NCBI GenBank assembly: GCA_014874475.1
Contig: JADBJJ010000008.1
Location: 104,322 to 168,321 of the forward strand
DNA length: 64,000 nucleotides
Reading direction: 5' to 3'
Source of the DNA: Chloroflexota bacterium
Lineage (GTDB): Bacteria > Chloroflexota > Anaerolineae > B4-G1 > DUEL01
In this document: positions 1 to 64,000 of the stretch, in pieces
Layout of the letters: the number at the start of each line of letters is the position of its first letter
Numbering within the stretch: the first letter of the stretch is position 1
The notes under the pieces: generated by a model
What the model saw: the letters and a program-made list of their open reading frames with translations, nothing else
The model's database searches: none
What the model was told of the DNA's origin: nothing
Program-made: the position numbers and the translations under genes

Positions 1-1
1 G

Positions 2-979
2 GTGGACACTTTCCTGCGGGTGGTGATGAGCGTCCATGTGGGCCTGAACAGTCTGGGCCTCCTCCAGTGGGGGACGGAGGAGCAAAAACAGCGGTTCTTA
101 GTTCCCCAAGCCCGGGGGGAGCGCTGGGCCGCTTTCGGCCTCACCGAACCCGGGGCCGGCTCGGACGTGGCCGCGATGGCCGCCACGGCCCGGCGGGAGG
201 GGGATTCCTACATCCTCAACGGCGAGAAGATGTGGATCAGCCTGGCCTCTATGGCCCACAACTTCCTGGTCTTCGCCCGCACCGACCCCAAGGCCCCACC
301 TCATCAGGGCATCACGGCCTTCATTGTGGAGCGGGAGACGAAAGGCATCACCACCGGCGATATTCACGGCAAACTGGGCGTGCGCGCCGGCTCCACAGGA
401 TGGATCGCGATGAACGATGTGGAGGTCCCGGCGGAGAACCGGCTGGGCGAGGAGGGCGAGGGCTTCAAAATCGCAATGTCCTGCCTGGATAACGGCCGCT
501 ATACGATCGGCGCCGGGGCCACAGGGCTCATCCGGGCCTGCCTGGAGGCATCGGCCAAGTACGCCCACGAGCGCCGGACTTTCGGCCGCCCCATCGCAGA
601 GCACCAGTTGGTCCAGCAGATGATTGCCCGTATGCGGCGGGACTACGAAATCGGCCGGTTGCTCTACCTGCGGGCAGGCTGGCTGAAGAATCAGGGCATC
701 CGCAACACCTGGCAGACCAGCCTGGCGAAGTGGTTCGCCACTGAGGCCAGTTTCGCCGCCGCCTCGGACGCGATCCAGATTCACGGCGCTTACGGCTATT
801 CCGATGAGTACGATGTGGAGCGGTTCCTGCGCAACGCCAAAGGGGCCTGCATCTATGAGGGCACCAGCCAGATTCACGAACTCATCCAGGCCCAGTACGT
901 TCTGGGCTACCGGCAGGACCGGCCGCTGCGATGCGAACTCCCAGCCTACGACCCGGAGGAATGGCAGCGAGAGGCATAA
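2..979 (+). CDS. acyl-CoA dehydrogenase, C-terminal approx 325 aa (5' end outside window)
   Basis: Translation begins mid-protein and matches the middle/C-terminal ACAD domains ([11 protein letters not shown]..., ...[12 protein letters not shown]). Immediately followed by etfB-etfA. Confidence 0.9.
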
Positions 980-1095
980 TCCTCGCCCCCCTTTCTGCCC
1001 CCTCCCCTCTCTGTCCAACGGAACAGGGAGAGAGGGAGAGGGAAACCGCCAGGGGGTGAGGTCCATTTCCCCATCCCACAACCGGAGGTGAATCC

Positions 1096-1899
1096 ATGCA
1101 CATTGTCGTCTGTACCAAGCAGACGCCCGACTCGGCGGCGAAACTGACGGTGGACGCCGCGGGCAATGTCTCCTGGGGGGATTCCCCCATCGTCATCAAC
1201 CCATGGGATGAGTACGCAGTGGAGGAAGCGTTGCTCATCAAGGAGCGACTGGGCGGCAACGCGAGGGTCACCGTCATCTCTATGGGGCCAGAGGCCGCGC
1301 TGGAGGCGCTCAAACACGCCATCGCGATGGGCGCCGATGAGGGTATCCGCATCTGGGATCCCATCTTTGAGGGCTCGGACACGTTGGCGACCTCCTACGT
1401 CCTGGCGAAGGCTATAGAGAAGATGGGGGACGTGGACCTGGTCCTCTTCGGCAAGTCCGCCATTGATAGCCAGACGGGGCAGATACCGGTGGAAGTGGCC
1501 TACCGCCTGGGCTTCTCCCCCCTCACCTACGTGATTAAGATTGCCGAACTGGACCCAGCAGGGAAGACCATCATCGCGGAGCGGCTGCTGGAGCAGGGCC
1601 GGCAGGTGGTGAAAGCGCCCCTCCCCGCTGTCGTCGGCACCATCAAGGGGATTAACGAGCCGCGCTACCCCTCGTTCATGGGCATCCGCAAGGCCACCCG
1701 CGCCCAGTACCCGGTCTGGAGCGCGACCGACATCGGCGCGGACCCGGCAAAAGTCGGCGCGGCTGGCTCCGGTGTCCGCTGGACCCGCATCTTCTCACCC
1801 CCAACCCGCGAGGGGAAGGCCGAAATTATCCAGGCCGAGACGGTGGAGGAGACCGTCCGCATCCTGGTGGATAAACTGATGGCGGAAAAGGTGATTTAA
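1096..1899 (+). CDS. etfB: electron transfer flavoprotein beta subunit
   Basis: N-terminus MHIVVCTKQTPDS...INPWDEYAVEEAL is the typical ETF-beta signature. 267 aa. Sits ahead of the etfA start with a 12-nt gap. Confidence 0.9.
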   Translation: MHIVVCTKQTPDSAAKLTVDAAGNVSWGDSPIVINPWDEYAVEEALLIKERLGGNARVTVISMGPEAALEALKHAIAMGADEGIRIWDPIFEGSDTLATSYVLAKAIEKMGDVDLVLFGKSAIDSQTGQIPVEVAYRLGFSPLTYVIKIAELDPAGKTIIAERLLEQGRQVVKAPLPAVVGTIKGINEPRYPSFMGIRKATRAQYPVWSATDIGADPAKVGAAGSGVRWTRIFSPPTREGKAEIIQAETVEETVRILVDKLMAEKVI

Positions 1900-1911
1900 C
1901 GGGAGGAACCG

Positions 1912-2898
1912 ATGAGCAACGACATCTTCGTCTGGATTGAACAGTTTAACGGACAGGTGGCCGGCCCGTCATGGGAGGCCATCGGCGCCGCCCGCACCCT
2001 GAGCCAGACACTGGGCGGACAGGTCTGCGCCTGCATCTTCGGGCAGGGCGTGGAAGCGCTGGCGAAGGACGCCATCGCCTACGGGGCCGACAAAGTCTTC
2101 CTGGCCGACGACCCCACCCTGGCCGATTTTCGTCTGGAGCCGTATACCGCCCTGATGGCCGAACTGGCCCGCCAGCACCAGCCCGCGCTCATCCTGATGG
2201 GCGCCACCGCCCGAGGCCGCGACCTGGGCCCGGCTGTGGCGGTGGACCTGGAGACCGGCTGCGTGGCCGACTGCACTGCGCTGGAGTTCCAGGATGGCCA
2301 ACTGGTCGCCACCCGGCCCATCTACGCCGGGAAACTCCTCTGCACCTGCACCGTCCCGGAGCGGCGGCCCGCCGTTTTCACCTTGCGCAGCCGCGCCTTC
2401 CCCAAACCCGAACCGGACCCCTCCCGCACCGGCGAGATCATCCAGGTGGCCCCCATCCTCAAAGAAGAGGACATCCCCTCCAAAGTGACCGGCTTCCAGG
2501 AGACCGTGGGCGGGGTCAATCTGGCCGATGCCGCCATCATCGTCTCCGGCGGGCGGGGCGTGGGCGGGCCGGAGGGGTTTGAACCCATCCGCGAACTGGC
2601 GCGAACGCTCAAGGCCGCCGTCGGCGCCTCCCGCGCCGCCGTGGATGCCGGGTGGATCCCCTACGAGCACCAGGTCGGACAGACCGGTAAGACGGTCAGC
2701 CCGGACCTCTATATCGCTTGCGGCATCTCCGGCGCCATCCAGCACCAGGCCGGGATGCGCACCAGCAAAGTGATCGTCGCCATCAACAAGGACCCCGAAG
2801 CCCCCATCTTCCAGTTGGCCCGTTACGGGATCGTGGGTGACCTCTTCAAGTATGTTCCCGCCCTTGCCGAGGAACTGAAGAAGCGACTGGGGGCGTAG
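1912..2898 (+). CDS. etfA: electron transfer flavoprotein alpha subunit
   Basis: 328 aa. FAD-binding C-terminal motifs ([25 protein letters not shown]) typical of ETF-alpha. Confidence 0.9.
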
Positions 2899-2917
2899 AG
2901 GAGTGCTTCAGCGCCAG

Positions 2918-2954
2918 AAGTGCCTGGCATCTGAAAAGTGCCAGGCACTTTTAC
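2918..2954 (+). terminator. rho-independent-type hairpin terminator after etfA
   Basis: Perfect 12-bp inverted repeat AAGTGCCTGGCA / TGCCAGGCACTT with a 9-nt loop, followed by TT(ACCC)TTAAAAA. Located 20 nt after the etfA stop. Also contains copy 1 of the recurring GTGCCWGGC..AAAAGTG motif. Confidence 0.6.
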
Positions 2955-2965
2955 CCTTAAAAAGT

Positions 2966-3850
2966 ATGCGCGCCGACCTTCATATCCACACCGTCGCCTC
3001 CGACGGCACCTGGACGCCCCAGGAGGTAGTGGAACACGTCCGGGCCGCGGATATCGGTCTCTTCGCCGTTGCCGACCACGACACAGTGGAGGGGGCACTG
3101 GCCGTCGCCGACATCGTCCGCCGGACCCCGAACGCCCCTGCCCTCCTCCTGGCCGTAGAAATCTCCACCCTGCTGGATGGCGCGCTTGTCCACATCCTGG
3201 GCTATGGTATCCATCCGGACCACCCGTCGCTGAACGACCTGCTGCGGTCCAACCGGGCCCGGCTGGAATGGGTCAACGATGAGACACTCCGGCGAATGGC
3301 GCGGGCGGGCTACCCGGTGGACCTGGAGGCCTACGCCGCCTATCAGAACGACCCTCGCCGGGGCGGCTGGAAAGGGCTGAATTTTCTGATAGATGCTGGC
3401 CTCTGCCGGGACGTCCAGGATTTCTTTGAGCGCATCTTTGTGGACCCCGTCCGTCCTCCAGAGCCGGAATTCCCCCATCCCGCGGAAGCGGTCGCCCGGA
3501 TTCGGGAGGCCGGCGGGGTGCCGGTCCTGGCCCATCCGGGGGGCAGTCTGAGCCGATTCGGGCCAATAGAGGAGGCCCTGGCCGCCTTCCTGGAATTCGG
3601 CATCGCCGGGGTGGAATGTTACACCCCCTACCACTCCCCGGAGATGACCGCCCGCTGCCAGGCCTTCTGCGCCCGCCACGGCCTGCTGGTGACCGGTGGC
3701 TCCGATTGCCATGGGGAATTTGGCGGCCGCTCACTGGGGATCCCCCCAGTGACTGTGGACGACCTGCGGCTGGGCCCGCTGGAGGGGCTCTTTGTAACCG
3801 CAGAGAACGCAGAGGACATAGGGAAAAGTCAAAAAACACGAAGGACATGA
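2966..3850 (+). CDS. PHP-domain metal-dependent phosphoesterase
   Basis: MRADLHIHTVASDGT... is the PHP N-terminal His motif. Start placed at the ATG after the terminator hairpin; the ORF track starts at a GTG at 2903 that overlaps the hairpin. Confidence 0.75.
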   Translation: MRADLHIHTVASDGTWTPQEVVEHVRAADIGLFAVADHDTVEGALAVADIVRRTPNAPALLLAVEISTLLDGALVHILGYGIHPDHPSLNDLLRSNRARLEWVNDETLRRMARAGYPVDLEAYAAYQNDPRRGGWKGLNFLIDAGLCRDVQDFFERIFVDPVRPPEPEFPHPAEAVARIREAGGVPVLAHPGGSLSRFGPIEEALAAFLEFGIAGVECYTPYHSPEMTARCQAFCARHGLLVTGGSDCHGEFGGRSLGIPPVTVDDLRLGPLEGLFVTAENAEDIGKSQKTRRT

Positions 3851-3937
3851 AAGATGATTTCGGTTTGAGTCCTTCGTGAGCCTTTTGTCTCCTTATACGG
3901 TAAGTTTTTACAAAACCTGCGTCTGAATGAGGGTTCA

Positions 3938-4861
3938 ATGGAAGAAGAGAGAGTGGAAATTGAGGCTGAAATCCAGAGCGAAGAAACCATCCGGACTGAA
4001 GAGCAACCGCCCTGCCCGGAGCGGTCGGAACAGCCCATTGTGGGCGTCCGCTTCCAGGAGGGGGGAAAGATTTACTCCTTTCTCCCTGGCGCCTGCACGG
4101 ACCTGGTCCCGGGCGACTTCGTCGTTGTGGATACCGCATGGGGACGGCAAATCGGCCGCGTCGCCTTTATCCGGTATCTACCCCTGGAGAAGCGCCGGGA
4201 AGACCTGAAGACCATCCTCCGGCGGGCCACCGGCGCTGACCTGGCCCTGCGGCAACAATGGGAAGGGAAGGCCCGAGAAATCCTCCAGCAGTTGCATGCC
4301 CGCGCCCTCCAGGAATCCCTTCCGGTCAAGTTCGCCACCGCCGAGTACACCCTGGATGGCAAACGGCTCACCATCCTCTACGAGACGGAGGGAAAGGTGG
4401 ACTTGGAGGGGCTCCGACAGGAACTATCCACGAACCTCCAGATCCAAGTGGAGATGCGGCAAATCGGGCCCCGGGACCGGGCGAAACTGCTGGGCGGCTA
4501 TGGGGCCTGTAGCGAACCCCGCTGTTGTTCGCGCTTCCTGGCCGATTTCAGCCCCGTCTCCATTCGCATGGGCAAAGCCCAGGGCATCTCCCTCACCCCT
4601 TCCGATATCACTGGGATGTGTGGACGGCTGCGCTGCTGCCTCGCCTACGAGTACGAGACCTATCAGGAGGCTCTCCAGGGACTGCCCAAACTCAAGAGCA
4701 TCGTCCGCACCTCCCGGGGAGTGGGCAAGGTGGTGGACCTGGCTCCTCTGAAGAGGACGGTCATCGTCCAGATTGAGGATCAGCGGGTAGAAGTCCCCGC
4801 TGATGAGGTGGAGGTGCTGCCGAAAGATTTCCCTGTCTCTGGGCCTCAGGAGGACGAATGA
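3938..4861 (+). CDS. PSP1 C-terminal domain protein (RicT/YaaT-like, stage 0 sporulation family)
   Basis: Cys-rich PSP1 motifs (GACSEPRCCSRF..., CGRLRCCLAYEYETY). GAGGG RBS 5 nt upstream of the ATG. Confidence 0.8.
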   Translation: MEEERVEIEAEIQSEETIRTEEQPPCPERSEQPIVGVRFQEGGKIYSFLPGACTDLVPGDFVVVDTAWGRQIGRVAFIRYLPLEKRREDLKTILRRATGADLALRQQWEGKAREILQQLHARALQESLPVKFATAEYTLDGKRLTILYETEGKVDLEGLRQELSTNLQIQVEMRQIGPRDRAKLLGGYGACSEPRCCSRFLADFSPVSIRMGKAQGISLTPSDITGMCGRLRCCLAYEYETYQEALQGLPKLKSIVRTSRGVGKVVDLAPLKRTVIVQIEDQRVEVPADEVEVLPKDFPVSGPQEDE

Positions 4862-5556
4862 ACGCAAAGGGAAGAGTTCTGGTCATCCTGGCTCATCCAG
4901 ACGACCCGGAGTTCTTCTGCGGCGGGACGGTGGGGCGGTGGGTCCGGGAAGGCCGGGAGGTCATCTACGTCCTGGCGACCCACGGGGAGCGGGGCTCTGA
5001 CGACCTGACCATTCCCGTAGACCAACTGGCCCGCATCCGGGAAGAAGAACAGCGGGCCGCCGCGCGCGTCCTGGGCGTGCGGGAGGTCATCTTTCTGGAT
5101 TACCCCGACGGCTCCCTGACCCCCACCCTGGAATTGCGCCGGGACCTGACCCGCCAGATTCGCCGCTGGAAGCCGGACGTGGTGATTACCTGCGACCCCA
5201 CCGTCCGCTACCGTTCCGGGTATCTGAATCACCCCGACCACCGGGCCATTGGCGACGCTGCGCTGGACGCCGTCTTCCCCGACGCCCGCAACCCCCGCCA
5301 GTTTCCCGAACTGCTGGCGGAGGGACTGGAGCCCCACCGGGTGCGGGAGGTCTACATCGCGGGCGCGGCGGAGCCGGATACGGAAGTGGACATCACCGAC
5401 ACCCTGCCTCTGAAATTGGAGGCCCTCCGCCACCACCGCTCTCAGATCGCCGACCCGGATGGCCTGGAATCCCGGCTGCGGGAATGGTATCGCAAAGAGG
5501 AGCCCGACGGGACCATCCGGTACGTGGAGCGCTTCCGGCGGGTGACGCTGAGATAA
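4858..5556 (+). CDS. PIG-L family deacetylase (LmbE-like)
   Basis: VLVILAHPDDPEFFCGGT... and HPDH motif. 4-nt overlap (ATGA) with the upstream gene. Confidence 0.8.
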   Translation: MNAKGRVLVILAHPDDPEFFCGGTVGRWVREGREVIYVLATHGERGSDDLTIPVDQLARIREEEQRAAARVLGVREVIFLDYPDGSLTPTLELRRDLTRQIRRWKPDVVITCDPTVRYRSGYLNHPDHRAIGDAALDAVFPDARNPRQFPELLAEGLEPHRVREVYIAGAAEPDTEVDITDTLPLKLEALRHHRSQIADPDGLESRLREWYRKEEPDGTIRYVERFRRVTLR

Positions 5557-5601
5557 GGGGGAGAGCCGCCGGCCCAAACGGCATCGTCGCCCCTACTCCA
5601 T

Positions 5602-5630
5602 TTGTCCCTCAACCGATTCGCGTCTATAAT
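5602..5630 (+). promoter_or_regulatory. sigma70-type promoter (TTGTCC-17nt-TATAAT) for the deaminase::CYTH / helicase unit
   Basis: -35 TTGTCC at 5602-5607 and -10 TATAAT at 5625-5630 with a 17-nt spacer. Followed by the GGAGGGAGG RBS and the ATG at 5651. Confidence 0.5.
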
Positions 5631-5650
5631 CCCCTCCAAAAGGAGGGAGG

Positions 5651-7657
5651 ATGAAAACCGCAGATTTGATCCTCACCGGTGGCGTGGTCGTCACTATGAA
5701 CGACCGGTACGACGTCTGGGAGCCGGGTGCGGTGGCGGTCCGAGAGGGAGCCATCGTCGCGGTGGGACCAGCGGAGGAGGTGGAGCGGGAGTGGACGGCG
5801 CGCCAGGTGGTGAATTGCTCCGGCCACGCCGTCATCCCCGGCCTCATCAACGCCCATACCCACGCCCCGATGACCCTGGTGCGCGGCCTGGCCGACGACC
5901 TGCGCCTGGATGTCTGGCTCGTCGGCTATATGATGCCCGTGGAGCGGGAGTTCGTTCGCCCCGACTTCTGCTGGCTGGGCACCCAACTGGCCTGCGCAGA
6001 GATGATCCGCTCCGGCGTTACTTGTTTCGGCGATATGTACTACTACGAAGAGGCCGTCGCCGACGCCGCCGCCCAGGTCGGTATGCGGGCAGTCTGCGCT
6101 CAGTCCGTCCTGAAATTCCCCACTCCCGACGCGGCCAGTTACGATGAGGGACTGCGCCTGGCGGAGTCCTTCATCGGGCGCTGGCGGGGCCACCACCTCA
6201 TCGTCCCTGCGCTGGGCCCCCACGCCGCCTACACCGCTACCGCTGAGATGCTCCAGGAGTGCGCGCGCCTGGCCCAGGCCTACGACGTCCCCATCCACAT
6301 CCACGTGGCCGAGACCGCGCTGGAGGTCCAGGAGCACCGGGCCGAATACGGTATGCCCATCGTCCCCTGGATCAAAAAGCAGGGCCTGTTAGAGGCCAGG
6401 ACTACCGCCGTCCACTGTGTCCACCTGGATGAGGGCGAGATGCACACTCTGCTCCACCACGGGACAGGCGTGGCCCACAACCCCACCAGCAATCTGAAAC
6501 TAGCCAGCGGCATCGCGCCGGTGGCCCGGATGCTGGCCCTGGGCCTGAACGTGGGCATTGGCACCGACGGCCCTGCCAGCAACAACGACCTGGATATGTT
6601 TGAGGAACTGCGGCTGGCGGCAATCCTAGCCAAAGGCATCACCGCCGACCCGACGGCCCTGCCCGCCCGCCAGGCGCTGGCTATGGCGACCATCATGGGC
6701 GCCCGAGCCCTGCACATCGCTCACCTGACCGGCTCGCTGGAAGTCGGCAAACGGGCCGACATCGCCGTCGTCAGCCTGGAGGACCTGCACCTGACCCCCC
6801 GCTTCCACCGGGACCCCGAAAGTATCTATTCCCTGCTGGTCTACGCAGCCAAGAGCCAAGACGTGCGCCACGTCCTCTGCGACGGCCAGTGGCTTATGCG
6901 GGACCGGGTTCTTTTGACGGTGGACCCCGAGGGACTGTGTACTCAGGCCCTGGAGATTGCCCGTAAAATTGACTATTTCATCAACCTTCGGGAGGAGAGC
7001 GTCCTCAGCAAACTGGTCGCCATCGGCGGCGTGGCCCGGGAGAAAACCTTTGAGGTTCAGGTTAAGGTCCACCTGACCGATGACGCAGATGTCCTGGCGG
7101 TGCTGACGGACGGAACCCTTCCCATCGTCAAACAGTCCCGGCGACGGCAATACGACACATACTTCCTATTTGATGACCCCGACCGCAGCCGCCTGCGCTA
7201 TCGGGAAGAGGAGATCCTGAACGATGAGGATCAGGTCGCCGACGTCCGTTACCGGCTCACACTGACGAGCGATACGAAGGAGCGGGAGTTTCCCCATTCT
7301 GTGCTGCTCTCCCGTTCCCGGTTTGACGCACCCGCAACCCGCAGTCTGCGCTTCTACCGGGAGTACTTCAAGCCGGCGGCGGAGTGGGAAGTCCACAAAG
7401 AGCGGCGGCGGTACCACATCCGCTACGGCGGGACCGACTTCGCGGTCAACCTGGACCGGGTGACCCATCCGGCGCTCCCCGCCTACTTCCTGGAACTGAA
7501 GAGCCGTACCTGGTCGGCGCAGGACGCGGAGCGGAAAGCGATGCTCATCGGCGAACTGCTGGAACTCTTCGGCGTCGGGGAGCAGGAACTGGTGCGGCGG
7601 GAGTACCTGGACCTGGCGCGGGAGCATAAAGAGTCAGAAGGACCAGCGACTTCATAA
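5651..7657 (+). CDS. MtaD/COG0402-family amidohydrolase deaminase (approx aa 1-435) fused to a C-terminal CYTH-like domain (approx aa 445-668)
   Basis: N-terminal part has the classic MTA/SAH-deaminase metal-binding motifs (HAVIPGLINAHTHAPMTL, HVAE, DG...NN). C-terminal approx 220 aa shows CYTH-like landmarks (FEVQVKV, YFLFDD...RLRYREEE, YRLTLTSDTKEREF, RYHIRYGG..NLDRV, FLELK). Strong RBS. Confidence 0.8.
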   Translation: MKTADLILTGGVVVTMNDRYDVWEPGAVAVREGAIVAVGPAEEVEREWTARQVVNCSGHAVIPGLINAHTHAPMTLVRGLADDLRLDVWLVGYMMPVEREFVRPDFCWLGTQLACAEMIRSGVTCFGDMYYYEEAVADAAAQVGMRAVCAQSVLKFPTPDAASYDEGLRLAESFIGRWRGHHLIVPALGPHAAYTATAEMLQECARLAQAYDVPIHIHVAETALEVQEHRAEYGMPIVPWIKKQGLLEARTTAVHCVHLDEGEMHTLLHHGTGVAHNPTSNLKLASGIAPVARMLALGLNVGIGTDGPASNNDLDMFEELRLAAILAKGITADPTALPARQALAMATIMGARALHIAHLTGSLEVGKRADIAVVSLEDLHLTPRFHRDPESIYSLLVYAAKSQDVRHVLCDGQWLMRDRVLLTVDPEGLCTQALEIARKIDYFINLREESVLSKLVAIGGVAREKTFEVQVKVHLTDDADVLAVLTDGTLPIVKQSRRRQYDTYFLFDDPDRSRLRYREEEILNDEDQVADVRYRLTLTSDTKEREFPHSVLLSRSRFDAPATRSLRFYREYFKPAAEWEVHKERRRYHIRYGGTDFAVNLDRVTHPALPAYFLELKSRTWSAQDAERKAMLIGELLELFGVGEQELVRREYLDLAREHKESEGPATS

Positions 7658-7672
7658 TCGCTGATCCTTCCA

Positions 7673-10264
7673 GTGGTTCCGTTTTTCTGGCCCCCTATGG
7701 ACCCTGTCCTCTCCCTTCTGGCCCGCCTGCGGGCGGACCCCGATTTGATGCGCAATGTGACGGCCTGGGAGCAATTGCCGGCCCGGACGGCCCGCACCGC
7801 TCCCTGGCCCGTCGCCCTGGCCTCCCGGCTGGTAGAGGTCGCGCGCGGTGCAGGCATAGAGGCTCCATACACCCACCAGGCCGAGGCCGTCACCGCCGCG
7901 CTGGACGGCCACAACGTCGTCCTGGCGACCGCCGCCGCCTCTGGCAAGTCTCTGGCAATCCATCTCCCCGTTCTGCAAACCCTCTTGACCGACCCGACGG
8001 CCACTGCTATCTACCTCTTCCCCACCAAAGCCCTGGCTCACGACCAACTGGCGACCCTGCGGCCGCTGCTGATGCCTTTCCCGTCCATCGTCGCCGCCGC
8101 CTACGACGGCGATACCCCCACCAGCCAGCGGACCACCATCCGCCAGAAGGCGCGTCTGCTGGTGACCAATCCGGATATGCTCCACATGGGCATTCTGCCC
8201 TACCACACCCGCTGGGCCCGCTTCCTCTCTGGCCTGCGCTGGGTCGTCCTGGACGAACTCCACGTCTACCACGGGGTGTTTGGGAGCCACGTCGCCAACG
8301 TCCTGCGGAGACTGCGCCGGGTCTGTCGTTTCTACGGCGCCGCTCCCCATTTCCTCTGCGCCTCCGCCACCATCGCCAACCCCCGGGGACTGGCCGAACG
8401 GCTGTTGGAGGCAGAGGTCTATCCGGTGGTAGAGGACGGGGCACCGCGCGGGGAGAAACATGTCCTCATCTATAACCCGCCCCTGGTGGACCCGGCTCTG
8501 GGCTTGCGTCGTCCGCTTCTCCTGGCCGCGCTGGACATCGCCAGCCACATTCTTCCAGCAGACCTGCAGACCATTTTCTTCGCCCGCTCCCGTCTGAGCA
8601 CCGAAGTCCTTCTGGGCTACCTGCGGGAACGGGCCCCCGCGTGGGGGCAGGACCCCGCCGCCATCCGAGGCTATCGGGGCGGCTACCTGCCCTCCCAGCG
8701 GCGGGAGATTGAACAGGGTCTGCGAGAAGGGACGGTCCGGGCTGTCGTCGCCACCAATGCGCTGGAACTGGGCGTGGATATCGGGCAGATGGCCGCCTGC
8801 GTCATGGTCGGCTATCCCGGCTCCGTCGCCAGCACCTGGCAGCAAGCCGGCCGGGCCGGACGCCGGGCCGGGGCATCGCTGGTCGTCCTGATCGCCGGGT
8901 CCTCGCCGCTGGACCAGTACCTGGCGACCCATCCGGAGTTCCTCTTCGGCCGACCGATGGAGGAAGCCCACTTGAATCCCGATAACCCGGCCGTCCTGGT
9001 TGACCACGTCGCCTGCGCCGCGTACGAGTTGCCCTTTGAGCCCGGCGAGTCCTTCGGGACCCTGCCGGACGTGGGGGGGTGGCTCTGTCTGCTGGAGGAG
9101 ACGGGCGACCTGCACCGCTCGGACGGGCGGTACATATGGGTCGGGGAGAGGGAGCCCGCGCGGGCGGTCAACCTGCGCACCAGCACCCCCGATGTGGTAG
9201 TCATTCAGGATGTCAGCACGGACCCGCCGCAAGTCATCGGTGAGATAGACCGCGCCAGCGCGCCCATACTGGTCTATCCAGGCGCCATCTACCTGCACGA
9301 GGCCGACATGTACCGGGTGGAGAACCTGGACTGGGACGCGGGGCTGGCGCAGGTGCGGGCGGTAGAGGTGGACTACTATACCCGCGCCAGCGCAATCACA
9401 GAAGTCCAGGTTCTGGAGACACTGGGGAGCGCCAGCCGCCAGGCCGGTATGGACTGGGCCGTCTCCTGGGGGGTTATAGAGGTCACCCGCCGTGTCACCG
9501 GTTACCGGCAGATTCGCCGCTACACCCACGAGGTACTGGGCGGGGAGGAGGTAGACCTGCCGGAGGGGCGTATGGAGACGGTGGGAGTCTGGATAGACCT
9601 GGGGCCGGAACTGGTGGAGCAATTGCAGGAGGAACAGGTGCTCCACCTGCCCACTCACTATGGCCCGGACTGGCCGGCGCAGCGGGCGGCGGCGCTGGCC
9701 CGGGACGGCTACCGCTGTCGCCACTGCGGAGCGCCGGCGCAGGAGGGACGTCCGCTGGAGGTTCACCATCGGGTCCCTTTCGCCGTCTTTGGTTACATTC
9801 CGGGGAAGAACGACTTTTACCGTCTGGCGAACCGGCTGGAGAACCTCATCACCCTCTGCCCGACCTGCCACCGGCAGGTGGAGCGAGCCCGCGGGGCCCG
9901 TAGCGCGCTCTCCGGCCTGGCCTACTTGCTGCGTGGCCTGGCGCCGCTTTACGTCCTCTGTGCGCCGGGGGACCTGGAGACGGTGGTGGAGCCGCGTACG
10001 TGGGAGACCCACCTCCCCCGGGTGACCGTGTACGACCGGGTGCCGGGCGGGGCGGGCCTTTCAGCGCGCCTCTACGAGTTGCTGACGGAGGGGACAGCGC
10101 TTCTGGAGGCTGCGCGGGAGCAGGTGGCAACCTGTCCATGTGCGGACGGATGCCCGGCCTGCGTGGGGCCGGTGGGGGAGCAGGAAGAGGGGACCAAAGA
10201 GCGGACGCGCCGGCTGCTGGAGAAGATGCTGGCCCTGGCGGGTTTACCCAGAGCGGCCAGGTAG
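7673..10264 (+). CDS. DEAD/DEAH-box helicase of the MrfA/YprA (DUF1998) family with an HNH-type motif in the C-terminal domain
   Basis: Helicase motifs I (AASGKS), II (DELH), III (SAT), VI (QQAGRAGRR). C-terminus has CRHC..HH..N..CPTCH and a second CPCADGCPAC cluster. Start is a GTG at 7673; an alternative ATG is at 7697. Confidence 0.85.
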   Translation: MVPFFWPPMDPVLSLLARLRADPDLMRNVTAWEQLPARTARTAPWPVALASRLVEVARGAGIEAPYTHQAEAVTAALDGHNVVLATAAASGKSLAIHLPVLQTLLTDPTATAIYLFPTKALAHDQLATLRPLLMPFPSIVAAAYDGDTPTSQRTTIRQKARLLVTNPDMLHMGILPYHTRWARFLSGLRWVVLDELHVYHGVFGSHVANVLRRLRRVCRFYGAAPHFLCASATIANPRGLAERLLEAEVYPVVEDGAPRGEKHVLIYNPPLVDPALGLRRPLLLAALDIASHILPADLQTIFFARSRLSTEVLLGYLRERAPAWGQDPAAIRGYRGGYLPSQRREIEQGLREGTVRAVVATNALELGVDIGQMAACVMVGYPGSVASTWQQAGRAGRRAGASLVVLIAGSSPLDQYLATHPEFLFGRPMEEAHLNPDNPAVLVDHVACAAYELPFEPGESFGTLPDVGGWLCLLEETGDLHRSDGRYIWVGEREPARAVNLRTSTPDVVVIQDVSTDPPQVIGEIDRASAPILVYPGAIYLHEADMYRVENLDWDAGLAQVRAVEVDYYTRASAITEVQVLETLGSASRQAGMDWAVSWGVIEVTRRVTGYRQIRRYTHEVLGGEEVDLPEGRMETVGVWIDLGPELVEQLQEEQVLHLPTHYGPDWPAQRAAALARDGYRCRHCGAPAQEGRPLEVHHRVPFAVFGYIPGKNDFYRLANRLENLITLCPTCHRQVERARGARSALSGLAYLLRGLAPLYVLCAPGDLETVVEPRTWETHLPRVTVYDRVPGGAGLSARLYELLTEGTALLEAAREQVATCPCADGCPACVGPVGEQEEGTKERTRRLLEKMLALAGLPRAAR

Positions 10265-10291
10265 GACGGCTTTTTCAGGCCGTCGTTTTCC
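10265..10291 (+). terminator. hairpin terminator after the helicase (GACGGC-8nt-GCCGTC then GTTTTCC); second hairpin GGCGGGCT-TTCC-AGCCCGCC at about 10306-10325
   Basis: Two GC-rich stem-loops with T tracts on the plus strand, in the 62-nt convergent gap between the helicase and the GH57 gene. Confidence 0.5.
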
Positions 10292-10326
10292 GGGCTATTG
10301 CCCACGGCGGGCTTTCCAGCCCGCCT

Positions 10327-11697
10327 TTACCGCAACATATGTTCCAGTAAATCCGCCCCGCTGCGGCCCGTCCGCCAACTGACAGCCAGCCGCAAGTCGC
10401 GCCGGAAGCCTGCTGTCAGGTCCTCGCCGGTGGCGTAGCGGGTGAGCGCCAGGGCAAGGACCGCGTTGGCGATGGCGTAGCGCGGCTCAGACCGGTCCAG
10501 GTCCTCAAAGAAAAAGGTGCAACTGGCGTACATCCGCTGGCGGTAGAACTGCGCTTCCAGAAGCCACAGGAGCCGCCGGGCCTGGTCGGTCGTCAGATGG
10601 CCCAGGCCGTTGCCGCAAAGAAAGGTCTCTCCGTCCATCTGCCCCAGAACGACCGCGATGTAGGCATCCCGGAGGGGCCAGGGGGCCAGCCCCAACCGCT
10701 GGGCCTCGCAGGTGTAGACTCCATCCAGTTCGCAGGTCAGGTTATCCAGCGCGCGCCGCAGCGCCGCCTTCCAGCGGCCATCGCCCGGAGTGCAGGGACA
10801 GCCCAGCGCCCAGCGGTTCAGGTTGTGCTCGCAACTCCAGGCACTGTTCTCCACCACCTCCACTTCGGCCTGGGGCGGATGCTCCCGGAAATACGTCCCC
10901 AGCGTGACCGGCGGGCATCCCACCGCCGCCGCGCCGTCCAGGATGCGCTCCAGTACCTCCAACCCTTCGGGATGATGATGGCCGAACGTCTCCCCGTCCG
11001 TGGCGATCAGCACCAGCCCCCCGCGCCGGCAGCGCCATTCCAGATGTTCCCGCAACCACTGCTCTGTGTTCTCCGGCGCGGGCATCCCGAACGCCAGCGC
11101 GTCCGAAAGGGCGCGGTCCCGGACAAATACGGCGATTTCCCGCCCTCCGGGCAGTCGGACCCGGTACGGCCCGGCTCCGTCGGTCAGGTCGCCCCGGACC
11201 TGCTGGTCGGAGAGGATCGTAAACCGGATCCCTTCCGCCGCCATGACCTCCAATGTCTCCAGGTCCACCGCCATCTCTGGCAGCCACATCCCCTCCGGCG
11301 GGTGGCCGAAACGGTGGGTGAAACTGGCGATCCCCCAGCGGACCTGACAGATTTTATCCCGATGGCGGGCCAGAGGGAGAATCGTATGATGAACGGACTG
11401 GGCGATGCCGTTCCCGGCGCCGTGGGCCTGATAGACGGCGCGCTCCTCGGCGACGATGTGCTCATACGTATCGTGGGCGTATTCGTCCAGCCAGCGGGCC
11501 AGGGTGGCGCCCAGGTTGAAACTGATGCGGCCAAAGAGACCCCGCCGGGCCATAGGCCCGTAGCACTCGGCGGTGATGCGCTCATTCCAATTGGCGTACG
11601 GCGCCGCGTCCGGCTCGCGCGGGACTTTCCCGGTGAACGGGTCCACCCGCGGCGGCTGGTAGAAGTGACCGTGAATGCAGAAAGCCGCAGATTTCAT
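10327..11697 (-). CDS. glycoside hydrolase family 57 protein
   Basis: N-terminal CIHGHFYQPPR GH57 signature. 456 aa. Confidence 0.85.
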   Translation of the reverse strand: MKSAAFCIHGHFYQPPRVDPFTGKVPREPDAAPYANWNERITAECYGPMARRGLFGRISFNLGATLARWLDEYAHDTYEHIVAEERAVYQAHGAGNGIAQSVHHTILPLARHRDKICQVRWGIASFTHRFGHPPEGMWLPEMAVDLETLEVMAAEGIRFTILSDQQVRGDLTDGAGPYRVRLPGGREIAVFVRDRALSDALAFGMPAPENTEQWLREHLEWRCRRGGLVLIATDGETFGHHHPEGLEVLERILDGAAAVGCPPVTLGTYFREHPPQAEVEVVENSAWSCEHNLNRWALGCPCTPGDGRWKAALRRALDNLTCELDGVYTCEAQRLGLAPWPLRDAYIAVVLGQMDGETFLCGNGLGHLTTDQARRLLWLLEAQFYRQRMYASCTFFFEDLDRSEPRYAIANAVLALALTRYATGEDLTAGFRRDLRLAVSWRTGRSGADLLEHMLR

Positions 11698-11786
11698 ATC
11701 TCAAGCCGCTGGTCGTAGATTTATATGTCGCAGGGCGCAGAGAGCATAACAGGGCAGGACAACCGCTCACCCGTTGGTCCGACCCC

Positions 11787-12704
11787 CTACCGGCCGGAAA
11801 GGATGCGGCGCATAGTCTCCGGGTCGTATCCGACCAGGCCCACCGTCCCCAATCGCTCCAGCAGGGTGGCCCAGAGGGGGTTGCGGGCGAAGACCTCCCG
11901 GAACAGGGGCAGCGCTTCCTCCAGCCGTCCGGCATCGGCCAGGGTGACCGCGTGCCAGAAGCGAATTTCCTCATGGTCTGAGGCCATCCGGTCAGCAGCG
12001 CGGTACTCCTCCAGTGCCCGCTCCACCTCCCCTTTGCCCAGCCATTCGTCTCCCTGGTTCATATGCCGGTAGGCTCGGTGGAGTCCGATTAGACGGCGGA
12101 GTTCAGCGATGGGTTGGGGATGGTCTTCCACCCGCAGGTCCATCACCGTATCCGCCCAGGGGCGGCCCGTGGAGAGAGGCTCCACGATGAGGATGCAGGC
12201 GCTCTGCTGGCCGCGGATGTCGCCGCCGGCGGCCTGTCCGGCCTCCAGCGCCGCCAGCAACCGCTCCGCCAGGTCGCCGGATGACTCCCGGTACGCGCGG
12301 GCCATCGCCGGCCAGACCTCCACTCCCAGCATCATGTTGGCCTGGACGGAGAATCCATCGCCGACTTCATGCCCAGCCTCCGGGATGCATCGCTGGCCAG
12401 TGTGGACGGCGACCCGTCCTTGAGCGTCCACCATAGCGACCTGTCGGAGGTCCCGACCGTCGTCGGCGGCCAGGAGGGCTGAAAGGGCCTGAGGGGCCGA
12501 ATAGCCCGCCCGCATCAGGGCCAGCCCCAGCGGGCCATAGCGAACATCCACCAGCGCCTGGGTGGCGACAGCACCAACGCCAGCCTCCGCCCAGGATACT
12601 ACCGACCCGACGGAGAACCAGTGGGACTGAACCGCTATCCCCAGTTGTCCGGTCTGCGGGTCGCGGGCGACGATGGAGAATGTACGGGCACAGGGGAAGC
12701 GCAT
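11787..12704 (-). CDS. DUF1028 (Ntn-hydrolase-like) family protein
   Basis: MRFPCARTFSIVARDPQTGQLGIAVQSHWF matches the DUF1028 N-terminus. Start moved to the internal ATG preceded by GAAGGAGG. Confidence 0.65.
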   Translation of the reverse strand: MRFPCARTFSIVARDPQTGQLGIAVQSHWFSVGSVVSWAEAGVGAVATQALVDVRYGPLGLALMRAGYSAPQALSALLAADDGRDLRQVAMVDAQGRVAVHTGQRCIPEAGHEVGDGFSVQANMMLGVEVWPAMARAYRESSGDLAERLLAALEAGQAAGGDIRGQQSACILIVEPLSTGRPWADTVMDLRVEDHPQPIAELRRLIGLHRAYRHMNQGDEWLGKGEVERALEEYRAADRMASDHEEIRFWHAVTLADAGRLEEALPLFREVFARNPLWATLLERLGTVGLVGYDPETMRRILSGR

Positions 12705-12897
12705 CGGACCTCCTTCAGCGGAAGGGGATGGTCTTTCGGAAAATCCAGCAGTCCACGCAGCGACGATGTACTCCTCCTTCAGGACTTTCACACATGGTAA
12801 ACCGGGTCATCCGGATAGTCAAGCCGATGGTAAGGGACACACGGGTTCAGAGCATCGGCCGCCCGCCGCCCTCTACCCCCTCTGTTCATCCTGCCCC

Positions 12898-15800
12898 TCA
12901 CTCCGCCCCCACCACCTCGTAGATTCGCACCCCTTCCCGGTCATAGACGACCCGCAGAAGTCCCCGAACAACCATCCCATCAAACTTGGAGAGCCCGGCA
13001 GCATCATAATAGAGGCGTTCGTAAGGGCCCACATAGACGTAGCGAACTCCGTACTGGCGCAGAATCGCCAGCGCCCGGTCTGGGTCGGGGGTGTTGTAGC
13101 ACTCCCGTACATACCAGTGGCGCCGATCTACCTCCTCTCCCATTCCCTGCTGCACTTCGTGCCAGCGCCAGCCAACGACCGCAGGCAGGCCAGTGTAGAT
13201 AGAAATGCGGCTCTGCCAGAGGTACTCCCGCTCCCCCAGCCCCTCCAGGATCACCGGCGAACCCTGAACATTCTCCAGTAACCAGAGAATCCCCCCATAA
13301 TCCGGCCCCAGGTCTACCTCCCCCCGCACATCCCTGGTACGGCTATAGCGGATGTAGGCCATACCGTCCAGCGTGGGGCCGGTGGCATGGGTGAACCGGT
13401 CCCTTATCTTGGCCGGGATGCTCATGATCGGGAAGAGAGCCGTGGCGAATATGATGGCCCCCATTGCCACCCACCAGAGGCGCCGGATGTCGGCGGGCCA
13501 GGCGTCGCTGACCCTGGCCAACTCCACCAGCGCGGCCGCCGCACTCACTGAGAGCAGAGTCCAGGCCTGGAAGTAGAATTTGAAGACGGTGTTCATCCGA
13601 CCGATGTCCCCCTCCAGCACCAGGACCTCCACGCCCAGGGTCAGCGCCAGAGCCACCGCCATCCAGAACGCAGGCAGGGCGCGGTGTGCGGGGAGCAGAA
13701 AGGCCAGGACGAAAGCAAGGACGCCCATCGGCAGGGCCACCGCGGCCACTGGCACTCCCAGACCGGCGGCCATCAGCCCACAGACCAACGCTCCCCCCAA
13801 CCCGAGGAAAAACAGCGAAAGCCGTCGGCCCGAAAGCACCTGCCAGGTATCCACCACCAGAAGCGCGCCCAGCGGCAGGAGAAACTGGCCCAGCAGCAAG
13901 ATGTAAATGTCCAGCGGCGTGCGGGCATCCGTCCAGAGGCGCATCCGATCGTAGGGAGCGATATAGGCCCGGATGTACGGAAGGAACAGCAACACCGTCA
14001 GCCCGGCCAACAGGAGGGGATAGAGAAGGGCACGCCCCCAATGCCGCTTCACCTCACTCTGCGGCTCGCCCCGAACCAGAGACCAGGCCAGCACGGCCAT
14101 CCCCAGCAGGAGATAGGTGGGGTAGTCCCAGGTATTGGTCGCCCGGAGAGCGCCAATGATGAGAGCGGCCAGTAGCAAAGATAGCCCTCGCGAACTCTTC
14201 TGCGAATGCCCCTGCCGGAATTGCAGGGCCCATTCCACCATCACCACCAGCGCGCAGAGGGTGTACGGCAGGGCCAGAAGGTGAGCGTGCAGGTCGGCAT
14301 AGAGAAATGTGAACGCCGGGAATTCCGTGATCGGACCCACTCCACTGGCATCCGGCGGAATCATCCGGGTGGGATACCAGTAGGGCGTCTCCGGACGGAG
14401 GGGCAGAGGGGCGCCACCCAGGACCATCCCGAAGCCCCTCAGCGCCTGGACCAGCGACTCCAAGCCCGGAATGGTACTCCGGAAAGGGATTTCGCCCGCG
14501 ACCAGCCGGAAACTGTCGTATAGAAGCCGCGCCTCCCCCAGGTTCCCCAAGACCAGAACGAACAGAACAGCAAGAAGGCCCGCGATTTGTGGACGCGCAG
14601 ACACCGCTCTGCTATCGTTTCCTGGCTGGATGCCAGCAACAAGGTTGAAAGCCACAGAGAAAGCCGCTCCCCCCACCAGGGCATAGAAAAGGGCCAGGGC
14701 CAGATTGTAGGCAATGGAGGGCATAATGCCCGCCAGTTTCGCCAGTGTCCCCACCAGGACAAAGCCGAAGTAGTAGTAGTTAACGTAGCCGCCAGCGAAC
14801 CAGGGATTGTAGGGCGGGAACCAGGTGGATTTGATGACGGCGTTCAGATAGGCGAAGTCCATTGGCTTCTCGCCCCCGACCACCGGATGCCAGAGGTCGG
14901 GGTTTTGAGCCCGTACCCAGGCCCAGAAGGCATAGAGGACCAGAAACAGGCCCTCGTACATCAAAAGCAGCCCTCCGGACCGGCGCAGGAAGTCCCGGAA
15001 CTCGCCCCAGCGTCGCCAGACCACCCAGATGCCGGCCATCGCCATCAGGAAAGCACTCAAGGCGATGGTGCCGCGCGTGTTGGGTAGAATCCGCAGGCTG
15101 GCTGCCAACCAGGTTAAGTAGGAGACCGCCAGCAGACCGACCGCGCGGGCAATGCCGTAACCCCGGTCGGTCAGGCGGGGAAGGGCCCGCCAGAGAATAG
15201 GGAAAACCAGCCATCCCAGCCCTCCCGCCACCAGATACCAGACAGCCGCTGCCAAAAACGATGAGCGGTTCAGCGGGCTCCTCAGGTCAAACATCGCCGA
15301 CCAGGTCCCGCCCGCCCGCTGCTGGGCCCAGGTCTGCTCGTCTATGATGGGTCGCCGCTGCGTCTGGGGGCTTCCCCCAGATGGTATGAAAGGAAGAATC
15401 TGCCGCCATATCCGCAGGGTCTCCTGCTTCGGGGTCACCCAGACCACGTGATCCAGCAGGGAGGCCGGCAGCAAGGCCTCCGCTCGCTCCCGCGAGTACG
15501 CGGCCGTTTTGCGGAAGATGAGGACGCGAGGGTGGTCGTAGACGCTAAAGGCCTCCTCCGCTGGAGGGAGAAACACCGAGCGCGGCGCCGCCCGGTACTG
15601 GTACGAGGCCTCCGGAACGGGGAACGGCTCCTCCGTATCCGGGAACTGGAAGGGGCCAAGAGCCGGATAGGAAGTGAAATCGGCCACCAGTTCAAAGCCC
15701 AGTTCCCCGCTGAACAGGGCGCGATAATACGCGATGGTCAGCGGATAACGGGTCGGCAACCGGACAATGGAAGCATAGAGACGGTTGGAGCCGATGATGA

Positions 15801-17526
15801 TGTAATCCGCTTCATCCAGCCAGTTCAGCAGGTCCTCCCGCTTCTGGGGCGTGTCGTCATGGTAGAGTTGCAGAGTGCCGTCGGAACTGGTAGAGAGTCC
15901 CCGGTACATCCCGCCGAAGGGGTCTTTGCCGTCCACCCGCAGCGGGGGTGCCCAGTCCCAGTGCTCCGTCGCCAGGACAGAACCCAGAGGGACGTTCTGA
16001 AAAATCCAGCGGGAGGCCGCGATGCGGGTATGGGGCCGCCGGTAGACGGAGGTGAAGGCCAGAGCCCAGAGCAGGGTCACCAGGAGCAGGATTACAGGGA
16101 GCAAGGTGGTAAGGAACAGAAGGGCTTTCCGCTTCGCTTTGTGCTGGACCACACGCGCACGAGTCCAAATGCGGACCAGGAGCCAGGCTGCCAGGAGGAC
16201 AAAGGCCGGATAGACCGGCAAGAGATAACGGACAGATTTGACCCATTGGGTACCCTGGTAGAGGAAATAGCCGGTGGCCCAGAGCCAGGGGAGGAGGAGA
16301 GGTTCCCTCGCCAGGGCCATTAGCCCCTCCCGCCGCCAGCGGCGAAGCAAATGGGCACCACCCCACCCCCATCCGGCCCAGGCCGCCAGCCCCAGGGGTA
16401 GGCCCAGTCCCCAGAAGACCATGTTGACCCAGGGGAAGAGCAGCGGCAACCGGTTGGTCCACTGATGGCCGGGATAAGTATCCACCGCGCCGGACATCAG
16501 CCCGCGCACCTCAGCCATGTTTTTGAGCCATTGGGGGTTGAAACGCAGTCCGAAGAGGCCGGGGCCCATAAAGGCGTAGGGCTGGGCCAGGCGGAAGGCC
16601 AGGAAGGCCCCCAGGAGCGCACAGGCGCCGAGGAGCACCAGGCGCAGGGCAGCCTGGCGCAGGCATATCGCTCCGCTATCGCTCCGGGGCGCATTCCGAA
16701 CCACACTGGCGAGAGCCGCCAGCCCCACCAGCAGGCCCAGGGGCCAGACGCTGATTTTGCAGGCCATGCCCAGTCCGGTGGTCAGGCCGGCCAGAAGGGC
16801 ATAGATGTACGGATAGGCAGGAGCAAACCTTGCCCCTTCATCGCGGCTTTCAGGATCGGGGGCATGGGAGGGCAGCTCTTGCGGTTGCCCCTTCTCGCGG
16901 CCACTTTGGGCCAGGCAGAGAGCCAAGTAGAGAGTCACTGCGACGAAGAAATTGGCACAAGCGTCCACCGTGTAGAAATGGGATTGCTGGATGGGCAGGA
17001 CAGCCAGCGCATAGAGGGAGGCCGCCAGCAACCCCAGGCCGTCGGAGCGGAGCCGCCGCCCGGCCAAGAAGACAAAAAGGATGCTCCCGGTGTCCAGAAG
17101 GGCCGCCAACAGTCGCCCCAGATGGCGAGCGCCTCCGCCGCTAAAACTCCCCGGCCAGCAGGCCGACGAATTCCCCAGGAGCACGGGGGCCAGCAGGCGG
17201 GCCGGAAGGGAAACCGCCGTCCCGTCCCGGCATCCCCGGTCCAGCGCCTCCCCCACCGCGCGGGTGAGGAACAGGGGCAACGTGCCGTAAACGAAGAACC
17301 CGTATCCGCGGTTGTAGGGGTTCAGCGGAGAGTTGGCCGTATCCAGGTAGAGGGACAGGCGGTTGGGAAGGCTAACCGCCGCCGTCACCTGGCGCAGAAA
17401 CTCCTCATCCGGATGGATGGGCTGCCCTTCACCCCAGCCCAACCCGACCAGACGAAAGGACAGGCCCACCAGCAGAACCGCCAGAAGGAAAAAGGACGTT
17501 TCCCAGCGGGAGTTTCGTTGCTCCAT
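12898..17526 (-). CDS. 1542-aa polytopic membrane protein: N-terminal PMT_2/ArnT-like GT-C glycosyltransferase module fused to a DUF2298 module
   Basis: More than 20 predicted TM helices. N-terminal approx 550 aa resemble dolichyl/undecaprenyl-phosphate-sugar dependent GT-C enzymes. The YYFGFVLVGTLAKLAGI... region matches DUF2298. Confidence 0.8.
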   Translation of the reverse strand: MEQRNSRWETSFFLLAVLLVGLSFRLVGLGWGEGQPIHPDEEFLRQVTAAVSLPNRLSLYLDTANSPLNPYNRGYGFFVYGTLPLFLTRAVGEALDRGCRDGTAVSLPARLLAPVLLGNSSACWPGSFSGGGARHLGRLLAALLDTGSILFVFLAGRRLRSDGLGLLAASLYALAVLPIQQSHFYTVDACANFFVAVTLYLALCLAQSGREKGQPQELPSHAPDPESRDEGARFAPAYPYIYALLAGLTTGLGMACKISVWPLGLLVGLAALASVVRNAPRSDSGAICLRQAALRLVLLGACALLGAFLAFRLAQPYAFMGPGLFGLRFNPQWLKNMAEVRGLMSGAVDTYPGHQWTNRLPLLFPWVNMVFWGLGLPLGLAAWAGWGWGGAHLLRRWRREGLMALAREPLLLPWLWATGYFLYQGTQWVKSVRYLLPVYPAFVLLAAWLLVRIWTRARVVQHKAKRKALLFLTTLLPVILLLVTLLWALAFTSVYRRPHTRIAASRWIFQNVPLGSVLATEHWDWAPPLRVDGKDPFGGMYRGLSTSSDGTLQLYHDDTPQKREDLLNWLDEADYIIIGSNRLYASIVRLPTRYPLTIAYYRALFSGELGFELVADFTSYPALGPFQFPDTEEPFPVPEASYQYRAAPRSVFLPPAEEAFSVYDHPRVLIFRKTAAYSRERAEALLPASLLDHVVWVTPKQETLRIWRQILPFIPSGGSPQTQRRPIIDEQTWAQQRAGGTWSAMFDLRSPLNRSSFLAAAVWYLVAGGLGWLVFPILWRALPRLTDRGYGIARAVGLLAVSYLTWLAASLRILPNTRGTIALSAFLMAMAGIWVVWRRWGEFRDFLRRSGGLLLMYEGLFLVLYAFWAWVRAQNPDLWHPVVGGEKPMDFAYLNAVIKSTWFPPYNPWFAGGYVNYYYFGFVLVGTLAKLAGIMPSIAYNLALALFYALVGGAAFSVAFNLVAGIQPGNDSRAVSARPQIAGLLAVLFVLVLGNLGEARLLYDSFRLVAGEIPFRSTIPGLESLVQALRGFGMVLGGAPLPLRPETPYWYPTRMIPPDASGVGPITEFPAFTFLYADLHAHLLALPYTLCALVVMVEWALQFRQGHSQKSSRGLSLLLAALIIGALRATNTWDYPTYLLLGMAVLAWSLVRGEPQSEVKRHWGRALLYPLLLAGLTVLLFLPYIRAYIAPYDRMRLWTDARTPLDIYILLLGQFLLPLGALLVVDTWQVLSGRRLSLFFLGLGGALVCGLMAAGLGVPVAAVALPMGVLAFVLAFLLPAHRALPAFWMAVALALTLGVEVLVLEGDIGRMNTVFKFYFQAWTLLSVSAAAALVELARVSDAWPADIRRLWWVAMGAIIFATALFPIMSIPAKIRDRFTHATGPTLDGMAYIRYSRTRDVRGEVDLGPDYGGILWLLENVQGSPVILEGLGEREYLWQSRISIYTGLPAVVGWRWHEVQQGMGEEVDRRHWYVRECYNTPDPDRALAILRQYGVRYVYVGPYERLYYDAAGLSKFDGMVVRGLLRVVYDREGVRIYEVVGAE

Positions 17527-17535
17527 AGGGGTCTC

Positions 17536-18138
17536 CTATGGTCCAGGTTTGGCGGTGATGACGACCCAGTAGTGCTGGTACGGGCTGGTGGAGTCATAGG
17601 CGTATCCGATCCCGTACTCCACCTGTTCGGCGAAGAACGGGTGAAAGCCCAGCAGGTGAGTCCGGTGACCCTGGGAACTCATCCACCCATTCCACGCCGC
17701 GCTGGCACTCGGATAGCCCGCCGCAATGGACTCAATGTTGTTGGCTGCCGGAGACGAGTCGTAATAAGAAGGGAGCACATAGCCCGCCTGGCGCACCAGA
17801 TAATTCGGTCCGTATCCCTCTGGGGTCACATGGCTGAAATAGCGGCGGCGGGCCATATCTTCCGCTCGCTCCCGCGCCACCCGTGCCAGAATCGGATGAC
17901 AGGTCAGAGATGGCCGTTTCTGCTCCGGATGCTCTACCATATAGCGGGCAATCTCTGCCTCCTGAGAGCTCAGAGAGCATGCCGGAGATTTGAGGACCAA
18001 CGGCAGATATACTTGAGGGGTCAGGTTCTGGGCCTGTGCCTCTGTCAGGTTGGGACCCAGCAGGAACAGAGAGAGCAGGACAACTCCCACCCCAAGACCG
18101 GTTATCCAGTGAATCCGGTGTGCTCTATGAATCCTCAT
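17536..18138 (-). CDS. CAP (SCP/PR-1-like) domain secreted protein
   Basis: Signal/TM at the N-terminus. CAP motifs (HYWVVITAKP, GHRTHLLG). Confidence 0.7.
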   Translation of the reverse strand: MRIHRAHRIHWITGLGVGVVLLSLFLLGPNLTEAQAQNLTPQVYLPLVLKSPACSLSSQEAEIARYMVEHPEQKRPSLTCHPILARVARERAEDMARRRYFSHVTPEGYGPNYLVRQAGYVLPSYYDSSPAANNIESIAAGYPSASAAWNGWMSSQGHRTHLLGFHPFFAEQVEYGIGYAYDSTSPYQHYWVVITAKPGP

Positions 18139-20129
18139 CCAGAACCCCCAGAACGGTTCGGTTGGATTTCATAAAGGATGAACAGAAGCCGACCGTCCGC
18201 TTCGGAGTAGAAGGGAGTCTCCACACCGTTCGGGAAAGTCTCCCGCAGGAAGTCTAGGTCGGCCATTTTCTCCGCCAGGACGACAAAGAGCGCTCCACCG
18301 GAGAGGTCTATCTCCGGTAGTTCCTCCACAGAAACGTCCTGGCCCGCCACATCCCGTAACCGGAAAGCGATGGCGCCAAAGTCCCAGTACATAAACGGCG
18401 CGCCATTAAAGTAGACCGGCGGGACTTCATCCCGGCCCTCCAGCGCGTCGCAGAGGACGTCGGCAACCTCGGCGGTGGGGTTACCATAAATGCGGCGGGG
18501 GGTGTAAACCTGAAAGTAGAAGCGGAGATTGATAATGGCAATCAGAACCAGCAATAAGGCATATAGAGAGACGTGAAACGGGAAACAGGAACGGTCTTTG
18601 GCCAGGCGGCGGACGGCCTGCAGGGTCTCCGTGATGCCCTGAGCGGTCAGGATCGCCACCACCGGGATGACCCCGACCCCCCGCTGGCTGGACGGCGGGT
18701 TCTCGGTCAGGGTCCAGCCCAGGAGAATGAACGCCCAGAACCAGAGCAGAAGCACTCCTCCGCCAGGCCGCCGGACGCGCCAGAAGGCCACCGTCAACCC
18801 CAGAATGAAAAAGACGCCGGAGACGGGGTCCAGTAAGGGGATACCCGGACGGTACCAGAAAGTGGGGTCCGGAGTGACATTAAAGGCGGAAATGGACTTC
18901 CAGAACTGCTGAAGGAGCAGCGCGGTCGCGCTCTTGCCGGTCAGCGACATCTCCTGCGCCAGCCAGCCAGAGGCGAAGATGCTGACCTGGTTGTAGCGGG
19001 AGAGGAAATCCGCCGGATGGGCGATGTAGTAGAGAGCCAGCGGCCAGAGGGCCAGAGCAAACCCCACCGCCAGAGCGACCAGCCCGCGACCGTGCCGGGC
19101 CAGAAACGCGCCGCCTCCGCCCAGAGCGCGTCCCATCAGATAGAGGCCAACGACGACCGTCATCAGACGGGCACCGAAGTAGGCATACCAGGAGAGGCTC
19201 AACACCACCCCGGCCAGCGCCAGGTCAAGGGGACGGCCATCTCCCTCCAGGCCCCGGAGGAGCAAAAAGAGGACAAGAGGTCCCAGAAAGGCGTCGGCGA
19301 TCTGGTTAGAGGCCAGGCGGCTGAAATGGAGCCCGTAGTGGCCGAAGGCAACCAGGACGGCGGCTCCCCACCCCACCCATTCTCCGCCCAGACGGCGGGC
19401 CAGGAGATAGGTCGCCAGAACGGACGCGGTGCCCGCCAGGGCGAAGAGGGCCCGCGCCCCGGCGACCGTCGCCCCGAAAAGTTTCATCCAGAGCCCGGTG
19501 ACCACGAAGGAGAGGGTGGGAACGCTGTACCAGCCGGTGGCGAAGGGATTGCCCAGAGGCGGGCCCAGCAGGCGCAGCGCCTCCAGAGCCTGAGTGCCCT
19601 CGTCGCCGCCGAAGTTGGCCGGAATGGTATCCAGGGCAATGGCGCGGATCAGGAAGGCAGCCAGGAGCAGGAGGAGCAGAGGAGCAAGTCGCAAAATCGC
19701 ATGTCGCAAGCCGCAGATCACAGGGCGCGGAGTGCGCCGCGCCGGGTGCAGGGGGGCCAGGGCCAGGATGTAAAAGAGCAGGCCAAGGGCCCAGGCCCGC
19801 AGGTAGGGGGAAAAGTCAGCGGCGGGGTCGGCCCGGCGCGCGCCGATGCCCGCCCAGAGAACCAGCAACACGCCGACTCCCAGCAAGGCCGTCCGCAGGG
19901 GATGGGCGGCGGCATCCGCCAGCCACCGCCGATACCAGGCCGGCCGGGAAGGAGAAGCCGTCGGGCGTTCCTGGGCGCGCCGGAGGGCCGCCACCCACAA
20001 AAGCGCCCCCAATGCACAGAAAATGACCCCGTCCCAGACGTATTGGGGGAGTCTGAGGAAGTAGACCTGTCCCAGGACCACCAGCCCTAAGCCCAAGATC
20101 AGCAGGAGCGCGTCTGGCTTCCCTTTCAT
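18135..20129 (-). CDS. GT-C family glycosyltransferase (family 39/83-like, PMT/ArnT-type)
   Basis: Polytopic. N-terminal GGDEGTQA loop motif typical of ArnT/PMT_2. Stop overlaps the CAP gene start (ATGA). Start taken at MKGKPDALLL. Confidence 0.75.
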   Translation of the reverse strand: MKGKPDALLLILGLGLVVLGQVYFLRLPQYVWDGVIFCALGALLWVAALRRAQERPTASPSRPAWYRRWLADAAAHPLRTALLGVGVLLVLWAGIGARRADPAADFSPYLRAWALGLLFYILALAPLHPARRTPRPVICGLRHAILRLAPLLLLLLAAFLIRAIALDTIPANFGGDEGTQALEALRLLGPPLGNPFATGWYSVPTLSFVVTGLWMKLFGATVAGARALFALAGTASVLATYLLARRLGGEWVGWGAAVLVAFGHYGLHFSRLASNQIADAFLGPLVLFLLLRGLEGDGRPLDLALAGVVLSLSWYAYFGARLMTVVVGLYLMGRALGGGGAFLARHGRGLVALAVGFALALWPLALYYIAHPADFLSRYNQVSIFASGWLAQEMSLTGKSATALLLQQFWKSISAFNVTPDPTFWYRPGIPLLDPVSGVFFILGLTVAFWRVRRPGGGVLLLWFWAFILLGWTLTENPPSSQRGVGVIPVVAILTAQGITETLQAVRRLAKDRSCFPFHVSLYALLLVLIAIINLRFYFQVYTPRRIYGNPTAEVADVLCDALEGRDEVPPVYFNGAPFMYWDFGAIAFRLRDVAGQDVSVEELPEIDLSGGALFVVLAEKMADLDFLRETFPNGVETPFYSEADGRLLFILYEIQPNRSGGSG

Positions 20130-20139
20130 TTCGGTGACC

Positions 20140-21027
20140 TCATGCAGGCAGAGAATCGGAGGCCCGGGCCAGGCAGCCTGCGCTACCATCCAGTTCCCGG
20201 GAAGCCGTGATGAAGAGGCATCCACCTTTTTCGGGAGGTGGCTCTTCGTAGAAAGGCCGCACGATTCGCTCCGTCACCCAGAGATTGAAGCAAGAAGGCC
20301 AAATCACCCAGCGGCCGGTCAGTTTCTTCGCCACCAGCGAAGGAAGGCCGAAATAATGTCCCCACTCCACCGCCGCCAGCGCGCGGGGAGAGAGATACGG
20401 GTGCGCGTCCAGCAGGTGCAGGCCAGCCCACTCCAGCCGCGCCTTCCAGCCCTCCACTCCGTCGTAGTAATAATGGCGGGAGATGCGATGAAAGAACCGC
20501 CGATAGAGATTTCCCAGGGGACGAAGTCCCAACCGGTCCAGCGCCTGTCCGATGGAAAGCAGCGCCAGGAAATCGGGGCCGGGGACGGAGAAGTAGAACC
20601 GTCCGCCCGGGCGCAGGACCCGGGCCACCTCCCGCAGCACCGGCCCCACATCCGGGATATGCTCCAGGACACAATTGCTGACAACCGTCCCGAAAACAGC
20701 GTCCGGAAAGGGCAGGCGGGCACCATCGGCTTGAAGCAACAGCCGGTACGCTCCACGCCGCTGCGCCTCCCATAACGGCCGGGTATCGGGGTCCAGGCCG
20801 ACGTCGGGCGGGCGGGGAAGGGCCACCGCGCCGAAGTGCCCGTCCCCGCAGCCCAAGTCCAGCACCGGCTCCGGAAAGGGCAGAGATATGTAAAAACGGG
20901 CCTCGGTGGCCCGTAACAGCGCCCGGAAAGCGGGCAAGTCCTTCAGATGAAGCCAGAGGAGGTCTGGAAAGGATAATTTTGTTTTTGTGACGGCTTCACC
21001 GCCACAAAAACAAAACGCTTTACCCAT
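20140..21027 (-). CDS. class I SAM-dependent methyltransferase
   Basis: VLDLGCGDGHF (motif I) and LRPGGRFYFSVP (post-II). Methyltransf_11-like. Confidence 0.8.
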   Translation of the reverse strand: MGKAFCFCGGEAVTKTKLSFPDLLWLHLKDLPAFRALLRATEARFYISLPFPEPVLDLGCGDGHFGAVALPRPPDVGLDPDTRPLWEAQRRGAYRLLLQADGARLPFPDAVFGTVVSNCVLEHIPDVGPVLREVARVLRPGGRFYFSVPGPDFLALLSIGQALDRLGLRPLGNLYRRFFHRISRHYYYDGVEGWKARLEWAGLHLLDAHPYLSPRALAAVEWGHYFGLPSLVAKKLTGRWVIWPSCFNLWVTERIVRPFYEEPPPEKGGCLFITASRELDGSAGCLARASDSLPA

Positions 21028-22067
21028 TATCCTACCTCCACTTCCTCCGTTTCCGCTACAATATCCCGCTGGCGGAGAAACTCACGAGGACGGGGCTGGG
21101 CCCGACTCCGCTGCAGAGCGTAGGCTCCCCCCAGGACCACCAGCGGGAGCCCCACAAACAGGAGAAGGTAGGAAATGGGGTCCAAGCGTGGCGAGGCCGA
21201 GAAGCGGTCCAGATTGAACAGGATGATCGCCAGGGCCAGCCAGACGGTTAAAAAGTTGGGAATGGCGTCGCCGGAGCGAAGGAGACGCAGGCCCGCCGTC
21301 CGGCCTTTTGTGAAGGGGTAAAAGAGATTGCTCCCCATAAAGCCCAATTGGTCCTCCAGGACGTGCCCGGCGAAGCCCAGGGTAGTGACCAGGCCAGCCC
21401 AGAGAGAAGTGCGAGTGACTCCACCTGCGATCCCCCTTTCCACCAGCGCAAACAACGCGGCGACGCCGACCCCCAGCAGGACCGCCAGGGTCAGGCTGTG
21501 GGACCAACGACGATGCCAATCCAGGAAATGGACCCGCAGCCGGTCCCCCACCCGCTCAAAGCGGAAGGATGGACCGCTGAAGATATCTATCTTGTACTCT
21601 TCGTCGTAGGTCTCCACTAGGGGGAATTCCAGCGGAACACGTACCTCTTTCAGACCCTCCGGCTCCGAGCCCGGAAAGGGGACCTGTCCGGTGTTGACGA
21701 CGGGGCCAATGCGGACGCTCACCTCACTCCGTCGGGGATCAAAGCGGACGACGTACTGCCGCCAGAGATCAGCGCCCAGGCGGATGGTATGGAGCATCAT
21801 GTTCTGAGACTGGCCCGTCTCGTAGGCCCGCCGCATCGCCCCGACCAGCGCGTCGGCGATCCGGTGCGGGTCGGGATGGGGCCCGGGGTCGATCTCCAGG
21901 TCGTACCGCTCAAAGTAGCGGACGAACTTGAAGTCCAGCGTGTCCGGAAAAATCCCTGCGATGCCGCCCAGGACGGGCAGGAGTGACCCATCGGCGGCCT
22001 GCCGGACTACCTCGGGAAAAAAGGTCGCCAGAGCGACGCCGGTGAGGAAGTGAGTGATGCCCTTCAT
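21027..22067 (-). CDS. membrane-bound metal-dependent hydrolase (DUF457/YdjM-like) with a large inserted soluble domain
   Basis: MKGITHFLTGVALA N-terminus and the later HVLEDQ motif are DUF457-like. An insertion of about 140 aa lies between them. Confidence 0.5.
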   Translation of the reverse strand: MKGITHFLTGVALATFFPEVVRQAADGSLLPVLGGIAGIFPDTLDFKFVRYFERYDLEIDPGPHPDPHRIADALVGAMRRAYETGQSQNMMLHTIRLGADLWRQYVVRFDPRRSEVSVRIGPVVNTGQVPFPGSEPEGLKEVRVPLEFPLVETYDEEYKIDIFSGPSFRFERVGDRLRVHFLDWHRRWSHSLTLAVLLGVGVAALFALVERGIAGGVTRTSLWAGLVTTLGFAGHVLEDQLGFMGSNLFYPFTKGRTAGLRLLRSGDAIPNFLTVWLALAIILFNLDRFSASPRLDPISYLLLFVGLPLVVLGGAYALQRSRAQPRPREFLRQRDIVAETEEVEVG

Positions 22068-22097
22068 GACGCAAAATGCCAAAAAGCAAACCGTCTG

Positions 22098-22415
22098 TTA
22101 TTCGGCAAACATATCCCGGGCCTTGAACATCAGGACCAGGGCACCGGATTCGGAGCGGGAGCGGTGGCGCTCTCCGGCCCGCACGACCAGGGACTCCCCG
22201 GCTTTGAGGACGACCGTCGGGCCGCTGGTGTAATCTATAGCAATTTCCCCCTCCAGCACCAGGTACATCTCGTCTTTGGGATGCTGATGGTAGAGGTACA
22301 CTCCCTCCATTCGGGTCAGATAGGCACAATAATCGTCCACGCACCCCAGGATCAGGTGCTGGAACGGCTCTTTCAGGCGGGATGCGGTCTGGGATATACT
22401 CTGTTTGACCTCCAT
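22098..22415 (-). CDS. cupin domain protein
   Basis: 105 aa with the cupin beta-barrel motifs (YLYHQHPKDEMYLVLEGE...GERH). Confidence 0.7.
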   Translation of the reverse strand: MEVKQSISQTASRLKEPFQHLILGCVDDYCAYLTRMEGVYLYHQHPKDEMYLVLEGEIAIDYTSGPTVVLKAGESLVVRAGERHRSRSESGALVLMFKARDMFAE

Positions 22416-22429
22416 CTATCCCCCTTTTT

Positions 22430-23749
22430 CTATAACTCCACAAAATAGGCCGACGCGGCCCGATCTATCAGGTCGGGGGAAAGGGTCGGCGGGACGTTCA
22501 GATACCGGGCAATGTCGCAGAGTTGCTCCACCAGGTCGCGGGGGTGGCAGGCCCGTAACGGGCGCTTCGGCTTGATGTAGTGCTCCTGGAGCAGGTAGGC
22601 CAGCCCCCGGTCGTCGTAGGGCACCCCTTTGGCCTGACAGACCCGGCGGAAAATCTCCCGGTACTCGTCAAAAGTGGGATTTTTAATCTCAATCTTGTGC
22701 CGGATACGGCGCAGGAAAGCCTCATCCACCAGGTCCTTCGGGGCCAGGTTGGTGGCAAAGACGATGAGCACATCAAAGGGGACCTCAATCTTCCGCCCCG
22801 TGTGCAGGGTCAGGAAGTCCACCCGCTTCTCCAGAGGGACGATCCACCGGTTCAGGAGGTCGCGAGGCCGAACCTGCTGCCGTCCAAAGTCGTCAATCAA
22901 GAGCATCCCGCCGTTGGCCTTCATCTGGAAGGGAGCCTCGTAGTACTTGTTGGTCTCGTCGTAGACCAGGTCCAGCGTCTCCAGGGTCAATTCGCCGCCC
23001 ACCATAATCATCGGGCGCTGGATATAGACCCAGCGGGGGTCCACGTTCCGCCCGCCAGCCGGCGCCTCGGCACGAGTGTGATTCACGCTGTCAAAGACCT
23101 TGATAACCTGGCCGTCCACCTCCACCGCGTACGGGATGTAGACAGCGCCGCTCATAATCATTTTGCCGATGGCCTCAGCGATGACCGTCTTGCCGTTGCC
23201 GGGAGGGCCGAAGAGGAAAATGGACTTGCCGGAATTGACGGCAGGGCCCAGTTGGGCAAAGGTTTCCTCGCTGATGACCAGATGGGAGAGAGCCTGACGC
23301 ATCATCCGCTGGTGGACAACGACCTGTCCCAGCGATTGCTGGCGGATGGCATCACTGTACACATCCAGGGGAATGGGCGCCGGCCCTGCGTAGTGACTCC
23401 GATCCAGCGCTTCGCGGGCCATCAGCCGTCCCTTATCGGAGATGGCATACTGATAGGCCGCCTCGGCGAACCCCCCGGCCCCCTTGACCTCGCAGAGTTT
23501 CTCTCGTTTAAGAAACTCCAGGACCTGGTCTACCACACCCGCGTAGGGAAGTTTCATCCGATCCGCCAGTTCGTAGCCGGAGAGGAAACCTTCAAAGTAG
23601 AGCACTTTGAGAGCCAGGTCTATCAGAAAGCCGAGATTCAACCCAGTCTCCTCCACAGAGCGCGGGGCGCGGGGTAAAAAACCGGTCGGTACCACTTCAC
23701 TGGCAGGTCTTTGAGCCATTGCTCCTCCTGCTACTGTGTAGAAATTCAC
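22430..23749 (-). CDS. AAA family ATPase with N-terminal winged-helix-like domain
   Basis: Walker A GPPGNGKT, Walker B LLIDDF, sensor region AFLRRI. N-terminal domain of about 150 aa. Confidence 0.8.
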   Translation of the reverse strand: MNFYTVAGGAMAQRPASEVVPTGFLPRAPRSVEETGLNLGFLIDLALKVLYFEGFLSGYELADRMKLPYAGVVDQVLEFLKREKLCEVKGAGGFAEAAYQYAISDKGRLMAREALDRSHYAGPAPIPLDVYSDAIRQQSLGQVVVHQRMMRQALSHLVISEETFAQLGPAVNSGKSIFLFGPPGNGKTVIAEAIGKMIMSGAVYIPYAVEVDGQVIKVFDSVNHTRAEAPAGGRNVDPRWVYIQRPMIMVGGELTLETLDLVYDETNKYYEAPFQMKANGGMLLIDDFGRQQVRPRDLLNRWIVPLEKRVDFLTLHTGRKIEVPFDVLIVFATNLAPKDLVDEAFLRRIRHKIEIKNPTFDEYREIFRRVCQAKGVPYDDRGLAYLLQEHYIKPKRPLRACHPRDLVEQLCDIARYLNVPPTLSPDLIDRAASAYFVEL

Positions 23750-23935
23750 GCAGTTTGTATGTCGGATGGCCTCTCAGCCCGTCCGGACGGCCCCAAAAGG
23801 ACGGCCTGGAAAGGCCGCCCTGCAGGTACTAAAACACTTGCCCGGGGAAAGAGCGACCGCCAGGGCCGCTCCCGCACCCCCATCGCAGGGACAGAGCCTG
23901 TCCTTGCTCCATAGAGGCCACTGCGAGGGTTGTCC

Positions 23936-25087
23936 CTACGAGTTACTCATCGCCAGGACTTCTCCGACGCGCAGGATTTCCTCTTCCGTGTTGTAGCCAT
24001 GGGGGCTGACGCGGATGTAGGACTCCCGCAGAGACACAGCAATTTTCGCTTCTCGCAGACGGGCATGGGCCGCGCGCACGTCCCCTGGCACGGTGAACGA
24101 GACAATCGCCGACCGGTGAGCCGGGTCCAGATTGCTTGCCACCGGATACCCTCGCCGTTGCAGGTCGGCGATGAGCACATCGGTCAAGTACAGGGTGTGG
24201 CGGTGAATGTCCTCTATCCCCGTCTCCAGCAGCAACTCTATCGCCGCCGTCAACCCGGTCATCCCCACCAAATTGGGGCCGCCCAGGTCAAACCGATGGG
24301 CATCGGGAAGGAAGGTCAGGTCGTACTGCCGCCACTCCTGCCAGTTGACCACACTGACACACCCGGCCATTGGCGGGGACATCTCCTCCAGCAACTCCCG
24401 GCGGCAGTAGAGAAACCCCACCCCCACCGGCCCCATCAACCACTTGGGGCCTCCAGCAGCCAGAAAATCTATGCCGTACGCGCGCACGTCCATCGGGACC
24501 GCTCCCAGGGACTGGATGCCGTCCACAATAAAATACGCCCCATGAGCCCGGCACCACTCCCCGATAGCGGCCAGGTCGGTCCGGAAGCCAGTGAGGAACT
24601 CCACAGAACTGACAGCGACAGCACGGGTGCGCCGATCGGCATAGGCCTCCAGCGCCTCCACCGTCAGGCCGCCCCGGTCGTGGGGGATACAGCGGGCCTC
24701 CACCCCCTTCTGCCGCTCCAACAGCATCCAGGGATAGACGTTGGAGGGGAATTCCATATCGCAGAAGAGGATATTGTCGCCGGGACGGAAGGGGAGGGAC
24801 TGGGCCACCAGATTGAGGCCATGGCTGGTGTTCTGGACAATGGCGATTTCCTCGGGCGTGGCGTTGATGAGACGGGCCACCGCCTTCCGCAGCCGCTCCG
24901 GGATACCCTCCTCGTCCCGGTCCATCATCCCGAAGGTGACCCGACGGTCATCCAGATAGCGGATCATCGCATCCCGCACCCGGCGGGGGAGCGGGGAAAT
25001 AGCCGCGTGGTCCAGGAATGTACAGACGGAGGTTGCGGCCTCCATCTCGTCTCGCAGGCGACACAGAGAGGAAGTGAAAGTCCCCAA
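23936..25087 (-). CDS. aminotransferase class V (cysteine desulfurase / SufS-IscS-like fold)
   Basis: PLP-fold motifs and the characteristic GGPKWLMGP lysine region. Confidence 0.8.
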   Translation of the reverse strand: MGTFTSSLCRLRDEMEAATSVCTFLDHAAISPLPRRVRDAMIRYLDDRRVTFGMMDRDEEGIPERLRKAVARLINATPEEIAIVQNTSHGLNLVAQSLPFRPGDNILFCDMEFPSNVYPWMLLERQKGVEARCIPHDRGGLTVEALEAYADRRTRAVAVSSVEFLTGFRTDLAAIGEWCRAHGAYFIVDGIQSLGAVPMDVRAYGIDFLAAGGPKWLMGPVGVGFLYCRRELLEEMSPPMAGCVSVVNWQEWRQYDLTFLPDAHRFDLGGPNLVGMTGLTAAIELLLETGIEDIHRHTLYLTDVLIADLQRRGYPVASNLDPAHRSAIVSFTVPGDVRAAHARLREAKIAVSLRESYIRVSPHGYNTEEEILRVGEVLAMSNS

Positions 25088-25156
25088 GAGTTCCTCCTAA
25101 ATCCTCAACAAGGTGCCGCTTTGGCGCCGAATTCTCACCGTTGTGCAGCCGATCAC

Positions 25157-25678
25157 CTATGAGGCCGACATCCGTTCCTTCAGCACTCCAGCCAACTCCT
25201 GACTCCAGGCCCGGATTGCGTCCCAGTTCCGATAATCCCCTTCCGGGATTTTCATCAGGTTTCGGATAATAAACCGGTCTGTGGCCGACAATTTACTGTA
25301 GTCCATTCTGCCCGCAAACAGGCCCACGCTTACCGGCGGCACGATAGCCCGCGCTGGCTTCATCCAGGACTCCACCAGGCGGCGATTGTCCTCGGTATCT
25401 TCTTGCATTGTCAGGCAAACGGTGAAGTAGGCAACGGGAATCCGGTGCAACGCTTCGCGGTGTTTCTTTAAAAATCTCACCCCATCTGGCTCCCAGCGGA
25501 ACCGACGCATCGGAGCCCCCAGAACAACAGCCCGATAGGGGCGCACATCCCGGACCTCCCGCAGCGGGCGGACTTCCACAGGAATCCCCTCCTGGCGCAG
25601 AACGGAGGCGATAAATTCTGCCACTTCGCCGGTGGAGCCAGCATAGGTTTTATAAGCGACCAGCACCGTATCCGTCAT
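25157..25678 (-). CDS. flavodoxin-like protein
   Basis: MTDTVLVAYKTYAGSTGEVA flavodoxin N-terminus. 173 aa. Confidence 0.75.
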   Translation of the reverse strand: MTDTVLVAYKTYAGSTGEVAEFIASVLRQEGIPVEVRPLREVRDVRPYRAVVLGAPMRRFRWEPDGVRFLKKHREALHRIPVAYFTVCLTMQEDTEDNRRLVESWMKPARAIVPPVSVGLFAGRMDYSKLSATDRFIIRNLMKIPEGDYRNWDAIRAWSQELAGVLKERMSAS

Positions 25679-25690
25679 TGTGTCTCTCCT

Positions 25691-26923
25691 TTACGATTCG
25701 GCCAGTCGGCGCGTCACCCGGTCCAGGACCGTCTCAGCGACGGCGGCCTTGCTCATCAGCGGCAACTCTTCCATCCCACCCTCCCGGTCCAGGAGCACCA
25801 CCCGGTTGGTCTCGGCAGCGAAGCCGGCGTCGGTGGCAGTGATGTCGTTGGCGACGATCAGGTCCAGCCCCTTCGCCTCCAGTTTGGCCCGCGCGTTTTC
25901 CAGAAGGTCCTGGCTCTCGGCCGCGAAGCCCACCACGGCGCGCGGGAAGCCGGTTTCGGCCCGCCGCCGGCCCACCGCTGCCAGGATGTCCGGCGTCCGC
26001 TCCAGGCGAAGGGTCAGGTCAGCCGTCTTCTTGATTTTCTGTTCGGCGACGGTTGCCGGGCGGTAATCGCCGACGGCGGCGGCCATCAGCAGAACGTCCG
26101 CATCAGCGGTTGCTTCCAGCACCGCATCCAGCATCTCCCGGACGGTGACGACGTCCACCCGGCGGGCACCCACGGGAGTAGGCAGCGAGACCGGGCCGGT
26201 GATCAGAGTGAGGTCCGCCCCCCGGTCCAGCGCTGCCTGGGCCAGGGCGAAGCCCTGTTTGCCGGAAGAAGGGTTGGAGATGAAACGAACGGGGTCCAGG
26301 AACTCGCGCGTCGGCCCGGCGGTGACGACGACTTTCCGACCAGCGAGGGGACCCTGGAGACCCAGCACCCGCCGGATGTGGCCCAGAATCTCCTCTGGCT
26401 CCATCATCCGCCCCTCCCCCTCCAGGCCGGAGGCCATCCGGCCCCGGACAGGGCCGGCGAAGTGAACCCCGCGCGCTCGCAGCGCGGCCACGTTGGCCTG
26501 AGTGGCCGGGTGGCTCCACATCCCGGCGTCCATAGCCGGCGCCAGAAGGACCGGGCAAGTAGCGGCTAAGGCCAGGGTGGAGAGCAGATTATCCGCCAGG
26601 CCCCAGGTCAGTTTGGCCATGGTGTTGGCCGTCGCTGGCGCGATGACCAGAAGGTCGGCCGCGTGAGCCAGGCCGACATGGGCGATGTGAGTGGGAAGCC
26701 CGGCTCCGCCGGCCCACCACATATCCACATAGACTGGTCGGCCTGTCAACGCCTCAAAAGTCAGCGGAGAGACGAAGCGGGTGGCTGCCTCGGTCATCAC
26801 CACGTCCACCTCAGCCCCCATCTGAGTGAGATGGCTGGCCAGGGTGCAGACCTTATAGACGGCAATGCCGCCGGTGACACCCAGGAGGATACGCTTCCCG
26901 CGCAACAGAGGGACAGGTTCCAT
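25691..26923 (-). CDS. coaBC: bifunctional phosphopantothenoylcysteine decarboxylase / phosphopantothenate-cysteine ligase
   Basis: N-terminal flavoprotein (GVTGGIAVYK) plus C-terminal DFP ligase domain (NPSSGKQG). Start taken at MEPVPLL. Confidence 0.9.
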   Translation of the reverse strand: MEPVPLLRGKRILLGVTGGIAVYKVCTLASHLTQMGAEVDVVMTEAATRFVSPLTFEALTGRPVYVDMWWAGGAGLPTHIAHVGLAHAADLLVIAPATANTMAKLTWGLADNLLSTLALAATCPVLLAPAMDAGMWSHPATQANVAALRARGVHFAGPVRGRMASGLEGEGRMMEPEEILGHIRRVLGLQGPLAGRKVVVTAGPTREFLDPVRFISNPSSGKQGFALAQAALDRGADLTLITGPVSLPTPVGARRVDVVTVREMLDAVLEATADADVLLMAAAVGDYRPATVAEQKIKKTADLTLRLERTPDILAAVGRRRAETGFPRAVVGFAAESQDLLENARAKLEAKGLDLIVANDITATDAGFAAETNRVVLLDREGGMEELPLMSKAAVAETVLDRVTRRLAES

Positions 26924-27182
26924 ATCGTTTTCCCGATAAAAGCTGTTTTTCACTAGCAGAGAGTGCGGAGAGGGAACGGTTTCTCTCGCTGAAATTGTAT
27001 CGCAAATTGAGCAAATGGCAACTGCTATCTGTCTGCCGCGCCTATCCTGTCACCCACTGGAAACGGGACAGTAACAAAAACGAAACTTCAGGAAGGGTTG
27101 GGTGTAGTATTATTGTAGTGAAAAAATCCCTTGCGGTAGCGAATCGTTCCTTCGCCCAAGCGGACTACCACCAGGAGGAAAT

Positions 27183-27422
27183 ATGGTCTCTACCGTCACT
27201 ACATCCACTGTGATGACTGTGACAACTGTAGCAGTTGCCAGTTCACTGGCCCTCATCGTTGTAATGACAATGTTTACCCTGCTGGTTCAGAAGGAAATCG
27301 CCCTCACCGCCCGAGAGCGCTGGATGCGGGCTCTGGACCGGGCGTTGAATGTGGGGATCATTCCTCTGCTGATAGCTTTTCTGGCGCTGGTCGCGATGCG
27401 AATTGCGGAGATTATCAGATAA
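27183..27422 (+). CDS. small (79 aa) two-TM hydrophobic protein in a low-GC pocket
   Basis: AGGAGG 4 nt upstream of the ATG. Thr/Val-rich N-terminus and two predicted TM helices. Local GC is clearly below the flanking DNA. Confidence 0.4.
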   Translation: MVSTVTTSTVMTVTTVAVASSLALIVVMTMFTLLVQKEIALTARERWMRALDRALNVGIIPLLIAFLALVAMRIAEIIR

Positions 27423-27672
27423 CAGCGACACCCGTTCCTCTCTTGCAGATGATCACTCCCTGATCAGGGTAGAACTGCAGAATCGTAGCGATATCCCCGT
27501 TGAATAGGGCCTCCCAGCAATAACCGGCAGGAGAATTTTGCCCTTAGAAGAGGGGTTGAGGGCGGTGGCCCCTTGATCGCCACCCCAACCCCATCCTTGC
27601 CCTCTCGCCTCCCCCACGGCGGGAAGAGAAGGGGGAGAATTCCAACCACCGCGAGCCTCCCCTCAACCCGGT

Positions 27673-28734
27673 TCACAGAAGCGGCGCAATCAAAAAGATC
27701 CATATATTGATCATCCCGTGGGTCAGCGACACTCCGACGATGGATCGGGTGCGCTGGACAAACCAGCCAAACAACAGCGCTACGCCGAAGACGAAGACAA
27801 CATCAACCAGAGAGCGGTGGCCAATGTGCAAGACAGCAAAGATCGCTGAAACGTAAACCATCCCTTGTCTCCCCATCACCTCTAATGCCACCTGCTGCAT
27901 AATTCCCCGGAAAATCAACTCCTCAATCAGACCAGTAGAAATCAACAAAATCAAGGCCGCTATCAGAAATTCCCCTGGATTCCCTCCCGAAATCAGCGGC
28001 GCCGGTCGTAGAATCCTGTATTCCAGCATCCCCAACGGCAGGCCCAGAAACGGTATCAGCCCCTGCAGCGCGAGCCCCCGCCCGTGAAGTCCCACCTGAT
28101 CCCAGGGTATCTGCAATACCAGGCGTTTCAAAATAAAAGCAGCCACATAGAGAGGCACACTGATGATGAGATACCAGTAGATTAAAGGGACAGACCGCAG
28201 GGGAAGAGAAAGGCTTATCAGACGAATCAGCGGCGCCAGGCTCACTCCCATCCAGAAACGGTAGGTGGGTCGGTCACAACATCGGGCTCCATACATCAGG
28301 GCGCTGATCAACAGAAGACTGTGCAGGAGCAAACCCAACCGGGGCTCCACCAGAGCCGTCAGAATTTCCGCTACCATCAGCAAAACCAGATACCCCAGAG
28401 CAGGAAGCCAGAACGTCCTCCCCGCTTCCTGAGAGGCTGTCGCTTCCAGCGGAGATCGGGAAGGCCCCTCCCCGAGCGCTTCCAGTCCGCGCCGGGCCAG
28501 CGCATTGCGGCGGTTGAGATTCAACGTCTGACGAAGGCAAAATCGCTGTTCCTCCACCGTCTCTACCGCCTGGGCCAGCCAGTACCATCCCTGCTCCCAA
28601 TCCGGATAAGCCCGAACTACCCTTTCAAGAAGTGCACGGGCCCGGTCTCGCTGGCCAGACCGAAGGGCATCTACCGCTCTCTGGATTTGCCCATCCGGAT
28701 CGCTCTTCATTCTTCCACCTTCAGCCACAGCCAC
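27673..28734 (-). CDS. CPBP (CAAX/Abi) family intramembrane metalloprotease with N-terminal TPR-like region
   Basis: EELIFRG, FxxxH and HGxxN motifs. Polytopic. Confidence 0.8.
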   Translation of the reverse strand: MAVAEGGRMKSDPDGQIQRAVDALRSGQRDRARALLERVVRAYPDWEQGWYWLAQAVETVEEQRFCLRQTLNLNRRNALARRGLEALGEGPSRSPLEATASQEAGRTFWLPALGYLVLLMVAEILTALVEPRLGLLLHSLLLISALMYGARCCDRPTYRFWMGVSLAPLIRLISLSLPLRSVPLIYWYLIISVPLYVAAFILKRLVLQIPWDQVGLHGRGLALQGLIPFLGLPLGMLEYRILRPAPLISGGNPGEFLIAALILLISTGLIEELIFRGIMQQVALEVMGRQGMVYVSAIFAVLHIGHRSLVDVVFVFGVALLFGWFVQRTRSIVGVSLTHGMINIWIFLIAPLL

Positions 28735-29549
28735 AGCGTTCGGTAGGGAATGGGCAAGCCGTTCCGGTAGAGAAGAAACGCGACCCGAACGCGGTCTCCA
28801 GCCCGCACCGGGGTGAAGGAAAAAGGCCCTTCGTAAAGCGCACCCGGCTCCAGGCGGACCGGTCCGGCATACCCCAGCAGATAATCACCGTCCACTACCT
28901 CCAGACGGTATTCCATCGTCGTCTCTTCTCCGTTCACAATTCCTACGGTCACCGTCATCGGTCTGCCGACAACACCCCGATAGGGATAGTCTGTTGCCAG
29001 TCCCTCAGGGCCTAAGAGATAAAACTCGGTAACCGGTTCACCCACCCCAGCCAGGCGGACAATCATCAGCAAAAGCAGAAGGTCCAGAGTCAGAAGCCCG
29101 ATCAGCCCTCCATACAGCCAGAAGCGGGGATGAACTCCAGACAAACCGGCAAAGGCCCGGGGCATCATCCACTCCCAGCGGTCGTCCGGTGGCAAAGCAT
29201 GCCAGCGCACCCAGGCCAGAGCGGTTGCCAGAAGAGTGATTCCAACCTCTGCGGTCAAGACAGTTCCCCAGTGAATTCCCCAGGGCAACTGGTCCAGAAT
29301 CAACGCCAGCAGAGGGACCAGCGCCAGACTGATGCCCACCGATAGGGTCAGCCGCTCCACTCCATCCGGGCCGTTCCGACGAGGGAAAAGGGCAGCCTGC
29401 AGCGCATACCCGGGACCACAGAGGACCAACGTCATCCCCAGAAGGAGGCGCGCCGCAGATAGCGGAAGCGGCAACGTCTCGCCCAGGACTGTCAAAATCA
29501 CCAGCAGAACAGAGACCAGAAAGAGAATGATAAACGTATACCGAACCAT
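28707..29549 (-). CDS. DUF1616-like membrane protein
   Basis: N-terminal TM bundle plus a C-terminal beta-rich domain (GYAGPVRLEPGALYEGPFSF). Copy 2 of the recurring motif lies 25-46 nt upstream of its start. Confidence 0.6.
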   Translation of the reverse strand: MVRYTFIILFLVSVLLVILTVLGETLPLPLSAARLLLGMTLVLCGPGYALQAALFPRRNGPDGVERLTLSVGISLALVPLLALILDQLPWGIHWGTVLTAEVGITLLATALAWVRWHALPPDDRWEWMMPRAFAGLSGVHPRFWLYGGLIGLLTLDLLLLLMIVRLAGVGEPVTEFYLLGPEGLATDYPYRGVVGRPMTVTVGIVNGEETTMEYRLEVVDGDYLLGYAGPVRLEPGALYEGPFSFTPVRAGDRVRVAFLLYRNGLPIPYRTLWLWLKVEE

Positions 29550-30809
29550 TCAGTCTCCCATCACGCGTAAGCCACTTTTGGAAGCGCCTGGCACGTTACC
29601 GGCCATTTCCCGATACACTTGAAGGGTCGCCTCCGCCGTCCGCTCCCAGTTGAAGGTCCGGGCCCGCTCCAGGCCCCGGGCCCGCAGTTCCTCCCGCAGA
29701 TGGGGGTCGGTGAGGGCCCGGTACATCGCCTCCGCCCATCCCTCCTCGTCTGTGGGGGAGACCAGCAGGGCTGCGTTCCCAGCGACCTCCGGCAGGGATG
29801 CGGCGTCCGAGCAGACGACGGGCGTCCCGCAGGCCATCGCTTCCAGAACGGGCAGACCAAAGCCCTCATAGAGCGAAGGGAAGACAAAGAGCGCCGCACG
29901 GTTGTAGAAGAGGACCAGGTCCTCATCCGGGACAGCGAAGAAATGGAGAACAGCGTCCGCCAGACCCAGTTCCTGAATCTGTCTCTCCAGTGCGCGAGCC
30001 TGAGGAAGGTGCTGAATCGCGCCGATCCGGATGAGCCGGGTATCGGGCATCTCCCGGTTTAGGCGCGCAAAGGCCCGCAGCAGGAAGGGCAGATTTTTGC
30101 GGGGGTTCTCCGAGCCCACATATACCACATAGCGGTAGCGGCTATCCAGACCATAACGGGCATCAAAATCGGGTGGAACTGGGCGAGGGCGGAAGACAGC
30201 GGGGTCTATGCCCAGGGGGACTATCCTTATCCGTTCCGCGGGATACCCGAGAGTCTGGACAACCGTCTCTCGTGTATGGGCTGAATCAGCGATCAGCGCA
30301 TTCGCCCGACAAAGAGCGCGCGTCGCCAGTATATCCAGCCACTCCTCCCAGCGGCTCCGGTACACTCGCAGTTTTCGATCGTGACGGGTCAGATAGGGGA
30401 CAATGTCATGGACGGTCACCACGACCGGATGCAGGTCCGGTCGGAGCCACAGGAGCATCGCCATCTGCTGAGCGGTCAGATGGGTCAGGACGCCGGGTTT
30501 CAGATCCGCCGCCAGCGGATAAGTGGTGAAGAACGTCCGGATATCCCATCCCAGGGGCCGCGCCAGGTAGTGAACAGCCTGCACAGGCCAGGGGTAATGC
30601 GGGGTCACCAGACGGAATGAAACGCCCGCCCGCTCCAGCGCCTCGCAAAGCGAAGCGGTATAGCGGGCCAGGCCAATCCGATGGCGATATGGGCGCACCA
30701 GAAGTTGCACCACTGTTTTCTCTCCCTGACCTACGTGCCGTCTCTTGCCTGGCGGCAAACCGAAGGGATCAATCGCGAAGCCCCTCCCGGGAGCAGGAAA
30801 AACCGTCAC
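29550..30809 (-). CDS. glycosyltransferase family 4
   Basis: GT4 C-terminal EX7E region (FVFPSLYEGFGLPVLEAMACGTPVV). Confidence 0.85.
   Translation of the reverse strand: MTVFPAPGRGFAIDPFGLPPGKRRHVGQGEKTVVQLLVRPYRHRIGLARYTASLCEALERAGVSFRLVTPHYPWPVQAVHYLARPLGWDIRTFFTTYPLAADLKPGVLTHLTAQQMAMLLWLRPDLHPVVVTVHDIVPYLTRHDRKLRVYRSRWEEWLDILATRALCRANALIADSAHTRETVVQTLGYPAERIRIVPLGIDPAVFRPRPVPPDFDARYGLDSRYRYVVYVGSENPRKNLPFLLRAFARLNREMPDTRLIRIGAIQHLPQARALERQIQELGLADAVLHFFAVPDEDLVLFYNRAALFVFPSLYEGFGLPVLEAMACGTPVVCSDAASLPEVAGNAALLVSPTDEEGWAEAMYRALTDPHLREELRARGLERARTFNWERTAEATLQVYREMAGNVPGASKSGLRVMGD
29574..29595 (-). promoter_or_regulatory. copy 2 of the recurring motif GTGCCAGGC-N6-AAAAGTG (read on the minus strand)
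   Basis: Minus-strand sequence ACGTGCCAGGCGCTTCCAAAAGTGGC, 25-46 nt upstream of the DUF1616 start. Matches copy 3 at 22 of 25 positions. Confidence 0.35.
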
Positions 30810-31861
30810 ACCCGCATAAGCGCCTTCAAGGCTATACGCCAGTTCAGGTAGAAAAGGGCCTCACATAGGGCAATCAATCGTCGCCCCACCCACCCGCCGG
30901 TTATGACGTGGGGCGTCAAACGCCACTCCCGCGCGGCCAGGAGGGCCACGTCCCCCACCCTGCTCCTCCGCCGGGCCTCAGCCCGAAGCCCGGGAAGCAC
31001 CCGGATATGGGCCAACAGCCAGAAATGGGCGCGCGCTTTCGCAGAAATCCCGTTCCACCCTCGCAACAGCGCCAGCCCCCATTCCATTAGGTCCGCCAGG
31101 AGCAGAGCAGGCCCCAGAAGCAACAGGGTCCGCCCATCCCAGTTGCGCCATACCGTCAGCCAGCGGTTGCGGAAGGAACAGTACAGAGCCAGAGGCGACG
31201 GACGGTCCAGACGGCCCGCGTGGCAAACGACCGACGCTGGAACGTGTACGCACCGGTACCCGGCCCTTGCGGCCCGCCAGGAAAGGTCCGTCTCTTCGTA
31301 GTACATGTAAAACATCTCAGCAAAGCCCCCCAATTCCTCCCATACTTTCCGGCGGATGGCGAAGGCAGTGCCCGACACTGCGGCGACGTCAGCGGGCTGT
31401 GCTCCCGAAAGGGTCGCCCGCAAGGCATAAAAGTTGCGAGCGAAGACCAGCCCTGTGTAGTGGACATCCTGACCGCAGGATTGAATCCGCTCCTGGTCGT
31501 CCATCCAGAGGATGGTGGGGGTGGTCAGGCCCACCGCTGGATCCCGGAACGGTTCCAACAGGGGCTCCAGCCAGCCAGGTTCAGTGCGGGTATCCTGGTT
31601 GAGGAAGACCAGAATTTCCCCCCCTGCCACTGCGGCGCCCTGGTTGCATGCGGCTGCGAAGCCCCGATTGGTCTTATTGATCAGCAGGCGGGCCTCCGGC
31701 ATCTGCTCCCGAACCAGGGCCACGCTCCCGTCGGTGGATCCGTTATCCACAATCACTACTTCGGCATTGGCGGGAAGCGTCCGCCGCAGAGAGCCCAGGC
31801 AACCCTCCAGGTAGGGCCGCCCATTGTAGACCACGATGATAACGCTGACGGTTCGCTCCAT
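30806..31861 (-). CDS. glycosyltransferase family 2
   Basis: VSVIIVVYNG...DNGSTDG and the DxD region. Paralog of the gene at 42031-43068. Confidence 0.85.
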   Translation of the reverse strand: MERTVSVIIVVYNGRPYLEGCLGSLRRTLPANAEVVIVDNGSTDGSVALVREQMPEARLLINKTNRGFAAACNQGAAVAGGEILVFLNQDTRTEPGWLEPLLEPFRDPAVGLTTPTILWMDDQERIQSCGQDVHYTGLVFARNFYALRATLSGAQPADVAAVSGTAFAIRRKVWEELGGFAEMFYMYYEETDLSWRAARAGYRCVHVPASVVCHAGRLDRPSPLALYCSFRNRWLTVWRNWDGRTLLLLGPALLLADLMEWGLALLRGWNGISAKARAHFWLLAHIRVLPGLRAEARRRSRVGDVALLAAREWRLTPHVITGGWVGRRLIALCEALFYLNWRIALKALMRV

Positions 31862-31923
31862 TTTCTTTTGCAACCGGATTGGCGGCAGGCGGCTTCGCCG
31901 CCCGTTGCAAACCGTAACCCTTC

Positions 31924-33489
31924 TCAACGAGCACGATAGATAATCGCAGAGTGGTTATCGTAAATCCGATTATAGAAAAAGACGTCCGGTAATTCAGTGC
32001 CCGTCCTCCAGGCCCGCAAGACCGTAGTTTCGGAGAGGATAAAATAAACAGTCCGGTCATCCGGATGGCCCCACTTGGGCCGCAAACGGCGGGTCTTCCA
32101 GAGGCTATCGGCCTCTCCCAGTGCCACCAGTCGCTCGTCCATCCCCATCCAGACCCCCGCGTTCTCTCCGCGCTGTCCCAGCCACCTCACCGCCCGGCGT
32201 TCCGGGTCGGTGTGGAAGACCCAGTTGTAACTCAGGAGCGGTTCGTTGGTCACCTTCAGCAAAGAAGCCAGCGAGAAGACCGTCACCAAAACCGCCATCC
32301 CACCAGAAAGCAACGCTCGCGCGGCCATAGGCCGACCAGAGACCCAGCGGGCCACCCCCTCTACCGCTTCCGCTGCCAGAGGGATAGCCACCACCATCAG
32401 GTGGGGGAACATCCGCACCTGCATATTCGCCGAGAGCACCCCAGAGAGGTCCAGAACCACCGAAATCGCCAGCAACAGGCCGAAACCGCCATAGAGCAGC
32501 CACAGGAACAGTTGGCTGGGAGATAGTTCCTCCCGTCCTTCCACAATCCGCTTCGCCCGCAGAAGCCAGAAACTGAAAGATAACAGAAGGACTATCCAGT
32601 TAAAGAAGGTCAGCGCGATGTATACCCCATCGCTAACCCACGCAGCCCGGACATACCGGTACGGGTTGGTCACTGTCTCTACCCCCAAAAACAGCAGCGC
32701 GACCTGGTCCACGATGGAGCGCAGGATGGAGAGTTGGCCTCCAGCAGGCGGGTAGATGTGATAGATGACGACATACAGTAGAACAGAGCAGGAAAGAGTC
32801 ACATAGAGCAGGCGCGTCAGCGGACTCCATCTCCCTGCCTCTCTGTGACCCCACCGCCGCCACAGCCACCATCCCAAAAACGAGCAGGCAATGGCAAAGA
32901 GGTAACTGGACGCGAAGAACGCGCTGCTGGTGGTCAGCCCGAAAGCGAAGAGGTAACTGAGGACCACCCATTTGCCGATAGACTGTCCTGATTCGGCTGC
33001 GCGGAAACTGGCAGCGAGGGCATAGAGCAGGCCCAGAGCCATTGCCCAGGTCAGTTTGGCATGGCTACTGCGCGCGGACTCAAAGAGAAATTCCGGTTGC
33101 AGGAACAACATCAGAGAGGCCAGCATCGCGGTCGCCGGGCGCCCCGTCAGGTTTCGGTAGGCAGCAAAGGCCAACGGGACCAGCAGGACAACCAGAAACG
33201 GCTGCACGTAGACCTGCAGGGTGGGGATGGAGAGTCCCGTCAGATGGGAAAGGAATACGTTGAGGGCCGGGTAGCCGTAGCCAAAGGGATATATCTCCGG
33301 GGGCAAAATGGTTCCCTCGGCGTAGATGGCCTCCGCCGCGACGGTCAATCGGGCGTCATCGGTAGATGTCCACTTCCAGAGAAAGCGCGCACCGATGTAC
33401 CCCGCCGCCAGGAGAACGTACCCCGCCAGAAGAAAGAGGTACCACCCGGTCGGTTGTCGGCCCAAGACTCGACGCTCATCTGCGCCCAT
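31924..33489 (-). CDS. polytopic membrane protein, putative glycan polymerase/ligase-like
   Basis: 521 aa with at least 10 TM helices and a C-terminal soluble tail. Embedded among GTs and the flippase. No specific family recognised. Confidence 0.5.
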   Translation of the reverse strand: MGADERRVLGRQPTGWYLFLLAGYVLLAAGYIGARFLWKWTSTDDARLTVAAEAIYAEGTILPPEIYPFGYGYPALNVFLSHLTGLSIPTLQVYVQPFLVVLLVPLAFAAYRNLTGRPATAMLASLMLFLQPEFLFESARSSHAKLTWAMALGLLYALAASFRAAESGQSIGKWVVLSYLFAFGLTTSSAFFASSYLFAIACSFLGWWLWRRWGHREAGRWSPLTRLLYVTLSCSVLLYVVIYHIYPPAGGQLSILRSIVDQVALLFLGVETVTNPYRYVRAAWVSDGVYIALTFFNWIVLLLSFSFWLLRAKRIVEGREELSPSQLFLWLLYGGFGLLLAISVVLDLSGVLSANMQVRMFPHLMVVAIPLAAEAVEGVARWVSGRPMAARALLSGGMAVLVTVFSLASLLKVTNEPLLSYNWVFHTDPERRAVRWLGQRGENAGVWMGMDERLVALGEADSLWKTRRLRPKWGHPDDRTVYFILSETTVLRAWRTGTELPDVFFYNRIYDNHSAIIYRAR

Positions 33490-35998
33490 CTACCGCATCC
33501 CTCCCCAGATTCCAGAGAATGATCAACCCACCCGCCAGCAGGACAATGCCAGCCAGCAGGCCCGCCACCATGGCCCGGACCCGGGGGGCCAGGGCCAGGA
33601 ACGAGTAGACGTAGAAAGACGGCCGCCGGGCGACGTTGACTTTTGTCATCCCCAGCAGAACGGGCTCTCCCTCCCCTCCGTCACAGCGGGCCATCACGGC
33701 GACGTTCCAGGTCCCCGCCGTGGACGGGCGCCATCCCCAGAGCATCTCCCGCTCCGCCTCGCCAGGAAGCACAGAGAGGGTGGATGTGAGGACCAGCCGG
33801 GCTCCCCGCGGCCCCTCCAGGCGCGCGCAGAGGGGAATCTGACGGGCATCCTCCAGGCCGAAGTTGCGGAGAAGGGCCCGTATGGTAGCCACCTCCCCCT
33901 CCCGCACCGTCCCCACTTCCAGGGATACCAGCCCCAGCGCGGCGGGGGTCAGCGGCCGCACTGACCAGCGCCCCTCCTCCCAGATAACCCGGTAGGCTCC
34001 GGGGGCCGAGGGGGGCATAAAGCCCTCCACAAGGCCGGAAGCCACCTGCGCGCCGGGACCAACGTTCAGGACGAACCGGAATCCCCGTCCGGTCACTTGC
34101 AGGTCCTGCACCGACGCACCGATCAACCGCGTCTCGGGGCCCTCCCAGCGGGCCAGAATACCCCGGAGGTCATCGGCAGATACCGGAGCCGGCTGCTGGT
34201 TCAGTCGCTCCTGCAGAGCCTGCCACTCAACAAAGTTCCGGGGCGGAAGGACGGTGAAGGCCACCAGAGCCACATCGGCCCGCTTCAGAACAACTTCACC
34301 GTCTCCACTGTAGAGGAGAAATCCGGGCAATACGTTCAGTTGGCGCACCCGCCCATCCGGCGCCACGTACTCCCACTGGTCCAGATACCCATCCCGGTTC
34401 CGGTCTGCATAGCGGACCCGGGCCTGCTCGTCCACGTTCCAGACACCACCCTGCGCACCGAGGAGATGCAATCGCCCGTCCACCGGGCTCCAGTACAACA
34501 TCGGGCGACCCACCGGCTCCGTAGCGTACTCGCCCCGCATTCCCCGGCGGATGTCGGCATAGTTCGCCAGCGGGGGTTCTTCTATCAGGTTGGTCAAGTA
34601 GAGATCCCGCAGGCCCGAGGGCTCCACCAACTGACCGTCCCGGAATCCCCGGTTGACGTTCCAATCGCCTATCCCCTCCGTGCTCCAGTACCCACCGCGC
34701 TCCGCCGCAACAAAGGTCGCGACCGCCCAGTACCGGCTCGTCACCCAATCCGGTATCTCCTCGTAGGGCACTGTCCGGACGGCAAAGTCCAGAAACGCTA
34801 CCACGTCGGTGACGGGATGGAACCCCGCCACACTTATCTCGTAGTCCCAACGGCCATCGTTGTTCTGGTCCCAGGAATAATCGGCCTGAACAACGGGCCG
34901 GGTAAGGCCTCCGCGCCGCGCTACTTCCTGGGAGAAAGTAGAATCCCCGGCTGCGAAGACCTCAAACCGGACCATCAATTCGGGGCGGCCATCGGCGTCC
35001 CCAGCCAGGTCGTAGTAGGCCATAGGGTTCTCAAAATTGGCATAGTTGACCTCCTCCCTCTGCCAGCGAGTCCAACTGTTAATGTGGTATCCCTGCTCCG
35101 TAGGATACCCCAGGATCCCCACGCGGTCTATCTGAGCCCGACCCCAGTCTACGGTAACCACAGGCGGGCGGTCAAAGTAGTTGTACGCCTCGTAGTTGTG
35201 TTTCCCCACCAGGAGAGGCCAGAAAAGGGCATCCGGATAGGGTTCCGGGGGACGGGGTCTCCGGTTCACATACAGGGTGGACCGAAAGATGTTGACATCC
35301 GGCGGGGAGAGGGCCAGCAGCCGCTGGAGTTGGTAATCGGCGATGCCATCGCCGTCCACGTCCACGACCTCCAGTTCCCAGTCTACCCCGCCATCTGTCG
35401 TCGCGCCCCTGCTGGCCCACTCAGGAGCCACAGCAGCCTCCCCCCACTCCAGGTAGCGCAGGATGTAACCATCTATGTGGAAGACCAGGGCCGGATTGAC
35501 TCGGTTGCCCGGAAGAAACCAGTCGGAACGGGCCATCACCCGGACGTGCCAGGGGGAGGATTCGGTCACCTTCACGGAGCCGGGCCCCATTCGGTAGGAG
35601 ACCTGCCCATCGCCGTTCCGGTCGTCGTAGAGGTCGGCCAGAAGGCGCTCCCCCTCCTGCATGAACATCAGGACCAGTTGGGCTGTCCCATCGGCCCCTA
35701 CATCAAAAATCCAGACGTCGTCGCGGAAATCGGCGACGGCCAGGACATCCAATCCAGTCCCCATATTCCCCGCGCGGTCCACGATGAGAATGCGGTCACG
35801 GGCCGAGGCGAAGGCGCAATCCACGATGGTCAGGTCCGGGCGACCGTCACCGGTCAGGTCGGACTGGGTGACGCCGAAGACAGGGATGCCCGTCTGGGCC
35901 TGGACGGGCTCCGGCGAGAGCACCATTCCGCCGACCAGCGCCAGCAAGGCCACCACGCCGGTGAAAGATGCCCGTTTGGGAGATGCATTTGCTTTCAT
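33476..35998 (-). CDS. secreted repeat protein with FG-GAP/calcium-binding-like D-x-D-G-D motifs and a C-terminal TM anchor
   Basis: Signal peptide (ALLALVGGMVLSPEPVQAQ). Motifs DLTGDGRPD, DRNGDGQV, DVDGDGIAD, DQNNDGRWD. C-terminal hydrophobic helix plus RR. Confidence 0.7.
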   Translation of the reverse strand: MKANASPKRASFTGVVALLALVGGMVLSPEPVQAQTGIPVFGVTQSDLTGDGRPDLTIVDCAFASARDRILIVDRAGNMGTGLDVLAVADFRDDVWIFDVGADGTAQLVLMFMQEGERLLADLYDDRNGDGQVSYRMGPGSVKVTESSPWHVRVMARSDWFLPGNRVNPALVFHIDGYILRYLEWGEAAVAPEWASRGATTDGGVDWELEVVDVDGDGIADYQLQRLLALSPPDVNIFRSTLYVNRRPRPPEPYPDALFWPLLVGKHNYEAYNYFDRPPVVTVDWGRAQIDRVGILGYPTEQGYHINSWTRWQREEVNYANFENPMAYYDLAGDADGRPELMVRFEVFAAGDSTFSQEVARRGGLTRPVVQADYSWDQNNDGRWDYEISVAGFHPVTDVVAFLDFAVRTVPYEEIPDWVTSRYWAVATFVAAERGGYWSTEGIGDWNVNRGFRDGQLVEPSGLRDLYLTNLIEEPPLANYADIRRGMRGEYATEPVGRPMLYWSPVDGRLHLLGAQGGVWNVDEQARVRYADRNRDGYLDQWEYVAPDGRVRQLNVLPGFLLYSGDGEVVLKRADVALVAFTVLPPRNFVEWQALQERLNQQPAPVSADDLRGILARWEGPETRLIGASVQDLQVTGRGFRFVLNVGPGAQVASGLVEGFMPPSAPGAYRVIWEEGRWSVRPLTPAALGLVSLEVGTVREGEVATIRALLRNFGLEDARQIPLCARLEGPRGARLVLTSTLSVLPGEAEREMLWGWRPSTAGTWNVAVMARCDGGEGEPVLLGMTKVNVARRPSFYVYSFLALAPRVRAMVAGLLAGIVLLAGGLIILWNLGRDAVDGRR

Positions 35999-36158
35999 AG
36001 TCCCGACTGAACTTCCTGGCCTCCCTATCTTCTCCGCCTCATCCCCGATCCTGTTATCTCCACCCTCTGTAGGGCCTGAGATGGGCCTGCGCTGATCCTA
36101 TAGCCCGGCGTCAACCTTCGCTGGCGTCGGGCGCAAAGCGCTCCAGAAGGCCGATTCT

Positions 36159-37628
36159 TCAATCAGTGCCTCCAGCGGCCCGACGAAAACGGGATATCCC
36201 CTTTCTCCCATCCCCTTTGCCGAAGGGGAGAGGGATAACCCCGCTCCCTACTATGACAATCAGGTAGGCAACTAGCGCAGGGGCCAGATAGGCCAGGGCG
36301 ATGGGACCCGTCGCCTCTCGGGCGGGCCAGAGGGCCAACGCCATCGCCCCCGCCGCGACCAGGAAGGGGACCCAGAGTCTCCGCCGCAGAGTAAGGGGCG
36401 GTTGTCCCAGGACGTGCCGACTCAGCAGAACGGATTGGACGACCTCCCGCGCCAGCACCGCTCCGGCAGCCCCCAACGCCCCCCAACGGGGGACCAGAAC
36501 CGCCGCAAGGGCGAAAGAAAGAAGCAAAGACGCCATCGTCGTACGGGCAATTGTTCCCTGCTCTCCCCGCGCGATCAGGACCTGCCAGAAATAGGCGTTC
36601 AGAAATACCGCGACCGCCCCTGCACCCAGGATCCGCAGAGCAGGTGCGGCGGGCAGGAAGGGCGCGCCATAGAGCAACACCATCAGAAAAGGGGCGAGCA
36701 AAGTCATCGTCAGCCCGATCCCGATTCCAGGGACCAGCATCCAGAGCAGTCCCTGGTCGCGCAAGCGAGCGAACGCCGTCTCATCCCGCCCGGACAGAAA
36801 GGAAAGGCGGGGCAAAAAAGCCGCCGCCATCAGGCCGACTGACCGGGCAAGCATCATCAGGCCGACTGCCGCGTTGTATAGCCCCACCTCCTGCGCGGGC
36901 CGGAAAAGGGAAAGGATAAGGGTATCCAGTCGCATATTCAGGCCGACAAGGGTGAACGTCAACCCCAGCGGGAGGGCAGAAACCACGATTTCCCGCGCCA
37001 GGCGGGCCTCCCAGCCGAAGGGGCGGGCCAGCCGCCCCGCCCATATCCCGGCGAGAGCCAGCGCCAGCGCCTCCGCCCCCACCATCGCCCACAGCGCCTT
37101 CTGGACCGATAGGGAAAGAAACAGGACTCCCCCCACTCCGGCCAGCGCCAACCCATTCTCCACTCCCTGGACGGCCGCGTCCAGGTCCATCCGTTCCAAG
37201 CCGCGCAGGACCGACCGGAAGAGGTTAATCAGCCCACGGATGCCAATGACGAGGGCCGCCGGAAGCAGGAGGGCGCGGACTTCTGGCGAATATCCCAGGG
37301 CCTTGCCCGTGCCGAGGATCAGCAGGATGAGAACCGGGAACCAGAGCAGCGCAGAGGTCAGCGCGCTGAGGACCACGCGCCCGGCCCGATCAGGATTGCG
37401 GGCAACCTCTCTGGGGATAACGCTATCCAGGCCCATCAGAGCCGTGTAGGTGAAAGCCAGGGCCAGGGAGAAGGCTGTCGCGTAGAGGCCGTATTCGTGT
37501 GGCCCGACCGCCCGGGCCAGCAGAAGCCCCATCGCTGCCGCCAGGGCCTGGGCTGCGAGATTGCCCACCAGCAGCCAGAGCATATTGCGCACCAGCCCTC
37601 GCTGACTCCCAACCCACTCCCCTTCCAC
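36159..37628 (-). CDS. Wzx-type oligosaccharide flippase (MOP superfamily polysaccharide biosynthesis protein)
   Basis: 489 aa, about 14 TM. Typical Wzx N-terminal region. Confidence 0.8.
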   Translation of the reverse strand: MEGEWVGSQRGLVRNMLWLLVGNLAAQALAAAMGLLLARAVGPHEYGLYATAFSLALAFTYTALMGLDSVIPREVARNPDRAGRVVLSALTSALLWFPVLILLILGTGKALGYSPEVRALLLPAALVIGIRGLINLFRSVLRGLERMDLDAAVQGVENGLALAGVGGVLFLSLSVQKALWAMVGAEALALALAGIWAGRLARPFGWEARLAREIVVSALPLGLTFTLVGLNMRLDTLILSLFRPAQEVGLYNAAVGLMMLARSVGLMAAAFLPRLSFLSGRDETAFARLRDQGLLWMLVPGIGIGLTMTLLAPFLMVLLYGAPFLPAAPALRILGAGAVAVFLNAYFWQVLIARGEQGTIARTTMASLLLSFALAAVLVPRWGALGAAGAVLAREVVQSVLLSRHVLGQPPLTLRRRLWVPFLVAAGAMALALWPAREATGPIALAYLAPALVAYLIVIVGSGVIPLPFGKGDGRKGISRFRRAAGGTD

Positions 37629-38864
37629 CTACCACCTCCACCGTCGCCCCGGCACAACAGATTCTGCCAGGCCCCACCCGTTGGCGGCCCAGCCGACAAC
37701 CAGGTACGGAAAGAACAGCCCGTATTGCCACCAGTGGGGAAGATGTGCCCCTCCCCGGGCGTGAGCCGCCCTGGTGAAACGGGCCTGGCTGAAAACAAGA
37801 TGGCTCAGCGCGGCCAGCCACAATGCCCAGAGGAGTCGGCTCCCCAGACCGCCCGTCAGCGGGACCGCCAGCATACCCAGCGAGGTTAGCGCCGCCCAGA
37901 GATGTCCGCCGACCTCGCGCCAGCGCCGATGCCGAAGGCCATGGAGAAAGCGGTTGCGGAACCACCGGGAACGCTGGCGCATGTATTCACCCAGCCTGGT
38001 GCAGTACGCCGTCCGCACGCGGCTTTCCGAGACGAAGCGGATGCGGTATCCGGCATCATGCAACTGCCGGGAGAGCGCGTAGTCGGTGCCGATGGAGACC
38101 GACAGGGAGAAGCCCCCCACTCTCTCCAGCACATCCCGCCGGATAGCGGCGTTGATGCCGTACAGGGTGTCCACGTACATCGGCGCCCTGGCTTGCATCC
38201 AGAGATGATGGGACCACTGGAAAGCAACCAGGGGATGGCATTTCTGCACGTCCAGCGGCTGACGGGTTCCCGTTGTCGCCACTTCGTCGCCCCGGAGAAT
38301 AGGCTCAAGGGTCCGCTCAAAAGTCTCGTCATCCAGCACACAGTCGGCGTCGGTCAGAAAGACGATAGAGCCCGTGGCCTGCTCCAGACACCGCTGGAGT
38401 GCGCGCTGTTTTCCCTCCCCGGGCCGCTGTTCCAAGATCACGGTGCCAGGAGGTGCGAAACGCCGGGCCAGTTCCAGCGTCCCATCCGTGCCGCCGGCGC
38501 AGAGGACCAGTTCCAGGTCCGGGTAGCGCAGACCACCGATGGCCTCCAGACTCTCCCGAATGTACTCCGCCTCATTCCACGCCGGGAGCAGGACGCTGAC
38601 TCGGGGAAGGTCCCGATGCGCGGACAGGGATAATGGGCCGGAATTTTGCCCACACGAAACAACGTTTGAGGAAATAGGGAGCAAAACGTCGGACCCACCA
38701 CCTGGCTCCCGTTGACGGCCACAAGAAGTCCCCGCCAGAAGCCTCCATCGCCGCCACAGGTACAGGTTGAGCAACACGGCCAGGCAGAATCCGCCCGCCA
38801 GAACCCATCCGGCGCGCGATTCTCCCCAGAGCCAGAGGATGCGGAGCACAGCAATCACAGGCAT
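37629..38864 (-). CDS. membrane-anchored glycosyltransferase family 2
   Basis: VSVLLPAWNE...D.D (TDADC) and the QRSRW-like motif (MRQRSRWFRN), plus C-terminal TM helices. Start set at an internal Met so that overlap with the upstream gene is about 10 nt. Confidence 0.75.
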   Translation of the reverse strand: MPVIAVLRILWLWGESRAGWVLAGGFCLAVLLNLYLWRRWRLLAGTSCGRQREPGGGSDVLLPISSNVVSCGQNSGPLSLSAHRDLPRVSVLLPAWNEAEYIRESLEAIGGLRYPDLELVLCAGGTDGTLELARRFAPPGTVILEQRPGEGKQRALQRCLEQATGSIVFLTDADCVLDDETFERTLEPILRGDEVATTGTRQPLDVQKCHPLVAFQWSHHLWMQARAPMYVDTLYGINAAIRRDVLERVGGFSLSVSIGTDYALSRQLHDAGYRIRFVSESRVRTAYCTRLGEYMRQRSRWFRNRFLHGLRHRRWREVGGHLWAALTSLGMLAVPLTGGLGSRLLWALWLAALSHLVFSQARFTRAAHARGGAHLPHWWQYGLFFPYLVVGWAANGWGLAESVVPGRRWRW

Positions 38865-40207
38865 GAAACACCCCGCTTCCGTCCACTGCCGGGGATGAGC
38901 CTGGCCCAGGAAGTCCCCTTTTCCCAGCAGTAGCGCCATCCGCTTTCCCCGCGAATCTCCAGTACTGTCGCCGTCTCCCGATAGAGACACCGCTCACCCC
39001 GAAAGACGCAGTCCATTTCTACCTCTGGTGGTAACTGAACGGCGGGGAGATGATTGCCCCCCCGCAACAAACCCGCAAGATAGCGGAACGCTTTGTCGGC
39101 CCACCCACAGACCGGCAACAAATCCCGGGCATCGGGACGTCCTGAAGGGCGCTGACCGTCCATACTCCCGAAGCCATGAGCCGTCGCAATCCCTCCATGA
39201 AGGTGCAGCCCTCTCAGGAGCCAAAATTGAGTCGGCTCTGGAGAGACTTCTATCCCATAGCGACGGACCCACTCCATAGCCCGGAGAATGTCTCCTACCC
39301 CTGCAATCCACTGGGGGTACCGATTCACCCGCCCATTCTGGTAAACGACCTGGGGAAAGGCCCCATCGGGGAGCCGAAAACGCAGGATGAAGGCCATCGC
39401 CCGGAGAGCGGCATCCCGATAGGATTCCCGCCCGGTTCTTTCATACCCCAACAGAAGGGCCGGGATACAGCGGGCGATGTAGAAGGAAAAATACCGACCT
39501 GTGCCCTTTGACCCGAACACCCCCTGGTCAATGGCCCCATCCAGTGGGGAGTAAGGAGCCCGAACCTGGGCCTCCACGATACCATCCAGAGACGGGACGA
39601 CATAGCGGTTCACCACGTCCCTCTCCCCGGTCAGGTCGGCCCAGGCCAGGAGCGCTTCAGCGATGGTCGCCGCCTTGTTGGGGACAAACGTTGGGTCGGC
39701 AGGGAGATTTCGGAATCTCCGGACCTCCTCATCCCAGAGGACTGAGAGGATGTAGTCCCGCAGGTTGCACCAGGCCGCCGCTGCCAGGCTCTCCCACGTT
39801 GTATCCCCCTGTTCCCGCAGGACCCAGGCCAGGCGAAGCAATGCAATGTCACAGGCAGCCTCATGGGGAGTGCCTCCGGTTCCCGGATTGGCCTCAAAGC
39901 AGGAAGAGCGGAAATTGCCGGAAGGGAGTTGTCCCCGAAGTAGGTCCTCGCCGGCCCGACAGGCCTTCTCCAGCCAGCGCTTGTCGCCTGTGCTCCGATA
40001 CAGTTCCAGATACCCCAGGATAATCCCCTCGTAGCGCCAGTCCAGCCCAGGGCCTGTGTAGAGGAGATTGTCTTGCCACCAGTGCACCACCGGGCCACCA
40101 TAGCCATCCGGCCCGCGCATCGTATCCAGCCAGGCCTCCAACTGGAGCGCCGCAAAGGCCAGGACTTGCCGGGAGACGTCGGCCGCTTCCGACAGAAATC
40201 CTCTCAT
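38855..40207 (-). CDS. hypothetical protein, possibly alpha/alpha-toroid (six-hairpin) glycosidase-like
   Basis: 450-aa soluble protein with repeated W/Y-rich helical segments. Assignment is weak. Confidence 0.45.
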   Translation of the reverse strand: MRGFLSEAADVSRQVLAFAALQLEAWLDTMRGPDGYGGPVVHWWQDNLLYTGPGLDWRYEGIILGYLELYRSTGDKRWLEKACRAGEDLLRGQLPSGNFRSSCFEANPGTGGTPHEAACDIALLRLAWVLREQGDTTWESLAAAAWCNLRDYILSVLWDEEVRRFRNLPADPTFVPNKAATIAEALLAWADLTGERDVVNRYVVPSLDGIVEAQVRAPYSPLDGAIDQGVFGSKGTGRYFSFYIARCIPALLLGYERTGRESYRDAALRAMAFILRFRLPDGAFPQVVYQNGRVNRYPQWIAGVGDILRAMEWVRRYGIEVSPEPTQFWLLRGLHLHGGIATAHGFGSMDGQRPSGRPDARDLLPVCGWADKAFRYLAGLLRGGNHLPAVQLPPEVEMDCVFRGERCLYRETATVLEIRGESGWRYCWEKGTSWARLIPGSGRKRGVSCL

Positions 40208-40947
40208 CTGTCCCTCCGCGCCGTCAGGACGAGGGTCAGCACCGATGTGACCGTCCGTCTACTCTCCACCAGGAGTGCCGCCCGGGCCCGCGCGCGGAAC
40301 CGATCAGCATGGTCTGCCTGTCCCAGTCGTTCCACCAGATACGCCAGGCGGCTCCAGGAACGGTACGCTGACCCCCCAATGCCGTACCGGGCCTCTTCAC
40401 AGAACCCCTGCTCGGCCAGCCAGTCCAGGATTTCCCTTAGCCGGAGAGTTGGCCTCACCCCACTCTCCCCCAACCTCCTCGCCCTCTCTCCATGCACTGC
40501 ACCGTCCACAGCGCCAGATGCATCCTGCGCGGCGGGAGAAACGGGCTGGGTATTGCAGGAAGTCCCCGGCATGCCCGGGACAAAAGCCCTCGTCCGCCGG
40601 GCAAAAAGAATCAGGACAGCGCTACCGGGCGGGAATCGTTCCAGCAGGTCCGCGACCTCTGGCAGGTCCGCCATACGGGGGTCCGCCCAGACCAGCACCG
40701 GGGGAGAGTTCTTTCTGCCCTTCCGCGGCGAGCCTTCCAGCCGCCAGGCCAGTTCCGCCACATAAAAGGGGTTCCCCGAGACCAGTCGGGCCGGCCCTCC
40801 CCAGGAATATGCCAGCACTGCGCAGAGGTTAAACGCAGTCTGGTGAAGCAGGTCGGGCAAAACGCCCGGTGGAAGGGGATCCGAAACAGGCCTCACCGTA
40901 TGACCTCCTGATAAACTTCCAGCAACCGGTGGACAATCCGAGGCCAA
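40204..40947 (-). CDS. hypothetical protein
   Basis: ORF in operon context with a 4-nt stop/start overlap downstream. 5' end overlaps the GT4 3' end by 55 nt, so the true start is probably internal. Confidence 0.35.
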   Translation of the reverse strand: MASDCPPVAGSLSGGHTVRPVSDPLPPGVLPDLLHQTAFNLCAVLAYSWGGPARLVSGNPFYVAELAWRLEGSPRKGRKNSPPVLVWADPRMADLPEVADLLERFPPGSAVLILFARRTRAFVPGMPGTSCNTQPVSPAAQDASGAVDGAVHGERARRLGESGVRPTLRLREILDWLAEQGFCEEARYGIGGSAYRSWSRLAYLVERLGQADHADRFRARARAALLVESRRTVTSVLTLVLTARRDR

Positions 40948-42026
40948 GTGTATTGTTCTTCTACTTTCGCCCGTCCTCGCAGGCCCATCATTCTTCGCCG
41001 TTGGGGGTCATCCAGAAGCGCCCCCACCTTCTCCAGTAAATCATCCATATCCCCCGGTCGGGCCAGAAGCCCGTCCGTCCCATCGGAGACGACCGAGCGA
41101 ACCCCGGGGATGTCGTGGGTCAGGACCGGACGTCCGCAGGCCATCGCCTCTATCAGGACTATGCCGAAGGACTCCGGCGGAAAAGAGGGCAACACGACCA
41201 GGTCCGACGCGGCGTAGAACGGCGGCAGGTCCCGATGGGGCACGGTCCCCACAAAGCGCACCCGAGGCGCAACACCCAGTTTCTCCGCCAGATTCTCCAG
41301 CGAAGGTCTCAGGTCTCCATCTCCCACCAGCACCAGCCAGATATCTCCATCCATCTGAGCAAAGGCCCGCAGGAAGTATCCGGCTCCCTTGAAGTGATGT
41401 GCCCGGTCCAACGCGCCGACAAAGAGAAGGACGCGGGCCCGCTCCGGGATGCCCAACCGGCACCGCACAGGCCTCCCGTCCACATCCGGGCGAAAAAAGT
41501 CCGTATCCACCCCATTGGGGATTTCTACGACATCGGTCCAGCGGCGACGGAACAATCGCGCTATCCGGCAGGAAGCGGCATAGTCTATGGAAACGGGCAG
41601 CCATTTGCGCGCTCCCCTGAAGACGAAGGGGGCGAAAAGGGCAGTATAGGCATCAAACAGGTATCGCCGTCCCCCATCACCGATCAGGTCATTGTGATGA
41701 CTCAGCACATAAGGGATGTGGCGGATAGCGGAAACCACCCGGATCATCTCCGCACCGAAGATGAACGGATAATGCAGGTGAATAACGTCAAAATCTCGCA
41801 ACCCCAGCAATCCCGGCAGGAAGGGAGCATTGCCGATGCGAAAGAGAGCGGGCAGGCGATGCACCGAGACCCCCTCCGGATGAGGGCTATCGCCGGAAGA
41901 GCAGGCAGCAGTGAAAACAGCAACCTGATGGCCGAGCCGGGCCAGTCCTTCGGCCTGGTGATAACACACCAGTCCGGTGCCGGCGTAGTAGGGCGGAAAG
42001 GTAGCGGTCACGTGGGCAATTCGCAT
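40893..42026 (-). CDS. glycosyltransferase family 4
   Basis: MRIAHVTATFPPYYAGTG... and the C-terminal EX7E region (PSFPPESFGIVLIEAMACGRPVL). Confidence 0.85.
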   Translation of the reverse strand: MRIAHVTATFPPYYAGTGLVCYHQAEGLARLGHQVAVFTAACSSGDSPHPEGVSVHRLPALFRIGNAPFLPGLLGLRDFDVIHLHYPFIFGAEMIRVVSAIRHIPYVLSHHNDLIGDGGRRYLFDAYTALFAPFVFRGARKWLPVSIDYAASCRIARLFRRRWTDVVEIPNGVDTDFFRPDVDGRPVRCRLGIPERARVLLFVGALDRAHHFKGAGYFLRAFAQMDGDIWLVLVGDGDLRPSLENLAEKLGVAPRVRFVGTVPHRDLPPFYAASDLVVLPSFPPESFGIVLIEAMACGRPVLTHDIPGVRSVVSDGTDGLLARPGDMDDLLEKVGALLDDPQRRRMMGLRGRAKVEEQYTWPRIVHRLLEVYQEVIR

Positions 42027-42030
42027 CCCG

Positions 42031-43068
42031 TCACCACCGGACCAGATAGAGAGTTATCCGGTACAACAGCCAAAAGAGAGGATCCAACAACCGATGGGCC
42101 CAGCGGGCTGCGGTGGTGTACCCGGTCTGCTCGTAGGCCAGGTAAGGTGTACAGCGGGCCAAAAGGTCCCGGTCGCGGACCCGGCGGAGAGACTGAACGG
42201 CCCGCCTGCGCGCCAGAATCTCCCGCCAGTTGCGAACCACCCAAAGATAGGCTCGCACTTTTTCCCTCCACTGGCGCGGACGGTGCATCATCAGGAACCC
42301 CCAGGTGACGACCTCTGCCAGCAGAAGGGATGGGATGAGAAGCAACAGCGTCCGCCAGCGCAAGTTCTTCAGGAGCAAAAGACACCGATTGCGCTCCTGG
42401 AAGAAGAATTTTCCCTCCCCAAAGCGAAGAGCATAATCGTGATACACCACCGGGTTCGGCACATACCGGCATCGGAAGCCCGCCAGCCATGCCCGCCAGG
42501 AGAGGTCCGTATCTTCCATGTAGAGAAAAAAGGAGTCGTCTATCCCTCCCAGGATGTCCCAGATGTCCCGGCGGACGCTGAAGGCGGCTCCAGAGATGGC
42601 GGCTACGTCTTCCGAAGTCGGGAAAGCCGATAGCGGCATCCCAGCACCCCGGCAAAAGGCCAGCCCTGTCAGATGAACATCGTTCCCGGCGGTGTTGATC
42701 CGGGTTGGGTCGTCCATCCGCATAATACAGGGAGTAACCAGGGCGACCTGTGGGTCGGAGAACGGGGCCAGGAGTGCGTCCAGCCAACCTGGCACGACCG
42801 TTGTATCGGGGTTCAGGAAGACCAGGTACTCTCTGCTTGCATAATGAGCGCCCAGGTTGCAGCCGTATCCGAATCCCCCGTTCACGGGCGAGCGGATCAG
42901 ACGGACAGCCGGGAATTCTTCCGCCACCCAGTCAGCGCTGCCGTCGGTGGAACTGTTATCCACCACCATCACCTCATCCTCCGGCGTCACGGTGGAGAGC
43001 ACTGAGGGCAGACAGCGCTCCAGATAGGCCCGTCCATTGTAATTCACCAGGATGACGCTGGCCGGCAT
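42031..43068 (-). CDS. glycosyltransferase family 2
   Basis: ASVILVNYNG...DNSSTDGS. Paralogous to the gene at 30806-31861. Confidence 0.85.
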   Translation of the reverse strand: MPASVILVNYNGRAYLERCLPSVLSTVTPEDEVMVVDNSSTDGSADWVAEEFPAVRLIRSPVNGGFGYGCNLGAHYASREYLVFLNPDTTVVPGWLDALLAPFSDPQVALVTPCIMRMDDPTRINTAGNDVHLTGLAFCRGAGMPLSAFPTSEDVAAISGAAFSVRRDIWDILGGIDDSFFLYMEDTDLSWRAWLAGFRCRYVPNPVVYHDYALRFGEGKFFFQERNRCLLLLKNLRWRTLLLLIPSLLLAEVVTWGFLMMHRPRQWREKVRAYLWVVRNWREILARRRAVQSLRRVRDRDLLARCTPYLAYEQTGYTTAARWAHRLLDPLFWLLYRITLYLVRW

Positions 43069-43150
43069 ATCTTCCAGGGAAGGGTTTGGGCGGGCAACAA
43101 GTGCTGCCCGCCCAAACGTATATTACCCCCGTGCCAGTCGGCCGGAGAGG

Positions 43151-44059
43151 TCACCGGCTCGTATTCTGACACAAGTTCAGAATCAACCCGCGCAGGGAGT
43201 GCAGAATAAAGCCAGTAGAGATACAGATAGAGCCGAGGATGGTCAGCATCACGCAGATCAACGCATAGCCCACTGCCAGCACCTGGGTGCGGCGATAGAT
43301 TTCCACCACGCAGAACCCCCAGCCCATCCCGGCCATCAGCAGGAGCAGACCCATCAGGCTGAAACTCAGCAAGGGGCGATGCTGACCGATCAGCCGAAGG
43401 ATGCCATCCAGGACCATCAGACCCTGGAAGAAAGCAGACCGTTTCGGTTTCCCAGCATATAAGACCGTCACTGGGACCTCTTTGACTTTCCAGCCGTGCT
43501 GTTGGGCCAGCATCTGCATTTCCGATTCTACGGAGAAGCCGTTTGAGTGAAAGTTCAGTGCATCCAGTACCCGGGCCGAGAAAGCGCGAAAGCCGTTCTG
43601 GGAGTCAGTCAAATGGACACCGGAAGTGCAGTAGGTCAGGAAATTAAACAGCCGGTGACCCCAGACGCGCATAAGGGGCACGCGCGAGTGGCCATTCAGA
43701 TACCGTGAACCCACTACCATATCCGCTTCGCCCGCCAGGATGGGAGCCAGAAGGGTGGGAACTTCCGAAGGCAGATGCTGACCATCGCCATCCAGGAGAA
43801 CGACCGCCTCAGGACGGAATCGGCGGGCAGCCTGCAATCCGGTGCACAGCGCTTTCCCCTTGCCCTGATTTTGCTTATGAGAGAGAACCGTTGCACCGGC
43901 CGCATGGGCAATCTCCGCCGTATTGTCGGTAGAACCGTCATCCACTACAATCACCACATCTACTAGCGACCGGGTCTGGAGGACTACACTGCCGATAAAC
44001 CGCTCCTCGTTGTATGCTGGTATGACTGCGACAGTCTTTGCCCTATTACCAACTCCCAT
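43151..44059 (-). CDS. polyprenol-phosphate sugar synthase-like GT2 (DPM1/GtrB/ArnC family)
   Basis: VAVIPAYNEE...DDGSTD...DGDGQH, plus C-terminal TM helices typical of GtrB/ArnC-type enzymes. GAGGAGG RBS 7 nt upstream of the ATG. Confidence 0.8.
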   Translation of the reverse strand: MGVGNRAKTVAVIPAYNEERFIGSVVLQTRSLVDVVIVVDDGSTDNTAEIAHAAGATVLSHKQNQGKGKALCTGLQAARRFRPEAVVLLDGDGQHLPSEVPTLLAPILAGEADMVVGSRYLNGHSRVPLMRVWGHRLFNFLTYCTSGVHLTDSQNGFRAFSARVLDALNFHSNGFSVESEMQMLAQQHGWKVKEVPVTVLYAGKPKRSAFFQGLMVLDGILRLIGQHRPLLSFSLMGLLLLMAGMGWGFCVVEIYRRTQVLAVGYALICVMLTILGSICISTGFILHSLRGLILNLCQNTSR

Positions 44060-44407
44060 CGTCAAACCTCCTCCCCGCCCACAATTTGGTCCTCAGCATC
44101 CATTGCAACTCTAACTGCAGGGTTACGTTCAACCCTCCCATCCCAAAGGCCCAACTTCAGAAAAGCGGAGAGAGCAAGGGTTTGCTGTAGAAGACTTTAC
44201 CGACTGCGCCCCCCAATTCCTTCCCCTCATCCTCACCCTGCAAAACAACAGGAGTCTGCCCCTGACTAAAGGAGAAAAGGGCGAATCTTTCAGGGATGAC
44301 ACACTTGCCCCGCAAGATGGTCTTCCCAGGCTCTCCAGAGAGGCTGGAAGGCCTGTCCTGTAAATGAACTGCACGAGTCGCAACAAATTTTTAGGATTTC
44401 TATCCAG

Positions 44408-44436
44408 ATTATACCGACGCCCAAATGGGGAGTCAA
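44408..44436 (-). promoter_or_regulatory. consensus sigma70-type promoter TTGACT-17nt-TATAAT, about 340 nt upstream of the glycosylation-operon ATG
   Basis: On the minus strand: -35 TTGACT (44436-44431), 17-nt spacer, -10 TATAAT (44413-44408). Sits in a 600-bp AT-rich non-coding island. Confidence 0.55.
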
Positions 44437-44662
44437 TAGTAAAAATGTCACAATCATGCTTCCGTAACTGACCTGTAACACACTGGTGGTCGAATGAGGA
44501 GAAGTACAAGTGGAACCACTGGGGCAATCAGCAAGAGGATCGGTTCACCCTCTCCTGCTTTCCGCCGCTCAGGAAGGGGCAGAAGGGGCGAACAACGGGG
44601 TAGAATCCCCCTTCGCCTTGCGTTGGCTATCTCAAAAAGGGGACAGCGCGTTTATATTCTCT

Positions 44663-45649
44663 TTAAAAACCAAAAAACCGCAGAACGACGTCCGGCACCC
44701 AAAAATCTCCCACCCGCAGCAGTGCGCGGGCCAGAGTGGAGCCCACCAGCACCGCCACGCTGAACGCAATCAGCGCATAATCGCGCGGCGTATACCGGAG
44801 TTCTTGCAACCATGTCCGGGGGCGCAGTCCGAAACAGCGGAGGTCCATCGCGTTCACGATGTCCTCCGCGCCAACGATAGCATTGATGGTCACCGGGACA
44901 ATCAGCGGGGCCATCTTGCGAATCTGTGCGATGAGGCCCCCCGATAATTTCTCCACTTCGTACCCGCGCGCCCGCTGGGCATCCAGCGTCAGGCTGAAGT
45001 CGCGGGCCAATGTCGGCACGAACCGAAAGGCCAGGTCCATAGAAAACGCCACCTTGTCGGGCAAGCCCAGGCGGCGGAAGAGGGCCAGCGCTTCCTGCGC
45101 GCTGACGGGGTCCAGACTGGCCAACGGCTCATCCAGAAGCAGGATACCCGGCCGCATCGCCAGCACACCTGCTAGGGCCACCTTCTGCTTTTCCCCGCCA
45201 GAAAGGTGGAAAGTCTCCCGGTCTCGCAGGTGAGAGATGCCCAGGTACGCCAGCACTTCGTCCACCCGGGCCCGAATTTCCTCGCGCGGAAGCCCCAGAT
45301 TCTCCAGCCCAAACGCCACTTCGTTGAGGACGAAACTGCCCACAATTTGCCGCTCCGGGTCCTGCAGGAGGGTGCCGACCTGCTGGGAGAGTTGGGCCAT
45401 ACTCATAGAACGGGCATCCTGCCCGTAGACCAGAACCCGGCCCTGCAGTTCGCCCCGGTAGGTGCGGGGGATGAGGCCATTGATGCAACGGATGAGCGTC
45501 GTTTTGCCGCATCCGCTGGCCCCGGCGACCAGCAGCAACTCCCCCGGTTCCACCGTCAGCGACACATCCTGCAGCGCCAGTTCGGGCCGAGTATGGTAGC
45601 GAAAGGTTAGCCCCTCTATCCGCAGCGGCAAGTCAGCGGACAAAACCAC
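44663..45649 (-). CDS. chimeric ECF-transporter ORF: EcfA/CbiO-like ATPase core fused in frame to an EcfT/CbiQ-like C-terminal segment (possible degraded remnant)
   Basis: Walker A GASGCGKTT, signature LSGGEKQKV, Walker B LLLDEP. The H-loop region is missing. The last approx 100 aa carry the EcfT coupling-helix ARG motif and the AMDLRCFG...RT..LQELRYT tail. Confidence 0.6.
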   Translation of the reverse strand: MVLSADLPLRIEGLTFRYHTRPELALQDVSLTVEPGELLLVAGASGCGKTTLIRCINGLIPRTYRGELQGRVLVYGQDARSMSMAQLSQQVGTLLQDPERQIVGSFVLNEVAFGLENLGLPREEIRARVDEVLAYLGISHLRDRETFHLSGGEKQKVALAGVLAMRPGILLLDEPLASLDPVSAQEALALFRRLGLPDKVAFSMDLAFRFVPTLARDFSLTLDAQRARGYEVEKLSGGLIAQIRKMAPLIVPVTINAIVGAEDIVNAMDLRCFGLRPRTWLQELRYTPRDYALIAFSVAVLVGSTLARALLRVGDFWVPDVVLRFFGF

Positions 45650-45655
45650 CCTCCG

Positions 45656-46843
45656 TTATCCGTTCAGAAACGCCACCCGCTCGGTCACGTTGAGGCCCCG
45701 GCGACGCATCTCCTCCACGAAAGGTCGCGCCGGGACGAAATTCTCTACGCCGCCGGCCCCGCGCGGGGTCCGCCCAGCGGCCATCATCTCGGCGACAATG
45801 GCCGCGCTCCAGCCGGTGGCCCGCTCCATCGCGGTGAAGCCGGTCTCCTCGTCAAAGTGGTCTATCAGTTCCACCACCGCTTCGGCGTCCCGACCGACCT
45901 TCTTCCCCACAGCCCGAACGCGGACGATGACGGTATCTTTATCCCCCGGGAAGGTCACTTTGGGCTCAAAGAGGGCATGGAAGACCTCCCGGGGCACCAC
46001 TTCCACGTCTCCCACCCGGATGGGACGGGTGTCCCAGAGACTCAGGTCGTAGAAGGCGCGCAGTTGGGCGAAATGGCCAGGTTGGCGCAGAGTCTTGTTC
46101 TGCAACGTGCGCAGGCGACCCTGAAATGTCCAGGGCATCGTGCTGGTACCGCCCCCGGCCACGAAGGCTTCCAGGGTCCCGATGGGCGGTGGAAATTCCA
46201 CCGTCTCCGGCTCCGTCATCGGCTCCACTTCCACAATTTCCCAGTTCCGCAGGAAGATGGCCGGTTCAGCGTATTCGTTGGTCAGCCCGGCGATGTGGAA
46301 AGTGAGCAAGTAGTTGAAAGGTGGACGGGGGTTCTGGGGAATGCCGCCGTCCCACATATAGACGTCCACCGCCTGGTCCAGCAACTCCATCGCGTAGACG
46401 ATGAGAGTGGTTCCCAGGCCGGGGACCTGGCCGCAATCCGGGATGACGCTGACACCCGCTGCCAGCGCCTGGTCGTGAAAGGTGTGCTGCTGGCGGACAA
46501 TGGCAGTATTGCCACCCAGGTCGCAGAGGCTGCAGCGGGCCCGGATGGCCGCCTGGGTGATGCCCAGGTTGTAGATGTACGGGACGGCACTGAGAGCGGC
46601 GTCCACTCCCCGGAGCAGCCGCTCCACGGCTTCCAGGTCGGTCACATCCACCGGGGCCGGTTCGGCGACCGCCGAGCCAACCATACGGTTGACCCGCTCA
46701 GCGGCGCGACGGGCCACCTCTATATCCCGGTCGGCCATGATGATGCGGCGGGCACTGCCCCAGCGGGCCATATCGTAGGCAGCCGCCGTCCCCTGGCGTC
46801 CGGCTCCCAGAACAGCGTAGGTGGTCATCAGCAGTTCCCTCAA
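45656..46843 (-). CDS. saccharopine dehydrogenase family NAD(P)-binding protein
   Basis: N-terminal Rossmann fold (YAVLGAGRQG). 395 aa. Confidence 0.75.
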   Translation of the reverse strand: MRELLMTTYAVLGAGRQGTAAAYDMARWGSARRIIMADRDIEVARRAAERVNRMVGSAVAEPAPVDVTDLEAVERLLRGVDAALSAVPYIYNLGITQAAIRARCSLCDLGGNTAIVRQQHTFHDQALAAGVSVIPDCGQVPGLGTTLIVYAMELLDQAVDVYMWDGGIPQNPRPPFNYLLTFHIAGLTNEYAEPAIFLRNWEIVEVEPMTEPETVEFPPPIGTLEAFVAGGGTSTMPWTFQGRLRTLQNKTLRQPGHFAQLRAFYDLSLWDTRPIRVGDVEVVPREVFHALFEPKVTFPGDKDTVIVRVRAVGKKVGRDAEAVVELIDHFDEETGFTAMERATGWSAAIVAEMMAAGRTPRGAGGVENFVPARPFVEEMRRRGLNVTERVAFLNG

Positions 46844-46871
46844 AGAGATTCGCTCATTCGGCGTAGCGCTC

Positions 46872-48176
46872 TTAGGGTTTCATCCCAGGCCCAATCGCCG
46901 CGCATGCCACGATCTCAACAGTCTCCTCCCACAGATGAAGTTGCCGAGGGCCGGGGATCGGAGGGACCAATGCCGGCGGAATCGGAACCAGCCGGAGTTG
47001 AGTCATCGTCAGGTGAGGAAGCAGGTCCCGATAGAGAGTTCGAACGTACCGCTGGACCTGTTCGCTGTTCAAGTACTCCACCAGCGCCTTCTCGTCCAGC
47101 CCGGCGACCTTCGGGACCAGATGAAACTCTTCCCGCCAGGGATAACAGCGTTCATCTCGCGCCGCTATGACCCGCGCTCCTTTTGTGTGCCCAACGACAA
47201 GATGGGGGAACGCGTAGAAAAACCGCAGCGAAGGCGCTTCCTCCCGGGGCATCCACAAGCCCGAATAGCAAGTCTCGTAGTCAATCCACCCAGGTTTCAG
47301 ATTCCGTCCGGTCAGAATCGGCACCAGGCCATCTCGGCGCTCCCCCACCACCGACGGGTGGCGGCGAATCTCCGGGCTGCGCGCAGCGAAATGAATCTCC
47401 AACCACTCCCCCAGAGGAACACCCTGGCGCTCAAACGCAATGGCGTCGGGTGTCTCAAAGCGAATCAGTTCGCCCCGATAGACGGCTTTCCGGAAAGTGG
47501 GCTCTTTGCTCTGTCCGGCATACAGGCTCAGCCCTTGTTCTCCCCGCTGCAGAACCAAGACGACGGCGACAACATTGCGCTCTGGGAAAGGGCGGCCCAC
47601 ATAGTACACTTCCAAACGGCCCTCTCGGGCCAGAAATTGCCGCAATCGGGCGAAGTCGTCCAGCACCAACCATGTAGAGGGGACAACAAACACCAGCCGA
47701 CCGTTGGGCCGGAGCAGGTTAACGGCACGCTCAATGAACGCACCGTAGATATTGAACTTGCCTCGCCAGGTTTGAAAACGGCGCTTGTAAAGATTCTTTC
47801 GCTCTTTGAGGATGTGAATGGGGTAGTGCGAGGCATCGCCGATAATGCCATAAGGAGGATTACCGATGATGAGATCAAACGCCTCCCCGGGTTGCCAGAG
47901 CAGAAAATCTTCCTCCAAAATGGTTGCAGAGGGCATCCGGCGCCGGGCCTCGGCCACTGCGGTCGGATCAATATCCACACCAACCAATTCGTGGTGAGTG
48001 CCGTACTGTTCGGCAAACGCCCGGAGAAAGGGCGCGTCGCCACAGGCCGGCTCCAATACCCGGAGACGGGAGCGCATTGGAGATGTCAGAGAGAGCATAA
48101 ATGATACCAGGTCTGGAGGGGTAGCCACCGCCCCCAATGCCCGTTTCTGCTCCTTCTCGCTCAACTCCGGCTTCAT
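46872..48176 (-). CDS. M.TaqI-like gamma-class N6-adenine DNA methyltransferase (orphan)
   Basis: Motif I VLEPACGDAPFL and motif IV IIGNPPYG. Extended similarity to M.TaqI across the catalytic and target-recognition regions (YPIHILKERKNLYKRRFQTWRGKFNIYGAF..., GLVPILTGRNLKPGWIDYE). No restriction-enzyme-like gene adjacent. Confidence 0.8.
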   Translation of the reverse strand: MKPELSEKEQKRALGAVATPPDLVSFMLSLTSPMRSRLRVLEPACGDAPFLRAFAEQYGTHHELVGVDIDPTAVAEARRRMPSATILEEDFLLWQPGEAFDLIIGNPPYGIIGDASHYPIHILKERKNLYKRRFQTWRGKFNIYGAFIERAVNLLRPNGRLVFVVPSTWLVLDDFARLRQFLAREGRLEVYYVGRPFPERNVVAVVLVLQRGEQGLSLYAGQSKEPTFRKAVYRGELIRFETPDAIAFERQGVPLGEWLEIHFAARSPEIRRHPSVVGERRDGLVPILTGRNLKPGWIDYETCYSGLWMPREEAPSLRFFYAFPHLVVGHTKGARVIAARDERCYPWREEFHLVPKVAGLDEKALVEYLNSEQVQRYVRTLYRDLLPHLTMTQLRLVPIPPALVPPIPGPRQLHLWEETVEIVACAAIGPGMKP

Positions 48177-48455
48177 ACGAACAACTCCAAGAGATTCTTC
48201 AATATCGGCAGAGGGCCCGGATGTGAACGTCAGGGCCCAAAACGCAAAGCCTTCGGGGCTCTCTCATCTCCGGAAGGGTGAGAGGGACAGGCAGGTAATG
48301 AATTTTTCAGCCCCCAAAAGGGCATTGCGATTGAGCCGGGGGGTTACCGTCAGATAAGAGCGGCAACTGACCGCACACCCATATTCCATGCCACTTTACA
48401 GTTCTACCGTGCTCTGCAGCCCGTGGGGTAAAGTAACCTCTTGCAGTGGAGTCAC

Positions 48456-49007
48456 TTATACTTTCTTCTTCGCGGCCCGCACTTCCTCCTGTTCCTCTTC
48501 CCCTTCCTCCACCGGCCAGACCTCGGTGGCCCGGTCAATGAAGAGAACCCCCGCAGTATGGTCAATTTCATGCTGAAGGACACGCGCCAGATAGCCCTGA
48601 GCCTTCAGCCGCACCGGCTTCCCTTTCGGGTCTATCGCCTTCACAATCACCTCCCTGTGACGGGGGACGGTTCCCGCCCACCCGGGCACCGAGAGGCACC
48701 CCTCTACCCCGTCCTCAACTTCGCTGGATACTTTGACCAGTTCGGGGTTGATCAGCGCCATCGAGGTTCCAGCATCCGGATCGTCCATATCCTCTGGAAT
48801 TTCAACGACGATGACCCGCAGAGGGACACCAATCTGCACCGCGGCCAGTCCCACACCTCGCGCGCCCCGCATCGTCTCCCACATATCCCGAATCAACGTC
48901 TGGATTTCCGGGGTGGGACGGGGGACCCGACGGGATTTCTCCCGCAGAACCGGATAATCTGCAGATAGAATCGGTCGTTGTGCCACTACAAACCTTCTCC
49001 CGATCAA
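48456..49007 (-). CDS. def: peptide deformylase
   Basis: GVGLAAVQIG, EGCLSVPG and QHEIDH motifs. Confidence 0.9.
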   Translation of the reverse strand: MIGRRFVVAQRPILSADYPVLREKSRRVPRPTPEIQTLIRDMWETMRGARGVGLAAVQIGVPLRVIVVEIPEDMDDPDAGTSMALINPELVKVSSEVEDGVEGCLSVPGWAGTVPRHREVIVKAIDPKGKPVRLKAQGYLARVLQHEIDHTAGVLFIDRATEVWPVEEGEEEQEEVRAAKKKV

Positions 49008-50689
49008 GATTCCGACGAAGACCGCCGGCGCAGTTCATCATATGCCGACAGCCAGTCCAGCATTTCAGTTCGGCGCTGGCGGGCCTCTGCTTCCTGGCGC
49101 TGTCGCCGGGCCGCCTCCATATGGGCGAAAATCTCCCGCTGTACCTCCTGAGGCCGGCTGACTCTCTCAAAGCGGAAGGTGCCCGCCGGAGCCGCTGTCT
49201 CCACAAAGACATCGCCAAATCTGAGAATCTTGCCTAGCACCCCTTGCTCAAAGCGGACGTTGGTCACCTGCTCCAGGTTCGCTTCCCGCCGCTGTTCCCG
49301 CAAGAACAACGGCAACCGGCTCACCTGAACGATCCGGGTCGCGGTCACCTGGAAGAAGTCGTTCTGCCAGTCCTCAAACCTCCAGAGAAGCCAGGGAATA
49401 GCAAAAAACATCACCAGTCCATACACCAGCGCCACGTTCGGCGCGAAACGATGCTCCAGGCGGGCAAAGACCACTGCAACCAGAGTGGCCACAAGGACAA
49501 CCCCAAGGGGAATCCCGATCGCCTCCAGCAAGGTGACCCAGTGGCGCCGCCAGGTGACAGTGGTTCCCTCTCGCTCCCACGAGGGAGGGAAAAAGTACCG
49601 CAGGATCGCCAGACAACCCAGCCGTTCCGTCGGTGGTGCAACTGGCGGCTGTCTGGCCTCGTCTTCTCCTTCAAAAAGAAAGTGTTGCCGGACAGCTCTG
49701 TGGATGGCTTCTCGCTCCTGGATGCGCGTCAGGGAGCGGATCCGCGCCTGCTGCTCCAGAATCGTCTGCTGGATATTCCAGGGGTCCGGAATGTCGCGAA
49801 AGACAACTTGCCCTGCCGCTCCGGCGGTTTCTATGATCAGGTCACCGAATTTCAGCAACCGCCCTATAATGCCGACCTGCGAGACCTGGACGTTCTGAAT
49901 TGCCTGGAGCGGTGCGGCGGAAAATCGTTCCTCAATCAAAAGGGCGCCTGCCCTTTCCCGGTGGACGACTCGCCGATTCGTCAGAATGTAGATGTCGTTG
50001 CGCCAGTCAATGTAAAAATACAGGACGCTTAAAAAGGGGACAATGGCTCCCCCAATCAGCAGCCATCCGGCAACCTGGAACGCGCCTCCCCCACCCTCAA
50101 CGGCCAGAAAAACCGCTCCCACTACCATCAACAACGCCCAAACGCTGACCGAAAGAATGAGCCGGTCCAGGAAAGCGAAGACATGTTTGCGCAAGACTTT
50201 CAGCGGCAATTCCCCGGGCTCCAGCCAGGAGAAACGGGGATAGCGACGCCGCTCCGCCACATCTTTGCGCATCTTCAGGGCCTGCTCTATGGACCGGTCA
50301 GCGGCCAGCAGACGATCAAAATCCTCTTTGTCAATACACAGGAAGACCGTCTCCTCCACGGTCTCCACGGTGGCATCCCGCACGTCACCCAGGAGAAGGG
50401 AGGTCTCGCCGAACGCTTCTCCGGCTGCCAGCCGCCTCACCTCGGCAGCCCGTCCCTCGGGGTCCACGCGGGTCACCCGCACCGCGCCCTTCAGGATGAT
50501 ATAGTAGCGCAGGCCTGGCTCCCCCTGCCGGCAGACGGTCTCCCGAGCCAGATAGGGCACTTCCTTCACCAGCAAAGCCAGACGCCGCAATTGGGGCCGG
50601 CTCAGGCCGGAGAAGAGATGGACTCCCTGAAGGATGCGAATGATTTCTTCGGTGGATGGCATGGCAAGATACGAGATAGGATAGAACAA
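49004..50689 (-). CDS. cyclic-nucleotide-binding domain protein with two bPH_2 (YdbT/DUF304-like) membrane-flanked domains
   Basis: N-terminal cNMP-binding fold (FGETSLL...). Two TM hairpins, each followed by a bPH-like segment. Confidence 0.7.
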   Translation of the reverse strand: MFYPISYLAMPSTEEIIRILQGVHLFSGLSRPQLRRLALLVKEVPYLARETVCRQGEPGLRYYIILKGAVRVTRVDPEGRAAEVRRLAAGEAFGETSLLLGDVRDATVETVEETVFLCIDKEDFDRLLAADRSIEQALKMRKDVAERRRYPRFSWLEPGELPLKVLRKHVFAFLDRLILSVSVWALLMVVGAVFLAVEGGGGAFQVAGWLLIGGAIVPFLSVLYFYIDWRNDIYILTNRRVVHRERAGALLIEERFSAAPLQAIQNVQVSQVGIIGRLLKFGDLIIETAGAAGQVVFRDIPDPWNIQQTILEQQARIRSLTRIQEREAIHRAVRQHFLFEGEDEARQPPVAPPTERLGCLAILRYFFPPSWEREGTTVTWRRHWVTLLEAIGIPLGVVLVATLVAVVFARLEHRFAPNVALVYGLVMFFAIPWLLWRFEDWQNDFFQVTATRIVQVSRLPLFLREQRREANLEQVTNVRFEQGVLGKILRFGDVFVETAAPAGTFRFERVSRPQEVQREIFAHMEAARRQRQEAEARQRRTEMLDWLSAYDELRRRSSSES

Positions 50690-50692
50690 GCG

Positions 50693-51559
50693 CTATATCG
50701 GCGACCCCTCGGGTCCCAGTTCAAAGAGTAGCGGGCTGAGGGCCTCTTCCCGCCCGGCGCGGTGACCAAAGAGGGCCTCCACCTCCCGCACCAAGGCGCG
50801 ATTCAGCAGCATCAGCGGGAGCCCCATCGGGCAGACCCGTTCGCATTCCCCGCATTCCACGCACCGCCCCGCCAGATGGAGGGCCCGGCCCAGATGGAAG
50901 ATGTATTTCTGCGGGACCTCAATGCCCGCATCCACCCACAAGCCGTCGTCCCGCTCAAACATACAGGTAGGGCAATAGCAGCCCGGGCAGACCTGTCGGC
51001 AGGCGTAGCAGCGGATGCAGCGATCAAACTGGGCAAGCCAGAAGGCCATACGCTCCGCCGGGGTCACCGCCGCAATGCGCTCTAAATCTGACCAGTCATC
51101 GGGGGCAAGCTGAACCGGCAACGGCGCGCCGATGAGAACATCGTAGAGGACCGGCATCCGGTCGGTGCAGCGAGCGCACTTCGCAGCGGTCGCTCCGGAT
51201 TCATCCACCACCCCCTCACAGACCACCCCAAGGACAAAGAGGCGGGCCCGCTCTATTTGCCGCTCCGCCAGCAGGACGTTCAGCGCGCGGCTATCACAGG
51301 GCTTGACCACAATGCCCACCCGAGGAGGCTCTTCGCCGCGCCGCCGGGGCTTCTTTTTGTTATGCAAGTAGGTAGTCAGGTTATGAACGCACTCCGACCC
51401 CCAGATCAGGCCATTGGCCTCATCGGGGCTGTAGATGACGGTCGGGCGGGCCCCCCGCCGCCCCGCTTCATAGCCAATCACGCAGTCCACCTGCTTCTCT
51501 ATCAGGAGACGGCGGACGTGCTGGCGCAATTCTTCGGTCAGCAATTCATTGATGGGCAT
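50693..51559 (-). CDS. 4Fe-4S protein related to the coenzyme F420 hydrogenase/dehydrogenase beta subunit (FrhB/FdhB-like)
   Basis: VKPCD motif and two Cys clusters (CIRCYACRQVCP, CVECGECERVCP). Confidence 0.65.
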   Translation of the reverse strand: MPINELLTEELRQHVRRLLIEKQVDCVIGYEAGRRGARPTVIYSPDEANGLIWGSECVHNLTTYLHNKKKPRRRGEEPPRVGIVVKPCDSRALNVLLAERQIERARLFVLGVVCEGVVDESGATAAKCARCTDRMPVLYDVLIGAPLPVQLAPDDWSDLERIAAVTPAERMAFWLAQFDRCIRCYACRQVCPGCYCPTCMFERDDGLWVDAGIEVPQKYIFHLGRALHLAGRCVECGECERVCPMGLPLMLLNRALVREVEALFGHRAGREEALSPLLFELGPEGSPI

Positions 51560-51749
51560 AATGCCTCCTGGACGGCACTCCGCCGCGCTTCGTGTCTGCT
51601 GCCAATGCTGCCCGTATTCAGGACATCCGTTCCCGCAGGGCGCTCAGCCCTCGCGACAGGTTCCAAAGCCACCTCAGTCCCGGCCAATCCTCTCCGGCAG
51701 ACCACCTCCACCATCAGTATAACACATCCAGCCCCCTTTCGCCAAACAT

Positions 51750-53693
51750 CTACTGCAAACCGATCTCCTCTACATTCCAGAGTTCGCCCTCTCCAAAGGA
51801 GCCGGGAATAAAACCGATCACCTCAGGCCGGGCGACGGTAATGCGGACCCGCCAAAAGAGGGGCAGGGAAGGCAGTTGTTCGGTAAAAATGCGCTGCGCC
51901 TCGGCGTGATTCTCCCGGTACTCAAAGGTGCCCGGAAGCGCGGCCCGCGCAGCCCGGCAGACAGCGTCGTACTCGGCATTGGAGAAACCCGACGCATTGG
52001 CACCACCCCAGTAGTTCGCCTGGTCCGGAATCTCCTCCGTGGTGTAGAGATAACACGGGGGTGCCAACTCAATGGCCCATGTGAAGAAGGTCAGGTCAAA
52101 CTGACGGCCGTAAATGGGGCCCAGGGGGCCATCGGCAAAGAAATCCCGCACGGGCCGGGAATCTATCGTCACCTGGACGCCGCAATCGGCCAGATTGGCC
52201 CGGATCATCCGGGCAATTACCTCCTGCTGCGGGTCGCCCTGAATGGTCAGCAGGGTGACCGAAAAGGGCGTGCCGACACGGATACCCGTCACATTCTGGG
52301 CTTCCAGGACGCCATCGCCATTCTCGTCGGCCCAGCCAGCCTGCGCCAGCAGCGCCCGCCCCATCTGCGGATCGTACGTCCAGCGGATCAGCCGGTCACC
52401 AGCGTACAGAGGATGCTGGGACGGAATGTACGAATCTGCCACCTGCCCGAACCCCAAGGTGATTTCATCCACCATCGCCTGCCGGTCTATGCAATGGGCG
52501 AAGGCCTGCCGGACCCGCACGTCCTCAAAGAAATCCGGTCGTCTGTAGGTGGCGACGGGGTTAATGCCAAACTCCAGATGCTCTCCCTGGTTGGATACCG
52601 AGGTCACCAGCCGAAGAAGACCACGCCCCTCCGCCTCTTTCAGGAACGGCAGGAGCGATTCGGCCCCATCGCCCGGCAGCGCCAGGTCACACTCCCCCGC
52701 CATCAGCATGGCCACCGCCCCCTCCGGGTTGGGCGCGAAACGGAAGACCAGCCGGTCCACTCGGGGAAGCCCCTCATCGGCCCGGAAGTAAAGCGGGTTA
52801 CGCTCCAGCGCAATGTGGTCACCTTGAACCCATTCCGTGATGCGGAACGGTCCCCAACCGATCGGTTGACGGGTACTCTCGGCCCGGCTCAGCAGATCAG
52901 CGGGCGTGGCTCGCAGTTGTTTCTCCCAAAGATGCTGGGGCAACGGGCTGAAGAAGTTCAGCATATACTGGTCGTCCATATATCCCGGCAACCCGATCCA
53001 GACGACAGTCCGCTTCCCGGCGGCTGCATACGAAAAGGTGCGGTCGCATACGTATTTGGAGGACGGCGTATCCGGGTGGCAGGCCAGTTCGTAACTGTAG
53101 ACCGAGTCATCCGCCGTCACTGGCTCTCCGTCCGACCAGGTCACCCCATCCTTCAATGTCCAAGAGACCACCATCTGCTCCATCTCAATCGGGGTATTCC
53201 CGTCAAAGGTGACCACGCATTCGGGATTGGCGGCATCTCTGCAGGTATGGTCAGGGAAAACCTGCGTCCCCTGCGCAAGGGTGACCGGTTCGCCCATAAT
53301 GTCCACCACCCGGTCCCCCGCCTGAACGGTGACGGTCTGGAAGTACGCGTCTCCATCCGCCACACCGGGTAATTTTTCCAAGATGACCGGCTGGAAATCA
53401 AAAGAGGGATAGTCTATAGGGCCATCGTAGATGGCCTGCAGGACGTTCCGGGCCGCGTAGGAGCCACCGTAGAGATAAAGACTCTCCGGCTCCCCGACCT
53501 GGCAGATCGTGAGGGTCTTGGGGCCGGGGGTTTCAGTCGGTTCAGGGGTGGCAGTGACCACCATCGTTGGGCCCGGGACCTCCACGGTCTGGACGACGGT
53601 GGAGGGAGGGACGCAGGTGCCCAGCAGCAGGACTCCGACCAGGGTTAAGACCGATGCAACGGTAAGTTGACGAGCCAATTCGTTTTTCAGCAC
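51750..53693 (-). CDS. ABC transporter substrate-binding protein, family 5 (peptide/nickel type), lipoprotein-like
   Basis: 647 aa. Signal + Cys. SBP_bac_5-like core. No permease or ATPase genes nearby. Confidence 0.75.
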   Translation of the reverse strand: MLKNELARQLTVASVLTLVGVLLLGTCVPPSTVVQTVEVPGPTMVVTATPEPTETPGPKTLTICQVGEPESLYLYGGSYAARNVLQAIYDGPIDYPSFDFQPVILEKLPGVADGDAYFQTVTVQAGDRVVDIMGEPVTLAQGTQVFPDHTCRDAANPECVVTFDGNTPIEMEQMVVSWTLKDGVTWSDGEPVTADDSVYSYELACHPDTPSSKYVCDRTFSYAAAGKRTVVWIGLPGYMDDQYMLNFFSPLPQHLWEKQLRATPADLLSRAESTRQPIGWGPFRITEWVQGDHIALERNPLYFRADEGLPRVDRLVFRFAPNPEGAVAMLMAGECDLALPGDGAESLLPFLKEAEGRGLLRLVTSVSNQGEHLEFGINPVATYRRPDFFEDVRVRQAFAHCIDRQAMVDEITLGFGQVADSYIPSQHPLYAGDRLIRWTYDPQMGRALLAQAGWADENGDGVLEAQNVTGIRVGTPFSVTLLTIQGDPQQEVIARMIRANLADCGVQVTIDSRPVRDFFADGPLGPIYGRQFDLTFFTWAIELAPPCYLYTTEEIPDQANYWGGANASGFSNAEYDAVCRAARAALPGTFEYRENHAEAQRIFTEQLPSLPLFWRVRITVARPEVIGFIPGSFGEGELWNVEEIGLQ

Positions 53694-53830
53694 AGTTTCT
53701 CCTCAAGGTGATAAAGTGCCAGGATGTCGCTCCGCCTCTGTTCGTAGTAAGACACGAAACGGAGTGGAGCACCGTTTTGTCACCGCTTCGCTTCGCTCCG
53801 GGGCTGACTATCAGCACCTCAGCGCCATGG

Positions 53831-54793
53831 TCAACCTGTGGGAGGCTGGAGTTCTTCCATCAGACGAGCGATTTCTGCCCGAATTTCCTCCCGTCGGGCG
53901 ATTTTCTGACGGGCCGGCCCTGCCAGTTCCTCCTCCCAGGCCGTTGCCAGTTCCAGCACCCGCTCCGCCAGGGCCTGTGCCGGGTCCAGGACAGTTTTCA
54001 ACAACGGGTTCACAATCCACCCGTTCAGGCCGGCATCGGCCCGCGGGCTGAACCAGTCATCCATCGGCTCCAGAATACGGGTGTAGACGTTCTGGATAAA
54101 AGCGGGGAGGACGGAAACCACTTCGCCGAACCGTTCCAGGCCGCTGCGGACCTGACGGGAAAAAGTGACGGGTAGACGGTCCAGAACCCGCGCCACAAAC
54201 CCGCCCACCGTCTCGGCGACCGGGCTGGAGAGCCCCAAGACCTCGTTAATCTCGTTCTCCAGCGCGGTCAGACGCTGGGAAAGGTTAAGCAAGGCATCCC
54301 GCAGCCAGCGCAGACCGGATTGGAGAGAGGGGAAACGGGATTGAAAGTCCAGGAGCGCTTTTCGGGCCTTCTCAATCGCTTCCACCAGGCGGGTCGCCAG
54401 GTCACGAATCGTCTCTATAATAGATGCCAGGGCCCCGATCCCGCGCCCGATCAGGTCGTCCAGTCCCAGGTCGTCCATTTGCTGGTAGAGGGCCAGAATC
54501 TGGCGCAGGGAGCCGATCTCCTTCTCCAGCGTGGCTGTATGGGCTGCACTCAGTTGCCAGATGACCAGGCCTCCGGTCAAGGCAACGACCACTCCTCCGG
54601 CCGCGGCCGCGCCCAGAAACTGCCTTCGGTTCATACCGGCGGGCTTCTCCGCGCCGGTCACTCCGACCAGCGCGCTGGCGGTCATCCGGTCTAGCACCTC
54701 CAGTGTACCGTCGTCCAGCCGGTGGAGACGCTCTATGATACGGGCGATGCGCGCCGAGCGACGCAGTTGCTCTATCTGGGGTTCTCGTTGCAT
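53831..54793 (-). CDS. hypothetical membrane/secreted protein with an RRQFLG (Tat-like) motif followed by a TM segment
   Basis: Best start is the ATG at 54793 (AGGAGG RBS). That puts the RRQFLGAAAAGG segment about 53 aa inside the protein. An alternative start at 54634 would make it an N-terminal Tat signal. Copy 3 of the recurring motif lies 41-62 nt upstream. Confidence 0.55.
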   Translation of the reverse strand: MQREPQIEQLRRSARIARIIERLHRLDDGTLEVLDRMTASALVGVTGAEKPAGMNRRQFLGAAAAGGVVVALTGGLVIWQLSAAHTATLEKEIGSLRQILALYQQMDDLGLDDLIGRGIGALASIIETIRDLATRLVEAIEKARKALLDFQSRFPSLQSGLRWLRDALLNLSQRLTALENEINEVLGLSSPVAETVGGFVARVLDRLPVTFSRQVRSGLERFGEVVSVLPAFIQNVYTRILEPMDDWFSPRADAGLNGWIVNPLLKTVLDPAQALAERVLELATAWEEELAGPARQKIARREEIRAEIARLMEELQPPTG

Positions 54794-54833
54794 GCTGCCT
54801 CCTGCTGTCATCGACATCGGCTGACGCGGCAAG

Positions 54834-54855
54834 CACTTTTGGAAATGCCTGGCAC
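54834..54855 (-). promoter_or_regulatory. copy 3 of the recurring motif GTGCCAGGC-N6-AAAAGTG (read on the minus strand)
   Basis: Minus-strand sequence ACGTGCCAGGCATTTCCAAAAGTGCT, just after the era stop and 41-62 nt upstream of the ATG at 54793. Confidence 0.35.
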
Positions 54856-54856
54856 G

Positions 54857-55795
54857 TCAGGGAGCAACGTATCCCATCTGCCGCACTCGTTGCATATCCC
54901 GCCGCCAGTTCTTGCTCACTTTGACCCAGAGGTCCAGATAGACCCTTCCGCCGACCATCCGCTCTATCTCCTCCCGCGCAGCGGTTCCGATGCGGCGAAG
55001 CATCTGCCCGCCGGCGCCGATCAGAATGCCCTTCTGAGATTCTTTCTCCACATAAATGGTCGCCGCGATATAGACCCCGCCCGTCTCCCGCTCCCTGTAT
55101 TCTTCCACGACAACGGCGACCGAATGGGGGACCTCCTCGTGAGTGAACCGGAGGACCTGCTCGCGAATGAGTTCGGCAGCAATCTCCCGTTCCGTCTGGT
55201 CCGTAATCAAGTCGCCGGGGTAGTAGCGGGGGCCCTCCGGCAGATGGGCGATAACCATATCCAGCAGTTGATCCAGATTGACCGCTTCGGTGGCGATGGT
55301 CATCATCCACCCGGCGTGGTCGGGCACCAGAGCCCAGTACGCCTCGGTGTGGGGCTTGACCCGCTCCGGCGGCAGTAAGTCCATCTTGTTGAGCACCAGA
55401 ATGACCGGGTTGGACGTCCGCTGGCGGATCAGGGGGGCAATCATCCGGTCCTCCTCGGTGGGCATAACGGAGACGTCCACCACAAAGAGGACAACATCGG
55501 CATCGGGGATGGCCGAGGCGGCAAAGGCGACCATCACCTCGCCCAGTTTGTGGAGCGGTTTATGGAGCCCCGGGGTATCCACAAAGATAATCTGGGCATC
55601 CGGGCGGGTGAGGATGCCCCGAATGCAGGTGCGGGTTGTCTGGGGCCGGGAAGAGACAATGGCCACCTTTTGCCCCAACAACTGGTTCATCAGAGTGGAT
55701 TTCCCCACATTGGGCCGCCCGATGACGGCAACAAAGCCAGAGCGGTGGCCCGGTGGGACGACTTCCAGGTCTTCCCAGAGAGGTTCGTCGTTCAT
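54857..55795 (-). CDS. era: GTPase Era
   Basis: G1 GRPNVGKST, G3 DTPG, G4 NKMD, and a C-terminal KH domain. Confidence 0.9.
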   Translation of the reverse strand: MNDEPLWEDLEVVPPGHRSGFVAVIGRPNVGKSTLMNQLLGQKVAIVSSRPQTTRTCIRGILTRPDAQIIFVDTPGLHKPLHKLGEVMVAFAASAIPDADVVLFVVDVSVMPTEEDRMIAPLIRQRTSNPVILVLNKMDLLPPERVKPHTEAYWALVPDHAGWMMTIATEAVNLDQLLDMVIAHLPEGPRYYPGDLITDQTEREIAAELIREQVLRFTHEEVPHSVAVVVEEYRERETGGVYIAATIYVEKESQKGILIGAGGQMLRRIGTAAREEIERMVGGRVYLDLWVKVSKNWRRDMQRVRQMGYVAP

Positions 55796-55850
55796 TGGGA
55801 CGCAAATGGCAGATAGATTTGCTTCTATTATCCACAAATCGGGTAGAGAG

Positions 55851-56948
55851 TCAAGGCGCGGCGCTCAGTACGGCGGGCAAGTAGAGCATAACAGGTACGG
55901 CCAGCATCCCGCGCTCGGCCAGAGTGTATGCGCCTCCGCCGAAATCCCGATAAATCTCAAAAACGACCGACGGCCCGTCCACCCGAATCAGGATAAACGT
56001 GCTGGGTGCTCCAGTATCCCCGATTCCCCGGGCGTGTCCGGCATCCAGTTGCCATACGCCATCCACCTGAACGGCGCTGGAGTTATGGGTATGACCGCAG
56101 ATGTACGCCCGGACGCCTCGCTCCCTCAGCAAGTTCCAGAACCGATCCCGACGGGTCGGATGGGCGTTCAGGCTGTCTTCCATATGCCGTTCTCGCCCGG
56201 TATAGTCATCGGGCTGGGGATAGGCCGGCTCGTGGCCGAAGACGAAGATGTGGGGCTGGTCAGTGGCCGCCAGATCAGCGGCCAGCCAGGAGTACAGATG
56301 GTCGGGAATGTCGCCGTCCGTCACAGCGTCGCCCGCCGCGTCGCAATAGAGGTTGAGGACGACGAAGTGAGCATTCTCGTAGTCAAAGGCGTAGGTGGTC
56401 GTCGGGCAGCCTGGAGGGCCGGGGCGGACCGGCGTTCCGTCCGGCGCGGTCAGGGCCGTCCCGTACTCACGCAGCCAGTCCATATCCTCCGGCGTCTCCA
56501 CTTCATGATTGCCGACGGCGGGGTACCAGGGGAAAGCGGCGCCCAGAGTGCGGGTAATCGTCCAGAGGACTCCGGCGGGCGGGTCCACATCGCCAGGGCT
56601 GACCATAAAGGCCGGCCCGTGCGTCGCGATGGCCTCACACGCACCCCGGAAATACTGAGGGGTATCGTACGCGCCGGGGCCGGAATAGAGGCGCATATCG
56701 GCGGTGACGGCGAAGGCAAAAGGCCGGGGTTCAGAAGCAGACGGGGCCTCCGCTCTCGCCAACACCGGTGACAAAGGGGTCGGTAAAGGGGAGGGACCGT
56801 CCGGGGATGCCGCCTCGGATACTGGCAGGGGCGATATGGGAGCGGGGCTGCTCAGAGACGGGGTGCCGGTGGGGGTCGCCGATAGCGATGTCGGCACACA
56901 ACCCACCATGAAGCAAAAGATAACGACCGCTGGCAGAATCCTCCCCAT
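55851..56948 (-). CDS. calcineurin-like metallophosphoesterase, probable lipoprotein
   Basis: Signal with FMVGC lipobox-like site and a Pro/Ser-rich linker. Phosphoesterase motifs GDVD..., GNHE, GHEP, GHTH. Confidence 0.75.
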   Translation of the reverse strand: MGRILPAVVIFCFMVGCVPTSLSATPTGTPSLSSPAPISPLPVSEAASPDGPSPLPTPLSPVLARAEAPSASEPRPFAFAVTADMRLYSGPGAYDTPQYFRGACEAIATHGPAFMVSPGDVDPPAGVLWTITRTLGAAFPWYPAVGNHEVETPEDMDWLREYGTALTAPDGTPVRPGPPGCPTTTYAFDYENAHFVVLNLYCDAAGDAVTDGDIPDHLYSWLAADLAATDQPHIFVFGHEPAYPQPDDYTGRERHMEDSLNAHPTRRDRFWNLLRERGVRAYICGHTHNSSAVQVDGVWQLDAGHARGIGDTGAPSTFILIRVDGPSVVFEIYRDFGGGAYTLAERGMLAVPVMLYLPAVLSAAP

Positions 56949-57010
56949 CGTCAGCCGACGCGGGAGATGCGGACGACGGCAGAGCCGCCGCCCGCACCCC
57001 GGCCCACTTC

Positions 57011-57694
57011 CTAATCTCCACTTCCTTGTTTGGGAAGTCTGGAGATCAGCCACGAGACAAACCCATCCGTGGAACGGGTCTGGAGAAGGACGCGACCCGG
57101 ACCGGTCAGGTCCACCACCAGCCCCTCGCCGCTAAAAAAGGTTGATTTCAGCCCGCCCACCCGACGGACCTTGAAGCCGATCCCCTCGGTAAAGGCCACC
57201 AGATGGCCGGTATCCACCGTGTGCGTTTCCCCTGCCCCCAGATTGACCTCATGGATGGCGCCGAAGGAAGAAAGGAGCAGTTTGCCCGTGCCGGAGGCCC
57301 GGAGCATAATCAGCCCCTCGGAGGCGAAAAAGGTCTTTGCCCCACCCCATTTGGTATCCAGATTGACGCCCGCCTCTGAAGCCACATAGGCGCCAGATTG
57401 GACCATCAGACTCTCGTTGCGCAGTTCCAGGACGAAGAGGTCGCCAGGGAGGATCGGGGCCACGGTCACCTCGCCACCGCTGGCCGGGGCACGGAAGGTG
57501 TTCTGGAAGAAACTCTCGCCTGCCAGAACGGAACGGGCCAGCGACTTGAGGATGCCGCCTGCGGCTTTCGTCTCCACCACCACGCCCTGGGACATGCTGA
57601 CCATGGCGCCTCCCTCCACCCGAATCTCCTCGTTCGGACCCAGACGGATGACTCCCAGGGAGTAAGACGGACGATACAGAATGTTGACTTCCAT
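57011..57694 (-). CDS. AIM24/TIGR00266 family protein
   Basis: 227 aa. Typical AIM24 beta-rich pattern. Confidence 0.7.
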   Translation of the reverse strand: MEVNILYRPSYSLGVIRLGPNEEIRVEGGAMVSMSQGVVVETKAAGGILKSLARSVLAGESFFQNTFRAPASGGEVTVAPILPGDLFVLELRNESLMVQSGAYVASEAGVNLDTKWGGAKTFFASEGLIMLRASGTGKLLLSSFGAIHEVNLGAGETHTVDTGHLVAFTEGIGFKVRRVGGLKSTFFSGEGLVVDLTGPGRVLLQTRSTDGFVSWLISRLPKQGSGD

Positions 57695-57755
57695 TTTTCT
57701 CCTTATTCTTGAATATGGTAGTTGACAGGCTGATCAATTGGGTGGCGGCGACGGA

Positions 57756-58454
57756 TCAAGGCGCACCCGAACCGCCGGCCAGCCGCTCCCGCACCAGATA
57801 GATAGTGGGCAGGCCCAGCAGCGTCACCGCACCCTTCAGGAGAACATTGGCCCAGAAGATAGACCAGACCGTGGTAACGGGCAACCGTCCCCCAAAAGCA
57901 CCCCAGCAGAAGATGAGACTATCCAGCGGGACACTGATGACATTGCTGGTCAGGACCCGCATCCACTGAAAGCGCCTGGTGATGCGGGTCACCCAGAGGT
58001 GATAGATTTCCGTATCGGTCAGTTCGCTGAAGACTTCAGCGATAATAGAAGCGACGACAATCCGCCAGACAGGGGTGAGAACGGCCGCAAACTCCCGTTG
58101 GAGCGACCAGGTGGGATCGGGAGGAAGCCAGGCCGCAAAGGCGAAAAGGGCTGCCATGACCAGATTGATGACCCCGGCCGCAGCGATGATGGCCCGCGCG
58201 GCGGCCCGTCCCAGCACTTTGTGTACCAGGTCCCGCAGGGTGAAAGTGAACGGGTAGATGAATGTTCCAGCGTCCACGCTGAAGCCCGCCACCCAGGCAA
58301 TCTTCAGGCTGAGGACATCGGAGAGCATCTGCGCAGCGATGTAGGCAGAAACAGTCAGCACACCTGAAAGGGACACCCGAGAGACCTCCTGCAGGTTTAT
58401 CTCCACAGACGACAGAACGCGCACAGGTCCGGCACGGTAGTCGGCTGGCCGCAT
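57756..58454 (-). CDS. queuosine-precursor transporter-like (YhhQ/VUT family, DUF165) membrane protein
   Basis: FIYPFTFTLRDLV... region matches the YhhQ core. Start uncertain; the ORF extends to 58628, overlapping ttuA. Confidence 0.6.
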   Translation of the reverse strand: MRPADYRAGPVRVLSSVEINLQEVSRVSLSGVLTVSAYIAAQMLSDVLSLKIAWVAGFSVDAGTFIYPFTFTLRDLVHKVLGRAAARAIIAAAGVINLVMAALFAFAAWLPPDPTWSLQREFAAVLTPVWRIVVASIIAEVFSELTDTEIYHLWVTRITRRFQWMRVLTSNVISVPLDSLIFCWGAFGGRLPVTTVWSIFWANVLLKGAVTLLGLPTIYLVRERLAGGSGAP

Positions 58455-59311
58455 TGAGGACAGGGATGCATCGGCGGCGGCTCCGTTGCCTCTCCGCAGA
58501 AGAAGCCCTCCTCCCGAGCCCGCAGGAAGCCCTGATAGAACTGCAATTTCGCCCCTGGCGACTCTGTCTCCATCCGTGCCAGCAGGTCTTTGTAGAAATT
58601 GGTCAGATTCCCCACCGCGTAGGGGCATTCATCGTAAATGTAATCTATGCCTCGGACCAGGGCGTAGGCGGCGACCTCCCGTTCGTAGGAGCGACAAAAC
58701 GGTTTGACCTTGCGGGTCATCCCTTCCCGCTCCACCAGCACCGGCGCCTGACGGGCCAGGTACCCCGTCTGCCAGTGGAGCAGATTGCTCAGGAGGACGG
58801 CCACCTCGTCATCCAGGTTGTGGCCGGTCGCCAGGACCGTGTACCCATGCTCCTGAGCGATGCGGTTCATCTCATGCCGTTTGATAAGACCACAAACAGA
58901 GCAGGGCTTGCCTCGTCCACGCAGTTTCCGACTGGCCACCTCGGGGATCGCCTCGCCATAGAGAGCCGCCACGTCCACCACATGGAGTTGGACACCCGGA
59001 CGGCCCGCCAGAAAGGCCTGAATTTTCTCGCGGGAGAGGCGGGAATAGCCAAAACCGCCGTCAATGCCCAGGTCAATGTAGAGACCATCGGCCCGATAGC
59101 CCAGTCGGAGAAGCACGTCCCAGAGGCTCAGGCTATCCTTGCCGCCGGAGACGGCGACCAGAATCCGCTCGTCCCGGCCCAACATCCGGTACTTGCCGAT
59201 AGCCCGTTCGGTGTAGGAGACGAACCACTCTGGGAAGTGCTCCTCGCAGAGGGCCAGTTTGTGGTGCCGCATATTGATGACGGCGGGTCGGTTACACTTT
59301 CGGCATTTCAT
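58397..59311 (-). CDS. ttuA: tRNA 2-thiolation protein TtuA/NcsA-like (PP-loop ATPase with Zn fingers)
   Basis: PP-loop SGGKDS. N-terminal CRKC...C..H and C-terminal CPQC...CAFC zinc fingers. Confidence 0.8.
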   Translation of the reverse strand: MKCRKCNRPAVINMRHHKLALCEEHFPEWFVSYTERAIGKYRMLGRDERILVAVSGGKDSLSLWDVLLRLGYRADGLYIDLGIDGGFGYSRLSREKIQAFLAGRPGVQLHVVDVAALYGEAIPEVASRKLRGRGKPCSVCGLIKRHEMNRIAQEHGYTVLATGHNLDDEVAVLLSNLLHWQTGYLARQAPVLVEREGMTRKVKPFCRSYEREVAAYALVRGIDYIYDECPYAVGNLTNFYKDLLARMETESPGAKLQFYQGFLRAREEGFFCGEATEPPPMHPCPQCGQPTTVPDLCAFCRLWR

Positions 59312-59363
59312 TGGAGTTTTTACGGCGAAAGCAGGCACCGGCGAGCCGTTGCCTATCCAGCAC

Positions 59364-59927
59364 TCATCGGCGGGCGCGCCGGGCCCGGTACGCACTCAGC
59401 GCGCCGTCCAACTGCTGAGAGAGTTCCATCCAGTCCTCTACCAGCAACACCAGCCCCGTCCCGTTGGGCAGGAAGAGGTGACGATCAAACCAGAGACGGA
59501 GCCACCAGGGGGGCACCGGGTATCCCTTCAGGTCCACCAGCACGGCCGTCATATTCCAGTAGGCCAGGGGCCAGCGGCGAGCGGCCCGGTCCTTCTGGGG
59601 ATCAAAGACCTTCGCCATAGGCGCCAACCGGGTCCGCTCCACCCGCCGGTAGGAGATGAGCAGAGGCATCAGCGGCCCCTGCAGGCGCAGACCGGTCGGC
59701 TCGCAACGGACGTGCGCAACCCGCGGGGCGAAATGGCCATACACAAAGAGGACCACACCCGCCAGCGCGGCCAGTATGGCCAGCGGCCGCAGCGGCGTGG
59801 GCCCTAAGAGGCGCGGGGAAAAAAGCCAGAACGCTCCCACAATAAAGGCCGTCAGCAGTCCCAGCGAGCCCCAGCGCCGCAGCGGGGTGTAGACCAGCAG
59901 AGAAAAACGGGCTGCGCGTCTCTTCAT
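59364..59927 (-). CDS. hypothetical membrane protein
   Basis: Two N-terminal TM helices and a soluble tail. No family recognised. Confidence 0.4.
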   Translation of the reverse strand: MKRRAARFSLLVYTPLRRWGSLGLLTAFIVGAFWLFSPRLLGPTPLRPLAILAALAGVVLFVYGHFAPRVAHVRCEPTGLRLQGPLMPLLISYRRVERTRLAPMAKVFDPQKDRAARRWPLAYWNMTAVLVDLKGYPVPPWWLRLWFDRHLFLPNGTGLVLLVEDWMELSQQLDGALSAYRARRARR

Positions 59928-60116
59928 CCCCTCTAACCGATCAGAAAAACTGACTCACAAACCAGTTCCGCTTCCCCTTCAGTCCCAGACGAACCCTGTG
60001 CGCGGAGTCGGAGGGGTCGGCGGGCGGGGCTTCGCCGGCCCGCTGAACCCCTTCCCTACCCCATCTTGTGCTATAGGGCCGTTCCGCGCTCCTCGCGACC
60101 GGCGAAGTGGGACCTC

Positions 60117-61478
60117 TCAGAACTCCGTTGCGCCGGTGAAGTGAAAGGCAGAGATTTTCAGCGCCGGCGCTCGCACCACGGTGAAATCTGGGCGCTCGCA
60201 GTGAACCCGCCGCCCCACCATCTCCACATTTGCCAGTGCCTCCACATAACTCTGGGTGAAGCGCAGATTGCGCACCGGCACCGTAATCTCGCCCCGCTCA
60301 ATCAGAAAGACCCCGTCTCGCGTCATCCCGGTGACGACAGCCCGGCGGGGGTGGACGACGCGCGTGTAGTGGAAACGGGTCACATAGAGACCATAGTCGG
60401 TGGCAGCGATCATCTCCTCCACTGTATATTCGCCCGCCCCCATCATCGGGTGGAAGGGCAGAGGGCCGGCCGAGGCCGTCATCCACGGAGAGAAAGGATT
60501 GGCGGCTGGCAAAGCGTGGCCCGTCGGCGTCTTTCCCGTGATGGCGGCCCAGCGCCGGTCGTAGACAGGGCTACCGACCCGGCCTTCCCGGATGACATCT
60601 ACCCGCTGCCGGGGCATACCCTCAAAGTCAAAGGGCAGCGGCCAGCCTGCCGGGTCCCGTCCGTCGTCCCAGATGGAGACAGCGGGAGTGGCGACCGGTT
60701 CCCCTTCCTCCCGCCCTGTCATCCAACTGCGCCCCTCGGCGACGGCCATTCCGCCCGCCATTCCGGCGATGAAATCCACGATATCGCCGACAGCGTAGGG
60801 CTCCAGGACCACCGGATAGACCCCCGGCTCCAGTGGACGCGGGTTTCGGCCCCGCAAGGCCTTCCCGATGGCCTCCTCCCCTAAGGCGACGACGTCCACC
60901 TCCGCCACCTTCCAGGACGAGCCAGCGGCATACCCGGCACTGTCGTCGGTCATCACCACCGTGGTCAGGTCGGCGATGGTGGTCGGGTGGTAGACGAAAA
61001 CGCCGTGGCTATTGGCGACGGCGAATTCATGGACGGCGGTCCGGAATGCCCCCGACGCGTTGACCCCGGCTTCCTCCGCCCGCCGGCAGACTTGGGCAAC
61101 GTCTCGCGCCCGGTCGTCGGGCGTGTACGCGGCCGTCCGCTCGTCAAAGGCCGCGACCGGCTCCACCGGCACCGGGTCCGGCAGGCCGGGATAGTTGGGG
61201 TCTTCGGGCTGGAGACGGGCTGCCCGGATGGCCATCTCCAGAGCCCGCTCCAGCCCGGCATCGGAGAGGTCGTTGGTCACGCCCACACCGGTCCGGCGGC
61301 CCACCGCCGCCCGGACCACTACCCCGGCGTCCGTCTCCGCGACGTTCTGGTGAATGATGTTATTAGCGAAACGGGTCAACCGCTCCTCCAGGCCGAAGAA
61401 CAGCACTTCCGTCTCGTCGACCTGGGAACGAGCCAGAACCCGACCGACAATTTCGCGAATGGCCTTTTCTCCCAGCAT
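60117..61478 (-). CDS. pmbA: TldD/PmbA-family metalloprotease (PmbA/TldE-like)
   Basis: 453 aa, PmbA_TldD fold. GAGGGAG RBS. Confidence 0.8.
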   Translation of the reverse strand: MLGEKAIREIVGRVLARSQVDETEVLFFGLEERLTRFANNIIHQNVAETDAGVVVRAAVGRRTGVGVTNDLSDAGLERALEMAIRAARLQPEDPNYPGLPDPVPVEPVAAFDERTAAYTPDDRARDVAQVCRRAEEAGVNASGAFRTAVHEFAVANSHGVFVYHPTTIADLTTVVMTDDSAGYAAGSSWKVAEVDVVALGEEAIGKALRGRNPRPLEPGVYPVVLEPYAVGDIVDFIAGMAGGMAVAEGRSWMTGREEGEPVATPAVSIWDDGRDPAGWPLPFDFEGMPRQRVDVIREGRVGSPVYDRRWAAITGKTPTGHALPAANPFSPWMTASAGPLPFHPMMGAGEYTVEEMIAATDYGLYVTRFHYTRVVHPRRAVVTGMTRDGVFLIERGEITVPVRNLRFTQSYVEALANVEMVGRRVHCERPDFTVVRAPALKISAFHFTGATEF

Positions 61479-61566
61479 TTTTCTCCCTCAACTTTTATCA
61501 CCAGGACGCAAAGGGGCCAACGAACTCAAAAGGGACTTCCTGGCTTTGCGTCCTTGGGGTGAAAGA

Positions 61567-61731
61567 CTACGCCTCCGGCACAGGCGCGGTCGGGCTGATG
61601 CGGCGAATTTTTTCTATCAGCCGCCGCCGCTGGGCCGAGTCCTTCGTCTGAGCCAGTCGCTGACGCAGATGGCGCAGTTTCCGCTTACGGTTCCTTCGGC
61701 GAATGCGCTCCCGATCTGGTTCCCGTCGCAT
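61567..61731 (-). CDS. small (54 aa from the ATG; 62 aa from the GTG at 61755) extremely basic Arg/Lys-rich protein
   Basis: AAGGAGG 5 nt upstream of the ATG at 61731. About 45% R+K. Sits between pmbA and tldD with 88-nt and 10-nt gaps. Confidence 0.45.
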   Translation of the reverse strand: MRREPDRERIRRRNRKRKLRHLRQRLAQTKDSAQRRRLIEKIRRISPTAPVPEA

Positions 61732-61765
61732 CCGAACCTCCTTGACACGTTTCACGTTTCACGCC

Positions 61766-63235
61766 TTACGCCTTACTCCCCACTTGCACATTGCGGAAAC
61801 GGGCCGGAGCGGCACCGTGACCGGTGTGGGCGATCTGGATGGGTTGACCCTTGCCGCAGTTGGGCGTCCCCCAGACCCGCCAGTAGTCCGCGTTGCAAAT
61901 GGCGTCGCAGGAGCCCCAGAACTGCGGCGTCATACCGGTGTAGAGAGCGTTTTTCAGCAGGCGCACCATCTTGCCCCGACGGATTTCGTAGGCGATCTCG
62001 GTGCCGAACTGGAAATTGAGCCGCTTATCGTCTATAGACCAGGAGCGGTTCATTTCCATGTAGATGCCCTCATCGGTATCGGCGATCAGGTCCTCAAACG
62101 TCCACTCCCCCGGCTCCAGATTGATATTGGTCATCCGGACCAGCGGGATGCGGTCCCAGCCTGAGGCGCGCATAGCGCCGCCGGAGCGGGCCTGCGTCGG
62201 GTCCAATCCGCGCAGACGGGCTAACCGAACCGCCGTCTCCCGGGAGCTGAGATAGCCGACAAAGATGCCCTCCCGCACCAGCGGCACCCGCTGGGCCGGC
62301 ATCCCTTCGTCATCGTAGCCGAAGGTTCCCAGGCCGCCGGGAATAGTGGCGTCGGCGGTCAGGTTGACGATGGGGGAGCCGTAGCGGAAGACGCCCAACT
62401 TATCCGGGGTGAGAAAACTGGTGCCCGCGTAGGCCGCCTCGCTGCCGAAGACCCGGTCCAGTTCGGTGGGATGGCCGCAGGACTCGTGGACCTGCAGGGC
62501 CAGTTGGGTAGGCCCCAGGATCAGCGTGGTGACCATCGCCGGGCAGGGGTCGGCGGTGAGCAAAGCCACCGCCTCCTGAGCGATGCGCTCGGCGTTTCCG
62601 GGCAGGTCCATCGCCAGGACAATCTCCCAGCCGCCGGTGCGCTGATCCCGGGCGAAGGAGTTGGGGTAGGAGCGCTGCTGCATATCCTGCTCGTCCACCG
62701 CATAGGCGACGATCCCACCGCCGGTCTCCACGATTTCCTGCTCAATGTAGGAGCCCTCAGTGCTGGCAAAGGTCTTGTTCTCCCGCCAGGCAACCACCGC
62801 CCCCCGGGCTACCTGGACCCCCGGCACCCGCCGCATGGCCTCATCCGCTGCCAGGAGCAGGCCGATTTTCTCCTCCACCGGCACCGCGAACGGGTCTATC
62901 TGGAAGGGAGTCCGGTAGGTATCTACGTGGACCTCCGGGGGGCCCAGGTCTACCGGCTCCCGGAGCGCGGTGGCGCTGGCCCGGGCGATGCGGACCGCCT
63001 CGGCGGCGACCCGTTCCACTTCCTCGCGGGTCAGCGTACTGCTGGCAGCAAAGCCCCAGGCGCCGTCGGCGACGACGCGGACGCCGAAACCGCGAGTCTC
63101 CGTTTCAGCCAGATGGCTGACTGCGCCGTTGCGCACTTCCACCTGCTGGGTAAGCCGGCGGACAATGCGGATATCAGCGTAGGTGGCGCCCCGCAGGCGC
63201 GCCGTATCCAGAGCAAGATCGGTGAGTTCTTTCAT
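61766..63235 (-). CDS. tldD: TldD-family metalloprotease
   Basis: 489 aa. HESCGH zinc motif. AGGAGAGGAGG RBS. Confidence 0.85.
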   Translation of the reverse strand: MKELTDLALDTARLRGATYADIRIVRRLTQQVEVRNGAVSHLAETETRGFGVRVVADGAWGFAASSTLTREEVERVAAEAVRIARASATALREPVDLGPPEVHVDTYRTPFQIDPFAVPVEEKIGLLLAADEAMRRVPGVQVARGAVVAWRENKTFASTEGSYIEQEIVETGGGIVAYAVDEQDMQQRSYPNSFARDQRTGGWEIVLAMDLPGNAERIAQEAVALLTADPCPAMVTTLILGPTQLALQVHESCGHPTELDRVFGSEAAYAGTSFLTPDKLGVFRYGSPIVNLTADATIPGGLGTFGYDDEGMPAQRVPLVREGIFVGYLSSRETAVRLARLRGLDPTQARSGGAMRASGWDRIPLVRMTNINLEPGEWTFEDLIADTDEGIYMEMNRSWSIDDKRLNFQFGTEIAYEIRRGKMVRLLKNALYTGMTPQFWGSCDAICNADYWRVWGTPNCGKGQPIQIAHTGHGAAPARFRNVQVGSKA

Positions 63236-63318
63236 TACCTCCTCTCCTTATCAGAGAGTTTGTTTAAGAATTCGTTTGTTTGCCGTGTTGACCTCTCAAC
63301 CAAAGAGAAAATTCGCGT

Positions 63319-63963
63319 TTACCTGCGTTCATCTGCGCCCGATTTCTCCTCCAGCGGCGCGCGGGCGATGAGGACAGGTCGCCCCGCCGCCTCCGCCACC
63401 TCCACGGCGACGTTGGGCCGATAGATCCGCCGCAAACTGCGCGCTGAATACGGTGAGCCCACTCCCACCAGGTCGTATTCCCCCTCCCGAATCTCTTTGA
63501 GAATTTCGTGGACGACGGGACCGTGCCGCACGCGCACCTCCGTCTCCACGCCCATCCCCCTCAGCGTCTCCAGCGCCTCTCTCAGTCGGCGGGCCTGAGG
63601 CGTATCCGTCTCCAGCAGGTGGGACCAGTGGCTCTTCACCTGATTCGCCACTGGATACTCCAGCGTGACCGGCTCCACGACGTTGAGCAGGGTGACCGTT
63701 GCCCCAAAAGCCCGCGCCAGCCAGCCGCCGATCCGGACGACTCCCTCCGCGTAGCGCAGTCCCCCCGTACAGAGGAGCATCCGCTCCAGCCGCATATGGG
63801 CTTCGGCGACGTGCAGGACCGGCGTCGCTACTGTTGTCAGCAATTGGCAAAGGGTACGAGCCCAGGCCAGACGAGATGTCATCGGGCCGACGACCGTCAT
63901 CGTCCCCTCCTGCGCCAACGGTGTGATGGCCTTCCCGAGCCGGCCTGCCTGGACTCGACGCAC
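63319..63963 (-). CDS. universal stress protein (UspA family)
   Basis: Usp fold motifs (GATVTLLNVVEP, VGVGSPYSARSLRR..VAVEV). Start uncertain; it may be internal at about 63798, or the gene may extend toward the window edge. Confidence 0.6.
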   Translation of the reverse strand: MRRVQAGRLGKAITPLAQEGTMTVVGPMTSRLAWARTLCQLLTTVATPVLHVAEAHMRLERMLLCTGGLRYAEGVVRIGGWLARAFGATVTLLNVVEPVTLEYPVANQVKSHWSHLLETDTPQARRLREALETLRGMGVETEVRVRHGPVVHEILKEIREGEYDLVGVGSPYSARSLRRIYRPNVAVEVAEAAGRPVLIARAPLEEKSGADERR

Positions 63964-64000
63964 GTACGGGATAGACGCCTCCGCCAGACGGCGCTCCGTC

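Follow-up and report, generated by a model that had tools for sequence, protein, structure and literature searches.

CYTH or triphosphate-tunnel (TTM) domains are ancient and ubiquitous, and their physiological roles are largely unknown. The closest described counterparts of the protein analysed here are AtTTM1 and AtTTM2, which combine a nucleoside-kinase domain with a TTM domain carrying a Glu to Gln replacement; the TTM domain shows no metal and is described as catalytically inactive, its suggested task being to capture a phosphorylated metabolite and to control the kinase (PMC9582702). In the literature examined, non-catalytic ligand-binding TTMs are so far documented for plants only, with AtTTM1/2 as the example (PMC9582702). 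The two metal ions of SaTTM have E5, E7, and E137 as ligands; within the ExE motif of TTMs, metal 1 is bound by the first Glu and metal 2 by the second, which TTMs and ThTPases require for catalysis, and the DxY motif serves to place the water (PMC8233210). A plug-helix Tyr is also described for TTM domains (PMC9582702). Class IV adenylate cyclases (AC-IV) have their own hallmarks, namely an HF motif giving HFxxxxExExK, a small residue for the first Arg of RxR, and E-x-A in strand 8 (PMC8233210). Our literature searches found no paper describing a CYTH-amidohydrolase or CYTH-MtaD fusion.

The window, a stretch of 64,000 nucleotides from a Chloroflexota bacterium (GenBank assembly GCA_014874475.1, contig JADBJJ010000008.1), encodes such a fusion (Table 1). 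Its ATG is preceded by an AAGGAGG Shine-Dalgarno sequence, and full-length homologues, each of about 664 aa and 70-91% identical to it, number more than 120. Pfam, the AlphaFold2 model, and Foldseek agree that a CYTH domain is appended to an MtaD-like deaminase, as the initial annotation had proposed from the letters alone. The start it gave for the domain, 6990, lies in the right region, but the exact base is one out of frame, codon 447 beginning at 6989.

Table 1. Features of the MtaD-CYTH fusion gene, in nucleotide positions of the window
Feature	Residues	Position	Strand	Remarks
Whole MtaD-CYTH fusion gene	668 aa	5651-7657	+	End takes in the TAA stop; based on the ORF list
Amidohydrolase deaminase domain, N-terminal	1-445	5651-6985	+	Pfam Amidohydro_1, E value 6.9e-74
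Long terminal deaminase helix and short helix into the tunnel domain	426-459	6926-7027	+	
CYTH/triphosphate-tunnel (TTM) domain, last 222 aa	447-668	6989-7654	+	
Strand 1, E-V-Q-V-K, replaces ExExK	E468, Q470, K472	7052-7066	+	
DxY motif, D-T-Y	D502, Y504	7154-7162	+	Aligned to D43/Y45 of YpAC-IV
R-L-R-Y-R, RxR phosphate clamp and extra Arg	R514, R516, R518	7190-7204	+	Aligned to S59/V61/R63 of YpAC-IV
Helix L-R-F-Y-R-E-Y-F	566-573	7346-7369	+	Model helix 120-127 (domain numbering)
K-E-R-R-R, KxR phosphate-binding pair and extra Arg	K583, R585, R587	7397-7411	+	Aligned to K111/R113 of YpAC-IV
Strand 7, N-L-D	N600, D602	7448-7456	+	D156 (domain numbering) aligned to D126 of YpAC-IV
Strand 8, E-L-K-S-R-T-W, replaces ExE	E615, K617, R619, W621	7493-7513	+	E-L-K core at 7493-7501
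C-terminal helix with invariant Tyr, likely plug helix	Y652	7604-7636	+	Aligned to R-S-Y-R-Q-L-L of YpAC-IV

Judged by its sequence, the N-terminal region is an intact MtaD-like amidohydrolase deaminase, probably of the MTA/SAH type. The HxH, H, H, and D metal ligands of amidohydrolases and the catalytic Glu of HxxE are all present, and the metal and catalytic residues (H69, H71, H218, E221, H255, and D306) are conserved in 80 to 81 of 81 sequences. The family profile matches the MTA/SAH deaminase 4F0R in the PDB over its full length with an E value of 1.9e-126, where the profile comes from a mixed alignment dominated by deaminase columns and serves the N-terminal domain only. The NCBIfam equivalog cut-offs are all missed, those for MTA/SAH and for 5'-deoxyadenosine deaminases included: PRK09045, the best model, scores 479 where 540 is needed, and for MTA/SAH deaminases the score is 291 against a cut-off of 779.

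The C-terminal 222 aa match the Pfam CYTH family (PF01928) with an E value of 2.8e-7 and 31 bits, above the gathering score of 23.2, and 14 of 25 diverse family members match the same profile, which assigns the region to CYTH and not to an unrelated fold. PDB searches gave nothing relevant with the sequence of the CYTH domain alone, and no chain was matched by the CYTH family profile; the domain is too divergent for PDB sequence searches, and the evidence for the fold therefore comes from Pfam, the AlphaFold2 model, and Foldseek. The AlphaFold2 model of the CYTH domain alone has a pLDDT of 91.2 and a pTM of 0.87 and consists of eight long strands and helices. The initial annotation had looked to such a model for a closed eight-strand tunnel with a basic lining, of which the eight-strand fold is borne out (pLDDT 91). 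Foldseek relates the model with a probability of 1.00 to solved TTM/CYTH structures, the top match being PH1819 (PDB ID 2EEN; E value 1.4e-8, TM score 0.79). Further matches are 1YEM, AtTTM3, YpAC-IV, SaTTM, and ThTPase, with the entries 5A67, 3N0Z, and 7NS9 included, and the inactive domain of AtTTM1 (PDB ID 7Z67) is found with an E value of 2.3e-6. The Foldseek list also holds Mediator Med18/20, which are non-catalytic relatives of the fold. On profile and model grounds, the C-terminal domain is a divergent member of the CYTH/TTM superfamily at the level of the fold. The domain is near neutral overall, with a net charge of about -3, yet basic residues cluster at its conserved positions, which is consistent with a specific pocket.

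Both hhalign and HMMER map E-V-Q-V-K onto E10-x-E12-x-K14 of the Yersinia class IV cyclase (YpAC-IV) and E-L-K onto E136-x-A138 of the same protein (E169 to E136 and K171 to A138, the former of each pair in domain numbering). With default settings, hhalign aligned only the C-terminal half to the single YpAC-IV sequence and gave a spurious short match to NeuTTM, whereas a lowered mact yielded a full-length YpAC-IV alignment at a formal probability of 2.9%, low because the template held only two sequences. We accepted this alignment only because HMMER, the secondary structure, and the published YpCyaB positions S59/V61/R63 concur with it. The equivalents of SaTTM E7 and E137 are Gln (Q470) and Lys (K617) in the fusion, and the metal-1 glutamates E468 and E615, DxY, RxR, KxR, and the plug-helix Tyr are retained. 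From these equivalences, the two replaced residues would comprise the metal-2 ligand and one residue that ligates the two-metal cluster. The initial annotation had read the first metal motif as E-V-Q-V-K in place of ExExK and the last acidic motif as E-L-K in place of E-x-E; both readings are exact, and the two canonical glutamates are replaced even once aligned. Its use of E-x-E as the canonical form holds for TTMs and ThTPases but not universally, class IV cyclases having E-x-A. The extra Arg R514 sits where thiamine triphosphatases have W or Y and others a small residue.

Both non-canonical motifs are constant throughout the family. Conservation was counted in 81 sequences, the window sequence and those of 80 species genomes. 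In strand 1, E22 and Q24 (domain numbering, as throughout this paragraph; E468 and Q470 of the protein) are present in all 81 and K26 (K472) in 79. In strand 8, W175 (W621) is present in all 81, E169 (E615) and K171 (K617) in 80, and R173 (R619) in 79. R70, R72, K137, R139, R141, D56, Y58, and D156 are each found in 81/81, and the extra Arg R68 in 76/81. Y206 (Y652) does not vary in the family alignments, and its conservation in the 81 genomes is 95% or more. R121, F122, Y123, E125, Y126, and F127 are each conserved to at least 95%; the helix that carries them is the most conserved stretch of the CYTH domain and is not among the canonical motifs in PMC8233210. Both the Gln and the Lys are present in a fused relative of 29% identity, and in one standalone CYTH clade the Q position is R. 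The constancy of Q (81/81) and K (80/81), and their joint retention at 29% identity, indicates that Q470 and K617 were fixed by selection and are not products of decay.

At least 595 species genomes carry the fusion, and almost all of them belong to the Anaerolineae (Chloroflexota); at 80 of 80 loci the two parts are fused in frame. With a mean identity of 0.54, against 0.61 for the deaminase (r 0.77), the CYTH domain is only a little the faster of the two in its evolution, in keeping with co-evolution of the domains. Any neighbour in common with the window is found at only 1-2 of 80 loci, and this unconserved neighbourhood gives no operon logic and no functional hint. In its variable context, the gene has the appearance of a housekeeping gene passed on by vertical inheritance. 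There is a small genuine clade of standalone CYTH proteins (P0153 and P0388), with no recognisable amidohydrolase gene nearby at its two known loci. Among the other apparent standalone proteins or odd architectures, P0130 was rejected as a frameshifted fused gene, P0094 begins 50 nt from the edge of its contig with an N-terminus that is unrelated, and P0103 has a HemC-like N-terminus.

Taking AtTTM1/2 as a guide, we propose that the CYTH domain, non-hydrolytic or weakly hydrolytic, acts as a binder of a (tri)phosphate ligand and as a regulator of the deaminase, a reading whose chances we regard as evenly balanced. The tunnel would lack the second, water-activating metal site through the changes of Glu to Gln470 in ExExK and of Glu to Lys617 in ExE; it keeps the metal-1 glutamates, the clamps, DxY, and the plug Tyr, and has gained extra arginines. 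Such a tunnel would most likely bind, but poorly hydrolyse, a tri-, pyro-, or polyphosphate metabolite, for example, Mg-PPPi, PPi, or a nucleoside triphosphate. The bound ligand could then tune or localise the deaminase via the helical linker, and the outcome would be a salvage of S-adenosylmethionine by-products that is coupled to phosphate or energy status. The proposal builds on what the analysis shows, namely, the fold, the matching of residues, the conserved replacements, the intact site of the deaminase, and a constant fusion; that hydrolysis is lost, which ligand is bound, and that the deaminase is regulated are the parts that we infer.

Against this binding role stand the retention of the metal-1 glutamates with the DxY water motif, the uninformative gene neighbourhood, and an allostery without structural support in the full-length model (pTM 0.71). 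In that model, helices span residues 426-447 and 451-459, the linker has a pLDDT of 66-70, and no confident or fixed interdomain interface is predicted; the short linker helix E-S-V-L-S-K-L-x-A-I-G-G is conserved, with K8, L9, and G13 (domain numbering) kept. The idea of substrate channelling, which the initial annotation had offered beside a sensor role, finds no support, no fixed interface being predicted and the linker being of low confidence. Its preference for a binder or sensor over a phosphatase is plausible: the replaced metal-2-side Glu, the intact clamp, and the AtTTM1/2 precedent speak for it, and the retained metal-1 Glu and DxY speak against it.

Cet1-type TTMs function with one metal, and because the metal-1 glutamates and DxY are kept in the fusion, hydrolysis with one metal has to be weighed. 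The CYTH domain could thus still be an enzyme, a one-metal, lysine-assisted phosphohydrolase (tripolyphosphatase or pyrophosphatase) in which Lys617 stands in for metal 2, joining two activities of one pathway; we consider this unlikely, yet deserving of serious weight. E468, E615, DxY, RxR, and KxR are essentially invariant (E615 in 80/81, the rest in 81/81), and so strict a conservation of Q and K is equally expected of catalytic and of binding residues. TTMs are known to use one or two metals, and AtTTM1/2 are still weak pyrophosphatases without the glutamates (PMC9582702). Against an enzyme, catalysis by TTMs and ThTPases depends on the second Glu of ExE (PMC8233210), our literature searches brought up no characterised TTM that has Lys there, and there is no pathway logic between PPPi or PPi hydrolysis and MTA/SAH deamination.

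The lysine also enters a rather improbable extension of the binding role, a bacterial "pseudo-TTM" switch, in which it would take the place of the catalytic metal and the tunnel would be a tripolyphosphate/NTP receptor that allosterically gates the deamination of MTA, SAH, or 5'-deoxyadenosine. A more radical version would have the deaminase retargeted to triphosphorylated adenine nucleotides. The CYTH domain could instead be mainly structural, serving in dimerisation, as a scaffold, or in localisation, for example, by attachment to a partner protein or to granules of polyphosphate, and sensing no small molecule. The L-R-F-Y-R-E-Y-F and E-S-V-L-S-K-L helices, which lie outside the motifs in PMC8233210, suggest protein contacts, the former possibly being a protein interface, and the Mediator proteins matched by Foldseek set a non-catalytic example. 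This is again improbable, as the canonical phosphate-contacting residues are all invariant and a pure scaffold would not need them, and the net charge of the domain speaks against non-specific polyanion binding.

The presence of a triphosphate clamp beside an adenine deaminase, together with the missed NCBIfam cut-offs, also lends itself to a substrate-recruiting function, where the CYTH domain would clamp the triphosphate of ATP, dATP, Ap4, or adenosine thiamine triphosphate and the deaminase would act on nucleotides and not on MTA/SAH. We regard this as very unlikely, given the full-length profile match to a genuine MTA/SAH deaminase, the absence of confident interdomain packing in the model, the lack of a match to any defence-system deaminase model, and the housekeeping appearance of the gene in its variable context. 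A role in anti-phage defence, in the manner of the ATP deaminase RADAR RdrB, was likewise considered and rejected, the fusion protein having no PADLOC match. The slimmest of the alternatives, a class IV (CyaB-like) adenylate cyclase, has in its favour the JGI naming of two fragments as "adenylate cyclase class IV" and the presence of YpAC-IV among the Foldseek matches, but it is refuted at the motif level, as the initial annotation had anticipated: HF is absent (the residues six and five before E468 are A and R), the gate-keeper R516, the first Arg of RxR and V, C, or L in class IV cyclases, is retained in 81/81, strand 8 reads E-x-K instead of E-x-A, and ExExK is broken.

The fusion represents a large bacterial family in which the CYTH domain has its metal-2 site replaced in a fixed, specific manner and is permanently joined to an enzyme that salvages S-adenosylmethionine by-products, offering a tractable soluble system for asking what such tunnels bind and how a partner enzyme is controlled. 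The database labels "adenylate cyclase class IV" and plain "amidohydrolase" would be corrected. Should the Lys functionally replace a metal, this would be a case of a side chain taking over from a metal ion in a family of two-metal enzymes, and the pseudo-TTM switch, if true, would be the first physiological sensor of free tripolyphosphate and would tie S-adenosylmethionine turnover directly to phosphate or energy status.

Compared with known systems, the N-terminal 445 aa can be aligned over their whole length with the MTA/SAH deaminases of the MtaD type (Chromobacterium Cv1032, PDB ID 4F0R; Thermotoga Tm0936, PDB ID 1P1M) and have the metal and catalytic residues in common with them. The solved and characterised MtaD-type enzymes have a single domain and a length of about 406-472 aa, to which the fusion adds the 222-aa CYTH domain, and its deaminase half stays below the NCBIfam equivalog thresholds. 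Class IV cyclases (CyaB, YpAC-IV; PDB ID 2FJT, 3N0Y) are similar to the CYTH domain in size and fold and also have a non-acidic second position in strand 8, which is Ala where the fusion has Lys; the fusion differs from them further in HF, the gate-keeper Arg, and ExExK. With the canonical TTMs (SaTTM, NeuTTM, CthTTM, AtTTM3, and YgiF) and ThTPase, it shares the fold, DxY, RxR, KxR, the first Glu of both acidic motifs, and the plug helix, whereas it has Gln for the second Glu of ExExK, Lys for the second Glu of ExE, and additional arginines, one at the W/Y/small position as well as R141 and R173 (domain numbering). The strand-4 Lys of the canonical TTMs is apparently absent, the alignment being uncertain at this strand.

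The closest resemblance is to AtTTM1 and AtTTM2 (PDB ID 7Z67), where a nucleoside-metabolising enzyme is likewise followed by a helical linker and a C-terminal TTM tunnel, and where metal-binding Glu gives way to amides, the basic tunnel lining and the plug-helix Tyr being kept; the proposed role, binding of a metabolite and regulation, is also alike, and the Glu replacement is only partial in the fusion (two of four glutamates). The fusion alters the metal-2 side only (Q and K), and its strand-8 Lys contrasts with Gln in AtTTM1/2. The partner domain is a uridine-cytidine-kinase-like P-loop kinase in AtTTM1/2 and an amidohydrolase deaminase (Amidohydro_1) here, the W/YxRxR motif of the AtTTM1/2 type is RxRxR in the fusion, and the membrane anchor of AtTTM1/2 is absent. 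AtTTM1 has tight interdomain packing, whereas none is predicted for the fusion. As the AtTTM1/2 type (SSN cluster 7) is confined to Viridiplantae and Amoebozoa and the fusion is found in Chloroflexota, the fusion is an analogue of the plant-type inactive TTM and not a member of it.

In the window, whose G+C content is about 63%, the CYTH-like region is the 3' third of a single forward-strand ORF (5651-7657, 668 aa) with AAGGAGG upstream and TAA as its stop codon. The start at 6990 given in the initial annotation misses the reading frame by one base, codon 447 starting at 6989. Residues 1 to 445 match the Pfam domain Amidohydro_1 (E value 6.9e-74), and the deaminase family profile can be aligned over its full length with 4F0R, a solved MTA/SAH deaminase (E value 1.9e-126), with Tm0936 being a weaker match. 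The metal and catalytic residues H69, H71, H218, E221, H255, and D306 are kept in 80 to 81 of 81 sequences. These matches and residues show an MtaD-like domain with an intact catalytic site. It misses all NCBIfam equivalog cut-offs (best PRK09045, 479 versus 540), and its exact substrate specificity is presumably of the MTA/SAH type.

Residues 447 to 668 score 31 bits with the Pfam CYTH domain, above its gathering score of 23.2 (E value 2.8e-7), and 14 of 25 diverse relatives match it as well. Solved structures are beyond the reach of sequence methods, the CYTH domain alone yielding one spurious weak PDB match only and its family profile matching no PDB chain at E values up to 10. The domain belongs to a compact, strongly diverged CYTH subfamily, because an exhaustive phmmer search against 1.84 billion cluster representatives retrieved only 237 proteins, essentially all of this family. 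The AlphaFold2 model of the domain, based on 42 sequences, is confident and shows the expected order of strands and helices (pLDDT 91.2, pTM 0.87), and its top Foldseek matches in the PDB are exclusively proteins with the triphosphate tunnel (TTM) fold. The best match is PH1819 (PDB ID 2EEN, E value 1.4e-8, TM score 0.79), and the others include 1YEM, AtTTM3, the Yersinia class IV cyclase, SaTTM, thiamine triphosphatase, YgiF, and the inactive TTM domain of AtTTM1 (PDB ID 7Z67), with the non-catalytic folds of Mediator Med18/20 lower in the list. The Pfam score, the model, and the Foldseek matches together confirm the CYTH domain proposed in the initial annotation.

Reference sequences of YpAC-IV (YpCyaB, the Yersinia class IV adenylate cyclase), the Vibrio homologue, and NeuTTM were taken from the PDB, and hhalign and HMMER gave the same residue mapping to YpAC-IV. 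With only two sequences in the template, hhalign assigns a low formal probability. The alignment is nevertheless credible, since it exactly reproduces S59/V61/R63, the YpCyaB positions highlighted in the SaTTM paper (PMC8233210), and the strands of the model agree. By both methods, the non-canonical E-V-Q-V-K and E-L-K read earlier do map onto ExExK and ExE.

Residues of the CYTH domain mapped onto YpAC-IV (domain numbering starts at protein residue 447)
Motif	Domain residues	Protein residues	YpAC-IV residues
ExExK	E22/Q24/K26	E468/Q470/K472	E10/E12/K14
DxY	D56/Y58	D502/Y504	D43/Y45
RxR and position before	R68/R70/R72	R514/R516/R518	S59/V61/R63
KxR	K137/R139	K583/R585	K111/R113
Strand 7	D156	D602	D126
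ExE	E169/K171	E615/K617	E136/A138
Plug helix	Y206	Y652	Tyr of R-S-Y-R-Q-L-L

In any register, strands 1 and 8 each carry only one inward-facing acidic residue, so that the canonical motifs cannot be intact. The canonical strand-4 Lys is apparently absent with the invariant Thr537 nearby, although the alignment is gapped there and hence uncertain. SaTTM holds two metal ions by E5, E7, and E137 (PMC8233210). The first Glu of the strand-8 ExE is a universal metal-1 ligand; metal 2, the ion bound by the second Glu, positions the attacking water and is required by TTMs and thiamine triphosphatases for catalysis, and this second position is Ala in class IV cyclases (PMC8233210). The equivalents of E7 and E137 in the fusion protein are Gln470 and Lys617, with E468 and E615 being kept. 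All phosphate-contacting basic residues are kept, and R514, R587, and R619 are added. Lys and Arg make up 15.5% of the domain versus 10.6% in two canonical enzymes, but with a net charge of about -3 the domain is not globally basic, its positive charge being clustered at conserved positions.

Our best reading, in which we place about even confidence, is a binding-competent tunnel impaired in hydrolysis. The tunnel would recognise a metabolite bearing a tri-, pyro-, or polyphosphate, metal 1 would possibly be kept while Lys617 supplies the charge normally coming from metal 2, and the domain would modulate the deaminase fused to it or determine its location. The main rival, a one-metal, lysine-assisted phosphohydrolase, is a tentative possibility to which we give clearly less weight: the domain retains its metal-1 ligands and the DxY water motif, and weak pyrophosphatase activity is left in AtTTM1/2 (PMC9582702). 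The initial annotation had set aside both a cyclase and a phosphatase; setting aside a cyclase is supported, and setting aside a phosphatase is plausible.

Conservation was assessed in the window and 80 species-representative genomes (n = 81). In domain numbering, E22 and Q24 occur in all 81 sequences, K26 in 79, and E169 and K171 in 80 each, while R70, R72, K137, R139, R141, D56, Y58, and D156 are each invariant. The fused relative P0183, with 29% identity in the CYTH domain, reads E-M-Q-I-K and E-V-K, and the standalone relative P0153 reads E-L-R-A-K and E-V-K. Mean pairwise identity is 0.54 for the CYTH domain versus 0.61 for the deaminase (r = 0.77), the former evolving only slightly faster. 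Going by these alignments, the Gln and Lys substitutions are selected and not decay. A purely structural module is an improbable reading of a domain with these residues. The best-conserved stretch of the CYTH domain is the helix L-R-F-Y-R-E-Y-F followed by x-P (7346-7369, residues 566-573). It is absent from the canonical CYTH motifs named in PMC8233210, which hints at a candidate protein contact surface, perhaps interdomain or dimeric.

The full-length AlphaFold2 model has a mean pLDDT of 87.7 and a pTM of only 0.71, about what would be expected from one well-placed large domain (445 of 668 residues), and residues 441 to 470 have a pLDDT of 66 to 70. No fixed interdomain interface is confidently predicted in this model, leaving the substrate channelling suggested earlier unsupported. 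That the CYTH domain recruits triphosphorylated adenine nucleotides for the deaminase to act on seems very unlikely to us. A class IV cyclase can practically be dismissed, being excluded at the motif level by the missing HF motif, the kept gate-keeper Arg516, and the strand-8 Lys in place of Ala.

A pattern scan covering one genome per species matched at least 600 stretches, of which at least 595 were confirmed. Among the matches listed, the labels are almost always Anaerolineae or another Chloroflexota group (Anaerolineales, Promineifilaceae, Ardenticatenaceae, Thermoflexales, Caldilineaceae, and Aggregatilineales, among others), and three matches have labels from elsewhere; the closest relatives of the window among them are metagenome-assembled Anaerolineae (Chloroflexota), the best being locus L001 with 92% identity over the CYTH domain. 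All 80 loci retrieved have the deaminase domain directly upstream and in frame. Their gene neighbourhood is variable, with the window's PSP1, PIG-L, helicase, GH57, and DUF1028 genes occurring in only 1 to 2 of them. Public database names of the family are generic or wrong: more than 120 full-length relatives (about 664 aa, 70 to 91% identity) and other members are labelled "amidohydrolase", "CYTH domain-containing protein", or "MTA/SAH deaminase", and two fragments "adenylate cyclase class IV".

A small genuine standalone clade of 224 to 234 aa from metagenome contigs (P0153, P0388-P0393) belongs to the CYTH subfamily. P0153, its sole member with motifs read, has E-x-R-x-K, with Arg for Gln, and E-x-K. 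The two known loci of this clade have no gene with a recorded amidohydrolase match nearby; on a 31.6-kb contig, the P0388 gene follows that of an 830-aa protein without a recorded Pfam match and is itself followed by genes for an MscS channel and a GAF-guanylate-cyclase. Another apparent standalone match is a frameshifted fused gene. The CYTH domain stands behind a porphobilinogen-deaminase fragment, an unrelated N-terminus, in P0103 and behind an unassigned 120-aa segment in P0094 (L081 50-1045), which starts 50 nt from the contig edge; both may reflect errors in assembly or gene calling and not new architectures. P0183 (L082 6000-7979) is the most distant fused relative, a K/I/N-rich protein of 659 aa keeping ExQxK and ExK. 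Its gene lies downstream of a pyridoxal-dependent (tyrosine-type) decarboxylase and overlaps the start of the PfkB-family kinase gene that comes next, and this locus, in contrast to those of the Anaerolineae, could be a real operon.

In the window, an 863-aa MrfA/Hrq1-like helicase (7673-10264, forward strand) starts 15 nt past the stop codon of the fusion gene, a pairing present in just 2 of 80 related loci. It has DEAD, Helicase_C, WHD_HRQ1, and MrfA Zn-binding domains with an HNH endonuclease domain inserted at residues 682 to 736, and its core partially matches the defence models BrxH, SngC, and DruE; the fusion protein has no match among anti-phage defence models. The reverse strand encodes a 1,542-aa protein with a DUF2298 membrane domain (12898-17526) and a 696-aa protein with a PMT_2 glycosyltransferase domain (18135-20225), and the AT skew at about 12 to 22 kb is strongly positive on the forward strand, up to 0.33. 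The ORF at 2903-3850 (forward strand, 315 aa), flanked by the ETF alpha/beta genes and the PSP1-domain gene, has no Pfam match at E values up to 0.001, and no Rfam family reaches its gathering score on either strand of the 64-kb window.

In a survey of CYTH sequence space, CHAD and phosphoribulokinase are the only partner domains of the multidomain clusters listed, and earlier fusions with HD, exopolyphosphatase, and nucleotidyl-kinase domains are cited (PMC8233210). We found no description of a CYTH-amidohydrolase or CYTH-MtaD fusion in the literature searched. The observation is solid and the family large and testable, yet we infer its function, and a close conceptual precedent exists. For the favoured reading, a binding, hydrolysis-impaired tunnel joined to an enzyme domain, this closest precedent is AtTTM1/2, in which a uridine-cytidine-kinase-like domain is followed by a helical linker and a TTM domain with Gln for Glu (PMC9582702). 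This TTM domain shows no bound metal and is called catalytically inactive; its basic lining and plug Tyr are retained, and its proposed role is to bind a phosphorylated metabolite and so to regulate the kinase domain (PMC9582702). Going by the literature searched, the novelty lies in the bacterial origin and partial "demetallation" of the TTM domain, in its fusion partner, and in the distinctive ExQxK...ExK signature.

What the first reader, a model, noticed from the sequence alone, without database searches (positions are those of the whole stretch)
9700..10180. HNH-type motif inside the DUF1998/MZB C-terminal domain of the helicase
The segment reads YRCRHCGAP...LEVHHRVPF...NRLENLITLCPTCHRQ. 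That is CxxC..HH..N..CxxCH, the canonical HNH nuclease arrangement, with the two CxxC pairs as the zinc site. A second cluster CPCADGCPAC follows. In characterised MrfA the C-terminal domain is described as a Cys4 zinc-binding module, and nuclease activity is supplied in trans by MrfB. No MrfB-like exonuclease gene is adjacent here. The helicase may therefore carry its own nuclease.
Basis: partly seen in the sequence, partly recalled or inferred. Interest (0 to 1): 0.55.

Follow-up and report, generated by a model that had tools for sequence, protein, structure and literature searches.

The report
Repair helicase with built-in HNH nuclease
A DNA-repair helicase of the MrfA family in a Chloroflexota (Anaerolineae) bacterium carries a complete, strongly conserved HNH DNA-cutting domain inserted just before its zinc-binding tail, so one protein probably both unwinds and nicks DNA; no paper I could search describes this layout, but it is a variation on the familiar helicase-plus-nuclease theme.

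Summary
The motif is real. The ORF at 7697..10264 (+) is an MrfA/YprA-type DExH helicase (E 4e-201 to B. subtilis MrfA, PDB 6ZNP). It is collinear with MrfA except for about 100 extra residues (aa 645-743, nt 9605-9901), where MrfA has about 12.

The insert scores above Pfam's HNH threshold (31.7 vs 21.4 bits). Its predicted fold best matches the GVE2 phage HNH endonuclease and McrA.

The insert has its own CxxC…CxxC zinc site. CPCADGCPAC is the separate MZB Cys4 site. The HNH therefore sits at the connector/MZB junction and does not reuse the MZB zinc ligands.

The zinc cysteines, H698, H699, N724 and H733 are identical in 119 aligned sequences (the query plus 118 homologues). The insert is as conserved as the motor domains.

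Among the 150 best cluster representatives, about 38 have the insert and the rest have about 15 residues there. All 80 best genome loci, and every hit that carries an organism name, are Chloroflexota, mostly Anaerolineae.

No MrfB-like gene lies in the window. However, 13 of the 80 related loci encode MrfB directly downstream of an HNH-bearing helicase, so the HNH adds to MrfB rather than simply replacing it.

Best reading: a helicase-nuclease whose HNH supplies an incision. Nuclease activity is untested. This is a new variant of a known kind, of moderate interest.

The parts
7697..10264 (+). Gene for an MrfA/YprA-family DExH helicase with an inserted HNH domain. It is 855 aa from the ATG at 7697. 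The ORF is also open from the GTG at 7673, giving the 863-aa numbering used in this report.
   Evidence: phmmer against PDB: B. subtilis YprA/MrfA 6znp, E 4.3e-201, collinear over aa 19-644 and 744-852. Exact match to P0099, 855 aa.
7871..8866 (+). RecA1 and RecA2 motor domains, with motif I ASGKS (aa 89), motif II DELH (aa 194), motif III SAT (aa 231) and motif VI QQAGRAGR (aa 390).
   Evidence: Pfam DEAD aa 67-235 (E 1.7e-29) and Helicase_C aa 299-398 (E 7e-13). All four motifs are intact.
8975..9604 (+). Winged-helix, OB and connector (CON) region, collinear with MrfA residues 424-633.
   Evidence: Pfam WHD_HRQ1 aa 435-503. Alignment to 6znp runs up to query aa 644 = MrfA 633. Domain limits are taken from PMC7797055.
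9605..9901 (+). The ~100-residue insertion relative to MrfA (aa 645-743). It consists of a short helix, then a complete HNH domain with its N-terminal helix (YGPDWPAQRAAALARDGYRC).
   Evidence: MrfA has only residues 634-645 here. Among 150 cluster representatives the segment length is bimodal: 89-111 aa versus about 15 aa. The AF2 models are confident: pLDDT 92.4 and 87.4.
9716..9880 (+). HNH catalytic core (aa 682-736). Zinc ligands are C682, C685, C729 and C732. H698-H699 are at nt 9764-9769, with H699 the predicted general base. N720 and N724 follow. H733 is the predicted metal ligand.
   Evidence: Pfam PF01844: 31.7 bits vs cut-off 21.4. These residues are identical in all 119 aligned sequences, except N720 at 118/119. 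Foldseek best matches are 5h0m (GVE2 HNH) and 6ghc (McrA). The 'LEVHH.xP' string matches McrA 'LEVHHVIP'.
9917..10165 (+). MZB/DUF1998 domain (aa 749-831), with its own Cys4 zinc site CPCADGCPAC at nt 10133-10162.
   Evidence: Pfam MZB E 2.3e-21. It aligns to MrfA 646-750, including CPCHDGCPSC. Foldseek to 6znp_A: E 1.7e-8, rmsd 2.1 over 108 columns.
10265..10290 (+). GC-rich hairpin followed by GTTTTCC directly after the stop codon. This is a possible intrinsic terminator. The next gene is convergent on the minus strand.
   Evidence: RNAfold gives an 8-bp stem in the 49 nt after the stop (that stretch folds at -20.5 kcal/mol and includes a second small hairpin). The consensus terminator scan did not list it. 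The next ORF, 10327..11697 (-), is GH57/DUF3536.

Best explanation
The gene encodes an MrfA/YprA-type 3'-to-5' DNA repair helicase that has acquired a complete HNH (beta-beta-alpha-metal) endonuclease domain. The domain is inserted at the hinge between the connector (CON) element and the zinc-binding MZB domain. Sequence evidence supports the following: the helicase motifs are intact; the HNH has its own Cys4 zinc site plus the catalytic His, Asn and His; the MZB keeps its separate Cys4 site; and the insert is a lineage trait of Chloroflexota (mainly class Anaerolineae) under purifying selection as strong as that on the motor. The following is inferred. In the MrfA-DNA structure, CON and MZB line the funnel through which the 5' part of the tracking strand enters, and the displaced strand is proposed to run along MZB. 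The HNH would therefore sit at the leading edge of the translocating enzyme and nick DNA there, probably when the motor meets or stalls at a lesion or junction. That would supply an incision or DNA end, a step missing from the published MrfAB excision model, in which MrfB is an exonuclease that prefers DNA ends. In lineages that keep mrfB downstream, the two nucleases would act together: the HNH nicks and MrfB resects. In the window's lineage, another exonuclease or simple strand displacement would finish the job.
For: MrfA identity and collinearity, E 4e-201. Pfam domain order DEAD, Helicase_C, WHD_HRQ1, HNH, MZB, with HNH above the gathering score. The insertion maps between MrfA residues 633 and 646, the CON/MZB boundary as defined in PMC7797055. 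C682, C685, H698, H699, N724, C729, C732 and H733 are invariant in all 119 aligned sequences (the query plus 118 homologues) and are kept in more divergent members. Mean column identity is 0.78 for the HNH core, against 0.76-0.77 for RecA1/RecA2 and 0.61 for CON. AF2 models have pLDDT 92.4 with pTM 0.83 and pLDDT 87.4. Foldseek top hits for the HNH-only model are 5h0m, 6ghc, Cap5, Cas5-HNH, Cas9 HNH and ZRANB3 HNH, with probabilities of 0.85-1.00. The full HMMER scan shows bimodal insert length, with about 38 of 150 representatives carrying the insert. All 80 best genome loci and every hit with an organism name are Chloroflexota/Anaerolineae. Other family members carry fused MrfB-like or RNase T exonucleases, so attaching a nuclease to this helicase is a recurrent solution. 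The MrfAB model lacks an incision step, and MrfB prefers linear DNA (10.1101/426304; PMC11194089). The surrounding genes are housekeeping genes and there is no defence signature.
Against: There is no biochemical evidence that any HNH-bearing MrfA cuts DNA. Motif conservation does not prove catalysis, and some HNH domains serve mainly as binding or regulatory modules. The position of the HNH relative to the DNA path is inferred from the published MrfA structure. Foldseek E-values for the HNH matches are modest (2e-3 and weaker), although probabilities are about 1.0. A quick NJ tree did not recover the HNH-bearing proteins as one clade, so the evolutionary history (one gain with losses, or poor resolution) is unsettled. 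Whether this organism has MrfB elsewhere in its genome is unknown.
Confidence: 0.65

Rival explanations
1. The HNH module is catalytically silent. It acts as an extra zinc-ribbon DNA-binding or lesion-sensing clamp on the canopy of the helicase, comparable to the extra zinc-binding modules reported in the OB-CON-DUF1998 region of defence-type YprA helicases.
For: Zinc-binding inserts in the OB-CON-DUF1998 module are common in other YprA branches (PMC12458937). MrfB is retained next to the HNH-bearing helicase in 13 of 80 loci, so a nuclease was already available in those lineages. No activity data exist.
Against: The predicted catalytic residues are invariant, not only the four zinc cysteines: H698, H699, N724 and H733 in 119/119 aligned sequences, and N720 in 118/119. 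They also survive at 36-45% overall identity. A purely structural zinc ribbon would be expected to lose them.
Confidence: 0.15
2. The protein is the effector of an anti-phage or anti-plasmid system rather than a repair enzyme. The helicase would track along foreign DNA and the HNH would degrade it, as in Druantia DruE, the DISARM-related systems, or Cas3.
For: [quoted passage not shown] HNH domains are frequent defence effectors, and Cap5, McrA and Cas5-HNH are among the best fold matches.
Against: The closest solved relative is the repair helicase MrfA at about 50% identity, not a defence-branch helicase. PADLOC models match only the generic helicase core. Neighbouring genes are housekeeping genes, and no partner gene other than MrfB is conserved across 80 loci. 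The gene appears vertically inherited across several Anaerolineae orders, and its GC content equals that of its surroundings.
Confidence: 0.1
3. The insert is a remnant of a mobile HNH homing endonuclease or intein that landed in the helicase gene and has no role in the host protein's function.
For: HNH endonucleases are common in mobile elements, and the closest solved fold is a phage HNH (5h0m).
Against: There is no Hint/intein domain and the insert is too short for an intein. It sits in frame at the same site across hundreds of homologues spanning several orders, and it is as conserved as the motor domains. Its base composition is identical to the rest of the gene. It is predicted to pack against MZB in a confident two-domain model (pTM 0.83).
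Confidence: 0.02

Closest known systems
Bacillus subtilis MrfA (YprA), DUF1998/MZB helicase; PDB 6ZNP/6ZNQ/6ZNS
   Same: The domain order is the same: NTR, RecA1, RecA2, WH, OB, CON, MZB. Identity is about 50% over 620 residues. The DELH motif and the CPCxDGCPxC zinc site are shared.
   Different: MrfA has 12 residues where this protein has a ~100-residue HNH domain. In B. subtilis the nuclease MrfB is supplied in trans from the same operon. No mrfB is present in this window.
MrfA-MrfB fusion proteins and MrfAB operons of the same family
   Same: The same helicase family with a nuclease physically coupled to it. The exonuclease (RNase_H_2 type PF13482, or RNase_T) is fused at the C- or N-terminus in relatives such as P0302, P0304, P0351 and P0359.
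   Different: Those nucleases are DEDD 3'-5' exonucleases appended at a terminus. Here the nuclease is an HNH endonuclease inserted internally at the CON/MZB hinge. None of 31 full-length HNH-bearing representatives has a fused exonuclease, against 13 of 97 without HNH (p = 0.037).
Human ZRANB3 (SNF2-type translocase with an HNH domain)
   Same: An SF2 ATP-driven DNA motor and an HNH nuclease in one polypeptide. The ZRANB3 HNH (5mkw) is among the fold matches. From my own knowledge, ZRANB3 is an ATP-dependent, structure-specific endonuclease acting at forks.
   Different: The motor family differs (a SNF2 double-strand translocase versus a DExH single-strand helicase). The ZRANB3 HNH is C-terminal rather than inserted. 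The two fusions arose independently.
HNH-bearing type I CRISPR Cascades (Cas5-HNH, I-E HNH) and Cas3
   Same: A related HNH fold (8zp7, 8yb6). The evolutionary theme is similar: an HNH built into the DNA-recognition machine where the canonical system uses a separate nuclease.
   Different: Those are RNA-guided defence complexes with no MrfA-type helicase. Here the HNH sits on the helicase itself, and the gene context points to repair.
GVE2 phage HNH endonuclease (5H0M) and E. coli McrA (6GHC)
   Same: These are the best sequence and fold matches to the insert: 5h0m with TM 0.59/0.62 and rmsd 2.8 (phmmer E 3.5e-4). They share the CxxC…(E/D)VHHxxP…N…CxxCH layout with a Cys4 zinc site.
   Different: They are stand-alone proteins or are fused to other DNA-binding domains, not embedded in a helicase. 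The loop between the hairpin and the helix is longer here (FAVFGYIPGKNDFYRLA).

Membership tests
MrfA/YprA (DUF1998) SF2 helicase family | RecA1/RecA2 core with DExH-type motifs I, II, III and VI | tested here: met
   Pfam DEAD and Helicase_C hits. ASGKS, DELH, SAT and QQAGRAGR are all present.
MrfA/YprA (DUF1998) SF2 helicase family | Collinear WH-OB-CON-MZB accessory module | tested here: met
   phmmer to 6znp_A, E 4.3e-201, aa 19-644 aligned to MrfA 11-633 and aa 744-852 to MrfA 646-750. The NCBIfam TIGR03817 match reaches only 664 bits against a cut-off of 874, because the alignment is broken by the insert.
MrfA/YprA (DUF1998) SF2 helicase family | C-terminal four-cysteine zinc motif (CxCxxxCxxC) | tested here: met
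   CPCADGCPAC aligns to MrfA CPCHDGCPSC. C821 is conserved in 119/119 aligned sequences, and C823, C827 and C830 in 118/119. Pfam MZB E 2.3e-21.
MrfA/YprA (DUF1998) SF2 helicase family | 3'-to-5' DNA helicase activity and a role in mitomycin C repair with MrfB | not testable with these tools
   This needs biochemistry and genetics. No MrfB-like ORF is in the 64-kb window, but 13 of 80 related loci have one downstream.
HNH (beta-beta-alpha-metal) endonucleases, Pfam PF01844 | Profile match above the curated threshold | tested here: met
   31.7 bits against a gathering score of 21.4, E 1.7e-7, aa 682-736, profile positions 1-44 of 47.
HNH (beta-beta-alpha-metal) endonucleases, Pfam PF01844 | Catalytic His on the hairpin, structural Asn, and a metal-binding His/Asn on the helix | tested here: met
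   H699 (preceded by H698), N720/N724 and H733. H698, H699, N724 and H733 are identical in all 119 aligned sequences and N720 in 118/119. They align with McrA 'LEVHHVIP…N…CPNCH'.
HNH (beta-beta-alpha-metal) endonucleases, Pfam PF01844 | CxxC…CxxC zinc site bracketing the active site (the zinc-finger HNH subgroup) | tested here: met
   C682, C685, C729 and C732 are identical in all 119 aligned sequences.
HNH (beta-beta-alpha-metal) endonucleases, Pfam PF01844 | Beta-beta-alpha fold | tested here: met
HNH (beta-beta-alpha-metal) endonucleases, Pfam PF01844 | Metal-dependent DNA cleavage | not testable with these tools
   This requires an enzyme assay with an H699A control.
Inteins / mobile homing endonucleases | Hint splicing domain and recent mobility (patchy presence among close relatives) | tested here: not met
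   No Hint domain. The insert is present in 119 of the 120 closest homologues, and its GC content equals that of the gene.
YprA-based defence systems (DISARM, Dpd, Druantia, ARMADA, BRIGADE, TALON) | Conserved operon partners (DrmB/C/D/E, DruH, methylases, PLD or Vsr nucleases and others) and the BrxA-like or other branch-specific inserts | tested here: not met
   Neighbouring genes encode ETF, PSP1, PIG-L, an amidohydrolase-CYTH protein, GH57, DUF1028 and DUF2298. No partner other than MrfB is conserved across 80 loci. PADLOC matches only the helicase core.

The most novel reading that the evidence does not exclude
The HNH-bearing MrfA is a self-contained 'track, stall and cut' excision enzyme. 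The helicase moves 3'-to-5' on the damaged strand, and its HNH, mounted on the rotating MZB 'drum' at the DNA entry funnel, is switched on by the conformational state adopted when the motor stalls at a bulky adduct. This would make the lesion-proximal incision that the MrfAB pathway has never been shown to have. If so, Anaerolineae would reveal the missing endonuclease step of a UvrABC-independent excision repair pathway, and would provide a compact ATP-gated nickase.
Probability: 0.2. Interest if true: 0.65.

Novelty: new variant of a known kind. Interest (0 to 1): 0.45.

Why it matters
MrfA/YprA helicases are widespread repair and defence motors. The published MrfAB repair model has a helicase and an exonuclease but no enzyme that makes the first cut. 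A whole bacterial class (Anaerolineae) carries a version with an endonuclease built into the moving part of the helicase, sometimes together with MrfB. This gives a concrete, testable candidate for how incision is coupled to translocation in this pathway. It also adds an internal-insertion solution to the known ways of joining a nuclease to this helicase (in trans, terminal fusion). The practical interest is a possible thermostable ATP-coupled nickase. The finding is not a conceptual surprise, because helicase-nuclease fusions are common and automatic annotation already flags both Pfam domains in these proteins.

Tried and rejected

2. A quick NJ tree of 128 representatives, with the insert columns removed, did not recover HNH-bearing sequences as one clade. 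It gave three main groups of 14, 9 and 6 plus two singletons, with 40 insert-free sequences inside the smallest enclosing split, and 30 bootstraps behaved similarly. At about 40% identity with NJ distances this is not reliable. I draw no conclusion on single versus multiple gain or loss.

3. The listing of cluster members on 10 divergent HNH-bearing representatives gave almost no organism names; only P0279 was named, as Chloroflexota. Taxonomy was instead obtained from the genome scan and from a profile search.

4. The idea that the HNH replaces MrfB was rejected as a general rule, because 13 of 80 loci have both. A weaker version survives: no HNH-bearing representative has a fused exonuclease, and in the window's own loop-length class only 1 of about 45 loci has mrfB adjacent.

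5. Apparent stand-alone HNH-MZB proteins (P0090, P0050) were checked. In L082 the helicase is split into three overlapping ORFs, which indicates frameshifts or assembly errors and not a DrmB-like split.

6. Literature searches for MrfA, YprA or DUF1998 together with HNH found no description of this architecture. The large YprA survey (PMC12458937) and its supplements mention HNH only in unrelated contexts.

7. The promoter/terminator consensus scan gave nothing useful for this gene.
Full report
**1. The observation**

The ORF on the + strand that is open from 7673 to 10264 translates to an 863-residue product. Public gene calls for the identical protein start at the ATG at 7697, giving 855 aa (P0099). 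I keep the 863-residue numbering, in which nt = 7673 + 3(aa-1).

Pfam places the domains in this order:
- DEAD at aa 67-235
- Helicase_C at aa 299-398
- WHD_HRQ1 at aa 435-503
- HNH (PF01844) at aa 682-736, with 31.7 bits against a gathering score of 21.4 and E 1.7e-7
- MZB (PF09369) at aa 749-831

The motif is therefore real, lies at the stated coordinates and is not a chance pattern.

**2. What the protein is and where the motif sits**

The best solved relative is B. subtilis YprA/MrfA (6ZNP, E 4.3e-201). The alignment comes in two pieces: query 19-644 to MrfA 11-633, and query 744-852 to MrfA 646-750. About 100 residues of the query (aa 645-743, nt 9605-9901) correspond to only 12 residues of MrfA.

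In the MrfA structure paper, the connector (CON) is residues 557-630 and the MZB domain is residues 631-749 (PMC7797055). The extra segment is therefore an insertion at the CON/MZB junction and not part of the MZB fold.

The second cysteine cluster, CPCADGCPAC (nt 10133-10162), aligns with MrfA CPCHDGCPSC, the crystallographically defined Cys4 zinc site. The protein is thus predicted to hold two independent zinc sites:
- the HNH site: C682, C685, C729, C732
- the MZB site: C821, C823, C827, C830

Helicase motifs I (ASGKS), II (DELH), III (SAT) and VI (QQAGRAGR) are intact.

**3. Is the insert a real HNH domain?**

- Sequence. Besides the Pfam hit, the C-terminal 213 residues match the GVE2 phage HNH endonuclease (5H0M, E 3.5e-4), E. 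coli McrA (6GHC) and an IscB HNH. The LEVHHxxP…N…LCPxCH string aligns residue for residue with McrA. NCBIfam also reports a sub-threshold local match to the HNH region of IscB.

**4. Conservation and distribution**

- Close homologues. Of the 120 best full-length homologues (60-100% identity), 119 carry the CxxC…HH…P…N…N…CxxCH pattern.
- Invariant residues. In an alignment of 119 sequences (the query plus 118 homologues), C682, C685, H698, H699, N724, C729, C732 and H733 are invariant, and N720 is present in 118.
- Strength of selection. Mean column identity is 0.78 for the HNH core. It is 0.76-0.77 for the two RecA domains, 0.73 for MZB and 0.61 for CON. The insert is under selection as strong as that on the motor.
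- Family-wide scan. A filter-free HMMER scan of 1.84 billion cluster representatives found 3067 relatives at E ≤ 1e-30. Among the best 150, the length of the segment aligned to aa 645-743 is bimodal. About 38 have 89-111 residues, 36 of them with the full HNH pattern. The rest have about 15 residues, as B. subtilis MrfA does.
- Taxonomy. All 80 best loci from a species-level genome collection are Chloroflexota. They include Anaerolineales, Caldilineales, Ardenticatenaceae, Promineifilaceae, Thermoflexales, Roseilinea and Brevefilum. 79 of 81 loci (L001-L081) show the motif. A profile built from eight of the most divergent HNH-bearing representatives again retrieved only proteins carrying both PF01844 and PF09369. 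Every one that carries an organism name is Chloroflexota or Anaerolineae.
- Composition. The insert has the same GC and GC3 as the rest of the gene.
- Phylogeny. A crude NJ tree did not place all HNH-bearing representatives in one clade. I regard this as unresolved.

**5. The MrfB question**

The window's neighbouring genes are housekeeping genes: ETF alpha and beta, PSP1, PIG-L, an amidohydrolase-CYTH fusion, GH57/DUF3536, DUF1028-TPR and DUF2298. The helicase gene is followed by a hairpin plus U-run and then a convergent gene.

I extracted MrfB-like exonuclease domains from relatives in which they are fused to the helicase (PF13482 or RNase_T). Using these, tblastn and an HMM found no MrfB-like ORF anywhere in the 64-kb window.

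They did find one immediately downstream of the HNH-bearing helicase in 13 of the 80 related loci. Four of these were confirmed as RNase_H_2 plus TPR, the MrfB architecture. These 13 are concentrated in the lineage with the shortest HNH loop (11 of 16 loci). They are rare in the window's loop class (1 of about 45).

The HNH is therefore not simply a substitute for MrfB, because in some Anaerolineae both are present in one operon. Conversely, none of 31 full-length HNH-bearing representatives has a fused exonuclease, against 13 of 97 without HNH (Fisher p = 0.037). No other neighbour is conserved. PADLOC models match only the generic helicase core.

**6. Mechanism**

Sequence evidence supports an intact MrfA-type motor carrying a complete, selectively maintained HNH module with all catalytic and zinc residues.

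The rest is inferred from the MrfA-DNA structure (PMC7797055). There, the 5' part of the tracking strand enters through a funnel formed by RecA2, OB, CON and MZB. The MZB rotates by about 63° on DNA binding, and the displaced strand is proposed to run between MZB and RecA2. An HNH inserted at the CON/MZB hinge would therefore sit at the leading edge of a 3'-to-5' translocase, next to the fork junction and on the moving 'drum'.

I propose that the HNH nicks DNA there, probably gated by the conformational state of the canopy. The nick would create the incision or DNA end that the published MrfAB model lacks. That model consists of MrfA unwinding plus MrfB 3'-5' degradation, and MrfB prefers linear DNA ends (10.1101/426304; PMC11194089). 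Where MrfB is co-encoded, the order of events would be nick and then resect.

Which strand is cut, what the trigger is and what the substrate is all remain unknown.

**7. Rival explanations**

- A catalytically silent zinc or DNA-binding module (about 0.15). It is disfavoured because the catalytic residues, and not only the cysteines, are invariant.
- A defence effector (about 0.1). It is disfavoured by the closeness to repair-type MrfA, the housekeeping context, the absence of partner genes and the vertical, class-wide distribution.
- A remnant of a mobile element or intein (about 0.02). It is disfavoured by the absence of a Hint domain and of compositional bias, and by the uniform presence of the insert.

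**8. Comparison with what is known, and novelty**

The protein meets every sequence-testable criterion for the MrfA/YprA family and for the HNH family. It fails the criteria for inteins and for the YprA-based defence systems.

Known ways of giving this helicase family a nuclease are:
- MrfB in trans
- terminal MrfB or RNase T fusions
- in the defence branches, C-terminal PLD or Vsr domains (PMC12458937)

An HNH inserted internally at the CON/MZB hinge is not mentioned in that survey or its supplements, nor in any paper found with the MrfA, YprA or DUF1998 plus HNH searches. Automatic annotation does already list both Pfam domains for these proteins.

Functionally the nearest analogues are ZRANB3 (an SF2 motor plus HNH) and Cas3. 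The HNH-bearing Cascades offer a parallel in which an HNH is built into a DNA-recognition machine.

I classify the finding as a new variant of a known kind. Interest is moderate (0.45). It is not conceptually surprising, but it is class-wide and strongly conserved, and it offers a direct handle on the unresolved incision step of MrfA-dependent repair.

Noticed in passing
window 5651-7657 (+): The gene immediately upstream of the helicase encodes a 668-aa fusion. It joins an amidohydrolase (Amidohydro_1, aa 61-414; it may be a nucleoside/MTA-type deaminase, but that was not tested) to a C-terminal CYTH domain (aa 468-631, E 3.3e-6). This is an unusual combination. Its stop at 7657 lies only about 40 nt before the helicase start.
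   Followed up: partly
loci L048, L050, L053, L054, L056, L058, L059, L060, L063, L072, L073, L077, L081 (e.g. L077:8611-9870): In these Anaerolineales-type relatives, an MrfB-like gene (RNase_H_2 PF13482 plus TPR repeats) follows the HNH-bearing helicase directly. One operon therefore encodes a helicase, an HNH endonuclease and a DEDD exonuclease.
   Followed up: yes
HNH loop, window 9776-9840 (aa 702-723), compared with loci L002-L081: The loop between the HH hairpin and the N…CxxCH helix, and the loop between the first CxxC and HH, come in discrete length classes. The shortest class reads 'HHKxPFRxFxSYxxANxLxNL'. The window's class reads 'FGYxPGxNxxYxxAN'. Some Ardenticatenaceae and Promineifilaceae have 10-30 extra residues after the first CxxC. 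The shortest class is the one that keeps mrfB adjacent.
   Followed up: partly
P0302, P0359 and P0304/P0351/P0355 (relatives without the HNH insert): Other family members carry different nuclease add-ons. P0302 has an N-terminal MrfB-like domain plus HEAT repeats. P0304, P0351 and P0355 have a C-terminal MrfB-like domain. P0359 (1541 aa) has a long C-terminal extension ending in an RNase_T exonuclease.
   Followed up: partly
L082:3946-6528: In a 3.68-Mb contig the HNH-bearing helicase is called as three overlapping ORFs of 423, 288 and 175 aa. These are most likely frameshifts from long-read assembly or a pseudogene. This explains the apparent stand-alone 'HNH-MZB' proteins in the protein database.
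   Followed up: yes
window 10265-10290: An 8-bp GC-rich hairpin (GACGGCCU…) followed by GUUUUCC lies right after the helicase stop codon. The consensus terminator scan missed it, but it is a plausible intrinsic terminator.
   Followed up: partly
window 12898-17526 (-): A very large (1542 aa) DUF2298 membrane protein is flanked by a CAP-domain protein and a PMT_2-type glycosyltransferase. This looks like a cell-envelope glycosylation cluster unrelated to the finding.
   Followed up: no
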